Notes under the pieces: model-generated
Seen by the model: only the letters and a program-made list of their open reading frames with translations
Told to the model about the DNA's origin: nothing
The model's database searches: none
From: Malacoraja senta
Lineage: Eukaryota
Assembly: GCA_038087875.1 (NCBI GenBank)
Contig: CM075989.1
Coordinates: 8,310,001 to 8,370,000, forward strand
Reading direction: 5' to 3'
Length of the DNA stretch: 60,000 nt
Program-made: the position numbers and the translations under genes
Shown: positions 1 to 60,000 of the stretch, piece after piece
Layout of the letters: every line of letters starts with the position of its first letter
How positions within the stretch are numbered: position 1 is the stretch's first letter

Positions 1-345
1 GAGACAAAGACTGAGCGGCCAGGATAAGCCAGAGACCGCCAGCACCACCTCGTCAAGCCCAAAGCTGAGCCACCAGGACAGGCCTGTCACCACAGGCGCC
101 TCATCTCAAGGCTGCAGGGAGAAGCCTGAGATCACCACACCACCTCCTTCGAGACCAGGGTGGAACTGCCAGTACAGGGCCAAGATCACCAGCGCCACTG
201 CACATGCGGCCCGAGGACCAGGGACAGTGCCCCCATGCGGTCCTGGACTTTCTTGTTACTGTAAATAAAACATATTATGTGAGTTCACTGTACCGTGAGT
301 GTCAGTGTGATTATTGCCAATTCTGACGTCATCCCCGACTCCACA
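1..345 (+). mobile_element. Probable LTR 3' portion (LTR-retrotransposon remnant), cut by window start
   Basis: GC-rich with imperfect internal repeats (ccagagaccgccagcaccacc / cctgagatcaccacaccacc / ccaagatcaccagcgccac), AATAAA at ~263, ends ...CCACA where a CR1-type 3' fragment begins. Confidence 0.35.
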
Positions 346-1060
346 CCCTCTAAACCTTTCCTATCCATGTGCCTGACCATATGTTTTTTAAACGTTGTTA
401 TAGTACCTTTTGTGTGCTGTGTCTGTTGGTCTTTGTTCAAGATGGCGGTCGGAGGGGAGAGTGGACGCTGGCGCGGTTTGGCTGCCGCTGCTCTCTCCTC
501 AAATTGTGTTTCTTATTTTCTTTTTGTGCTTTTGTAATTGAATTCTGTCCTTGATTTGTGTATTGTGGTGTTTTTATATTTGATTTACTCCGATTATGTG
601 TTTTGTATTTTTGTGATTTTATGCCTTGTAAGGTGTCCTTGGGTGTTAGAAAGGCGCCAGCAAAAAAATGAATTATTATTATTATTATTATTATTATTAC
701 CTGCCTCATTTACCTCCTCTGGCAGCTTGTTCTGTATTACCACCATGTTAAAAAGTTGCCCCTTGGGTTCCTATTAAATCTTTCCCCTCTCACCTTAAAC
801 CTCTGACCCTGACTGATGAAGATCAGTGTACCAAAAGCCTTCCTGACCACCCTATCTACCTGTGATGTCATTTTCAGGGAACTATGTACGTGCATTCCTA
901 AATTCCTCTGTTCGACCATTCCTCTGCCCTGCCATTCACTGTGAAGATCCTGCCCGGGTTTGACATAAAAATGCAGCACCTTGGACCTATCTGCATTAAA
1001 CTTCATCAATCATTTCTCAGCCCACTTGCCCAGCTGATCAAGATCCTAATGTAATGTAGT
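346..1060 (-). mobile_element. Degenerate CR1/HER1-type LINE 3' fragments
   Basis: ORF 737-1009 has CR1 RT C-terminal motifs (MKFNADRSKVLHF, RNLGMHVHSSLK, FKVRGERF); interrupted by the insert at ~409-697. Confidence 0.75.
409..697 (+). mobile_element. Short non-autonomous retroposon with L2-like 3' tail
   Basis: 5' part has CAAGATGGCG; 3' tgtaaggtgtccttgggtg...gaaaggcgc plus (TAT)n tail; short tacct duplication at both flanks. Confidence 0.5.
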
Positions 1061-1761
1061 GCGGTGCCTTTGTAGTGGAATATTGCCTGCCTCAAAGACA
1101 TAAAACTAGATAATTTTAGGGCTAGCAAGGGTTTCATTCCACTGCACTTGGCTGACAGAATGGATCTCCAATGTTTTATTGATAGTAATCTTAAATTTAT
1201 ACACCATGGAGAAGATTAAAGACTCAAAATGTTCCACTTCCTTTTACAAATCTGGGACCAAAAATGGAAGGTTTTCAATATGTGCATTGTGACGTTACAC
1301 ACGATGATCTCACATTACCAGCTCATGGCTGGGCACTTTGGGGCATTTACTAAATCCTTTACATCTATTTTTTTTCTTCCTTTTCTCATCTTCTTCTTAG
1401 TCAGTCCTTTTTTATAATCTAGTGCTCAGAACTTACATGATAAAAAGAAATGGATCTGATGCAAAGTCAGTTCCTAATCACAGTTTCTCCAAGTCAAAAT
1501 CAATGTGAACTGTCAGATGCCTTTCTGTTTCCAACTACAATCGCCAATTCCCGACATGGCGTGAATGCAAAATTCAGGAAGCTGCAGCCCGAAGTGAGTA
1601 GCCTTGAATATTTCACTGGCTTTGAAATTATATAACACTCTTATGTAACAGGTGCAACATTTAAAGCATATCGGCTTCTAACATAATAACTCCCTTTTGA
1701 AAGAGGCTTTAAACAATCTTTTCTTGTTCTTGAATATGAATCCAAATAATGAAACTGTTAA

Positions 1762-1854
1762 AGGTACACAAAAATGCTGGAGAAACTCAGCGTGTGCAGC
1801 AGCATCTATGGAGCGAAGGAAATAGGCAACGTTTCGGGCCGAAACCCTTCTTCA
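1762..1854 (-). mobile_element. Penelope-terminus-derived short repeat with hammerhead-core motif
   Basis: Minus strand CTGAAGAAGGGTTTCGGCCCGAAACGTT; 11-bp TSD gaaactgttaa at 1751-1761 and 1855-1865. Confidence 0.7.
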
Positions 1855-2016
1855 GAAACTGTTAACGTGTTTGCGTGCAATTTCCTATTATTGTTGGTTT
1901 AACTCCCTTTTGAAGACGTTCCTTACATTGACATGAACATCTTGTTTTAAAGAGACCTCAGACCAAGCTGCTCATCCTACTACACAAATCACTGCGTGAA
2001 TTCAATGCCAGAGTAT

Positions 2017-2308
2017 GGCGGTGCAGCGGTAGAGTTGCTGCCTTACAGCGCCAGAGACCTGGGTTCGATCCCGACTACGGTGCTGTGTACAGAGTTTGTA
2101 CGTTCTCCCCGTGACCGCGTGGGTTTCCTCCGAGATCTACGGTTTCCTCCCACATTCCAAAGGCGTACAGGTTTGTAGGTTAATTGGCTTGGTATCAATG
2201 TAAAATTGTCCCTAGTATGTGCAGGATAGTGTTACGGGGATTGCTGGTCGGTGCGGACTGGGTTGGCTGAAGGGCCTGTTTCCACGCTGTATCTCTAAAC
2301 TAAACTAA
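2017..2308 (+). mobile_element. tRNA-derived V-type (HE1-like) SINE
   Basis: A/B-box-like head (gcagcggtagag...gggttcgatcc), V-SINE core gagtttgtacgttctccccgtgaccgcgtgggtttcctcc, (CTAAA)n tail. Confidence 0.85.
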
Positions 2309-2401
2309 GTATTGCAATTGAATGTTCTGATCGAGTTTTGGATGCTGAGTTCACCCTCTATGCTGAAGGACTGGAGATCATCTGTCAGCAAGGTCTCTCC
2401 A

Positions 2402-2766
2402 AGGTAGACACAAAATGCAGGAGTAACTCAGTGGGACAGGCAGCATCTCTGGAGAGAAGGGATGGATGACGTTTCAATAGACAATAGAAATAGACAATAG
2501 ACAATAGGTGCAGGAGTAGGCCATTCGGCCCTTCGAGCCAGCACCGCCATTCAATGTGATCATGGCTGATCATCCCCAATCAGTACCCCATTCCTGCCTT
2601 CTCCCCATATCCCCTGACTCCGCTATTTTTAAGAGCCCTATCTAGCTAGCTAGTTTCGGGTTGAGAGTTTCGGCTTCTTCAGAGATGTTGCCTATCCCGC
2701 TGAGCTACCCCAGTATTTTGTATCTACCTTCAATTTATACCAGCATCTGCAGTTCTTTCCTACACA
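2402..2766. mobile_element. Nested short repeats: Penelope-derived repeats with a HER1/CR1 3' end (2477-2650, minus) inserted
   Basis: (CAATAGA)n tail plus ggtgcaggagtaggccattcggccc HER1-type 3' UTR between two opposite-orientation gatgctgcc/gagttactcc repeats. Confidence 0.7.
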
Positions 2767-5700
2767 GCAAGGTCTCTCTATTTGATTGAATAATTTGGAA
2801 AAAAAATCCTGGGGGGTTTGGTATAATCAAAAAACACAAACATCAACTGATTGACTCCAAAGCTTGAATTCAGCTGAGAATGATATTGATGAGTTTCCAC
2901 TACATCAACCATGCTGCAACATCGATAACTCTGAAAGCAATGCCCACATCACAAAATAAATGGAGAAATCTGGAGAAGAGTGATTGAAATAGTTTTAAAA
3001 CGTTGCCATTACAGTTTTGATCGCATCAGATCTATAAACATTGTAATGGTAATATCATTTTCTTTGACCAATATAGCTATTACCAACCGTAATCTTTGTT
3101 CTGCACTAGTAATGAGGATCTCAGGTTTGGTAATGAGCACAGTTGCCGCCAATAGGCCACTGCTTTGTTATTTTGAGATTGATCAGAGTTTGCTTCAGTG
3201 TAAAAGCCAGCCATGAATCAGAGTGCTTAGACCCCGAGAGTCGTAGCCATTTTTCACAGCAAATGAAATTTGCAGTATTGTCATGCCATGAAATAGGAAA
3301 AAGAATCCCCTTGAATCCTATAATCTCCATTATCCAAGCATCTTGATCATTAATCTATTCGGTAATGCATTTCTATCGAATAGGGTCTTTATTTAGAGAC
3401 GTCCCTAGAAGCGACTGATCCATAGGTATTTTTCCTTTCAGAAAAGACCTGTTGAGGAGTGATATATTTCTTCTCACACTGACAAAGCACCAAACTGTTG
3501 GTTGTTGAAGTCACTGTAGCTGAATGGGGGGAGGAGGGGGGGGGAGAAAATAGTAACACAGGTATTCCTCCAATGTGGCAGTATTTCAAACTTTGGAATC
3601 TGTTTGTGGATTCAGCCATGCTGCACTGGATAATCTAGTTATCACGCTGACTTAAATTTTAAACCAAGGTTTTTTGTTTTACTGTTGATTATTGGACAGA
3701 AATCAAAAGAATGATCTGAGAGGGCCAGAATTTGACAGCCACCCACAGGCATATGCTGGGAGTAGGAGGAAAAGGAGGAATATGCTAAATAATGTTCTAT
3801 CTAAATCTGCTGCATGTAGTGAGGGAACATAATTAGTATCCTTTTAGTCCTAGCACTGATTGGAACAAATCTGCACTATGTTCTGTGCTCCCCCTCACAT
3901 TCCTTATATCACAACAATGCACTCGAAAAGTGCTTCACTGGCTCCAAAGAACTTTGGAAAGGCCTTGGGCAATGAGAGATATTATATAAATACAGCTTCC
4001 CTATTTTCTTCCGGTGGCAAACGTTGCTTGCCAGATAGCGATCAAAGAACTTACCTCAGAGGGTCAGATAGATAGGACACACACGCACACACGCACATGC
4101 TCACACACACACACACACACACACATCAATCCCCATGCATTATTAGTGAAATAGGTCGCAATTTTCTGCTTTATATAAACACTAGTGGCTCATATTTTCC
4201 ATTGCGCTCTGTTTGTTTCAGCTGTGTGATGTAAAGGGCCACCACACACACAAGACGTTACTGCCGCTGAATAGCCTGGAGGCTGGTGTGGGAACATACC
4301 ACAATGTGGGTGAGCTACTAATCAGCACTTATTATCCCTTGAATATTATCCTATTGTAACATAGAGAGAGATTGCAAAAGAGGTTGTTTAGACTTTTACC
4401 AGACATTCTGTTTACAAGAAGGATTCTTTTAATGTGAGTTGGAATGTAGATTATAGTATGTGCTAAGAGCCAGGAGGATTAATAACAGTTTACTCTTCAA
4501 GGGGCATGAATTTTAAGATCACAGTTGATGTTGTGGCTTGTTACTCTATAATTAAAAAACAAAGAGCAATAGATCAAAGAAGACTGCGGTTTTAAGGTAA
4601 ACAAATATTTCAGGCTAAGATTGTGTCTGCTGAATTGTGATGGACACCTAGATACAGACCTCAGTACAAGAGTCCGGAGAATTAAGGAGAAGACGCCATG
4701 AAAATATTTATGGATGCACTGTCCAATAATCTGGTAATCTATTTCCCTGGATTTGTTTAACATCATGCCACGGAAATGTAAATATATTGAAATAAATTGG
4801 CTCGACATTTTTTTCAACCAAGTTTTTTTGCACCACAGATCGTTTTGAATTCCTACTGATGGTCATCATCCTTGGATCTCTATGTTTACGTTTTATTATC
4901 CAGTAAAGACTCGGGTCCGAGAAAAAAGAGTTATGTGCGGGGTGGAGAAGGGAGTTCACTCCAGATTAATTCTGATTCCACTTCCAGCCAACTCCAGTTC
5001 AGCCCGTGGTATTCCTGGTCAAAGGGCACAGCACCAGCACCCGACTCTCCACAAGTACGTTCAGGCCAGAACCTGAGAAGTAAGAGGATACAAGTCACAT
5101 TATCTCCACTGAACTGTCTCTCGAACAGCCATTTCACCTCATGTAGCACCTCCCATCCACACAATGGTGCTCCGCAGTGGTGAAGGACACTTGTTTTGCA
5201 CCTGGAGCCCTGATGTCAATTAGGGCAGAAATATGTCAGAAGATGAGTTGAACGTCAGGATCTGTATATTTCAACTTTAGTAGGAGCAACGTTCACCAAA
5301 AATATTTAATTCCCATACTTGCCTGTATGAGTGCAACACCTACAATTCTCAAGAAGCACAACACAATAATCAGGACAAAGCAGCTCACTTGATCATCACT
5401 GCAACTAAGGCCCTGAACATTAATTCCCAACATCGTTGCTGCACAGCGGATGCAGTAAGTACTAGTGACAACTGCACTGTAGTTAGTCAACCAGGTTACT
5501 CCTTCTGCAAAGTAACGTGGGTAAGTCTGACAATGGTGCTGGCTGCCGAGCAAAGGATCTGCCTCAAATGTGTTTGATCATATCACCATCAAACACGTCA
5601 TTCAATATCACCACAGAATTAAAGCAAAAACTAAACTGATGGATGAAAGCAGCGGGTCAAGCAGCATCTGTGGTTGCAAAGGGGCGGTCGGTATTTCAGG

Positions 5701-6499
5701 TAGAGACCTGTCAACAGGACTGAGTGCTGACGCAGGGTTTTAGACCCGAAATGTCGACTATCCTTGCCTCCAGAGATGCTGCCTGACCTGCTGAGTTCCT
5801 CCATCAGATTTTTTGCTCCAGATTACAGCATCTGCAGTGTCTTGTGCCTTCACAACAGAACTAGAATGTTACAGACAGAGGAAGGAACTTCTGTCAACTG
5901 ACTACAAGCTGAAGCTTTGATCTGCTGCTGATTTTAAACCATAATTCTTAAAAGAAACAAATTAAATCCAATCACATAACATGAATCTTGTTTTTCACAA
6001 ACCCTGATATTGCCAGAACATTTCAACGAGCTGCAAACTGGGTATCCGTAGTCACTTTCTGCTTTTGTATGTTCGAGGGACATTTAGGCAGGCATTTAAT
6101 TACCATCTATGGTCTTGTCAGGATACATTTGTATTCCAATCACAGTCTTGAACTAGTCATTGAATGGAAGCATTTTAAAACAAAATTAAAAGGCAGGCAT
6201 GCATTGACTTAAATCCTTCAACATTGTTCACACACCAACATCCAACTAGACGACACTAAAATAACAAATGAGCCTCATCTAGTTTTGGTGGTTTTGGCTG
6301 AGAAAATTAATTTGATCAGCCCTTAAATTGTGCTCAGGGATATTTAAAGTTCATCTGGCTGTGCTTAAGTAATATCAGAAATTTTAAACTACACCGCAGA
6401 ATTCTGCACTCTTAATCCCAAACCACCATAGTGAGCTGGATATCAACTAATGACTAGACTGAGTACAGGAAGGAGTTGAGAACCTTGTGACTTGGTGTC

Positions 6500-7276
6500 A
6501 AGAAAACATCCTTTCTCTGAATGTCAGCAAGACAAAGGATTGTGATCGACGTTAGGAAGCAAAGCGCTACACATATCCCGGTATACTTGCGCCAAAGTAG
6601 AGATGGTTGAAAGCTTCAAGTTCCTAGGCATATTGAAGCAATGGCCAAGAAATCACTCCATGCCTCTACTTCCTTGGAAGACATAGGACGTTTGGCATGT
6701 CCCCAACAACTCTCACCAACTCCTATAGATGCACCATAGAAAGCATTTTATCGGGATGCATCACAGCATGGTTTGGGAACAGCTCCATCCAAGACCACAA
6801 GAAATTGCAGAGAATTGCGGTCACAGCCCAGACCATCACATAAACCAACCTCCCTTCCATTGACATCTACACTTCACGCTGCCTCGGCAAGGCCACCAGC
6901 ATAATCAAGGACCCTGGTAACTCCCTCTTTTCCCCACTCCCATCAGGCAAGAGCTACAGAAGTGTGAAAACACATTCCTCCAGATTCAGAGACAGTTTCT
7001 TCCCGGCTGTTAACAGACAACTGAACCATCCTACCAACAACTAGAGAGCGGTCCTGAGCTACTATCTACCTCATTGAAGATCCTTGGACAATCTTTAATC
7101 GGACTTTACTGGACATTAGCTGGCACTAAACGTTATTCCCTTTATCATGTATCCATACACTGTGAACGCCTCGATTGTAATCATGTATTGTCTTTCCGCT
7201 GACTGGTTAGCACGCAACAAAAAGCTTTTCACTGGACCTTGGTACATGTGACAATAAATTAAACTAAACTAAACTA
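6500..7276 (+). mobile_element. Rex1/Babar-type LINE 3' fragment
   Basis: Degenerate coding for FKFLG and YRCTIESILSGCITAWFG motifs; 3' gtgacaataaa and (CTAAA)n tail. Confidence 0.75.
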
Positions 7277-7394
7277 ATTACTTTCAAAATAATTCAGCAA
7301 CTATTTAAATGTAACCCCGCAGCCAGAAGCTCGGTTTAATGAGGTGCAGTCCCTCCGACAATTAGTGTTCTCAGTATTGCACTGCCCAGGTAAT

Positions 7395-8440
7395 TAGGAT
7401 TGTTACTAAGATTGATGAAGGCAATATGGACTTTAGTAAGGCTTTTGATGTAGTCCCACATGGCAGCCTGGTCCCGATGGGTTAAGGCACATGAGATCCA
7501 AGGTGATTGGAGGCAGAGGCCAGAAGTGCTAGAATGCTTTTTTTAATTGGAAGTCTGTAACCAGTGGTGTACATCAGGGAGACACAAAAAGCTGAGGTAA
7601 CTCAGCGGGTCAGGCAGCATCTCTGGAGAAAAGGTATAGGTGACATTTCAGGTCGAGACCCTTCTTCAGCACCAAATCAACGAGTGTTACCATTTCAGGG
7701 ATTATGTGGATTTGAACCCCCAAGGTCTCTCTGCTCACCAATAATCCTTAGTGCTCTACCATTGCTGTATATGTCCTACTCCCATCTGACACCAGGGACA
7801 GTGCTGGGAACCATGTTGTTTGTGATATATATCAATGGCTTGGATATGAATGTAAAAAGTACGATTAGTAAGTCTGCCGATGACATGAAGATTGATGGTG
7901 TCGTAGTAAGGAGAGTTCCCCCAAGGCTGCAGCTGGATTTAGATCAGATGGAAAGTTGGATAGAGCAATGGCAGGTGAAATTTAATCGCGACGAGTATTA
8001 AGCTAATGCACTTTGGGAAGTCAGATGGGGTAGGACATATACAGTAAACGGTAGAACACCAAGGAATGTTGGTGAACCTTGAGGTCCAAACCCATATAAT
8101 CCCTGAAATGGCAACTCAAGTTGATTGGGTGCTGAAGAAGGCATATAACATCTTGCCTTCATAGGAGCATCAAATATAAAAGTTGAGACGTTAAGTTACA
8201 ATTATATACCGCAACACGGCTTAGATTACACCAGGAGAATTGTGTGTTGTTTTGGATGTTACACCACAGAGTGGATGTGGTTGTGCTGCAGAGATTGGGG
8301 AGGAGAATCACCAGGATGTTTTCTGGATTGGAGGACTTTAGTTATGGGGAAAGATTACATCGGCTGGTGGTTTTCTCTGGATCAAGAAGGCTGAGGGGTG
8401 ACCTACGGACGCATGTAAAATTATAGGAGGTATAGAGAGA
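7395..8440 (+). mobile_element. Old degenerate CR1 RT fragment with nested short repeat
   Basis: GTVLGTMLFVIYINGLD..ISKSADDMKI..WQVKFN in ORF 7564-8001; RRITRMFSGL..YGERL in ORF 8244-8426. Confidence 0.75.
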
Positions 8441-8949
8441 TGGTTGATTGTTCAACAAAACATGTCAGGTTCCTGAGGTATTACTGAGTGAGATTATAAC
8501 AAATTCTCACAAATTCAATTAAATTGTCAAAGTGCCATCATAAAATTTGCTGCTGTACCCATTTGAGACATTGCAAGTAGAATTGAGCAACTATTTTTTT
8601 CATTTCCTCTTGACCCTGTAAATTACAAATGGAGAAAGCTACCTGTTTTGTTATAGGGTTTTGAACATCGTCAAAGCGGAGAAAGAATTTTCTCCTTGGG
8701 CTGCTAGACAATTGGCTACAAATATCAATTCCATACCTACCCCAGTTGCTGAAGAATTCTACAGTAGTGTAGCCCTCACTTTTGATGGTAGAATTGTCCC
8801 AGACTAGATCAGTATGATTTCCAAACCAACTATATCTGTGAGGGAAGGCAGATAGAAACATAGAAACATAGAAATTAGGTGCAGGAGTAGGCCATTCGGC
8901 CCTTCGAGCCTGCACCACCATTCAATATGATCATGGCTGATCATCCAAC

Positions 8950-10650
8950 TCAGTATCCCATACCTGCCTTCTCTCCATACCCTCTGATCCCCTTAGCCAC
9001 AAGGGCCACATCTAACTCCCTCTTCAATATAGCCAATGAACTGGCCTCAACTACCCTCTGTGGCAGAGAGTTCCAGAGATTCACCACACTCTGTGTGAAA
9101 AAAGTTCTTCTCATCTCGGTTTTAAAGGATTTCCCCCTTATCCTTAAGCTGTGACCCCTTGTCCTGGACTTCCCCAACATCGGGAGCAATCTTCCTGCAT
9201 CTAGCCTGTCCAACCCCTTAAGAATTTTGTAAGTTTCTACAAGATCCCCTCTCAATCTCCTAAATTCTAGAGAGTATAAACCAAGTCTATCCAGTCTTTC
9301 TTCATAAGACAGTCCTGACATCCCAGGAATCAGTCTGGTGAACCTTCTCTGCACTCCCTCTATGGCAATAATGTCCTTCCTCAGATTTGGAGACCAAAAC
9401 TGTACGCAATATTCCAGGTGTGGTCTCACCAAGACCCTGTACAACTGCAGTAAAACCTCCCTGCTCCTATACTCAAATCCTTTTGCTATGAAAGCTAACA
9501 TACCATTCGCTTTCTTCACTGCCTGCTGCACCTGCATGCCTACTTTCAATGACTGGTGTACCACGACACCCAGGTCTCGCTGCATCTCCCCTTTTCCTAG
9601 TTGGCCACCATTTAGATAATAGTCTGCTTTCCTGTTTTTGCCACCAAAATGGATAACCTCACATTTATCCACATTATACTGAATCTGCCAAACATTTGCC
9701 CACTCACCCAGCCTATCCAAGTCACCTTGCAGTCTCCTAGCATCCCCCTCACAGCTAACACTGCCCCCCAGCTTAGTGTCATCTGCAAACTTGGAGATAT
9801 TGCATTCAATTCCCTCATCCAGTTCATTAATATATATTGTAAATAGCTGGGGTCCCAGCACTGAGCCTTGCGGTACCCCACTAGTCACTGCCTGCCATTG
9901 TGAAAAGGACCCGTTTACTCCCACTCTTTGCTTCCTGTTTGCCAGCCAGTTCTCTATCCACATCAATACTGAACCCCCAATGCCATGTGCTTTAAGTTTG
10001 TATACTAATCTCTTATGTGGGACCTTGTCGAAATCCTTCTGGAAGTCCAGGTACACCACATCCACTGGTTCTCCCCTATCCACGCTACTAGTTACATCCT
10101 CGAAAAATTCTATAAGATTCGTCAGACATGATTTACCTTTCGTAAATCCATGCTGACTTTGTCCAATGATTTCACCACTTTCCAAATGTGCTGCTATCCC
10201 ATCTTTAATAACTGACTCTAGCAGTTTCCCCACTACCGATGTTAGACTAACTGGTCTGTAATTCCCCGTTTTCTCTCTCCCTCCCTTCTTAAAAAGTGGG
10301 GTTACGTTTGCTACCCGCCAATCCTCAGGAACTACTCCAGAATCTAAAGAGTTTTGAAAGATTATTACTAATGCATCCACTATTTCTGGAGCTACTTCCT
10401 TAAGTACTCTGGGATGCAGCCCATCTGGCCTTGGGGATTTATCGGCCTTTAATCCATTCAATTTACCCAACACCACTTCCCGACTAACCTGGATTTCACT
10501 CAATTCCTCCAACTCCTTTGACCCGCGGTCCCCTGCTATTTCCGGCAGATTATTTATGTCTTCCTTAGTGAAGACGGAACCAAAGTAGTTATTCAATTGG
10601 TCCGCCATATCCTTGTTCCCCATGATCAACTCACCTGTTTCTGACTGCAA
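8950..10650 (-). CDS. CR1 LINE ORF2 reverse transcriptase domain (open 566 aa)
   Basis: NYRPVSLTS, QHGF..KSC, YLDFQKDFDKVPH, GVPQGSVLGP, FADD, RTRGHS. Confidence 0.93.
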   Translation of the reverse strand: MQSETGELIMGNKDMADQLNNYFGSVFTKEDINNLPEIAGDRGSKELEELSEIQVSREVVLGKLNGLKADKSPRPDGLHPRVLKEVAPEIVDALVIIFQNSLDSGVVPEDWRVANVTPLFKKGGREKTGNYRPVSLTSVVGKLLESVIKDGIAAHLESGEIIGQSQHGFTKGKSCLTNLIEFFEDVTSSVDRGEPVDVVYLDFQKDFDKVPHKRLVYKLKAHGIGGSVLMWIENWLANRKQRVGVNGSFSQWQAVTSGVPQGSVLGPQLFTIYINELDEGIECNISKFADDTKLGGSVSCEGDARRLQGDLDRLGEWANVWQIQYNVDKCEVIHFGGKNRKADYYLNGGQLGKGEMQRDLGVVVHQSLKVGMQVQQAVKKANGMLAFIAKGFEYRSREVLLQLYRVLVRPHLEYCVQFWSPNLRKDIIAIEGVQRRFTRLIPGMSGLSYEERLDRLGLYSLEFRRLRGDLVETYKILKGLDRLDAGRLLPMLGKSRTRGHSLRIRGKSFKTEMRRTFFTQSVVNLWNSLPQRVVEASSLAILKRELDVALVAKGIRGYGEKAGMGY

Positions 10651-10665
10651 GGGACCTACATTTTT

Positions 10666-11451
10666 TTAAACTAATATCTTTTTTTTCACATATCTATAAA
10701 AACTTTTGCAGTCAGTTTTTATGTTCCCTGCCAGTTTTCTTTCATAATCTATTTTTCCTTTCCTAATTAAGCCCTTTGTCCTCCTCTGCTGGTCTCTGAA
10801 TTTCTCCCAGTCCTCCGGTATGCTGCTTTTTCTGGCTAATTTGTACGCATCATCCTTCGCTTTGATACTATCCCTGATTTCCCTTGTTATCCACGAATGC
10901 ACTACCTTCCCTGATTTATTCTTTTGCCAGACTGGGATGAACAATTTTTGTAGTTCATCCATGCAGTCTTTAAATGTCTTCCATTGCATATCCACCGTCA
11001 ACCCTTTTAGAATTAATTGCCAGTCAATCTTGGCCAATTCACGTCTCATACCCTCAAAGTTACCTTTCTTTAAGTTCAGAACCATTGTTTCTGAATTAAC
11101 AATGTCACTCTCCATCCTAATGAAGAACTCAACCATATTATGGTCACTCTTGCCCAAGGGGGCACGTACAACAAGACTGCTAACTAACCCTTCCTCATTA
11201 CTCAATACCCAGTCTAAAATAGCCTGCTCTCTCGTTGGTTCCTCTACATGTTGATTTAGATAACTATCCCGCATACATTCCAAGAAATCCTCTTCCTCAG
11301 CACCCCTGCCAATTTGATTCACCCAATCTATATGTAGATTGAAGTCACCCATTATAACTGTTTTGCCTTTGTCGCACGCATTTCTAATTTCCTGTTTGAT
11401 GCCATCCCCAACTTCACTACTACTGTTAGGTGGCCTGTACACAACACCCAC
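10666..11451 (-). pseudogene. CR1 ORF2 APE-endonuclease C-terminal half and linker, frameshifted from RT at a T homopolymer (~10661)
   Basis: VYRPP, MGDFN, ILDWVL, SDHN motifs. Confidence 0.9.
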
Positions 11452-12084
11452 CAGCGTTTTCTGCCCCTTAGATCATTTGCAACAATTCACAGCACCAACA
11501 TGCAGAGTTAGAGGATAATTAAACCTCCATCTAGCAAATATTGAAATGGTCTTTTTGTCAAAGATGCCACAGCATTTTAACACTTACTGATCAATTTGAA
11601 TGTATTTGCAGACTCTTGGATAAAGGCTTCTACTAGCTTGTAAGAAAATATCACAATGTCTTTGTTAAGCCTCTTTGGGAAAATTTGATTGTATTGACCG
11701 GAATAATGGGTATGGGTACAACTGGACTCAAGACAACTTGTTGTTGTATTAAATACTATCAGTAGGATAGAGGACTGCCAGAATCTTGTTCATATGTTCC
11801 AATAATCAGATGAAAAATTATTTTAAATAATACTACCATAGAATGGATAGAAATTAGTTTGACACAAGCAGATGAAGACATTACTCATGTTTAACGATGA
11901 TATCATGGTATGGTTTTAACCCAACATGACTTAATCCCATACTTAAAAAAACATGAAATAGTGAAACATTTCACTGCTTTAAACCACTATCCCTATAATG
12001 TATTTGGGAAGATGAAGAATTTTACGCTGGTTTACATTAAAGTTAGGGTGGTTACCTCTCATTTTCCTCATATTGTAAACATTA

Positions 12085-12320
12085 TCCTAGCTGAGAGAGC
12101 GTGCAGGCAAGGGACCCATTCTCTGCAAATTCAGCAGGCGCTAAGGGATGCACTGAAGCTCGATGGAGCCAATGCAAAAGCTTTGTGGGGAAAGACTGCA
12201 GTCTAAGGTCCACCTGCCGCTGCATCCTGAGTGACTAAGCCCTGTGTAAAAGCCTCTCAGACATCTGAAATTGGTATTGCCCCAAGCCTCATGAGTGGTA
12301 ATGGTGCTCTGCATGTAGAA
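12085..12320 (+). mobile_element. L1/Tx1-like LINE 3' end remnant
   Basis: ORF end LRDALKLDGANAKALWGKTAV* resembles Tx1-type ORF2 C-termini (recognised from memory). Confidence 0.5.
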
Positions 12321-14354
12321 TGTTATGGGGTGTCAAAGGTTACGGGGAGAAGGCAGGGGAATGGGGTTAGGATAGAGAGATAGATCAGCCATGATTAAAT
12401 GGCAGAGTAGACTTAATGGGCCGAATGGCCTAATTCTGATCCTATCACTTACGATCTTATGACTGGATAACACTATCAACGTAAAGAAAGCCATTTCCTT
12501 TTTTTCCTATTTCTTGCATATATTCTTTATGAATACAGCTTCCGTTTGAAATTTAAAAATCCTTGTAACCAAATGTAGAGAGTGATGAAGGAGCTATCTG
12601 GCTTAAACTGGCTTCTGACCCAGCTTGTGATCCTCCATCCGACTGACAAACATCAATCTAATCTATTTCAATAATACTTTCAAAACATTACATGCGACAG
12701 AAGGATTCTGACCTTTTCATTAATTGAGAAACCTATTTTTGAATGTTGTTGGCTTTAAGCAATAGATTCTGAAAATTATGTGCTCTCACAAGGCTTTGCT
12801 AATCTAATACCTTTTTGGATTGATGTGGCTTATGGCTTATTCAACTTAGTAAGCACAGCTAATTCTTAGAGCAATTGGTCTGTCCATGCAACAAAATAAT
12901 TCTAAACCTCAGCAAGGGAAAGGGGACTAATTTCTGCTTTCTCTAAAGAAGATACATTAATCTGCTTTAGTATTACTCAGAAAACATTGCCAGAAAAGAT
13001 AAAAAGAAAAGCCATCTTGCACCACTTCCTCCATGATCACTCCAGCTGGTAGTATTATAGACAGGGGTCACTGGTCTTGGAACATTCATTACAAAAGAGC
13101 CACGCCTTTGCTACAGTTATGGCGTGTTCTAAGCAGCCTCACATGTAGTAATGACACTTTACGATGAATGCCGTGACGCACTTTACAAGGTCAAATGGTC
13201 CCTTCAAGGAATTTAACCCAGACTAGACCCCACAGATTTTCTTTCTGGCCAACATTCATCCGTCAACTAACACCATGTGTGGATGGAATGGTCGTGTATT
13301 TGAGGGATACTGTGTCGTGCAGAACCTGGCTGCTGCTTTTCCCTAACATTTCAATGAAGTCTTCAGACATGCTCGACTGGAACACACCTTGACCCATTCT
13401 ACAGTATTGAACAATGTTATTTGAATGCAAATTATTCCTTCATGACAGACCTTTCTTTGAAATAAGCCCTTATTGATTTGTATCAACTGCCAAATCCCTC
13501 TTCCTGTCACTTCTGTTCTGCTTTTAGTCCCTTTTTACTGATCTGATTGTGTGGCCAGGATGGGTAGATTCTGGAAAAGCTCAGCTGTTCAGGCAACGCC
13601 TGTGGAACATTTTGAGTTAAGACCCTTCATAAGACGTGAGAAGGGGAAGAAAGCAAAAAAAAAGAGACAAAGTGCTGGAGTAACTCAGGGGTCAGGCAGC
13701 ATCTCTGGGGAACATGGGTAGGTGATGTGTGTAGGAAGGAACTGCAGATGTGTGCAGATGCTGATTTAAACAGAAGATAGACACAAAATGCTGGAGTAAT
13801 TCAGCGGGACAGGCAGCATCTCTGGAGAGAAGGAATGGGTGACATTTCGGGTCGAGACTAGTCAGAGGAAAGGGAAATGAGAGATATAGACAGTGATGTA
13901 GAGAGATATAGAACAAATGAATGAAAGATATACAAAAAAAGTAACAGTGATAAAGGAAACAGGTCTGTCCCACTGAGTTACTCCAGCATTTTGTGTCTAT
14001 CTATGGATAAGGGGTTGTTTTGGGTCAGACCATTCTTCGGGGTCCTGACCCAAAATGACACCTATCTATGTTCTCCAGCGATGTTGCCTGGCCCACTGTT
14101 ACTCCAACACATTGTGTCTTTTCTTGTAAACCAGCACCTGCAGTTCCTTACGTTTACAGGAATGAAAATAAGTTAGTCTGAGAACCAGAGGAAGAGAAGG
14201 AAGGCACTGGGTGGAATAAAGGGAAAGTCTGTAACAGTGAAAATGTTGGAGCCATTGCATTGACAGGTAAGCTCCTCCCACATTCTGAAGACCCTTCTTC
14301 AGTGTACGTGGACGGCCAAGCTGGAGAGATGAAGACTTTCCTTGAGCCGGTGGG

Positions 14355-15262
14355 TGGGTACCTTTGGAGTACTTGAACCAAAGCAGATTGTCGCATGTGT
14401 ACAGGTGAGTGGTAGAGGAACTGGAAGGAGACGGAGAGCTTCCACCACAGAGACACATGGTGGCAGGACAACAACGTCTCCCTCTATGTCAGCAAGTCAA
14501 AGGAGCTAGTTGTCAACTTCAGGAAGCGTGTTGGAGTAGATGCCCCAGTCAGCATCAATGGTGCCGAGGTGGAAATGGTTGAAAGCCTCAAGTTTCTTGG
14601 CATTAATATTACCAACCACCTATCGTGAACCAATGACATTGAAATGACAGCCAAGAAAGCACACCAATGCCTCTGTTTCCTCGAGAGAGAGACTATGGAA
14701 ATCGGCATGTTTCCATTGATTCTTTCAAACTTCTACAGATGCATCATAAAGTGTATCCTGTTCGGTTGCATCACAGCTTCGTTTGTGAACACCTCTGCCC
14801 AAGACCAGAAGAAGATGTTGCCTAGTCCATCACACAGACCAGACTCCCCACCATTTACTCCATCTCCAATTCACGCTGCGTCACAAAAGCAGCCAACGTA
14901 ATCAATGACTTGGTTATTCCTTCTTCTCCCCCTCCCATTGGGCAGAAGATACAGAAACTTGAAAGTAGGCACCAAAGACTGCTTTCCCCCCTCTGCAATC
15001 AGACTTCAGCGTGGTCCTTCCATGACCTAGGGTGCTGTCCGATTCACCTCTACCCCGTGGCGGACATTGAACTTTGTCAATGGAACTGGTGTGCAGCATT
15101 GCTGAGAACTATATTCTGCATGATGTATCTTCCCCTTTGCTCCACCTGTTGTGCTCGAGTTGGGCTCAATTGTATTTACGTATGGTGTTATCCGATTTGA
15201 TTCGATGGCAGCAAAAAAAGCTTTTTACTGTTCCACAGAACATGCAACAATAATAAGCCTAA
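14355..15262 (+). mobile_element. Rex1/Babar-type LINE 3' fragment
   Basis: KSKELVVNFRK, SLKFLG, KKAHQCL, NFYRCIIKCILFGCITA motifs. Confidence 0.75.
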
Positions 15263-16439
15263 AGCAAGAATCTGGGGATATTGATGGGAATGTGGGGAGA
15301 ATAAAGTGGGATTAGTGTCAAGATTAATTCAATAGGTGCTTAATGCTTGGCATGTACTTGGTGGGCTCAAGATCCTATTTTGTGTGTTACGTGACTCCAC
15401 GAGATGTTAATAATAGGTGGCGTACATTTAGGTTACTTGCGTGGAAAGAGGAGTTAGAAATTGAGGAAAATGTATTTCATCCAAAGGGCGGGGTGTCTGA
15501 AAGTCTGCTTGAAAGGGCGCTGGAGGCAAAAATCCACAAGCGATTGAATTCTTGTAGCCCTTGGCACAGAATGACCCAGAGCTGGGAAATGGGAATGACC
15601 CGATAGCCTTCCCCAGCGCCATTCATTTTTATGATTCTCTGATCTCTCAGCATGAAGACAGATGACACAGATAATTCCTGAAGCAGCACTAAGACTCAGA
15701 GGGAGCAAATGTTTCCTTGCGGAAGGAACATATTTAATATTGATGACTTCTACTTTGCTGAAAAGACCAACTTTTCCGAGTCTTTTTTAAAATTAAATAA
15801 TGGCAGTATACATAGACTCTTCCTGGAATGTAAAAGCTTTTTATTTAAAAGTCTTTGCAATCCTCTGCAATTAAAAAGACAGCTGAGTCCAATGTTATTT
15901 GTGTGTGTTCATTCAAAGAAAGCAAAATAAACAAAAAAATCTATAATTGAACCAAATATATTTGCAGTGGAGGCTTAATGGAGTGTCGTAAAGAAAGCCA
16001 CTGAGAGAAGACTACAGAGCACAAAGTAGACAGCTGAAAGCATGGCCATTAATGGGGAGAGAAAATGGGTGATGTGCAAGATATCAAAATCAACCGGAGA
16101 ATAGGAGCTGGTGGTTATGGAAATAGGGAGGGAGTAAAACCAGGAAGGGATGTAACTAAGGGGGAGAAATTTTAAATGGAAGCATTGAACAAATGTAGGA
16201 CAGCAAGTCAGGCTGTGTAAGAAGTTGCATCAGTGCTTGGGACATATCAACTGAGCTGTTTTGTTTTGTCTTTTGCAAGTTTTCATTTTTGTCACCCTGC
16301 TCCTTCAAGCTGCAAATGTCTCAACTTAGATGGAGGGTTTTAGCAGGTAATTCAAGGAGCCAAACTCAGATCCTTGCTTTTTATAACATCTACTGAAAGG
16401 GCAATTGCCATCCCTCGTAGAATGGCTCTAGATCTCTGA

Positions 16440-17230
16440 GAAGCTGGATCAATTGGGAAAGTACTCTAAGAATTGACAGATGGAATTTAACTTGGACAAG
16501 TGTGAATTGATGTACTTTGGAATGTTAAACGAGGACAGAATGCAGGCAGTGAATGGCAGAGCCCGAGGGAGTGTGGTAGAACAGAGGGGCCCAGTGGGAC
16601 AAATCCACTTCCCTGAAAGTAGCAGCACAGGTAGATAGGTCATTAGGAGACATATGACACTCTGGGTACACAAAAATGCTGGAGAAACTCAGCGGGTGCA
16701 GCAGCATCTATGGAGCGAAGGAAATAGGTAACGTTTCGGGCCGAAACCCTTCTTCAGACTGATAGGGGGTGGGAAGAAAGGAAAAAAGGAAAAAGGCGGA
16801 GGAGGAGCCCGAGGGCTGGAGGAGGGGAGGAGACAACCAGATGGCTGATGAAGGGGAGGGGACAGCAAGGGCTAGCAGAATTGGGAGAATTCAATGTTCA
16901 AACCCCCAGGATGTAGACTGCCCAAGCGGAATATGAGGTGCATTTCCTCCAATTTACGGTGTTTATGACACTCTGGCCCTTGTTGGGAGGTCATACAGGG
17001 CATTGGTGGGATGACACCTGGAATACAGTGTGCAGTTCTAATGATCATTACAATGGAATGATGTAATTCAGCTAGAGGGTGCAGAAGAGATTCACAAGAT
17101 TGTTGCTGGAACTCGAGAGATTCAGTTATAAGGAGAGACTAGACAGCCTGGACTGTTTCATCCAGGATAGAAGGTAGCTGAGGGATGACCTTGTAGAGGT
17201 TTATAAAATTATCAGTTGCACAGATGAGAT
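16440..17230 (+). mobile_element. Degenerate CR1 RT fragment
   Basis: Degenerate QMEFNLDKC, HLEYSVQF, RFTRL motifs; interrupted by 16666-16963. Confidence 0.65.
16666..16963 (-). mobile_element. Penelope-like element 3' fragment (GIY-YIG tail plus hammerhead-core repeat)
   Basis: Minus strand encodes RKLEEMHLIFRLGSLHPGGLNIEFS; CTGAAGAAGGGTTTCGGCCCGAAACGTTA; 13-bp TSD tatgacactctgg at 16653-16665 and 16964-16976. Confidence 0.75.
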
Positions 17231-18270
17231 GGATCATCATCGTCCTTCCCCACCCCCCTCCATCCACACCCCCCAAAATGTCCAAACCCAAAACGTCACC
17301 TATCCATGTTCTCCAGAAATGTTGCCTGACTCGCTAAGTTACTCCAGCACTTTGTGCCCTATTTTCCCCCCCCCCCAAATTCAGGGGTTGGAATGTGAGA
17401 AACAGCAGCCAATTTGGCCCAAGGAAGCCCCCAGTAACAGCATTGTGAAAATAATCAGGTATCCATTTTGTTTAGTGATATTGTTTGAGACACAAATATT
17501 TCTCAGAAGTAAACTCCCTGTGGCATGTTGCCACTGCTTCTTTTGCATATAACTTGCCTAAGAAAATGGGCTTTCAGTTTGGCATTCCATCTTAAAGCCA
17601 TTTCCTCTGCCTGCAGGCCTTCCTCAGAACATTGGAGTGTTAACTATGTTCTCGTCTCAGATCTCTGGCGTGGAACGTGACCTCGTGACTCAGAGGCAAG
17701 AGCGCTGCTACTGAACCGGGAAACAGCTGAAGCATAGGTTTGGAAGGGAGAGCGGTGAAAACACTTTTTTTTTTTTTTTAAATGACAGTCCAGGATAGCA
17801 GGTGTGTAGATGTCAAAAGCAAGCGTGAGGGAAGAGCTCAAATTGATTGGGGCCATCATTTATTAATAGCTCAATAGAGGGCAAATGGAACTCCATCAAC
17901 GTCGTAGAGGAGAACGCAAAGGTCAAAACATTCATTAAATTAGCATGGGTAAAGTAAAATAAATGCTTGCAAATGAATCAACGAGTCAATTGATTCCAAA
18001 ATAAGAAGAGGGAGCTTTGAAATAGGTTGATTTTCAAGAAGACAGAAATGTCAGAAGTTTGTGATCAGAGTAATCAGATAACTGGGGGAAACTGCAATGA
18101 GCTCAAGAGCCAACATTTTTTTTTAGCATTATTAAACGAGATTAGAGTGCAGGCAGAATTAAGAGTCTCAAATGGGATGCCAATGAGAATAAAATGGCGT
18201 GGAATGAAATGCCTAAGAAAATTGGCTTTCAGTTTGGCATTCCATCTTAAAGCCATTTCCTCTGACTGCA

Positions 18271-18448
18271 GGGCCGAATGGCCTACTCCTGCACCTATTG
18301 TCTATTGCTTCGTAAAGATAGCAGAGTCAGGGGATATGGGGAGAAGGCAGTAACGGGGTCCTGATTGTGGATGATCAGCCATGATCACATTGAATGGCGG
18401 TGCTGGCTCGAAGGGCTGAATGGCCTACTCCTGCACCTATTGTCTATA
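18271..18448 (+). mobile_element. Tandem HER1/CR1 3'-end fragments
   Basis: Two copies of gaatggcctactcctgcacctattgtctat. Confidence 0.75.
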
Positions 18449-19454
18449 GGACAAGAGGAGGAATGAGGAAAAGAAAATTGCTCCGAGACATATTATTAAC
18501 CGGAATTCATTGTCTAAAAGGGCAGTCTCAAGGCAGATTCAGTGGTAGCTTTCCAAAGAGTGTTGGACATATACTGGAAAGGAAAATATTGCACAGCTAT
18601 GGTAATAGAGAAAGGACCTAAGACTAATTGGATAGATCTTTCAAAATTCTGAAAGGCATGGTGGATCAAACTGCATCTGTTCTACAGCATCATTCTATGA
18701 TTCAGTGAAGAGGAGGTGGAGAAGATTTTTAATAACTCTGCAGTTAGTATTATTGGAATTTGTCACACATATATTCAGCTGGGATTTCCAACCCTGACAT
18801 AGATACAGAACAAGCTAACGTGCACTGTGATGTACACATCTGCATGCACACTTATATTTGACATGCAAGCTTGCATTCCATCTCGCATACATATTCCTCC
18901 AGAGTTACTCACATCCACTCACACACACACACACACAAACATTCATACCCACACTCTGTTTTTCTCTCTCTCTCCCCCTCTCTCACATGCACTCACACGC
19001 ACTCACTCCAGATAGTGATCAAAGAACAATCAGAAACCATAGCTTTAGAGCACGGGACTGCCTGTGGCATAACCTACTGTATCATTGTCCCAGCTGAAAT
19101 CCACTCACCACGGAATCATCGCACCTGATATGCTGTTGGTTTGCTGCACATTGGAAGTGTATTTCTCAATACTCTGAGGCAGCACTTAGCAAGCTGTAAA
19201 TGAGAGACTTAATTGGCTGCCGTCTTTAAAGTTGTAATATAAACTGGAGAGACGAATAAAGACTCAAGTCAAAGCCATTCAATTGCATAGTTGCATGCCC
19301 AATAATTAAATGGATTAGGTCGCACAAAAGAACATTCCATGGAAACAGTGACGCTCAGAAAAGACCAGTTGGTGTATTATTCGATAGAAACTTACTCCAG
19401 ATAACCTCCGAGCCAGGATAATGTAATATAATATAATGTAATATAAAAGCCCAT

Positions 19455-19745
19455 GATGGGTGGTGCAGTGGTAGAGTTGCTGCCCTACAGCACCAGAGAA
19501 CTGGTTTGATCCTGACTGTATAGAGTTTGCACGCTCTCCCCGTGACCTGCGTGGATTTTCTCCGGGTGCTCCGGTTCCCTCCCACATTCCAAAGATGTAC
19601 AGATTTGTAGGCTAATTGGCTCAGTAAAATTGTAAATTTGTCCCGAATGTGTATCAGACAGTTAGTGTATGGGGGATCACTGGTCAGCGTGGACTTGGTG
19701 GGCCAAAGGGCCTGTTTCCGTACTGTATCTCTAAACTAAACTAAA
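19455..19745 (+). mobile_element. V-type (HE1-like) SINE
   Basis: Same head, core and (CTAAA)n tail as 2017-2308. Confidence 0.85.
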
Positions 19746-20095
19746 TCTTTCAGAAAGGTCCATGGATGAAAATGTGAAAAAGCAAAATACCACAAATGCT
19801 CAGAATCTGGATATTCTCTCTAGGCCAGGGAGCATCAATGGAAAGGAAACATTGGAACATGGGAAAATAGCTAACTTTGTTAGTAAATTTCCAGATGACA
19901 CCAAAATTGGTGGTAGAGTGACAGTAAGGAAGGATATCAAAGTTTACAACAGGATCTAGATCAGTCGGGATGTTGGGCAAAGGAAAGGCAAATGGACTTT
20001 AACAAAGCGTGAGGTGTTGCATTTTGGTAGGTCAAGTCAATAAATAAAAATGTTTTAATTAAAAAAGAATAGGATCCCCTTTAAACCAGAGGAAT

Positions 20096-21082
20096 TTATA
20101 CAGAACTTAAAATAGTTTCTGCAAACAGCCCCGTATTGGTAATAGGCCGATAGTAAAACTGTTGAAACATCAACTCATTGGACCACCCGGCGGCTGCGAG
20201 AATATGGTCGACGGGGACGTCCTTCGCCGTGGCCGCCGACGTTGCTGCTGCCCTAGTCGAATGGGACGTAAAAACATCAGTGTTAATACCTGCAGCAATC
20301 AAGACTTGTTTTAGCCATCTTGAAATAGTCTGTACTGAGACTCTCTTGTGTGGTTTTTATTTGTGTGATAAACAAACCAGTTTCCATATTTCGTAAGACC
20401 CTTGTAACCTCAATGTATTGTAACAAATATGTCTTAGTACAGAGACATGGATCCGTTGGATATGCTGATAAAACAATTCTGAATCCTGTCACACCTGGCC
20501 TTCTTTGTTTCAGTAGGTCATAAATGTAAAACATAACATTATCTTCAGCCACTTACATCCTGTCTATTTGCAATTTTTGAAATGTCTGCACTCGCTGTGC
20601 TGTTACTAATGCCATAAGCATGACCACTTTCATACTGAGTTTGGCCAAAGTCAAAGACATACCAGGAGACCATTCACAAAGTAGCTTAAGAACCACACTT
20701 ACAGTACATCCCAGATTGCCATGTACCTAGGCTTAGGCGGTCTGGAATTAAAAATTCCTTTCATCAATCTGGAAACAAGTGGATGAGACCCAATAGGATT
20801 TCCTTCTGACTCCACAAATAAATATGAGGACAATGCACTCCTGGCTGAATTAATTGCACTATAACTCAACCCCTCATTGTAATAAAGTGTTGACAAAAAC
20901 TCTAAAACATTTGAGATATCTGCCGTACAATATTCAACATTATTTTGTACACAGAACTTTTCCCATTTCTTAATATAAGAAATGTACTGCTTTTGAGTGC
21001 TCTTCCTCCAGGCTGCCGTAAGCATGTCCACAGTATGCCCAGACAGTCCTTGCCCGAGAAAAGGCCTTCTTAAAACCTGCAA
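20096..21082 (-). pseudogene. DIRS tyrosine recombinase (split into 3-4 frames)
   Basis: SAM-like N-terminus (WRKSTQKQY...LSYSAINSARSALS...HPLVSRLMKG); catalytic motifs TAQRVQT, FTSHSTRAAATS, AAGWS, FQQFY. Confidence 0.9.
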
Positions 21083-21440
21083 ATTAACAAATCCAAACGA
21101 TCATTTAATGGATGTTGTTCTCCTGTTACCAGATGCAGTAATAAATCCCTTCTTTTCGGGACTTTCATCAAAGGCCATGTCGTCAATTCTAATATCAAAG
21201 GAAACCATGGCTGTATAGGCCAATCTGGTACCACCAATACCCCTGAAGCGGTATCTTGCCTGATTTTAAGCAAACACCGACTTATGAGGCAGAAAAGTGG
21301 AAATGCATACAAAAGCATACCACCCCAATGTAGCGAGAAAGCATCAATCGCTACTGCACCTGGATCTGGTTACAATGACACATATCTCGATAGCTGATGA
21401 TTTAATCTAGATGCGAACAAGTCGATATCTGGCATTCCAA
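21070..21440 (-). pseudogene. DIRS methyltransferase-like (Dam-like) domain, disrupted
   Basis: PDIDLFASRLN...YVS, DAFSLHW, YAFPLF, VVPDWPIQPWFP. Confidence 0.75.
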
Positions 21441-22836
21441 ATCTGATTACTATGTCATTGAATACCTCTCTATTCAACATCCATTCTTTGTTATCATGGA
21501 ATTTCCTTGACCTGGTGTCTGCTATAATATCCAATCTACCTGGTAGATAAATAGCAGAAATCCAAATACTCCTGTCAATACACCAAGACCAGATTTGATT
21601 AGCCAACTTATCACATGACACCGACTTGATTCCACCCATGTGATTAATATATGCCACTGCTGTTGTATTATCAATTTGCAACTGAACATGCAGGTTAGTT
21701 GTGTTAGAGCAATAAGCTTGGAGTCCATAGAACCCTCCTAAAAGCTCCAAATAGTTGATTCCCCATGTCTGCAGAAACAATGCCTCTTCCGTATTCCATC
21801 TGCCTCCGCAGCTGGATACCAAATCAGTTGCACCCCATCCTAGTGCACTGACATCAGTTTGTAATACCATGGAAGGCTGTTCAGTCAGTATTTTGCTGAA
21901 ACTGCTTGAGACATGTAGAATCCACCACTGCAAATCAGAAACAGCATTTGTTGTTAATTGCATGGCCCTATCAAAATGGCCACCATGCATCCTCAGTGCC
22001 TGTTCTTTAGCTCTCTGTAGCTGTTGGAAATGTAATGGCCCATATTGTACTGCTGGAAAAGCTGCTACTAATTTCCCCAGCACTCTAGCCACATGTCTAA
22101 TTGAAGGTTTTCTCTCATTTAACAGCTTAATGCAACCATCAATCAACTCCACCCTTTTTTCACTGAGCAAAGTAATTTCCATGTGAACTGAATCAATTGT
22201 GAAACCCAGATAATCAATTGATGTACGTGGTGTTAACCTTGATTTCTTTAGATGAATTAGAAAACCCAAACTTTCAAAAGTGGATTTAACAACTGAGACA
22301 GATAACTCAGCTAACTCTTTTGTTCGTCCTATAATCAGGACATCATCCAGGTACTCCATTACCACATGCCCCTGGCCTCTCAGCAGCCCTAGAATTGGTT
22401 TTAATAATTTAGTGAATATTCTGGGAGCTGAAGTTAACCCATTAGGCAGAGCTTTAAACTGCCATAACTGATTCATCCAGGTAAATTTTAGATATTTTCT
22501 ATCTTCCAAATGAACAGACACTGAATAATATGCATCTTTTAGATCAATAGTTGCCATATAACATGCTTTTGAAATCAGTTGTTTGGCAGTCACAAAAGTC
22601 TCCATTTTAAAGTGTCTAAATTGAACAAAAGGATTAAGACTTGTCAAGTCCAAAATAATCTTACATCCTCCATCCATTTTAGGTCGGGGAAATATATTAG
22701 ACACTAATTGGTGGGTTTGATAAACCGACTTTTCAATAACACCTTTATTACATAGGTTTTCAAGTTCAGCTTGAACCTCCATCACTTCTTTTTGTGAAAA
22801 CTGGAGTATTCTGCTAGGAACATGCTGGATGGGCAA
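21370..22836 (-). CDS. DIRS reverse transcriptase / RNase H (open 488 aa segment)
   Basis: IILDL..LN, FKMET, IDLKDAY, LPNGL.SAPRIFTK, YLDD, YLG; RNase H QTDVS..GWG, INYLEL, IDNTTA. Confidence 0.92.
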   Translation of the reverse strand: MPIQHVPSRILQFSQKEVMEVQAELENLCNKGVIEKSVYQTHQLVSNIFPRPKMDGGCKIILDLTSLNPFVQFRHFKMETFVTAKQLISKACYMATIDLKDAYYSVSVHLEDRKYLKFTWMNQLWQFKALPNGLTSAPRIFTKLLKPILGLLRGQGHVVMEYLDDVLIIGRTKELAELSVSVVKSTFESLGFLIHLKKSRLTPRTSIDYLGFTIDSVHMEITLLSEKRVELIDGCIKLLNERKPSIRHVARVLGKLVAAFPAVQYGPLHFQQLQRAKEQALRMHGGHFDRAMQLTTNAVSDLQWWILHVSSSFSKILTEQPSMVLQTDVSALGWGATDLVSSCGGRWNTEEALFLQTWGINYLELLGGFYGLQAYCSNTTNLHVQLQIDNTTAVAYINHMGGIKSVSCDKLANQIWSWCIDRSIWISAIYLPGRLDIIADTRSRKFHDNKEWMLNREVFNDIVIRFGMPDIDLFASRLNHQLSRYVSL

Positions 22837-22904
22837 ATCATAATTTGGATCGAACTCTATTCGAAATCCTTGTATAATACTCAGAATAACAAAGTCTGAA
22901 GTAA

Positions 22905-24172
22905 TCAGCTTCCAACTTTTATAGAAGAGATGAATCTGCCCCCAACTTTTGGCTGTACTGCCTTCAATATGTTCCCATGAGAACCAGGTCCACCTACCTC
23001 CTTAGTCACTTGAGTGACCTGTGGTCCCTGGCTTCTGGCGGGAAGACCCACGCTTGTTCGTGTTCCCGCTGCAGGACGCCAACTACGCCCCTGCGACGAT
23101 GATCGACTTGTTCCTGGTGTAGTCCCAGGATCAGTATGATGTCTGAAAGGATACCTCCTCTTCACAGACTTGCCAACCATCGATGGTTTGATCAACCCGG
23201 CTGTTTTTGCCTCATCATCCAACTCCTTCACGCGTCTCGCGAGATCATCTCCAAAGAGTAAGTTGGGCAGCTGCACATTACTGGGCTTGCAGAGTGCTAC
23301 GAATTTGGGATTGATGGTGGGCCGAATAGCACACTTCCTCAAACAATTGATCTCGAGGTGGGCGCTACATAGCAACCCCAGTGCCTCCTGTCATCTGCTG
23401 GCCTTTATCCATTGTTCTGGCAAATGCAGTTATTCCAGAACCCAGCAGCTTTAATATTCTCTGCAGCTTTATTTCTTGAGCTCTCATGCTCATGCCCATC
23501 AGACCCCATATCACTTGGTTTACTGCTGGTGCTTTCAATAAAATGCAGGTCCTCAGGGTCTCGTGCTTTTTGGCAGTTTCATCCATCGTAAGCTGCTCCA
23601 GCTGATGGGATACCAAATAGTTGATCGTGGAGGCCAACTCCTCTCCCAGTGGCTCTCCTGACCCTGACGGGGCAGCGAATCATACTGCCAGAGGTGGAAT
23701 ATCTGGCAGCTGCCGTTCTTCGCTTGAATCGGCCTCACCGTCAGAGTCGGGGTCAGAACTCTGCTGACCCTGTGCACGTGCCTCATCAATGAGGGTGCTC
23801 TCAAACAGCCCTTTGCTAGGTGCTGCTGACCTGGCTTCTGGAGCCTGACTTTGGCTACACTCTTCACTGAGTGTGCTTTTCTCCAGTAACCTGTGTATCA
23901 GGCTTTCCATCCGAGAGATCCGCTCAAAAGCGGTTTCCAGCCCTGGAGTCGCATCCTCCTCATCGGACTCCTCCTCCGTGGGCCGCACGGACTTGAATTT
24001 TGCCTTGCGCCCCACTGGCGCTGACTGAGTTCTTTTCAACCCCAAGTCCACAGTCGCTACGCTCCCAGCCGGCGACTGTACAGGGGTCTGAGGCAGCTGT
24101 TCGCCGACCGCAATCTCGCGACTTTCCACCGGCTTTGCCGCTAGCCTCTTCCCCCTTGCCCGTTTTTTCCAT
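22905..24172 (-). pseudogene. DIRS ORF1 (gag-like), frameshifted
   Basis: Chain of overlapping ORFs 23680-24204, 23365-23637 and 22905-23375 with LLFGDDL and R..IRP motifs; ATG in strong Kozak context GCACCATGG at 24170-24172. Confidence 0.7.
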
Positions 24173-26151
24173 GGTGCCTGTGGAAAAAATCCCCACATAC
24201 CCACAGCAAACGGACGCGGAAACTTACGTTTCCACTAGAGGAGCGCTGCTCCTCACGTCCGTTCGTGCCAATGCGTCTGACGTAATGACGCGCAGGCGCC
24301 CTGACGGGTCTTCTTCACGTAGTCACTCACGTGACTCCGAAGTAAAATGGATGATATAACATGTGAGTGGAATAACATAGATGTAGTGTGAACCGGCGAT
24401 AGATAGGTGGGCTCAATGGGCCGAAGTACTTGCCATATCTCTAAAACCAAAACTAAATACCAAATACAAAACTAAATGAAGAGCAATTCTGGATGGATCA
24501 GAAGACATTAGAAGAATGATACCATGAGCTATCTCTCCCACCGAATTGTCAAACCTCTCAAGATTCTTGGGGAAATTCTTTACCTCTGATTGAAGAAATG
24601 TTTTTTTTTATTTTTTAAAGCTGGCATTAAATATTCTAAGCTGGAAACTGGTGCGGGTGTCATCGGGAACGGGTCTTCAGTGAAGTTCACCAGAATGGGG
24701 AAGAAGAGTCAAGTGCCAATGGCAACAGCAAGATCATTTACTGACTCGAATTTACCACAGTGTACCATCAGAGGCCTGTCCCAGTGTTATCTGTGTGAGC
24801 ACCTGTCACTGTACTTAACTGGAACGGGAAAGAGAGGATATCGTGAGCCCAAACCGAAGCAACGGAATGAATCAATTATCAAGAGACACAAGTCAATTCC
24901 ATGTTTATTCCTGATCTAGATTCAGTCTGACAGCGTGGGCCCCCAGTTCCTGCACACTTCAACATGATTTCACAGCAAATAGCAAGGTCGATGTAACTGA
25001 TCGCATCTCACTATCCCTGCCCCGTTAGTTAATTAATTAACAGCAACTAATATCTCTCCACCATCAAATCCCACTCTGATTTCATAAGCTGTCAAGACCT
25101 GGGTAGAATTACTTCCAACGTGTTCCTAATTCACAAAGACACTTCTCACTTGAGAACTTAGGGGAGGAAGGAGAAAAAAAAACTCCACTGACATTTTCAT
25201 TTAACATCATTGTTTCTCGACACTCGATATAATGTGCAGCGTTTAAAAGCCTTTACCACGAGGAGCAGAGCGAGTATTATTGTGCAGGATCAATACTTTT
25301 CATTGCGCCATGTCTCCGATGAATCTGATTGACATTCTCGTAAACCTTAAACCAACGTTTCCTACAGACTTTCTTGTTTAACGCCCCCTTTTAACATAAA
25401 GCTCGGGCTCTTTACCATATTCCACCCTTCACTGCTCGCCACATTACTGTGCTAAACAGGTGCCGGCGATGGGATTTAAACCCAACCGTGACATCAAGGA
25501 AAGCTGTAACAAGCTCCAGGAGAAGGGGGAAAAAACGTTGATTTTATTAGCAGGATTTGATGCGTTTGATTGAAGGCAATTTTAACATCTTTTCCGAGTT
25601 CAATTCCACTTGTGTGTCTAAAGGAGCCAGTCGTTTCACCCGTTATAACCTGTCATTTGTTCTCAGTGATTGGTTAGTTAAGTGAAATTCCATGAGCATA
25701 TGGAACACATTTGCCCGGAGCTCTGCAATAATAGATATCTCCAGTCGTCATTACGAGGATCTGCTAATAGCTTTCTTGCTCCTTCTCACGCTCCAATCCT
25801 CTTCATATCCTCTTCCACTACAATTATAATTTAATGAGACTTGGACTCGTCCTTCAATGGGAAAAAAAAGCAGCGCTTCTTTGAATAATTTACTTAACAT
25901 CACTTACAGCAGCATCTGATAAGTTAAAGGGGTGAGAGAGAGAAGGACAGTTGACTCTGCCTCTCTCAGTAGAAAAGGCTTCATTAATTTTTCATTGCCG
26001 GGGCCGGCCGGGATGAATGCCGTCTGGTAAACATCATATCAGCAGTGACCTTGCTTCCGTACACATTCCTCCCTCCGAGAGCTGCCTGCCATCTGTTTGC
26101 TATGAGTCTATCTGCAGCACCCTTGTCAGGAACGGGAGGGGGAGTTAAAGA

Positions 26152-26227
26152 CCCCCTACCCCCTACCCCCTACCCCCTACCCCCTACCCCCTACCCCCTA
26201 CCCCCTACCCCCTACCCCCTACCCCCT
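26152..26227. repeat. (CCCCCTA)n 7-bp tandem repeat, about 10 units
   Basis: Direct reading. Confidence 0.95.
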
Positions 26228-27734
26228 CCCTCTCCCTCTCTCCCTCGCAACGCTTTTAGAAAGAGCAGGTTTGAGATTATTGTGTAGCCACTTGGCTGGG
26301 TCTGCATCAGCAATCAATTAGCTCGGAGCCCATTAAAGCCTGTGTTCAATCAAACAGCTGGCACACACAAAACATCGGGACGAGCACTTTCATGGAGTTA
26401 ATTATTAATAGTCCCCCCTCCCCTCCCCCAATACAACTTACTATATTTAGTCATCAAGGATGTACATTATTTGTTGTGCTGTTGCAAGTAAAACAATCAT
26501 TGTTCTCTCTGGGACATATGACAATGAAACACTCTTGACTGCTCTTGTAACGTCAAGGCCCTTGTAGCTCCACAAGGCCTCTCCAAAGTGAAAAGTAGTA
26601 GGTGTGGTTATGGATACCATCCAAACGTCCTGCTGCCTCGATTGCATCATGTCAGGGGCGAAAGCGCACACTATTTGTAACAGCTGGAGCAACGTTTTAA
26701 CAGAAGCTTACACGAATTGATGCTGTTTTCATAGTCCTGCAACATCAAGTTGAATTGTTTTGTAACGACAATGCAGATAGACAGTTTGACCCAAGAAGCC
26801 AGCTGGTACTTATCATTCATGCATTGTACCAGTCCTTCTGCATGGGTGACCACACACACACTCCCCATACTCCTTTTATTCCCCTTCTTTCTTGAACCAT
26901 GTTTAAATATGGACATGGTCTCTGCTTCAATCACTAATTCCAACAGCACTTTCCCAGTCTTGCAACCTTTTCTGTGAAACAGCAGTCTTGTCTGCTCTCA
27001 GATTTAAATCCCCTTACGTTTAACCTTCTAACTGAGTCTCCTTGTACTATATCACTCAATGACTGCAGGCTCATTCTTTCTCTCTGTCCTTGTTGAAAGT
27101 GTTCTGCGAACCTATGCTAAATTGAACTTTAAGGCTGTAACTTACCATTCATGTTAGCAGGAAGTGAACAGCCTCATTTCTGGTTGACCTTTTTTGAAGA
27201 TTGACAAATGAACTCATTTAAAACAGGCCGACAATTGTTTTACGGCAACACAGTAACATCAGATCACATCAAACATTTCCTCCTTCTTATTTGCTGCTGG
27301 TGTTTCAGTGAAGTGTTATACAAACATCCTTATCAAACAGTGTGTTTATTCTAAAGGCGAGCAACTGCAGAAGCTGAGGATGTAACATTAAAAAGAAAAT
27401 GTTAGAAATCGTCAGCAGATCAGGCTGAAGAAGGGTCTCGACTCGAAACGTCACCCATTCCTTCACTCCAGAGATGCTGCCTGTCCCACTGAGTCACTCC
27501 AGCAATTTGTGTCTATCTTTGGTCAGGCGTCAACTTTAGAGAGAGAAACAGAGGCCGCATTTTAGATTACTGATGTTTGTTAAGGCTTACTATTGTGGCA
27601 TGTACCAAGGTACAGCGAAAAACTTTGTTTTGCCTTCTATCCAGAGAGATATCACACATTCAGCTCAAACTCGTTTGAACCACTATCTTACTGCAGAATA
27701 TAATTGTCACGCATTGTAGCTCATCAGTTTTAGT

Positions 27735-28030
27735 ATTTCATTTTAGTTTTTTAAAATACAGCATGGAGCCAGGCCCTTCGGTCCACCAAGTCCACGCCAA
27801 CCAATGATCAACTGCACAATAGTTCTATCCTACACACTAGGGACATTTTACAGAAGCAAGTAACCTTCAAACCTGTACATCTTTGGAGTGGGGCAGGTAA
27901 CCGGAGAACCTGGAGAAAACTCACGCAGTCATAGGGAAAATGTACAAACTCCGTACAGACAGCACCGTTTGTCAGGATCGAGGCCGGGTCTCTGGCGCTG
28001 AAAGACAGCAACTCTACCGCTGCGCCACCA
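27735..28030 (-). mobile_element. V-type (HE1-like) SINE, minus strand
   Basis: Reverse complement of the same family (ctctggcgctg...agcaactctaccgctgcgccacc). Confidence 0.85.
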
Positions 28031-28294
28031 TGCTGCAGATGAATCCATAGGTGAATTCCAATGTCCTCAATGGGGTAGAGGTGAATCAGCCAGTACCCTA
28101 GCTTATGGATGGTCCATTCAGAAGCCTGATTACAGGGGTAACAACCTATTCTAGTCTGGTGGTGCGTGCTTTCAAGCTTCTGTGTCTGTATGCCGGACAA
28201 CACAGCACATTCTGACAGAGATAGCCAGAGTGGGACAAGTCTTTGATCCATTGCCTACTCTTTTCACGGATGCAACAATGTTGATTCAAAGTTG

Positions 28295-28596
28295 GGCAGC
28301 ACGGTGGCGCAGTGCTAGAGTTGCTGCCTTACAGCGCCAGAGACCCAGGATCGATACTGACTAAGGGTGCTGTCTGTACGGAGTTTGTTCGTTCTCCCTG
28401 TGACCTGCGTGGGTTTTCTCTGGTTTCCTCCCACACTTCAAAGACGTGCAGATTTGTAGGTTAATTGGCTTTGGTAAAATTGTAAATTGTCCCTAATGTG
28501 TGTAGGATAGTGTTAGTGTGCGGGGATCGCTGGTTGGCGTGGACTCGGTGGGCCGAAGGGCCTGTTTCTACGCTGTATCTCTAAACTAAACTAAAC
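28295..28596 (+). mobile_element. V-type (HE1-like) SINE
   Basis: gggcagcacggtggcgcag head, V core, (CTAAA)n tail. Confidence 0.85.
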
Positions 28597-28947
28597 TTCA
28601 TTGCTCAGTGTAAGTACTTTCAAGAATTGTATTCTCAGTTATCCATTAAAACAATTCCTGAGGGGGGGGGGGGTCTAAATTCATGATGTGAATTGAGGTA
28701 TATGCCATACGGGAATGGGAAACTATATAGGTAACAGGACATCTTAGATCTAGTATTGTGTAATGAGGAATAATTAATTGACATCAATTTGCGAAAGGAT
28801 CATTTGGGGAAGAGTAATCATAATATGATAAAGGATCTTTTGGGGAAGAGTAATCATAATATGATAGCATTTTGTTTCAAGTTTGAGAAAGGTGTGCTTG
28901 TCAAATGCAAACCATGCTCTTAAGAAAATGAGGAATGAGTTGACAAA

Positions 28948-29287
28948 ATGCAGGAAAAATGTTCCCCATGTTGGGGGAGTCCAGAACCAGGGGTCACAGT
29001 TTAAGAATAAGGGGTAGGCCATTTACAACTGAGATGAGAAAAAACTTTTTCACCCAGTGAGTTGTGAATCTGTGGAATTCTCTGCTTCAGAAGGCAGTGG
29101 AGGCCAATTCTCTGGATGCTTTCAAGAGAGAGTTAGATAGAGCTCTTAAAGACAGCGGAGTCAGGGGATATGGTGAGAAGGCAGGAACGGGGTACTGAAT
29201 GTGGATGATCAGCCATGATCACAGTGAATGGCGGTGCTGGCTCGAAGGGCTGAATGGCCTACTCCTGCACCTATTGTCTATTGTCAT
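28948..29287 (+). mobile_element. HER1/CR1 LINE 3' end
   Basis: Encodes SRTRGHSLRIRG...VVNLWNSL; 3' UTR and ctattgt tail. Confidence 0.85.
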
Positions 29288-29448
29288 TGATGACGAGGAT
29301 CAGTGTGATCCCCACATAGCAAAATCTCAGCTATACCAGCAATAAGAATGCAAGAGCAAGTCAGAATGTGGGTGCCTTGCTGTGAATGGCTCACATATTT
29401 AGTTTGGCTTAGTTTATTCTCTTGTAGTAGTTGGCCCCCCTCAGTCAT

Positions 29449-29812
29449 GACTGATGATGGGTGATGCATCCTAGTTTGCAGGTGATGTGTGATCGGATGC
29501 AAGCCTGGGCGATGTCATATGGAGGACAGGCTGTTGCCCATGCAGCACGACCCCCCCTCTCCACGTCGCTGATTGATCCAAAGGAACAGCAGGGCCGTTA
29601 CAGTTTGGCACCAGCTCCGTCGCAGGAGCTGCCAGAGCGAGGTTGTAGACAACGACGAACTACCTTAGGGGCTCCGACTCCGTATTTTCTTGTGGTTTAC
29701 TCCTGTAACCTTTTCCATGACTGGATATGGCCACAAGGCAGTGGAGGTTTTAAATCAGAGTTTTCCCTCTCCTAGATGGACTGCCTTCCCAGGCTGACGA
29801 GCCCCATCTGCC
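29449..29812 (-). mobile_element. RTE-derived short non-autonomous element
   Basis: Minus strand GGCAGATGGGGCTCGTCAGCCTGGGAAGGCAGTCCATCTAGGAGAGGGAAAACTCTGATTTAAAACC resembles RTE 5' UTRs (recognised from memory); ends in (ATC)n-like tail. Confidence 0.6.
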
Positions 29813-29814
29813 AG

Positions 29815-30132
29815 AATGTGTACAGTGAAAAACTATTGTTGCATGCTAACCAGGCAGCCGAAAGACAATACATGATTACAATCGATCCATCCACAGTGTA
29901 CAGATACATGATAAAGGGAATAACATTCAGTGCAATATAAAGTCCAGTAAAGTCAGATCAACAATAGTCCGAAGTTCTCCATTGACGTAGATAGTAGCTC
30001 AGGATTGCTCTCTAGTTGTCGGTAGGATGGTTCAGTTGCCTGATACTGGCTAGGAAGAAATTGTCCCTGAATCGGGAGGTGTGTGTTTTCACACTATTGC
30101 ACCTTTTGCCTGACGGGAGAGGGGAGAAGGGG
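29815..30132 (-). mobile_element. Rex1/Babar-type 3' fragment, probably continuing at ~30860-30925
   Basis: Reverse complement of the family at 6900-7250. Confidence 0.7.
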
Positions 30133-30138
30133 TTTAAT

Positions 30139-30859
30139 TTGTACCCACTTTGGATTTCTTTGGCAGTTCAATAATCTAAGTGATGAAGATCTGCTTTCAA
30201 CAATTGAACAATTTCAGCAACAGTATCACAAAGAGGTCTCAAACGATCTTGGAGATGAGGTGCTATTTCTTAAACAAATATATTCAGTAAATTTAAATTG
30301 GATGGCAAGCCAAAGGAATTGCTGCAGGAGATTCTAACTTTGGGATTGGCTGGGTTATTTCCAAATATTATGATTGCATTGAGATTTTTAATAAATTTAC
30401 CAGCATCTGTGGCTCCAGGGGAAAGGAGATTCAACGTGTTGAAGCAGGTGAAGAATCACCATCATTCAACTATGGGACAAGAACGTTTGAATGGACTTGC
30501 CATGTTGAATGTTAATTGTGATATTGCACGGCAACTAAACTTTACATCTCTAATCAATGATAATCTGTAAAACGAAAACTTGTAATAAAAAAGTATTTGT
30601 AATAATCATAACTGTTATATATTTTGAAGAAAAAGTGTTAAATTTGTCGAAAATTGAAATGAGAGAAAAAACTAAAAATTCTAATATTTGAACTACCTAG
30701 ATATTAAATATTCCAATTACATAAGAATGGGCAAAAAAACAATAATTAGTCTTCTAAGTTGTGAATGTGAAAAAAATGCACTCATATTTGCTTGATCTTG
30801 GTTTGGGGGCCTCTAAAATTGAAATTGGCCTGGGCCTCAGTTCAACTACGAGGGCCTTG
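30139..30859 (+). mobile_element. hAT transposon 3' fragment (ZMYM1/Tip100-like dimerisation domain)
   Basis: FPNIMIALRFLINLPASVAPGERRFNVLKQVKN..STMGQERLNGLAML; GC-rich end ...gagggccttg resembling a TIR. Confidence 0.75.
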
Positions 30860-31289
30860 CTGAGGCAGCGTGAGATGTAAATGGAGTCAATGGAAGTGAG
30901 GTTGGTTTGTGTGATGGGCAAACTTGCCCATGGGTACTCTTGCCAGCCGAGGCACACGGGAAAAAGCATTTATGTTGCAACGCCATCCTGATGTGGAAAT
31001 ATATTGCGGGGCCATCATTATTGTTGAGCCTAAACTCTGGAACAAGCTGCCTGCGATCACCTTGGCCCAGTAGTTCCAGAAAATGGCTCACCGCCACCCT
31101 CTCAGGGACATTCATTCATTGGTAATAGAAAATTGGCCTTGCTGTGATGCCCCATCCCGAAAAATTAAAGATATTGAAAATTAATATCTCCACCAGAATA
31201 TGGCACTGGCATGGCTAGAGAAGTTTGGCAAGAAAAACAGCGTCTGAAAATTGGGAAGTTTTTAAGAATCACAAAGTGTGAGTCAGGAA

Positions 31290-31429
31290 CTTCTTCTTCT
31301 TCTTGCGTATGGCGTGCACAGCCTAAAGATGTAGATCAACTTGTTCTATTTGATCTTGCTTGTGCACGTCGGGTTGATTGCATTAGTCGAAACAGGGTGG
31401 ACCACGTGAAGGTTGCAATCTCCCACCCC
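31290..31429 (-). mobile_element. 140-bp ribozyme-headed non-autonomous retroposon
   Basis: 9-bp TSD agtcaggaa (31281-31289, 31430-31438); starts GGGG; ends ACGC(AAG)5. Confidence 0.85.
31376..31429 (-). ncRNA. Minimal HDV/CPEB3-like self-cleaving ribozyme (predicted)
   Basis: GGGGUGG-GA-GAUUGCA-ACC-UUCACGU-GGU-CCACCCU-GU-UUCGA-CUAA-UGCAAUC: P1 7 bp with G1.U, P2 7 bp, P3 3 bp, 7-nt L3, J4/2 CUAA. Confidence 0.85.
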
Positions 31430-32507
31430 AGTCAGGAATTGATAGATATAGAAAAGAGGAATGTAGCACAAAATATTTTTTTAAAGGGATTGTAAAAAAA
31501 CAATGTTGCAATGGGTAAAGACAAGATATCAATGTAAACAAATATGGTATCATAGAGGTGAGGGGATGTATTTATAAAGAGGATTGAGGAAACAGCAGAG
31601 CTATTAAATAAATATTTCCGTCTACCTTCATATTTGAGACTATATAGAATATTGCAAGCATGCAAGAGTCTTGGAATGTTCAGCAATTCAAATTAGGAAA
31701 GAAAATCGACTGGAAAAATAAATGGGATTAAAAGTAATCAATACCCCTGAATGTCTCTACCATGGGATTTTAAAAGAAGCAACTGCAAGGATGCGGTGGC
31801 GTTAATCCACCTGGATTCTATAATGGTCCCCGTGGATTAAAAATTAACAAACGTAACCTCAGTCTTCTTGAAAGAAAGAAGGAAGTAAACGGAAGAGTAT
31901 AGGTCTGTTATTCCAACATTATTACTAGAGAATTTGTAATAATATATTATTAAAAATGTGGTGAATATTCGATATGGAAATTCATAATTCGATTAGGCCG
32001 AGTCAACATGGCCACAGGGAAGGGAAGTCATGATCGACACATCTATTAGTATTTTTGAGAGTGCATTTGCAAGTTTGAGTAAAGAGAACCAGTGGATACA
32101 GTTTAGTTAGGTTTTTCAGAAGGTTCTTTATAAAGTGCACATGGGAGGTTGTCATGGCCTTGACAGAATGTTGTCTAGGACATGCTACATGCAGGCATGG
32201 ACTGTTTCAGTTGCGACTGAGTTATGAATCCTGAGATCTTAAAATAGAAGAGCAGAATCAGGCCACTGGGCCCATTGTGTCTGCTCCAAAATTCGATCAT
32301 GGAATGGAATTGAATATTGTGCAATCATCAGTGGACGTCTACTTCTGTCCTTATGATGGCGGTAAAAGTTAAAGATATAACAGCTCAATGTGGTTGGACT
32401 TGCAACACTGCACTGAGGAACTCCTGGGGTTCAGGTGATTAACCTTCAACAACCTCAACCACCTTAATTAGTTTACGGCACAACAGTCATTGGAGTTTTT
32501 CCCCTTT

Positions 32508-32714
32508 CTTCTTCTTGCGTTTGAAGCAGCAGAAGTCTGTAGCAGGGTGATGCCATCCGGTTCGACATCCGTAGGTGCCCGCCCTAAAAAGGGCGCATGC
32601 TCCAGGTTGGCTCCAAGCTGCGGAGCTGCTGCTACTGTCTCTGTTTGTTGTCGTTCGCCTGACTGAGGTGAGTTGACAGGGCTCACCACGGGGATGTCGA
32701 CAACATGAGCCCCG
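32508..32714 (-). mobile_element. 207-bp ribozyme-headed non-autonomous retroposon (second family)
   Basis: 10-bp TSD tttccccttt (32498-32507, 32715-32724); ends ACGC(AAG)3. Confidence 0.8.
32646..32713 (-). ncRNA. HDV-like ribozyme (predicted, slightly decayed)
   Basis: GGGGCUC-A-UGUUGUCG-ACA-UCCCCGU-GGU-GAGCCCU-GU-(18 nt P4 region)-CGAA-CGACAACA: perfect P1 with G1.U, 8-bp P2, one mismatch in P3. Confidence 0.78.
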
Positions 32715-33183
32715 TTTCCCCTTTGAAACTCCTTGACTCATTTTAACAAGGATGTTGATTAAATGCTGTCAACACTCAGCGTCGGCACTCCCACCTCACT
32801 GCGGAACTCTGCTTTTTGGACCATAAGGTGCAATGAGACATAGAGCTAAGTGGTTCTGACAAAGCCCACACTGGCCATTGGTGAGAAGATTGTTAAGGAG
32901 GAAGTACCACTTGATGACGATGTCAACAATGGCTTCCATCAAGTTGCTGATGATTGAGAGGAGACTGTGTAGCAATTAACTGAAATAGATGTCTGGCTTT
33001 TTGTGAGTTGGACATATCTGAGAAATGTTGCTCATTCTTGGGTAGATGCTACTGTAGTAACATTCTGAAACAGCCGAGCTAGAGTTGCAGCTTGTTCTCA
33101 AATGCAGATCTTGAGCAATATATCTGGAATATTTTACAGTTCCATACCTTTTCTGTTCTATGTTCAAGAGGCAGAAAGGGTTA

Positions 33184-33588
33184 AGGGCCTGTCCCACTTG
33201 ACGAGGTAATTCACGAATTCTCCCGAGTTATTCACGAATTCTCCCGAGTTTTCCCCTTGATTCAAACTCACAGAATGTCCGTAGCGAGTCCGTAGGAGTT
33301 CGTAGATATTTCGTAGTGGCTCGTTATGCCAGCCGTAGGTACTCGGGGCATCAGGTAAGTCGGGACGTTTTTTCCAGCCTGATAAAAAATGTCCACGAGT
33401 AAAAAAATAGTCAGGAGGATGCCCCGAGTACCTACGGCTGGTTTACGATATATTTACGGACTCCTATGGCCTCCTACAGACGGATGTTATGGACATTCTG
33501 CGAGTTTGAATCACGGGGGAAAACTCTGGAGAATTCATGAATAACTCGGGAGAATGCGTGAATTACCTCGTAAAGTGGGACAGGCCCT
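33184..33588. mobile_element. PIF/Harbinger-type palindromic MITE
   Basis: Termini AGGGCCTGTCCCACTT...AAGTGGGACAGGCCCT, long imperfect inverted arms, TTA TSD at 33181-33183 and 33589-33591. Confidence 0.85.
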
Positions 33589-34099
33589 TTAGATTAAGCA
33601 GACACCAGGTTCAGCACGGAGATTGTGGGCTGAAGGACCCGTTCTTGTGCTGCACTGTTCTATGTACTCAGTTTTCACACATACCAAACCAAATTTTCTG
33701 AATGCAGACCTCTGTAATTGAGTCAAGGGGCTTCAAAGGGAAAATACTTTTGGAGTCATGCCTTGCACGAATGAAGATGGTTGTGGTTGTTGAAGGTTAA
33801 GCACCTCAACCCCAGGAGTTCCTCAGTGTGGCGTTGAAAGTCCAACCACATTTTGTTCAAGAGGATGTCAGGAGGACGCCAGGATGGATCATCTACTTTG
33901 TAGGAAGGAACTGCAGATGCTGGTTTAAATCTAAGATAGACACAAAAAGCTGGAGTAACTCAGCGGGACAGGCAGCACGTTTCGGGGATGAGTCTGAAGA
34001 AGGGCCTCGACCAGAAATGTCACCCATTCCTTCTCTCCAGAGATGCTGCCTGTGCCGCTGAGTTACTCCAGCTTTTTGTGTCTATCTTTGGATCATAAC

Positions 34100-34610
34100 A
34101 TTTACGAGGCTGTTGCCAGGATTCGAGGGCCTGAGCTACAGGGAGCGGATGGGGAGGCTACGATTTTATTCCTTGGAACGCAGGAGGCTGAGGGGTGATC
34201 TTATAGAGGTGTACAAGATCATGAGGAAAATAGACAAGATCAATACACAGAGTATTTTTTCCCAAGGTTAGGGGAATAAAAAAAAGAGGACATAGGTTTA
34301 AGGTGAGAGGGGTAAGATTTAATAGGACACAAGGAGAAACATTTTCACTCAGAGGATGGTGCGTATATGAAACGAGCTGCCGGAGGAGGTAGTTGAGGAA
34401 GGTACTATAACAACATTTAAAAGACACTTGAACAGGTACATGATTAGGAAGAAATTAGAGGAATATGGATCAATAGACAATAGACAATAGACAATAAGTG
34501 CAGGAGTAGGCCATTCAGCCCTTCAAATGGAACTAGCTTAGATGGGGCATCCAGGACGGCATGGAAGAGTTGGACTGAAGGGCCTGTTTCAATGCTATAT
34601 GACTCTATGA
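34100..34610 (+). mobile_element. CR1-type LINE 3' fragment with nested HER1 tail
   Basis: RRLRGDLIEVYKIM and RGHRFKVRG motifs plus 3' UTR. Confidence 0.8.
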
Positions 34611-35639
34611 CATAACCATCAACATTGCCTGTCACCGTTACCATTCCCCCATTTTACTGGAACAAGGTTCAGGACCTAGAAAGCCTGGACATTCAGGTTT
34701 AAGAACAGCTTCCTTCCCACTGCCACCCAACTATAGTAGCAATCGCCTCTTTCACATCCTGTTCCCAAGGATGCCACCATGTACTCACTGCTTTTGACTT
34801 TGCACTTTTTATCTTTTGTAAATGACACTAAAATATGGCGACCTGTGCAAGAATTTCACTGTGCAGTGCATATGTGACAATGTAGAAACATTGTAATTCA
34901 TTTAGGTAGAGATTAGGTAGTGTTTCTGACACATTGTAATCCATTGTTAACTGTACATCATTCCAATATTGTATAATATTCGTTTGCGCTCGTCTGATTT
35001 TGAATCACACTCTTTCACTGTTCTACCGCTTTGCATTCATCTTTGTATTTATCAATACTGCGAGCGTACTGATTACTCTGTGAGCTTCATGTGAACAAAT
35101 AAATTAATTGTACCTGGGTGCGTTGCATCATGACAAGAAACTAATTTACAATCAGTTGCCATTTCATCGTCAAAGGTGAGGATCTAAGCAACTTTATTCC
35201 TACTATAAAAATAAGTTGTTACACAAAAGCATTGCATAACACAGTACGTGGGCTGCCTGCCAACAAAGCATTTCTCTGGCAACTCAAGTGGAATATATAG
35301 TATGAAAGAAACCTTTAATAGAAAAATTGTAAGATTGTCTGATGTTAGACACAAAAAGCTGGAGAACGGTGCATTCCTAAATCAGTCTATGCCAATGGTG
35401 GAATCTTCAGCTACCTTCTGTCTTTGGAGTTGACATTTTGAATTGCTGCAACTCCTATCTTCTTAAAACTAGTCTTCAACTGCATTTCCTCAAACCTTTT
35501 CTATTCCCGAACCAATTCCCATTAGGATGCTTGATATGTTTAGCACAATCTGGAATTATTGTTGGGAAGGAAAGCTTTGTTCAAATTGTCAAGTTGACTT
35601 TTGGATTAAAATTAGGGTTACATTTAGAAAAGGAAAGCC

Positions 35640-36440
35640 AAGAGTCCACGAATGGCGGCAGAGAGAGTCGGCAGCTTCAGGTTCCTGAGTGTTCATATTG
35701 CTGAAGATCTGTTCTGGGCCCAGCACATTGATGCATTCATAAAGAAAGCTCATCAGAAGTTTGAGAAGATTCAGCATGTTGCCAAATACTGTATCAAACA
35801 TCTACAGGCATACGGTAGAGAGCATACTGACTGGTTGCACCATGGCCTGGTTTGGTCATTTGAATGCCCAAGAACAAAGAACGCTGCAGAAAGTGGTGGA
35901 CATTGCCTGGTCCATCACAGGTATTGATATTCCCACCATCAAAGAGATCTACAGGAGGTGATGCACAACCCTAACCAAACAGTATGAACACTGACTTGTC
36001 TAACTTCAAGTAGCCGTTGCTTTCCCTCTCTCTCCATCCCCTCCCCCTTCCCAGTTCTCCCACCAGCCTTACTGTCTCCGACTACATTCTATCTCTGTAC
36101 CGCCCACTCCCCTGACATCAGTCTCAACCCGAGACGTCACCCATTCCTTCTCTCCAGAGATGCTGCCTGTCCCACCGAGTTACTCCAGCACTTTGTGTCT
36201 ATCTTCGACCCTAACCACAACCCTGTCTCAGCACAAGAACTATTATATACTTTTTATATGTAGCACCACGTCCTTCAACTTGCACTGGTATGGCTTGGTT
36301 ACATAGTATAACTTATTTATTATATTATTGTTTATTGTATTTTTATTTGTTGTATTACTGGATTAATTTTCCTATGAAGCTGCAGCAAGCAAGAATTTTA
36401 TTGTTCCATTCCCAGCGCATATGACTATTAAACATTTCTG
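35640..36440 (+). mobile_element. Rex1/Babar fragment with nested Penelope-derived repeat (~35980-36207)
   Basis: SFRFLSVHI, YRHTVESILTGCTMAWFG; gctgcagcaagcaagaattt 3' end. Confidence 0.7.
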
Positions 36441-37699
36441 ATTCTCTTGGTTTGGTTCATTATGTTCTATGTTTCTATGGGTTATTGATTGGGGATGATC
36501 AGCCATGATCACAATGAATGGCGGTGCTGGCTCGCAGGGCCGAATGGCCTCCTCCTGCACCTATTTTCTATGTTTCTATGTCTATGTCTGTAGATTTTAC
36601 CAGAATAGGCCCACTTGAGATGATGGGTGACAGGACCTTAAGATACTAAAAAGAAACAAAACTGTGGAAGGGGAAACCGCTGAAATGTGAAAGAATTAAT
36701 TGGCCCCGTTATAGGCAAAACAGGAGAGATCGGGAGGAGGGTAACATGCAGAAAACAATGACTTAACGTTTTCTCTAGTCTTTGTTCTGGACAGATATCA
36801 ACTTGTTTGCCAGCTGCTTCCATTTCCATTAAGATAAAAAAACATCGCTGAACACAAGTAGGCATTTGAGATTAGCCTTCAATTACAATGTGTGCTGAGT
36901 AGTAATAAAATAGTCAGGTCTTGGATGCCCGTCAGATCCCTTGGCCACTGAACGGAAAACATGCTGAAGACACACTTTAACTAAAGTTACTGCAGTTTCT
37001 CATCGAGTGGTATGAACCATTCGACGGATTAACAATCCAATTAAATGAATGCAAGATAATTATGCCGCCTTAACATTGTCTGATACAGTGAGTAGATAAG
37101 AGTCACATCTTGTGAATTCGGAATCTCCAGAGAGTTGATGAGGAGACGGTGTCCTCAATATATACGTGTGGAAACTGGAGCAGGACATTCTGTACATCAT
37201 TCTTGCTCCACTAATTTTGTCATTGTAATTGCAATTCTCTGCATCTTTAGCATACTAAATCCCATGGAAAAAGAGATGAAGTGCAATGTACAAGAACAAA
37301 ACACATCTTTCTTTTGAAATATTATTCTTTTTTTTTTCTGTTTGCACTCAGTGGCAATTTTTTGTTGTTGCCCATGATACAATTCTACATCAATATTTAT
37401 CATGGAAACCAAGCATGTTAATCTATCCGCACAGATACTCATTCATGCTCCTTCACACCAAGTGAGAATGCAAAGGAGATACAATGGACTACAGACAAAT
37501 AAGGACACACAGTGCTGCAGTAACTCAGTGGGTCAGGCAGCATCTCTGGAGATCATGGACAGGTGCTGATTTGGGTTGGGACCCTTCTTCAGACTGAAGA
37601 ATGCATCACAGATTTGAAATTCAGTCTTATTGCAGTTAATTAAAGTATTTAAACTTTTTGTCCTATCTTGTTTTATTTTGTGGTTCTCTTTGTTGAAGT

Positions 37700-38240
37700 C
37701 AATGTCGTATAGCATGGAAACAGGCACTTTGGCCCAACTCATCGATACTGACCAAAATGCCCCATCCAAGCAAATCCCATTTTCCCATGCCTGGCCGATA
37801 TCCTTCTAAATATTTGCTATCCCTGTACCTGTCCAAATGTCTTTTAAATGTTGTTATTGTACCTGCCTCAACTACTTCACCTGGCAGGTAAATCCATCTA
37901 CCCACCACCCTGTGTATGAAAATGTTGCTTCTCGGGTTCCTATTAAATCTTTCCCCTCTCACCTTAAACCTAGTTCTTGATTACCCTACCCTGGGGAAAT
38001 GACTCTGTGTATTCACGCCATCCATTCCCCTCATGATTTTATACCTGCAAAAGATCACCTCCCAGTCTCCTGCGTTCCAAGGAACAAAGTCCCAGTCTGC
38101 CCAACCTCTCCCTCAAGCTCAGGACCTCAAGTCCTGGCAACCTTCTCATAAATATTCTCTCCAGCTCAATTCCTACAGCAGGGTGACTAAAATTGAACGC
38201 AATACTCCTACTGCAGTCTCACCACTATCTTATACAATAT
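37700..38240 (-). mobile_element. CR1-type LINE 3' fragment
   Basis: ORF 37699-37962 RGERFNRNPRSNIFIHRVV...FKRHLD. Confidence 0.8.
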
Positions 38241-38244
38241 CTAC

Positions 38245-38546
38245 ACGGCGCCAGTGTGAAACGGCCTTTAGTGGTCAGTGGACAAGAGCTGTACGTAACG
38301 GATTAGTGTATCATCAAGTGACTCACTCGAGTACAGATGCATGCACGGTCTCCATCAGTCCTGTCTGTGCTTCGTGGTGTGCAGGTACAGTCCCTCATTC
38401 ACCCATGTTATTTAGTCATTTTTAACCATCATTTAGGGATGTTATATGAATTAAAAATATTTAAGTATGTTTATGTTTATTTTTGTGAGTTTATCAAAAG
38501 TATATTTATGTATGTTTTTGTTAGTTTATGAAAAGTTTATGTGTCG

Positions 38547-38614
<68 letters not shown>

Positions 38615-38912
38615 CTCTCTCTCTGTCCTCCAAGGTTAGTTCTTCTGTTTGCCTTTATTTGCTTCAGTTTTGAACAAGCAGTTTGATTTCTTTTTTTTTT
38701 TTTGCATTGTCAACAAAGTTGAGAAAAACATGTTATTATTTTGCTTCAACCAGTTAGCAGAAAAAAATATTATGTTTGCCTTATGAACTTTACGTTTATG
38801 AAAGAGAAAGAAAGAGGTTAATGAAGATACATAATAATTTTATGTAGGGGTTCCCTGAGACATGAAAATTATTTCAAGGGTTCCGTAAGGGTAAAAAGGA
38901 TGAGAAACGCTG
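38245..38912. mobile_element. Possible hAT (Charlie-like) non-autonomous remnant containing a (CT)n tract at 38551-38625
   Basis: Right end aagggttcc...aaaaggatgagaaacgctg resembles a Charlie TIR; left end not found. Confidence 0.4.
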
Positions 38913-39099
38913 GGTCGATGATATCACCTATTTTTTTGCAAACTTGCTAAACATGAATTGTATGTTCTCATCCAAATCATCGACACAGATGACAAAAGAA
39001 AGGGTCCAGTACCGATTCTCGAGACTCACCACTCGGTCCTTTGTATATTCCTCAATGATGGACCAAAGTGAGATCTAAGTGTGTCAGAATTGCAACTAT

Positions 39100-39404
39100 G
39101 TCCAGCTGGTAGAGCTGCTGCCTCACAGCGCCAGTGACCCAGGTTCAATCCTGACCTCGGGTGCTGTCTGCGTGGGTTTGAACATTTTTCCTGTGACTAC
39201 ATTGGTTTTCTCCGGTTTCCTCCCGCATTACAAAGACGCGCGAATCTGAAGGTTAAATGACATTGGGTAATTTCCCTTAGTGTGTCGGGAGTGCATGAGA
39301 GAGTGAGAATAACTTAGAACTAGTGTGAATGGGTGACCGATGGTTGGTGTGGACTTGGTGGACTGAATGGTCTGTTTCCATGCTGTATCTCTAAACTAAA
39401 CTAA
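39100..39404 (+). mobile_element. V-type (HE1-like) SINE
   Basis: Head ggtagagctgctgcctcacagcgccag, core, (CTAAA)n tail. Confidence 0.8.
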
Positions 39405-39863
39405 CAACGTTAGATAAATCTACCAGCAAAGACATAATGGGCCAAATGGCCCCCTTTTTCCCATGCAATATCCTACTGTGGTGCAGCAATAAACATTGCT
39501 TAAAGTTTCACCGTTTAAGCCTAACATTCAAGCAATAAAGTGTCGATTCACAAATACCCTCTGAGGAGCTTTCCATCATTGAGTGGAACAAACAAGGGAG
39601 CAACAGACACCAGTGATTTTATATACAGCTCTCTCTTTGCAACATTATATGGGGCAGTTTTAGTGAATTCATTTTTCTTTTAACTCCGTTCTGCTCAAGT
39701 AATATTTTGTTACCAAAATGATAGCTAGTTCATTGGTTCATCGTGATAATGGTGCCGAAAGATAAAAAAAAAGACAAGTAGTTATTTCTCATCATAAATA
39801 ACAAAAAAAACTAGATCTGCCAACAATTGTTACCATGGAAACCCACATACTTCTTTTACTCAA

Positions 39864-40408
<545 letters not shown>

Positions 40409-42096
40409 TTTAGAAAGGAACTGTTTCATTTTTTTAAATATAAATATTATTTATATCTATACACACACAATTATGTATGTCCTTATTGAAATAAGGCTTG
40501 CCGAAACTGTTATTTTCAGCTTAATTGTTGACTGAAGTACCTATTGTATCAAAGAACGTGAAATGTAATTGGTTGAGCTTGCTATCTAAACCCAGCAAAA
40601 GTGGCTTCCAAAGAAACCAGGGAAGTGGAGAATCAGCAGAAAGTGCAGTGTGGATGGGAAGTCATGGGGATTGTTTCTCCGCAGCTATATCCCAGAGATA
40701 GTGGCACTCTAGGGGCTGAAAACAGGAACAAAAGCAATGGAAAGAGCAGGATGGTATTTACATTCCAATTGGCAGTGTGACCCCCAAACGTTAATGATCT
40801 GAAATTAGTTTTTTTCCCCTTTGATTAATAATGCTGAAAGCTCAATAACTCTCATTCCCAGTTAGTGCATTTTCCAGTCAGTCCTGCACAGAAAATTCAC
40901 CAATACTGCTTGTGTGCAGAAATCAGCAATGGGTTACTGTGGGAGTGGCGTTCAATTGAAAATGTCACCCTAGTGAACGATGAATTAAACCGATTCATCA
41001 CTGTCCTCGGGCAAATGTAAAATATTATGTGTAAGAAGGAACTGCAGATGCTGGTTTAAACCGAAGATAGACACAAAAAGCTGGAGTAACTCAGCGGATC
41101 AGGCAGCATCTCTGGAGAAGAGGAATAGGTGAGGTTTTGGGCGAGACCCTTCAGACTGTAAATCTTATTGTTCTCCAATAAATGGGTTTAAAGTGATTTT
41201 GCATATCCTGATAAAGAAAGGATAATAATAATTTTGACACAATCATACAAGGGCATTATTCATATTTAATGAAGAAAATTACTTAGTCCACTGGATTACT
41301 TAGTCCACTGGATAGATCATTAATTAATTAACTCCTTTATTAAATGAGGGCTTGCATAGAATAATATCCAGCACAATGGAAAAATAAATCCCAGACTCTG
41401 CAAAAACAACATGACAATGGTTCTAAACAAGCCCTTCGAAGGCTATAGAGGTGAAAATGAAAGGAATAGATTGCAGCTGGAAAGTGGATGTTGAAAGGAA
41501 TGTGAAAGTGAAAGCTTTGTGTCTCGTGCTAACATGCTTCTGGACTGATCATGTCCCAGTGGACAGGAGCAGAGCGAGGAAAAAAGCCCTCCCACCTGCT
41601 GAAGTGGTTGCATCAAGTAGCAGGGCTTTGGAATCATTTCAGGTTTCGTAGCATGACTGAAGCAAATATAGATTGTAATGACAGTGCAGTGATGTTGAGA
41701 ACCGCTTTCCAGCCCTCCAGAGTCCCGAGCATTATGCAGAAGCAGGCCTCTTGTAGGCTCGTGTTATTGTGTAGGACTTCAGCTGGTCCTAGAGTACAAA
41801 GCTTTCAGCGCACTGCTTGCTGTTGTCTCTGACAATTACCCCTGCTGCCTAGTGGTTTACACCACTCCCACATCCAATGCTGACAGACTAAATTAATTTG
41901 CTTTTGTACAAAGTGCATTGACGAGTGTGTTCTCGCCTTGTTGTAGGTCTTGAAGATTTCTGTTGCGCGGTGATCAAGTCAGAGTGCCCAGTGGTCCAAA
42001 GGTGGGAGGCGATATTGTGAGCCTATGAGTTGAGTAGCTATGTTTACAATTACATACGTGGCAAAGTGACCCTCCGGCTTCCTTTTCAATGAATGC

Positions 42097-42421
42097 AAGG
42101 ACCCACACCATCCTGGCCACACACTCATCTCTCTGCTGCCATCAGGTAGAAGGTACAGGAGCCTGAAATCTGCAACATCCAGGTTCAGGAACAGCTTCTT
42201 CCACAGAGCCATCAGACTATTAAACACAACTTCAAACAAACTCTGAACTATAACAGCCTATTGCACTTAATCTGTTTATTTATGTGTGTATGTATATTTA
42301 TTATGGTATATGGACACACTGATCTGATCTGTATTTATGCCTACAATATTCTGTTGTGCTGCAGCAAGCAAGAATTTCATTGACCTATCTGGGACACATG
42401 ACAATAAACTCTCTTGACTTG
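42097..42421 (+). mobile_element. Rex1/Babar-type 3' end
   Basis: HPGHTLISLLPSGRRYRSL..RFRNSFFHRAIRLLN; tgacaataaactctcttgacttg tail. Confidence 0.8.
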
Positions 42422-42569
42422 GCATTTCATACTACTTGTCACATAGATTCATGAAGTTATGCAGCATGGAGCATGGAGACAGGCCTTTTAGCCCATCTCG
42501 TCCATGCCGACCAAGATTCCTATCCATGCCAATGTTATTTGCCTGCATATGTTCTATATCCCTCTAAAC

Positions 42570-43599
42570 CAGGGGTGGGGAATCTGCGGCCTTCTAGGCC
42601 ATTAGGTCCGGCCTTTTGAATGAATCCAAATTTTGTAGAACAAATCCTTTTACTTTTATTAATATGTTTTTGTTCGTCTTATATTTTTTATATTTTAATC
42701 TTAAAATGAATGTATTAAAATGCCAAAGAGTAAAAGAAGATTCAATGAAATAATTCTCCCCTTTCTGTGTGATATCATGTCAAAACAAAATGACTTGAAT
42801 GTTTCTTTGCAAGGTAAAGCTAAGTCTATATATATGTGGCAAAAAAGTCCAAACATTTCGAAAAAAGCTATATTTTTTCAAAACTCTTCTTCTTCAAAAA
42901 TGAAATTTCAGATGAACATTTTCCCCAGTTAGCGAAGGTCATTGATGAGCAGGAGGATTCATGCGAAGAATACGCAGCTGTTATAGACATTTTAATTAAA
43001 GAATACAATGAAAGGTTCACAGACTTTGAGAATCATGACATCACACTCAAATTAGCATTTCAACCTCACCTAGTTGATGTCTCCAAGGCTCCTAAAGAAC
43101 TACAGATGGAACTGATTGAGCTCTCAGAAGATGACATTTTAAATTCCTTATTTGACACTAAGTAAGATCCGATTGAAATATGGAAAAATGCAACAGAATA
43201 CCCACGTCTTCGGTAACATGCACGAAAAATGCTTTCTTGCTTTTCAACCACTTATTGCTGCGAATCTACATTCTCCTACCTATCCCAAATCAAGACGCCC
43301 TTAAGGTCACAAATGACGGATACCCATCTAGGAGATCAGTGGGAACTGCGTACCTCCATGTTGCAACCAAATATTCAAATGCTTTCCCACAAAAAGCAGT
43401 CACAACAAAGTCATTAAAAGGATAGTTAACTTTAGAATTAACAATTTTTCTCATTTTCTTGAAGTTAGTACATAGTAGTTAGATTTTTACAAAATAATGT
43501 ACATTTTGAAGTATATATAATTGAATTTCTTGGATGCGGCCCATTAGATTACAGCTAACTTAATGCGGCATTCCAACATGAAAAGGTTCTCCACCCCTG
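42570..43599 (+). mobile_element. Internally deleted hAT (Charlie/Buster/GTF2IRD2-like) transposon
   Basis: TIRs caggggtggggaatct / aggttctccacccctg; 8-bp TSD ctctaaac/ctctcaac; C-terminal transposase remnants (LNVSLQGK, LQMELIEL, FSTTYCCESTFS..RSQMTD.HL); inserted in a CR1 3' fragment. Confidence 0.9.
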
Positions 43600-43849
43600 C
43601 TCTCAACCTTTCCTATCCATGTACCTGCCCAATTAAATGTTGTAATTGTATCCATCCTTACCACTTCCTGTGGCAGCTTGCTCTATACACCCACCACCCT
43701 CTGTACCAAAAACATGTCTCTCCGATCCCCTCTGAAACTTTTCTCTCTTACCTTACGCTCCCTCATTTTCCCTCTCACCTTACGCTCCCTCATTTTATAC
43801 TCTCCTAGCTTGCAAGAAGACTGAATATTTACTTTATCTATGCTCTTCA

Positions 43850-44411
43850 TCTATATAATTAAAAGTCTCATCTTGACCACTTCCTGATTGCGTAGTTGTT
43901 TGACTACGTAGTTGTTTGATATTAGAAAAAACGCTACCATATATGGTTATGATTTTTTGGCCATCTTACTCAGAGTCCTCCTCCGATGATCAGGCCCCGA
44001 GGATTTTTCCCATCCCAATAGAGTTATTAGTGTTTAAAAATTCTTGAGATTCTCTCTCCTGTCAATCACTGCGATGAAGACCATGCCCCTTCCGGGGGGG
44101 ACCTATAAAACCCGGAAGTCTGGAATAGGCTCAGTCGCTGCAAGATGGCGACGGAGAGGCCACGACTCTCAGTCTGAGCTGGGAATCTACACAACACTGA
44201 GTGTCTACTGAAATGTGAGTGCCCTTTGTGTGGTTTTATGTGGTTTTATGTGGTATGGAGACCAGTCCCTTTGGCTCACAACACCCATACTAGCGCTCCG
44301 GAAAGCCCCCCCCCCCTCCCCTCCCCCCACACTGGCCAGCAGTATTGGAATTGGTGGAGAGGTGGAATATTGCGTTGGAGGGCCAGCCCTCCCGTGTGAA
44401 GCTTAGTCTAG
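43850..44411 (+). mobile_element. Non-autonomous Helitron
   Basis: 5' TC, 3' CTAG, inserted between A and T of the host CR1 (ttca|taatttt) with no TSD; subterminal hairpin GGAGGGC-CA-GCCCTCC at 44377-44392. Confidence 0.85.
44104..44150 (+). promoter_or_regulatory. Predicted Pol II core promoter module inside the Helitron
   Basis: TATAAAA 44104-44110, ETS-type CCGGAAGT 44112-44119, Inr-like TCAGT 44131-44135, YY1-type CAAGATGGCG 44141-44150. Confidence 0.5.
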
Positions 44412-45299
44412 TAATTTTATAAATCTCAACACAGTCACCTCCCACTAGGAAAATGACCTGTCCAATCTGTGCTTATTATGGTCTCAAATGTCAGCCCTCT
44501 AGTCCGGGGAACATTACTGTGAATGTTTTCTGCACTCTCTCCAATTTAATAACATCCTTCCTATGATGCGGTAACCAGAACCACACACAATAGTCGAAAT
44601 GTGGCTCAACCAATAATCTGTATATTATAATATTCCAAACCGAAACATCACCTATCCATGTTCTCCACAGATGCTGCCTGACCCGATGAGTTACTCCAAC
44701 ATTTTGTGTCTTTATTTCTTAATAGATGTTACCTGCTTGATATTCATGTCAACAGGGAACAAAGGGAAAAGGAGTATGGACTCAAAATTGAGTGATAAGA
44801 CAAGGGTCTCATTTTTCAGTTGCAATAAACAGCCTGGTTGATGTTCACATCATCGGGCTTACTTCCCCATAGGTGGCAAGTGTGATCCCACATTTGTGTT
44901 CAATAATAATGTGTCACTTGGCACAGGGACCTTGAGTGTTACTGATTCAGTACAGAAGCAGCAACTTTTCATTTAATACCAGGGACGTCCGGGGTGAAAT
45001 TTCTCTTCCTTAACATCTGCCTTCTAAAAGAAATAGATTTCGAAGAGAGACGGTGAAATCGAAGGACATCACTTCCATTGTGCCACTAATGACATTCAAG
45101 ACACTTTACAACCAATTAAGTAATTTAGGAATTTGATGTGACACTCACTGTCAATTAATTTCCATGCATCAAGCTCCACAAACATCATCATGCCAATGTC
45201 AAAAAAGGGGCTTGGTTTTTCCTGTAAAAATGCTGACAGTTCCATGAAGAATTACCGACCATTCCCTCCGTATCTATCAGGAAGTTTGGAATTATGTAT

Positions 45300-45575
45300 T
45301 GCACAGTGGCGAGGAGGTAGACCTGCTGCCTTACAGTACCAGAGACCTGGGTTGATCCTGTCTGTACGGAGTTTGGACGTCCTCCCTGTGACTGTGTGGG
45401 TTTTCTCCGGGTGCTCCGGTTTCCTCCCACATTCCAAAGATGTGCAGATTTGGCTTCTGTAAATTATTCCTAGTGTGTAGGATAGAACTGGTGTGTATGG
45501 GTGGTTGCTGGTTGGCGCAGACTCGGTGGGCTGAAAGGCCTGTTTCCACGCTGTATCTCTAAACTAAACTAAACT
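45300..45575 (+). mobile_element. V-type (HE1-like) SINE
   Basis: Same family core and tail. Confidence 0.85.
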
Positions 45576-45644
45576 CCCAAGCAAAGGGGTCCAAGCACAG
45601 AAATCTGGCACTTCCACACTGTGATGGCTGCATTCATTCCATTG

Positions 45645-46660
45645 TCCATCCGACATGTCCTCATTCTTCAGGGAACAGGGTTCCCCTCTCCCATCATAGA
45701 TGAGGCCCACAACTCGTGTCTCCTCGGTACCCCACAGCTCCGCCCTTGCTCCCCCTCCCCCTAGTCGCAACAGAGACAGAGTCCCCCTAGTCCTTACCTT
45801 CCACCCCATCAGCCGTCGCATACAACACATAACCCTCCGAAATTTCCGCCACCTCCAACGGGATCCCACCACTAGCCACATTTCCCCCCATCTCCACCCC
45901 TTTCCGCCTTCCGCAGCGACCGTTCCCTCCGCAACTCCCTGGTTAACTCATCCCTTCCCACCCAAACTACCCCCTCCCCAGGCACCTTCCCCTGCAACCA
46001 CAGAAGATGCAACACCTGTCCCTATACCTCCTCCCCCTACTCTGTCCAGGGACCCTGACAGTCCTATCAGGTTAGGCAGCTCCTCCAACCTCATCTACTG
46101 AATCCATTGTTCAAGATGTGGACTCTTATACATCAGCGAGACCAAACACAGACTGGGCGATCATTTCGCTCAGCCCGCCTAGACTTAGCTGATCTCCCGG
46201 TTGCTAGACACTTTAATTCACCTTCCCATTCCCTGTCTGTCATATCTTTCTATCCTAGATCTCCTCCATTGTCAGAGTGAGGCTAAACACAAGTTGGAGG
46301 AACAGCATCTCATATTTCACATGGGCAGCTCTATATTCAGGTAGCCCCGGCATTCCCTCTCTCTCTCTCCCTCCCTCCCCCACATAAGTCGCACCAGCTT
46401 CTCGTTTTCACCCAACAAACAGTGAACAATGGCCTGTTTCTTCTAACATCGTTACGTTTTTGCATATCTTGTATTCCTTTTTCGTTATCTCTCCACATCA
46501 CCGTCTATATCTCTCGTTTCCCTTATCCCTAACCAGAAGGGTCTCGACCGAAATGTCACCCATTCCTTCTCTCCAGAGATGCTGCCTGTCCCGCTGAGTT
46601 ACTCCAGCTTTTTGTGTCTATCTTCGGTTTTTACCAGCATCTGCAGTTCCTTCCTACACG
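45645..46660 (+). mobile_element. Penelope-like element 3' region (linker, GIY-YIG remnant, terminal repeat)
   Basis: RVPLVLTFHP...IQHI.LRNFRHLQ.DP; SSNLIY*IHCSRCGLLYISETK; KLEEQHLIF; terminal gggtctcgaccgaaatgtcacc repeat. Confidence 0.8.
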
Positions 46661-46839
46661 TCATTCCATCAGATTCAGGTTCAGTGACTCCACACAGTAA
46701 AATAGAGAGTAATAGTGCCGAGGAAGGGAGGTAGTTCTACATAGCATAAGATGCATGTTTTGCTCAATCAATTTACACATAATTAATTATTTTAAAGCAT
46801 TTTCAAAAAGGATTAATAATGAATGACAATATTAAATTT

Positions 46840-47039
46840 NNNNNNNNNNNNNNNNNNNNNNNNNNNNNNNNNNNNNNNNNNNNNNNNNNNNNNNNNNNNN
46901 NNNNNNNNNNNNNNNNNNNNNNNNNNNNNNNNNNNNNNNNNNNNNNNNNNNNNNNNNNNNNNNNNNNNNNNNNNNNNNNNNNNNNNNNNNNNNNNNNNNN
47001 NNNNNNNNNNNNNNNNNNNNNNNNNNNNNNNNNNNNNNN
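46840..47039. other. Assembly gap (200 N)
   Basis: Run of N. Confidence 1.
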
Positions 47040-49675
47040 AGCAAGAGAATAGTTACTAAAGATAGCAGTATCTTCAGCTACCAGTGACAATACACAGAAT
47101 TATACTTGACAGTCAGGGAAGCTGCTTTCCGATTGTCCATGGCCACATCAATTCACCTGCACCAGCTAGCAATGGTGTAATGCTGTGGCGATTATCCAAA
47201 AATTTTTTGCCAGATATTTTCTAAAAATCTTGCACACTGTTCTTAAGAGATACTTTGCTTGGCTACTCAAACTCTCACATCTAACTGCACTTTTCTGATA
47301 TCACAAATCCCCATCCCCAAGGTTAAACAGGACTAAAATACCGTCTCTTAATTCAGGAGATGCCAGGATAAATGAAACCACCAATGACACAATTCTAATT
47401 CTAAAATTAATCATTTTGGGGGAAATGGTTAACTTTCACAAATCATTCAAAGATGGATCTCTTCCAATGCAATGCAAGTATTAATTTATAAAACACCTCA
47501 AGTGCTATCATTTGACAATAAACCTGAAGCTTTGGCAAATTGTTGATGTGTATTGTTGATGCCAGGATCAAATGACATGTAACATCACATCAAACTATTC
47601 AATACTCATTTGGAATTAGTTTATGCCATGTCTTGGAATGAAAAAGTACAAATTGTTTGACGAGAAAAATAACACAAATGCAAGAAATTGCTAATTTGAT
47701 TAAAACAAAAGTTTATCAAATTATACTCCACATTAGCCTCAAATGGCTACTTGGCTAAACTACAGGAGGACAAATGGTATCCACAGAACAATATACCACC
47801 TCAGCAACAAAGTCAGACAGCATCTGCAGAATGAGAAAACAAAAATCAATATTTCAAGTGAATGACAAACAGGCCGTTAAGCCCAAGTTAAGAATCTAGA
47901 TTTTTAAGAACAGTGAAACTTGAAGGATACAATAAGGCGTCTGAAACGTTGTGACTTGTGTACTGCCTCACCACAATCTACTATTCATACATTCTTGTAC
48001 TTGGATTTTACTGTGCTTATGTATAGCAAGATTTTACTGAATTGTATGCAAAAAGAATTTCACTGTACATAAGTACATGTGACAATAAAGTATAATTGAA
48101 AGATGAGTTGAAAATCAGCTTTACACCATGACATTTAAATAGAAAATATTCAGCAGGTTACACTTGCCAAATTTCCAGATCTGCTCAATGCTTGCAGTAT
48201 TTTCGGTTTTTGGTTGGATTTCCAACATTTGTAGCTTTTTGATTATCAATTAAAATGTTAAACTTAACAGCAAAAGAATCTCTGAAATACAGCCGTGGAG
48301 TTGTTTTCACTAATTTACACAAGAATTGTCAGGAAAAAAAGCAGAGAAAAAAATGTGCATATTGGATTCATGTCACGGCAATATGGATTGGAAGATTTCA
48401 AGAATATTATTTTACTGGCAATATATTGCTGATTCAAACCAAGACGCCAACAGTACTAGATTTGAATTAGAATATTGAATCAATATTCGAGAAAAATGGA
48501 TAGGGAGGCAAGACCCAAGAAAACATTTGGTTCACTTTCATTTTTTCTTACCTCTATAAAAAGGTCCATTAAAAGATTATCGACCAATTTTATTAGCAAA
48601 CATTTAACAAATTGAATAACTGGCTATCCAACACATCTAAGCTTTAACTGAACTTGCAATTCTGTTACATTATTCCAATAATTTAGTACAAAAGCAGGGA
48701 AGATATAATCTCCTATCTTAAAAGTTTGAAAACGGATTAAATTACTGAACAAGATATTCTACCTCCATCACAAACTGAAACTTAAATCCACAAAGCACTC
48801 AAATAACAGATTTGATAAGATGCATATGAACAAACAAAACAATGGCAAGTAAGTCTGCATTCTTCCCCCACATTGGTTTATTCATAAATAAATATGGCAT
48901 TGCACTGTTCCCTTTCTCTATATGCATCTCCCTTGCCAAAACAAAAATAACTGGTAACCAAACATAAATAACAATGATAAGTTCATATTTACTCTAATGT
49001 AAAACTGTCACACACAGAGGTGACTCTATATCAACCTATTGTATAGAAAGAGTGACAGTATACAACACAATGAAAATTCAGATAAAGTTCCCACATACCC
49101 ACCAATTAGGCTTTTGGGTAAAGGTAGCAGATTAGGAATTACCATCACCTTGTGAATGGTACACACAGCAGACATGGTGCATTAAAATCATAAATGTGAA
49201 ATGTAGACATATGACTGTGGTGAAACTGCTCAAATGCAAGAATGTATAATCTGAAGCACTCAAAATATTCATACGATAAATTATACATCTACATACACCT
49301 GGAGCCTTCAAGACTTACAAAGCTTGGACAAATTTTGACAACAATTTGTTCCTTAATTGTAGTTCTCCTGCTTACTTCCATTTAATCAGTGTAATAGTAT
49401 TGTTCGATGTACAACCATCCTTTTTCTAAAGCTTCTTCTTGGAAGATCAATCAGGTATCAAAAAGTTACATTAAATTTAATCTGCTTACTCGATAATTTC
49501 AGATTCATACTGGCAGGTCACCTTCTTGTGATAAAGTGAAATACACTTTTCAATACAATTTTTCCCATTATTCTTTTGGGAAGGATATATATATACACAT
49601 ACATATACACATATATATATATACACATACATTTACACATACATTTACACATATATATATACACACACACACATA

Positions 49676-51285
49676 GAGGGGCTTGCAAAAGTTTTCATAC
49701 CCCTTGAACTTTTCCACATTTTGTCACGTTACAACCACAAACGTAAATGTATTTTATTGGGATTTTATGGGATAGACCAACACAAAGTGGTGCATAATTG
49801 TGAAGTGGAAGGAAAATGATACATGGTTTTCAAATTTTTTTACAAATAAAAAACTGAAAAGTGTCACGTGCAAAAGTATTCAGCCCCCCTGAGTCAATAC
49901 TATGTAGAACCACCTTTCGCTGCAATTACAGCTGCAAGTCTTTTGGGGTATGTCTCTACCAGCTTTGCACATCTAGAGACTGAAATTTTTGCCCATTCTT
50001 CTTTGCAAAATAGCTCAAGCTCAGTCAGATTGGATGGAGAGCGTCTGTGAACAGCAATTTTCAAGTCTTGCCAGAGATTCTCAATTGGATTTAGGTCTGG
50101 ACTTTGACTGGGCCATTCTAACACATGAATATGCTTTGATCTAAACCATTCCATTGTAGCTCTGGCTGTATGTTTAGGGTCGTTGTCCTGCTGGAAGGTG
50201 AACCTCCGCCCGTCTCAAGTCTTTTGCAGACTCCAACAGGTTTTCCTCCAAGATTGCCCTGTATTTGGCTCCATCAATCTTCCCATCAACTCTGACCAGC
50301 TTCCCTGTCCCTGCTGAAGCAAAGCATCCCCACAGCATGATGCTGCCACCACCATGTTTCACAGTGGGGATGGTGTGTTCAGGGTGATGTGCAGTGTTTG
50401 GTTTCCACCACACATAGCGTTTTGCATTTAGGCCCAAAACTTCAATTTTGGTCTCATCTGACCAGAGCACCTTCCTCCACATGTTTGCTGTGTCCCCCAC
50501 ATGGCTTGTGGCAAACTGCAAACGGGACTTCTTATGGCTTTTTTTCAACAATGGCTTTCTTCTTGCCACTCTTCCATAAAGGCCCGATTTGTGGAGTGCA
50601 CGACTAATAGTTGTCCTGTGGACAGATTCTCCCACCTGAGCTGTGGATCTCTGCAGCTCCTCCAGAGTTACCATGGGCCTCTTGGCTGCTTCTCTGATCA
50701 ATGCTCTCCTTGCCTGTCAGTTTAGGTGGACAGCCATGTCTTGGTAGGTTTGCAGTTGTGCCATACTCTTTCCATTTTCGGATGATGGATTGAACAGTGC
50801 TCCGTGAGATGTTCAAAGCTTGGGATATTTTTTTATAACCTAACCCTGCTTTAAACTTCTCCACAACTTTATCCCTGACCTGTCTGGTGTGTTCCTTGGG
50901 CTTCATGATAGTGTTTGTTCACTAATGTTCTCTAACAAACCTCCGAGCCCTTCACAGAACAGCTGTATTTATACTGAGATTAGATTACACACAAGTGGAC
51001 TCTATTTACTAATTAGGTGACTTCTGAAGGCAATTGGTTGCACTGGATTTTATTTAGGGGTATCAGAGGAAAGGGGGCTGAATACTTTTGCACGCGACAC
51101 TTTTTCAGTTTTTTATTTGTAAAAAATTTGAAAACCATGTATCATTTTCCTTCCACTTCACAATTATGCGCCACTTTGTGTTGGTCTATCACATAAAATC
51201 CCAATAAAATACATTTACGTTTGTGGTTGTAACGTGACAAAATGTGGAAAAGTTCAAGGGGTATGAATACTTTTGCAAGCCACTG
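49676..51285 (-). mobile_element. Full-length Tc1 transposon, Passport/PPTN-like, IR/DR type
   Basis: ~213-bp TIRs (49676-49889, 51073-51285) with internal direct repeats tgcaaaagt.ttca; TA at both ends; inserted in a TA/CA microsatellite. Confidence 0.95.
49890..50906 (-). pseudogene. Tc1 DDE transposase with small frameshifting deletions (~50715, ~50212)
   Basis: [72 protein letters not shown]. Confidence 0.93.
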
Positions 51286-51670
51286 TATATACACACATAT
51301 ATATACACACACATATATATACACACACATATATATACACACACACACATATTTATATATACACACACATACATATATATATATATATACATATATCCTG
51401 CTACATAAGCATATCTCACCTTGAGATCAGACGAGACAACTACAGCAACTTCAGCTACAGCAGCAATGACAATTATGTTAGTGGACCAAACTTGCATGTA
51501 AAACCTAAATAAAACAAGTGTTTATTCAGACAATTACAAACAGTCTGAAGAAGGGTTTCGACCTGAAACTTTGCCTATTTCCTTCACTCCATAGATGCTG
51601 CCTCACCCGCTGAGTTTCACCAGCATTTATATCTACCTTTGTTTATACACCACGTTTGGTGTGGCTACAT

Positions 51671-51684
51671 TGGTGACCCCGACG
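51671..51684 (+). promoter_or_regulatory. Primer binding site complementary to tRNA-Trp 3' end
   Basis: 14-nt match to the reverse complement of vertebrate tRNA-Trp ...CGTCGGGGTCACCA. Confidence 0.8.
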
Positions 51685-51869
51685 ATCCAAATTTGGGATT
51701 TGGGATTTCTCCCGACACACGCAGCCTCGGGAGACCTGATGTCTGCAGCCGCCAACCCGGCCCTACAGTAAGGTATGCCGCAGGCCGCCTGGGTCATGGG
51801 GCGGGGTCCAGGCCATGTGTGACGGCCGCCAATCTCTCCCGCATGACCTGCCCGGTGCCGACCACCAGG

Positions 51870-52018
51870 GCTGAGAGACCGCGGCTGCCGCCGCTCCCCC
51901 ACCAGCTGCTGCCCACTGGAGCTGAGAGGCCGTGGCTGCCGCCACTCCCCCACCAGCTGCTGCCCACCGGAGCTAAGAGGCCGCGGCAGCCGTCGCTCCT
52001 CCACCAGCTGCTGCAGGA
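51870..52018 (+). repeat. 51-bp GC-rich minisatellite, about 3 copies
   Basis: Units start at 51870, 51921 and 51972 (gctgagagaccgcggctgccgccgctcccccaccagctgctgcccactgga). Confidence 0.9.
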
Positions 52019-53133
52019 GCTGCGAGTGTAGCAGCCCCCTGCCCCCAGCATCACCGACGCCCGCCCGACGGCCCTGGGAGCAGGGACAGAGCGGGCCCAC
52101 CCATTACCCCACCGGCTGCTGCTCAAGGCCTAGCCACCCGATAGGTCAGGCCTACCTGGGGCGGCTGCCCAAAGACATCCTTCTGCTTCTCACCGACGGC
52201 GACCCCGAAGATCCCTGGGCGCCTCTGCCAGTCGTGAGTCAGCAGTCCCGCGACGGATTCCCCAGCAGCTTCCAGCCTCCGTCGAAGGCGCGGCAGTGCA
52301 GCCGGTCTCCATCGACACCGGCGACGGCGAGTGGAGTCCCTACCTGCAGCGGTGGGACGAGATCCGTCGATGCCGGCCGCCCCGCACGCTTCTTGGATCG
52401 CCTTTGAAAGCCGCCTAAGCCGGCCGCCAAAATGACCGCCGCGGCCGGCCGGAAGCGACGCTCGACCTTCTCCGACTGCCATCAACAGCGCCACCTTCCG
52501 GCCAGATGCCGTCACTGCAGCATGACCGCCAGCAACAGCGCCACTTCAGGCCAGATGCTGTCACCGCAACCTCCCGTTTTCCAGCACAGCTTCCCACCCT
52601 GCACCATGGACAATTTGAACTTTCCTACCACTTTGCATTTGATTGCTCACTGTAGTTTGTTTTGTTTCTTTTCACTTTTTTACACTGTATCACCACGCCG
52701 GGTTTAGCAATCAGCTTATTTATTTATTCTTACTTCTTTGCTTGCTTTGTTGCCGACGTCTCCCAGCCGTTGCTGGGGGCCATATTTCTCCTAGCTGGTC
52801 GAGGAGATGCGACTATGTCTCGTCCATCTGATGGCCCACAGCCGGAGCGTCGACTGCACCCGCGGGCCCCAAAGTCCCGACTCACGGCCGGGGTGCCTCC
52901 GACCCACAGCAGGACTCAACCATGCCTGCACACTTTCACGTAGAAGGTTAGCGCATCCTACTCCTTTCTCCGGTTCTGGGGGGGGGGGGGGGGGTTCTGT
53001 GGTGTCAGCTGATAGACAGACTACTTGCGGTCGAACCCTCGTCAGTGGTTACGAGGGCTGTCACGTGACGTCATGGGTTAAGGAGAGGCTGCAGAAGGTT
53101 TTCTGGAAAGGTTTAAAACCAGCTACGGCAACC

Positions 53134-55474
53134 AGTCAGGTGACACTCAGTATCAGCAAGGAAATGACTCGCCACAGTTTTGTGCTACGCTTATGAACTG
53201 TTTGCCTTCCAGCGTCGCAATGGCTATTAAAACCAATAATATGGACTGGTCAGAGTCTTCACCGGCCCGCATGTCAAGAGCTGTGAAAGCCTTTTGGAAA
53301 AACTGTCCTGTTGGAGACAGGGAAGCCCACATAAAGGCAAAAAATGAATATGTGAGCAAGCCAAACTATTTGCGCTGACTAGAGCCTGCACCCTGGCCGA
53401 AGGACTATCTGCAAATATTTACACGGATTCCCAATATGCTTTTGGAGTGGTTCATGATTATGGACAATTATGGAAGAATGGGGGGTTTCTAACCTCTTCA
53501 GGGACAGTGATATCTCACAAAAATTGGTTTCTAATTTGCTACAGGCCATTCAGTTACCCAGTCAGCTTGCTGTTATCAAAGTTAGAGCCCATACTATAGG
53601 CCAAAGCCCCAGAGACATAGGAAATCGCCTTGCCGACGAGGCAGCTAAGAAAGCTTTTAGGAGTCACCAAATTGTTGTGCCCCACATGCTGTGGCAGACT
53701 AAAAATTATACTAGGAAGTCTCCCCTGGAAAAAGGAAGTACTTCAGGTACCCAAACTTCAGGTACCCAAGGAAGCCAACCATCCAGGAAGTACTTCAAAT
53801 ATAGGAGGACGATCCTGCCCAGGTAAAACAGCTGTGGCAGGACTAGGGTTGTGTGGTACGATCCTGTCACTAGCTTGTGGGTTACGCCTGCCAGCAAGAC
53901 TTGCGTTGTGGGTTATTGAATGTGTACACTTTGCAACTCATTGTGGTGCCAAGGCCGTACGTGATATGCTTTTAGAGACCCGGTGGCATCCAAAACCTCT
54001 GGACTTGTCCCAGCGTATCTGCCAGCGATGTCTGATTTGCCAGCAGCATAATCCAGCTAAGGACTGGCCCTGTGAACCAGGTAAGACCCCTTTACCAGCA
54101 GGTCCCTTTGAGACTTTGCAAATGGACTACATTGAGTTGGAAAGATCTCAGTGTTATATGTTCTTGTAATTGTTGATGTTTTTAGTAAATGGATAGTTAT
54201 CGTTGGTGCCTCTCATGTGTGTGGTAGCATTATATTTTTGAATGAATCAGACCAAGAGGAAATATAAAAGATTCAAGGGACTGAGTGGATGATGTTTGAA
54301 AGATTCTTTGTGTAACTGATTTTACAAAGGATGTGAGTTTATTGCAATAGGCAGAATCAGGGATTGTAAAATGAGCAAATGCAAAGGTGTTGTTAATAAA
54401 CCATGTATCTGGGGCGTTACTGCGCTGTATAAAACTGCAGTTGCCGCATGCCTGCCGCTGGGCTGATCCCCTAACACCGCCAGTTCCATCTGGGTGTGAA
54501 ACCATGTGGATAAATGAAATGGATTAAAGCATATCCGACCACTGACAATAAAGCCTCTAACGTTGTAAAAATATTATTACGCGAAATCATACCGTGATTC
54601 GATGTACCTGCGCGTTTAAGTTCAGATAATGGTCCTCATTTTATTGCTGCTATAAACAAAGAAATGTGCCATCAATTACAGATACATCAACAGCTCCATT
54701 GTGCGTATCGACCTTAGGTCGCCGGATTGGTGGAACGAGCAAACCAGAAATCCAAATTAGCAAAATTAGTGGCACAGACTGGCTTAACATGGTTAAAACT
54801 GCTCCCTGTAGCTCTTTTTCAGATACGGACCACTCCTTCTGGTACGGCACAAATAACGCCTGCGGAAATCATATATGGTCGACCTTTACAGATGCCATGG
54901 AACGACCATGGCCCCCGTGATGGTCCATTTCCACCAGATTACTGAGGAAATGACATCCTATGTATTAACGTTAATCCGTGCTTTGCGAACTTCTCATTCA
55001 CGGGTCAGGGCTGCATATGGTGAGTGCTCAAAGTTCCATCTAATATTGAGCCAGGTTGCTAGGTGCTGGTCAGGAACTGGACGAGTAAGCACCTCAACGC
55101 ACGTTGGGATGGTAATTTGCAGGTTCTCCTCACCGCTCCGACCGCAGCCCTTAAATCGAGGGTCGCGCTGCGTGGGTTCACCCGAACCACTGCAAATTGA
55201 TTGGGGAGACCAATTAAAAGGGGGGAAGAAGAGTAATTTTATTTTTAATTTAGAGTTTTTTTCGTTTAAGTTTAGTTTTGAATCTTAATAAGTTTAGTTT
55301 TTGAATCCTTATTTTGCTATATGGTTAAGAATATGCAACTGAATACTGGACTGACTGACTGAAGGACGTTTAAATTGAGTGAATTTGTTGTTTAAGCTAA
55401 TTAAGTAAGAAATTAGCTTTTTGTGAGGCTTTGCATATTCCAGATAAATCAAAATGAGGCGATTCATCCTGCTA
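53134..55474 (+). mobile_element. Deleted endogenous retrovirus (class I / epsilon-like): gag-like fragment, RNase H, integrase, PPT, LTR start
   Basis: RNase H ALTRAC..NIYTDSQYAFGVVHDYGQLW..IKVRAH..GNRLADEAAK; IN HFATHCG..CQRCLICQQHN, PFETLQMDYIEL, DVFSKWI, SDNGPHF, GLVERAN, TPAEIIYGRP; PPT aaaagggggga ~55216-55226. Confidence 0.85.
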
Positions 55475-57055
55475 TGCATAGATACATAGAAAATAGGTGC
55501 AGTTAGATCATCCAACTCAGTATCCCGTACCTGCCTTCTCTCCATACCCCCTGATGCCTTTAGCCACAAGGGCCACATCTAACTCCCTCTTAAATATAGC
55601 CAATGAACTGGCCTCAACTACCCTCTGTGGCAGAGAGTTCCAGAGATTCACCACTCTGTGTGAAAACGTTTTTTCTCATCTCGGTCTTAAAGGATTTCCC
55701 CCTTATCCTTAAGCTGTGACCCCTTGTCCTGGACTTCCCCAACATCGGGAACAATCTTCCTGCATCTAGCCTGTCCAACCCCATAAGAATTTTGTAAGTT
55801 TCTATAAGATCCCCTCTCAATCTCCTAAATTCTAGCGAGTATATGCCGAGTCTATCCAGTCTTTCTTCATATGAAAGTCCTGACATCCCAGGAATCAGTC
55901 TGGTGAACCTTCTCTGCACTCCCTCTATGGCTATAATGTCCTTCCTCAGATTTGGAGACCAAAACTGTACGTAATACTCCAGGTGTGGTCTCACCAAGAC
56001 CCTGTACAACTGCAGTAGAACCTCCCTGCTCCTATACTCAAATCCTTTTGCTATGAAAGCTAACATACCATTCGCTTTCTTCACTGCCTGCTGCACCTGC
56101 ATGCCTACTTTCAATGACTGGTGTACCATGACACCCAGGTCTCGCTGCATCTCCCCTTTTCCTAATCGGCCACCATTTAGATAATAGTCTGCTTTCCTGT
56201 TTTTGCCACCAAAGTGGATAACCTCACATTTATCCACATTATACTGCATCTGCCAAATATTTGCCCACTCACCCAGCCTATCCAAGTCACCTTGCAGTAT
56301 CCTAGCATCCTCCTCACAGCTAACACTGCCCCCCAGCTTAGTGTCATCCGCAAACTTGGAGATGTTGCCTTCAATTCCCTCATCCAGCTCATTAATATAA
56401 ATTGTAAATAGCTGGGGTCCCAGCACTGAGCCTTGCGGTACCCCACTAGTCACTGCCTGCCATTGTGAAAAGGACCCGTTTACTCCTACTCTTTTGCTTC
56501 CTGTTTGCCAGCCAGTTCTCTATCCACATCAATACTGAATCCCCAATACCGTGTGCTTTTAAGTTTGTATATTAAACTCTTATGTGGGACCTTGTCGAAA
56601 GCCTTCTGAAAGTCCAGATACAACACATCCACTGGTTCTCCCCTATCCACTCTACTGGTTACATCCTCGAAAAATTCTATAAGATTCGTCAGACATGATT
56701 TACCTTTCGTAAATCCATGCTGACTTGGTTCAATGATTTCACCACTTTCCAAATATGCTGCTATCCCATCTTTAATAACTGACTCTAGCAGTTTCCCCAC
56801 TACCGATGTTAGACTAACTGGTCTGTAATTCCCCGTTTTCTCTCTCCCTCCCTTCTTAAAAAGTGGGGTTACGTTTGCTACCCTCCAATCCTCAGGAACT
56901 ACTCCAGAATCTAAAGAGTTTTGAAAAATTATCACTAATGCATCCACTATTTCTGGAGCTACTTCCTTAAGTACTCTGGGATGCAGCCTATCTGGCCCTG
57001 GTGATTTATCGGCCTTTAATCCATTCAATTTACCCAACACCACTTCCCGACTAAT
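55475..57055 (-). mobile_element. Young 5'-truncated CR1/HER1 LINE, frameshifted
   Basis: RT split into ORFs 56486-57043 and 55614-56453, near-identical to 8950-10490; small deletion in the 3' UTR near 55503. Confidence 0.95.
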
Positions 57056-57401
57056 TTAAGAGACAGTTAGACAGGTACATGGATAGGACAGGTTTGGAGG
57101 GATATGGACCAAGCGCAGGCAAGTGGGGCTAGTGTAGCTGGGACATTGTTGGCCGGTGTGGAAGAGTTGGGCCGAAGGGCCTGTTTCCATACTGTATGAC
57201 TCTAGGAGCTATCTACCTACATAACATACTGCAAATCATACAGTAGTTGTAGATAGGAGTGGAGTATTTGTAATCCAAGGGAAGAAACCCATAATCAATG
57301 AAGTTGCGATGACCTGCAATCTAAATGGAATCCAGGATTGTCTAAAGGAAATGTGATAAAATTACCTTTTCACCTCAGGATAAAGCACTATTCATCTACT
57401 T

Positions 57402-57776
57402 AGTGGGCAGGACAAAGATAGAATGTAGTTGGAGACAGTAAGACTGGTGGGAGAACTGGGGAGGGGATGGAGAGAGAGGGAAAGCAACGGCTATTTGAAG
57501 TTAGAGAAGTCAATGTTCATATCGCCGGGGTGTAAGCTACCCAAGCAAAATATGAGGTGCTGTTCCTCCAATTTGCGCTGGGCCTTCAGACTGATTTCAG
57601 GGGAGTGGGCAGGACAAAGATAGAATGTAGTTGGAGACAGTAAGACTGGTGGGAGAACCAGTCTTACTGTCTCCAACTACGTTCTATCTTTGTCCTGCCC
57701 ACTCCCCTGAAATCAGTCTGAAGAAGGGTCTTGACCTAAAACGTCACCCATTCCTTCTCTCCAGAGATGCTGCCTA
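57402..57776. mobile_element. Penelope-like terminal repeats in tandem and inverted arrangement
   Basis: Minus strand RKLEEQHLIFCLGSLHPGDMNIDFS; direct repeat 57402/57604; 67-bp inverted repeat. Confidence 0.8.
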
Positions 57777-57959
57777 ATAATTTAATATGCTGCCGGAGGG
57801 CTGCAATATAATAAGATAAAGGATTAGTTGCTGCTGCTCAAGTTTGCATTGGACACTGTTGGAGTAAAACAAGGAGGCGAAGAGCACGGAGAACTGAAGT
57901 GAGAGGCAATTAGAAGCTTGCTGTTCTCATTCTGGACTGAAAAGTAGCATTCTGCAGAG

Positions 57960-58330
57960 AAGAATGTCAGATTGGGAATGAGAGGGAGAGTTGAAGCACT
58001 GAGCAACCAGGAGATCAGGTAGGGTTAAGGCGGACTGAGCGGAGGTGTTCAGCGAAATGATCGCCAAGCTACGCTTGGTCTCGCCGATGTACAGAAGTTG
58101 ACACCTGGAACAGCGGATACAGTAGTCGAGGTTGGAGGAGGTGCAAGTGAACCTCTGCCTCATCTGGAAAGATTGTTGGATCCCAATCCCCTGACATCAG
58201 TCTGAAGAAAGGTCTCAACCCGAAACATCGCCCATTCCTTCTCTTCAGAGATGCTGCCTGTCCCATGAGTTACTCCAGCATTTTGTGTCTACCTTCGATT
58301 TAAACCAGCATCTGCAGTTCTTTCCTACAT
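57960..58330. mobile_element. Penelope GIY-YIG fragment (minus) joined to a plus-strand terminal repeat
   Basis: QRFTCTSSNLDYCIRCSRCQLLYIGETKR. Confidence 0.8.
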
Positions 58331-59334
58331 ATTAAATTATTAGCTATAGATAACCACCCTTTCTCCTCCCGCTCCACAGATGCAACTGTATCTCTGTTTC
58401 AATGCGTTTCCTTCTATCTCTAGCTGGGTTTTTTTGTTTTTTTTAAAGCAATTATCAACTTTGTTCTGCACCCTATCACAGGCACCATTTCTGCCTCTCT
58501 CCACAATCAAAGACTTATTTTCTTAGTTTTGCAGTTCCGATGAATGGTGTTTGACCAGAAAAGTAAACTTTGCTCAAGTTGTAAGTGCTTTCAGGATTGC
58601 GTGTTTTAGATTTCCAGCAACTGCATTATCTTTTCTACTCTAGTTCCCTCTCTCGTCCCTTTCTTAAATAGCAGCATTACATTTACTACATTCCAATCAG
58701 CTGGCAGTGTTCCAGGATCCAAGGAATTTTAGAAGATGATCACTAATGCATCCACTTATTCAGTAGCCAGTTTTTTTTAGAACCATGGGATACAGGCCAT
58801 CAGCTCCAGGGCATTTATCAGATTTTAATTCCCTTAATTTATATATTTTCCCTTCGATGATATTAATAACTTGAAGTCCCTCACTGTCATTAGATAACAA
58901 ATTTCCCTACATCTCTGCTAGTTATTATGTCCTCCACAGAGGCGACAGATGGAAAAAAATGTAATGCTGGAGCAATTTCTTTACTCGCCATTGTAATTTC
59001 ACCTCGCTCATCTCCAAAAGGTTTGCTGCTCTATTTTAAATAAATGTATAACTGTGCATGGTAGAAAGACTTTTGTATTTCTTGTTAATGTACTCTCAGT
59101 CAACCTTTATGATACTTTTTAGTTGATTGTTACGTGTAATCATTCTTTTACATTTTATACCAAGAAAGGTTAGAGCATTTCAACATACTAATGACTCCAC
59201 TTAATGTGAGAATATATAATAGTCTCAAAGCATTTCTTCCTGCTTGAACCTGCCTTTGCTCATCCTGTAATAATAGCAGATTTTAAAAGTGACATTATAA
59301 GAAATGGTTTAAAAATTTCTTTGACAAGATCCCA

Positions 59335-60000
59335 CATAGAATGTCATACAGCATGCAAACAAGCCCTTCGGTCCAAATTGCCCATACGGACCAAGATGCC
59401 CATCTACACTGTCCCATCTGCCTATGTTTGACCCATATCCCTCTAAACCTTTCCTATCCAGGTACCTGCCCAAATGTCTTTTAAATAATGTTATAGTACC
59501 TGCCTCAACAAACTCCTCTGGCAGCTTGTTTTGGCTTAGCGGAAGAAATCAGAGGGTGGTAGTGGAGGGTTGTTATTCAGATTATAGGCCAATGACCAAT
59601 GGTGTGCCTCAGGAATCAGTGCTTGGTCACTGTTAATTGTCATCTATATCAATGATTTCGATGAAAATGTTATTAACATGGTTCATTAGTTTGCAGATGA
59701 CACCAAAATTGGTGGTATTGTGGACAGTAAGGTTCTAAGACTATAATATGATCTAGATAAACTGGGGAAGTGGTCTAAGAAATGGAATTTAACTCCGACT
59801 AATGTGAGGTATGCACTTTGTCAAGTTAAACCAGGGCTTGCACAGTAAATGATAGGACCTTGGAGAGAGTTGCAGGACAGAGACCTAGGGATGCAGGTAA
59901 CTAGTTCCTTGTAAGCGCCACACGCGTAGACAGGGTGCTGAAGAAGGCGTTTGATGTATTTCCCTTCATCAGTGAGGGCATTGAGTACAGGGATTGGGAC
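59335..60000. mobile_element. CR1 fragments: 3' end (minus, 59335-59530) abutting an RT fragment (plus, 59531-60000)
   Basis: WLSGRNQRVVVEG..GVPQESVLG and FADDTKIGG. Confidence 0.8.

What the first reader, a model, noticed from the sequence alone, without database searches (positions are those of the whole stretch)
31281..31438. 140-bp retroposon headed by a minimal 54-nt HDV/CPEB3-like self-cleaving ribozyme
Seen: the minus strand folds by eye into the HDV-type nested double pseudoknot. P1 is GGGGUGG/CCACCCU with the G1.U wobble, P2 GAUUGCA/UGCAAUC, P3 ACC/GGU, L3 UUCACGU and J4/2 CUAA with putative catalytic C at 31386; P4 is reduced to GU-UUCG-A. G1 (31429) directly abuts a 9-bp TSD. The rest of the element is a two-stem hairpin (CGUGCACA/UGUGCACG, AGAUCAA/UUGAUCU) followed by ACGC(AAG)5, and no Pol III A/B boxes are visible. 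Known: L3 UUCACGU and the GU after P1 match the mammalian CPEB3 ribozyme; HDV-like ribozymes define 5' ends of R2, RTE and L1Tc/Ingi LINEs; P4-less forms are known mostly from microbial and phage sequence. Inference: a promoter-less SINE-like element that cuts its own 5' end out of host read-through transcripts and is mobilised by a partner LINE, Ingi/Vingi- or RTE-like.
Basis: partly seen in the sequence, partly recalled or inferred. Interest (0 to 1): 0.9.

Follow-up and report, generated by a model that had tools for sequence, protein, structure and literature searches.

The report
Ribozyme-headed short retroposon family
A 140-base jumping element, present in thousands of copies, begins with a very small RNA fold of the hepatitis-delta self-cutting type, and a sister element and a full-size jumping gene in the same genome begin with a larger version of that fold.

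Summary
Window 31290-31429 (minus strand) is a 140-nt retroposon (F1) flanked by the 9-bp duplication TTCCTGACT, with an ACGC(AAG)5 tail. Its first 54 nt fit an HDV-type nested double pseudoknot with almost no P4. The genome (1.94 Gb) holds 1,966 exact copies of the head core. In 31 of 37 copies a target-site duplication ends 0-1 nt before G1. Contigs of four other coded organisms also stop at G1.

F1 alone shows no covariation. The support comes from a second family, F2 (window 32508-32713, minus strand), found through its tail. Its 67-nt head has the same architecture plus a 5-bp P4, and scores E=4.9e-5 against an Rfam HDV-type model. Between F1 and F2, 7 of 14 P1/P2 pairs change on both sides and stay paired.

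The F2-type head also lies 11-26 nt upstream of the ORF of a single-ORF LINE at 19 loci. No LINE carrying the F1 head or tail was found. The most abundant relative of that LINE ends in TCGC(AAG)n.

Self-cleavage, promoter-lessness and expression were not tested. The CPEB3 likeness got no tool support. This is a new variant of a known kind (ribozyme-capped non-autonomous non-LTR elements).

The parts
31290..31429 (-). F1 retroposon copy, 140 nt: ribozyme head, conserved linker, variable middle, conserved tail
   Evidence: 40 of 40 scored genomic matches are 95-100% identical, out of 1,791 first-look candidates; 1,966 exact matches of the head core.
31430..31438 (-). Upstream copy of the target-site duplication TTCCTGACT, directly abutting G1
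31281..31289 (-). Downstream copy of the target-site duplication TTCCTGACT, directly after (AAG)5
31376..31429 (-). Putative minimal (P4-less) HDV-like ribozyme, 54 nt. P1 31423-31429 with 31394-31400. P2 31414-31420 with 31376-31382. P3 31411-31413 with 31401-31403. L3 31404-31410. Linker 31387-31393.
   Evidence: RF02682 aligned end to end, 17.5 bits; strict descriptor; 7 compensatory pairs against F2.
31383..31386 (-). J4/2 CUAA, with the putative catalytic C at 31386. Other subfamilies read CGAA or CAAA.
   Evidence: In alignment A2 this C shares a column with the C of CGAA in F2.
31300..31375 (-). 3' domain: conserved AACCCGACGUGCACAA, variable middle, conserved CAACUUUAGGCUGUGCACGCCAUACGC. 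The outer 8-bp stem pairs 31362-31369 with 31312-31319.
31290..31308 (-). Terminal ACGC(AAG)5, the presumed priming and recognition end
   Evidence: The same type of terminus, TCGC(AAG)n, occurs in 16 of 16 fetched 3' ends of LINE X and in L055.
32508..32713 (-). F2 retroposon copy, 206 nt, second ribozyme-headed family, tail AAACGC(AAG)3. Flanking duplication AAAGGGGAAAC (32714-32724) against AAAGGGGAAAAAC (32495-32507).
   Evidence: 840 first-look candidates; 38 other genomic copies begin at query 80-90.
32647..32713 (-). F2 head, 67 nt, HDV-like fold with a 5-bp P4. This copy carries a C19-to-A change that breaks one P3 pair.
   Evidence: (on copy L122: RF02682 32.8 bits, E=4.9e-5; RF00094 25.8 bits, E=0.024).

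Best explanation
F1 is a non-autonomous non-LTR retroposon. Its first 54 nt form a minimal, P4-less HDV-like self-cleaving ribozyme.

Proposed cycle:
1. A copy is transcribed as part of a longer RNA from an outside promoter (inferred).
2. The head folds into the P1/P2/P3 double pseudoknot and cuts immediately 5' of G1, using the J4/2 cytosine (window 31386). This leaves an RNA that starts exactly at G1 (inferred from the fold and from the 5' ends of the copies).
3. The conserved 3' part and the ACGC(AAG)n terminus are used in trans by the reverse transcriptase of a compact single-ORF LINE lineage of the same genome, for target-primed reverse transcription. This makes 8-13-bp target-site duplications (duplications shown; enzyme inferred).
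4. Because the whole head is copied, each full-length daughter can cut itself out again.

Shown here: the anatomy, the copy number, the fixed 5' end, the compensatory changes against a second family, and the presence of the F2-type head at the 5' end of an autonomous LINE.

Not shown here: cleavage, transcription, and which LINE moves F1.
For: 1. Retroposon with a fixed 5' end.
- 1,966 exact matches of 33 fixed head positions, with 0 for the reversed control pattern.
- 2,322 exact matches of the 33-nt tail. Heads and tails occur about 1:1, so the element moves as a full-length unit.
- In 31 of 37 distinct copies a duplication of at least 6 nt ends 0-1 nt before the first base. In the other 6 none was found.
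- In contigs of four other coded organisms, cover is confined to 31290-31430. Unrelated loose ends start at 31429 or 31430: 232+252 in X22, 42+42 in X7, 15 at 31430 in X3 and 5 at 31430 in X1.

2. Fit to the HDV type.
- All helices and junctions are present.
- RF02682 aligns end to end from G1 to the last P2' base.
- The strict descriptor hits only F1 heads in 683 kb of scanned strand, and none in shuffles.

3. Variation fits the fold.
- In the four other organisms only positions 32 and 45 of the 54 head positions carry an alternative in at least 10% of depth. Eight positions and two indel sites do so in the 3' domain.
- Position 32 is A or G and both pair with U5: 26 U-A rows and 17 U.G rows.
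- Positions 8 and 45 lie in unpaired junctions.

4. Covariation with F2.
- F2 was found through its tail, not its fold.
- Its head has different P1 and P2 sequences that are again complementary.
- On 20 F1 and 18 F2 heads, 7 pairs change on both sides (3 in P1, 4 in P2).
- 97.7% of cells pair, against 83.8% in shuffles (0 of 500 reach the observed value) and 30-42% when the 3' partners are slid.
- The F2 head scores E=4.9e-5 against RF02682 and E=0.024 against RF00094.

5. Link to an autonomous element. At 19 loci an exact 35-nt F2-head match lies on the same strand, 11-26 nt upstream of the inferred start of a LINE ORF. Open frames reach 954-1,018 aa without stops.

6. No other head type. There is no tRNA and no Rfam family at gathering score.
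Against: - No cleavage assay was possible and no RNA reads were available. All runs found were contigs and none is on record as RNA.
- Within F1 there is no compensatory change. 0 pairs change on both sides, and the 96.8% of paired cells is no better than shuffles.
- The covariation rests on a single contrast between two families. It counts as one comparison, not many events.
- The Rfam score of the F1 head is far below gathering (17.5 against 44 bits). F2 is also below it (32.8 bits).
- The 5-nt linker that replaces P4 in F1 is untested.
- No LINE with the F1 head or tail was found. The one apparent case, L034, is a CR1-like LINE inserted into an older F1 copy.
- The 3' end of the ribozyme-bearing LINE was not read. 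The F2 3' segment has no exact match in those contigs.
- Up to 7 F1 copies have the segment between the P2 arms inverted, which destroys the fold, yet the three that were read still end at G1.
Confidence: 0.72

Rival explanations
1. The head is a true descendant of an HDV-like ribozyme, but in F1 the loss of P4 has inactivated cutting. The 5' end at G1 is then set by transcription initiation (an internal or upstream-acting Pol II or Pol III promoter in the head, as for Pr77 of L1Tc). Alternatively the head is kept for another role, such as protecting the 5' end or binding the LINE protein.
For: - The F1 head scores only 17.5 bits.
- There is no covariation inside F1.
- A fixed 5' end is also what a defined start site would give.
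- In L1Tc/NARTc the same 77 nt are reported to be both promoter and ribozyme (abstract of PMC3383444, from the listing).
- Rare F1 copies with an inverted core still end at G1.
Against: - All pairs and the junction C are kept across subfamilies and in four other organisms, while the middle of the element drifts.
- The only common polymorphism in a helix preserves pairing.
- P4-less HDV-like ribozymes are described as a natural class (PMC10879173, passage read).
- No A or B box and no tRNA-like head was found (the box consensus is recalled).
Confidence: 0.18
2. F1 is a bipartite internal-deletion derivative of a LINE that carries the same P4-less head and the same tail. That parent is rare, extinct or too diverged to be found with the searches run here. 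The ribozyme would then not be an independently recruited SINE head.
For: - F2 shows this relation for its head, at 19 loci.
- Bipartite non-autonomous LINEs are known from RTE, Ingi, Vingi and R2, and usually keep the 5' end of the parent (PMC5786205, section 23 read).
Against: - Heads and tails of F1 occur about 1:1 (1,966 against 2,322). A LINE parent should leave many tail-only, 5'-truncated copies.
- Exclusion patterns found no recurrent non-F1 continuation at positions 54/55, 70/71 side, 96-98 or 108-110.
- Among the first 100 listed heads and the first 100 listed tails, the only long-range head-tail pair is the nested insertion L034.
Confidence: 0.3
3. The fold is a chance resemblance in an ordinary SINE.
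For: A loose descriptor gives hundreds of hits in 341 kb. The Rfam score is below gathering.
Against: - The strict descriptor hits only F1 heads and gives 0 in shuffles.
- The fold starts exactly at the first base of the element.
- An independently found family has the same architecture with 7 compensated pairs and a significant Rfam match.
Confidence: 0.03

Closest known systems
Bipartite non-autonomous LINEs with ribozyme-bearing parents: RIME/NARTc of Ingi/L1Tc, R2 SIDEs, RTE and Vingi derivatives
   Same: Short ORF-less elements that keep the extreme 5' end of a LINE and a LINE-type 3' end. In L1Tc/NARTc and R2 SIDEs the 5' end is an HDV-like ribozyme that sets the RNA 5' end. Sources: PMC5786205 section 23 (read); PMC3185411, PMC3383444 and PMC3414825 (abstracts from the listing).
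   Different: F1 is only 140 nt. Its head lacks P4, and no parent LINE sharing its ends was found. The related LINE lineage here is not rDNA-specific (dispersed copies with variable duplications) and was not assigned to a clade. [quoted passage not shown]
Minimal (P4-less) HDV-like ribozymes of metagenomes and theta ribozymes of gut phages
   Same: Nested double pseudoknot with the P4 domain missing (PMC10879173, passage read).
   Different: Those are microbial or phage sequences, next to tRNA genes in phages. F1 is the 5' cap of a eukaryotic retroposon with thousands of copies, and it has a P4-bearing sister (F2) in the same genome.
HDV ribozyme and drz-Fpra-type HDV-like ribozymes (Rfam RF00094, RF02682)
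   Same: P1 starting with G.U, a 3-bp P3, a 7-nt pyrimidine-rich L3 ending in CGU, CNAA in J4/2, and P2 closing the fold. Both models align end to end to the F2 head, and RF02682 does so to the F1 head.
   Different: Scores are below the gathering thresholds. J1/4 is GU, so only one G is available for P1.1. P4 is 5 bp in F2 and absent in F1.
Mammalian CPEB3 ribozyme
   Same: By recall only: the same L3 (UUCACGU), GU after P1, and a weak P1.1.
   Different: The Rfam CPEB3 model gives no match at E<=10. CPEB3 is a single-copy intronic ribozyme with a full P4. A text search for a recalled CPEB3 string found no paper to check it against.
Ribozyme-bearing SINE-like elements of schistosomes (hammerhead Sm-alpha; twister variants with Perere-3/SR3)
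   Same: A short high-copy non-autonomous retroposon that carries a self-cleaving ribozyme used in non-LTR retrotransposition (PMC8501958, abstract from the listing; Sm-alpha recalled).
   Different: A different ribozyme class. Sm-alpha also has a tRNA-like Pol III head (recalled).

Membership tests
HDV-like self-cleaving ribozymes | Nested double pseudoknot: P1 (about 7 bp), P2 and P3 (3 bp) in the order P1-J1/2-P2-P3-L3-P3'-P1'-J1/4-(P4)-J4/2-P2' | tested here: met
   Read directly. The strict descriptor hits the F1 heads. Pairing is 96.8% of cells in 57 F1 heads and 97.7% in F1 plus F2.
HDV-like self-cleaving ribozymes | Base pairs supported by compensatory change | tested here: met
   None within F1 (0 pairs). 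Between F1 and F2, 7 pairs change on both sides (3 in P1, 4 in P2). Slid controls give 0-1. This is one contrast between two families.
HDV-like self-cleaving ribozymes | Cleavage site immediately 5' of G1, at a G.U pair closing P1 | tested here: inconclusive
   G1.U36 is present in 41 of 43 distinct F1 rows and in 30 of 30 rows of A2. Element copies begin at G1. Cleavage itself was not observed.
HDV-like self-cleaving ribozymes | Catalytic cytosine in J4/2 (C-N-A-A before P2') | tested here: met
   C44 is nearly invariant (at least 90% of 57 heads). It shares an alignment column with the C of CGAA in F2. Its role in catalysis was not tested.
HDV-like self-cleaving ribozymes | P1.1 between L3 and J1/4 | tested here: inconclusive
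   One C22-G37 pair is possible and is kept in 42 of 43 rows and 30 of 30 rows. It never varies, so it says nothing either way.
HDV-like self-cleaving ribozymes | Match to curated covariance models at gathering score | tested here: not met
   F1: 17.5 bits against 44. F2: 32.8 against 44 and 25.8 against 50, although E=4.9e-5 and 0.024 in the local search. In the whole-genome search only 62 of 82,112 candidates were scored, and the best reached 36.7 bits.
HDV-like self-cleaving ribozymes | Mg2+-dependent self-scission giving 5'-OH and 2',3'-cyclic phosphate | not testable with these tools
   Needs a bench assay.
Classical SINE (Pol III, tRNA/7SL/5S head) | Head derived from a small RNA gene with internal A and B boxes | tested here: not met
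   ARAGORN finds no tRNA in 31200-31520. No tRNA, 7SL or 5S match appears even at E<=10. The box consensus is recalled; only a partial TTCGA match was seen by eye.
Bipartite non-autonomous LINE | 5' end identical to the 5' end of an autonomous LINE | tested here: inconclusive
   Met for F2: 19 loci have an exact 35-nt head match 11-26 nt upstream of a LINE ORF. Not met for F1 with the searches run (against 103). The 5' UTR of LINE X could not be read.
Bipartite non-autonomous LINE | 3' end shared with the LINE | tested here: inconclusive
   Only the terminus is shared: F1 ACGC(AAG)n, F2 ACGC(AAG)n, LINE X TCGC(AAG)n in 16 of 16 ends. No LINE shares the last 22-33 nt of F1. The 3' end of the ribozyme-bearing LINE was not read.
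CPEB3 ribozyme family (RF00622) | Match to the family model | tested here: not met
   No match at E<=10 in searches of 221 nt and 62 nt.

The most novel reading that the evidence does not exclude
F1 is not a deletion derivative of any LINE. It would be a true SINE of a new head class: a stand-alone, P4-less HDV-like ribozyme that replaces the Pol III promoter head and was joined to a LINE-compatible tail. The element would then live entirely on host read-through transcription. Its spread to thousands of copies in at least five related organisms would make it the first abundant natural P4-less HDV-like ribozyme with a defined eukaryotic role. Such retroposon heads would also be a plausible source for solitary exapted ribozymes of the CPEB3 kind.
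Probability: 0.25. Interest if true: 0.8.

Novelty: new variant of a known kind. Interest (0 to 1): 0.58.

Why it matters
HDV-like ribozymes are known to cap several LINE clades and a few of their deletion derivatives. This case adds three things.

1. It offers a natural pair in one genome: a head with P4 (F2 and its LINE) and a head without P4 (F1). The pair differs by seven compensated base pairs. That is a ready-made test of how little of the fold is needed in vivo.

2. It gives a eukaryotic, high-copy setting for the minimal P4-less class. One paper (PMC10879173, passage read) says that when the class was first found in metagenomes, its origin and function remained to be determined.

3. 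It shows a very short retroposon that appears to need no promoter of its own. That bears on how SINE-like elements can arise without a small-RNA head.

If the LINE lineage proves to be outside the six clades listed in PMC5786205 as ribozyme-bearing, that list grows by one.

Tried and rejected
1. L034 as the partner LINE. It looked like an F1 head, then ORFs, then an F1 tail. This was rejected. The abundant CR1-like LINE matches L034 only up to its own terminus ...GTTATATGGTTATATGGTTA and from ATCA in ORF1 onward. L034 is therefore a 5'-truncated CR1-like LINE inserted into an older F1 copy. Full-length copies of that LINE have 109-bp repeats in the 5' UTR and no ribozyme.

2. Exclusion-pattern searches for a LINE sharing the F1 head or tail.
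- Of the 118 hits, 20 were fetched. 19 are F1 subfamilies and 1 (L090) is a truncated F1 beside another repeat.
- Of the 19 hits, 16 were fetched. They are F1 copies with deletions, nested insertions or inversions.

3. A search for a third family sharing the P3-L3 core. All 70 hits are mutated F1 or F2. Only the A/T option at one position was tried.

4. A whole-genome scan with RF02682. Only 62 of 82,112 candidates were scored, giving 5 matches, and all 5 are F2 copies.

5. Exclusion patterns for a LINE continuing from the F2 head or the F2 3' part gave 3 and 11 scattered hits. The first was blind by design, because the LINE seems to share the bases after the head.

6. RNA evidence. No RNA holder is listed. 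The four runs laid are contigs, so they show no starts, ends or expression.

7. Upstream extensions in F2. Six of 20 F2 copies seemed to extend 1-8 nt upstream of G1. In the window copy this stretch is the target-site duplication, so it was dropped as a sign of uncleaved RNA.

8. Earlier findings of this scan: nothing was held.

9. Clade of the LINE. Pfam gives only APE and RT domains, the Atlas search (run on the CR1-like LINE ORF2 from L034, not on LINE X or Y) gives no clade, and the Vingi paper and Ruminski et al. 2011 are not held.

Full report
**What is at the site.**
On the minus strand, window 31429 to 31290 is a 140-nt element. It is flanked on both sides by TTCCTGACT (31438-31430 and 31289-31281) and ends in ACGC(AAG)5. 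With element position n = window 31430-n, the first 54 nt read as follows.
- P1: GGGGUGG (1-7) pairs with CCACCCU (30-36), including G1.U36.
- J1/2: GA.
- P2: GAUUGCA (10-16) pairs with UGCAAUC (48-54).
- P3: ACC (17-19) pairs with GGU (27-29).
- L3: UUCACGU.
- After P1': GU, then UUCGA.
- J4/2: CUAA, with C44 at 31386.

**Is it more than chance?**
No Rfam family reaches its gathering score anywhere in the window. With permissive thresholds, the best of 4,227 models on this strand is the HDV-type model RF02682. It aligns over its whole length, exactly from G1 to the last base of P2'. The score is only 17.5 bits against a gathering score of 44 (E=0.36 in 221 nt, E=0.1 in 62 nt). The CPEB3 model gives nothing at E<=10.

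A loose home-made descriptor is not selective: it gave 493 hits in 341.5 kb. A strict descriptor gave 23 hits on both strands of the same 341,529 nt. All 23 are heads of this element family, and three block shuffles gave 0 each. The MFE fold of the whole element contains P1 and P3 but is not unusually stable (z = -0.42).

**It is a retroposon with a fixed 5' end.**
The window lies in a 1.94-Gb eukaryotic assembly. The element gave 1,791 first-look candidates, and all 40 scored are 95-100% identical. A pattern of 33 fixed head positions has 1,966 exact matches against 0 for the reversed control. The 33-nt tail has 2,322 exact matches. Heads and tails are therefore about 1:1, and the element moves as a full-length unit.

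Among 37 distinct copies taken from L001-L030 and L084-L103, 31 have a duplication of at least 6 nt (mostly 9-13 nt) that ends 0-1 nt before the first base. Duplicated loci and copies without a recognisable head and tail were dropped. In the other 6 copies no duplication was found.

Contigs of four other coded organisms hold hundreds to thousands of copies. Their cover is confined to 31290-31430. Unrelated loose ends begin at 31429 or 31430: 232+252 in X22, 42+42 in X7, 15 at 31430 in X3 and 5 at 31430 in X1. These are contigs, so they say nothing about RNA.

ARAGORN finds no tRNA-like head.

**Variation inside the family (F1).**
An alignment of 57 heads (43 distinct) has 96.8% of cells paired, but no pair changes on both sides and the figure is no better than shuffles. 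F1 alone therefore gives no covariation.

The recurrent variants are these:
- position 8, G or A, in J1/2;
- position 32, A or G; both pair with U5 (26 U-A rows against 17 U.G rows);
- position 45, U, G or A, the second base of J4/2;
- CpG decay at positions 24/25 and 41/42.

In the four other organisms only positions 32 and 45 of the head carry an alternative in at least 10% of depth. The 3' domain has eight such positions and two indel sites.

Across subfamilies three parts are constant: the head, positions 55-70, and positions 99-130 including the outer 8-bp stem. Positions 71-98 vary and are partly deleted in some subfamilies.

**A false lead.**
One locus (L033/L034) shows an F1 head, then a LINE with an esterase-type ORF1 remnant and an APE+RT ORF2, then an F1 tail, inside one target-site duplication. 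I first took this LINE for the parent.

It is not the parent. Thousands of copies of that CR1-like LINE match L034 only from ATCA in ORF1 to their own terminus ...GTTATATGGTTATATGGTTA. L034 is a 5'-truncated LINE inserted into an older F1 copy at ATCA. Full-length copies of that LINE have 109-bp repeats in the 5' UTR and no ribozyme.

**A second family supplies the covariation.**
I looked in the fetched DNA for other sequences ending in (AAG)n. This turned up a second element 1.1 kb away in the window, on the minus strand at 32713 to 32508, ending in AAACGC(AAG)3. It gave 840 first-look candidates. The 38 other genomic copies among the 40 scored hits begin at query positions 80-90, mostly at 88.

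The consensus of its first 67 nt comes from 20 fetched copies plus the window copy:
- P1: GGGGCUC pairs with GAGCCCU.
- J1/2: AU.
- P2: GUUGUCG pairs with CGACAAC.
- P3: ACC pairs with GGU.
- L3: UCCCCGU.
- J1/4: GU.
- P4: CUGAC pairs with GUCAG, closed by a CUCA loop.
- J4/2: CGAA.

On copy L122, RF02682 scores 32.8 bits (E=4.9e-5) and the HDV model RF00094 scores 25.8 bits (E=0.024). Both align end to end from G1 to the end of P2'. Both scores are still below gathering.

I aligned 20 F1 heads with 18 F2 heads; 2 of the 20 fetched F2 copies were left out, including L126 with an insertion. On this alignment 7 pairs change on both sides, 3 in P1 and 4 in P2. 97.7% of cells pair, against 83.8% in shuffles (0 of 500 reach the observed value) and 30-42% when the 3' partners are slid.

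The two consensus heads share 32 of 54 alignable positions. F1 looks like F2 with the P4 hairpin replaced by UUCGA.

One caveat applies. This is a single contrast between two families, not many independent events. However, F2 was found through its tail, not through its fold.

**Link to autonomous LINEs.**
A third (AAG)n end, in L055, closes an ORF with a C-terminal cysteine/histidine motif. This LINE, called LINE X here, gave 51,608 first-look candidates. In 16 of 16 fetched 3' ends, and in L055, it terminates in ...TTCATTCGC(AAG)n. F1 ends in CATACGC(AAG)n and F2 in TTCAAACGC(AAG)n. The CR1-like LINE ends quite differently.

Relatives of LINE X in the protein collections are single ORFs of about 1,000 aa with APE and RT domains, on contigs of 3.2-3.6 kb. 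P0163 is 69% identical to the LINE X C-terminus.

I searched the genome with P0163 and with its first 185 residues, and compared those places with the 105 exact matches of a 35-nt F2-head pattern, of which 100 are listed. At 19 loci the head lies on the same strand, with its last base 11-26 nt upstream of the inferred ORF start. The loci are on contigs C645, C1321, C1351, C1534, C1656, C1885, C1936, C2026, C2243, C2386, C2394, C2485, C2785, C3582, C3588, C3632, C4421, C4705 and C4845.

These copies are 47-54% identical to P0163, and some have open frames of 954-1,018 aa without stops. An autonomous LINE of this lineage therefore starts with the F2-type ribozyme, and the F2 head is that LINE's 5' end.

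Some things remain open:
- The 3' end of this LINE was not read. The F2 3' segment (69 exact matches) has none in those contigs.
- LINE X-type N-termini (58-66% identical to P0163) have no exact F2 head beside them.

**No parent for F1.**
Exclusion patterns looked for the F1 head followed by non-F1 sequence and for F1 3' parts preceded by non-F1 sequence. They found only F1 subfamilies, copies with deletions or nested insertions, one truncated copy, and rare inversions.

Together with the 1:1 ratio of heads to tails, this argues that no abundant LINE shares F1's ends in this genome. A rare or diverged parent is not excluded.

**How it most likely works.**
By analogy with R2, L1Tc/NARTc and RTE, the head cuts the element out of a longer transcript just 5' of G1. 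These systems were seen as abstracts in the listing, and in section 23 of PMC5786205 read. The 3' end with its CGC(AAG)n terminus is then used by the reverse transcriptase of the LINE X / ribozyme-bearing LINE lineage. Each full-length copy carries the head again.

The steps that are shown and those that are inferred are set out under Best explanation. That P4 is dispensable rests on two things: established knowledge of the HDV ribozyme (recalled), and the description of natural P4-less HDV-like ribozymes in PMC10879173 (passage read).

**Comparison with what is known, and novelty.**
PMC5786205 (section 23 read) states that bipartite ORF-less non-autonomous LINEs are reported from RTE, Ingi, Vingi and R2. 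[quoted passage not shown] The present elements belong to that kind.

What differs:
- the P4-less head of F1 in a eukaryotic retroposon with thousands of copies;
- the P4-bearing and P4-less heads side by side in one genome;
- the missing parent of F1;
- a LINE lineage that I could not assign to a clade.

Pfam shows only APE and RT domains. [quoted passage not shown] That fits, but it is not a test.

On prior publication: full-text searches for 'HDV-like ribozyme' with SINE, for HDV-like with CR1 and non-LTR, for 'CPEB3 ribozyme' with retrotransposon and origin, and for strings of the element's own sequence found no description of this family. Repbase and Dfam could not be consulted. Ruminski et al. 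2011 and Kojima et al. 2011 are not held and may bear on the claim.

**Verdict.**
It is unproven for cleavage, promoter-lessness and the partner's clade.
- The CPEB3 likeness and the inner hairpin stem are not supported.
- The finding is a new variant of a known kind.

Noticed in passing
window 32508-32713 (minus strand): A second ribozyme-headed retroposon family (F2), 206 nt in this copy, with a full HDV-like head including P4. It lies 1.1 kb from the finding, on the same strand.
   Followed up: yes
window about 29790-32929, equal to G000:C13:8339790-8342929, against G000:C13:8488007-8491146 (L002 and L001): The 3.1 kb around the finding, including both retroposons and their flanks, recurs 100% identical 148 kb away on the same contig. 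This is a recent segmental duplication or an assembly duplicate.
   Followed up: partly
L034 1046-4441 (G000:C1:20849545-20852940): A 5'-truncated CR1-like LINE (end of an esterase-type ORF1, then APE+RT ORF2) is inserted into an older F1 copy at ATCA, between the ribozyme and the 3' domain. It mimics a ribozyme-headed LINE.
   Followed up: yes
L065-L071 (for example L065 about 2530-3830): A very abundant CR1-like LINE (18,223 first-look candidates for its ORF1 end). It has a GDSL/SGNH esterase ORF1, arrays of about 109-bp tandem repeats in the 5' UTR, and a 3' terminus of 8-mer repeats (GGTTATAT)n.
   Followed up: partly
L107, L109, L116 (G000:C1:302236137-302236466, C6:2875566-2875895, C2362:26839-27168): F1 copies in which the segment between the two P2 arms (positions 17-47) is inverted relative to the rest. 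This destroys the fold, yet these copies still end at G1 at distinct sites. At most 7 such copies exist in the genome. The origin is unexplained; it may be template switching at the 7-nt inverted repeat.
   Followed up: partly
L055 833-1175 and G000:C1119:14195-17377: LINE X is a single-ORF APE+RT LINE with a C-terminal Cys/His motif, a very short 3' UTR and a TCGC(AAG)n terminus. It gave the largest candidate count seen here (51,608 first-look). C1119 holds two near-full-length copies.
   Followed up: partly
G000 contigs C51, C385, C1651 (place lists): Many hits to the LINE N-terminal region (residues 50-185, about 60% identity) share the same in-frame TAA. They are clustered in both orientations on a few contigs, which suggests a locally amplified array of a broken LINE fragment.
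   Followed up: no
L004 about 1460-1500 (flank of an F1 copy): This F1 copy sits inside another repeat, whose flanking sequence I took by eye, untested, for a tRNA-related SINE. Other repeats recur in the flanks, for example the 4,157-candidate repeat beside L090.
   Followed up: no
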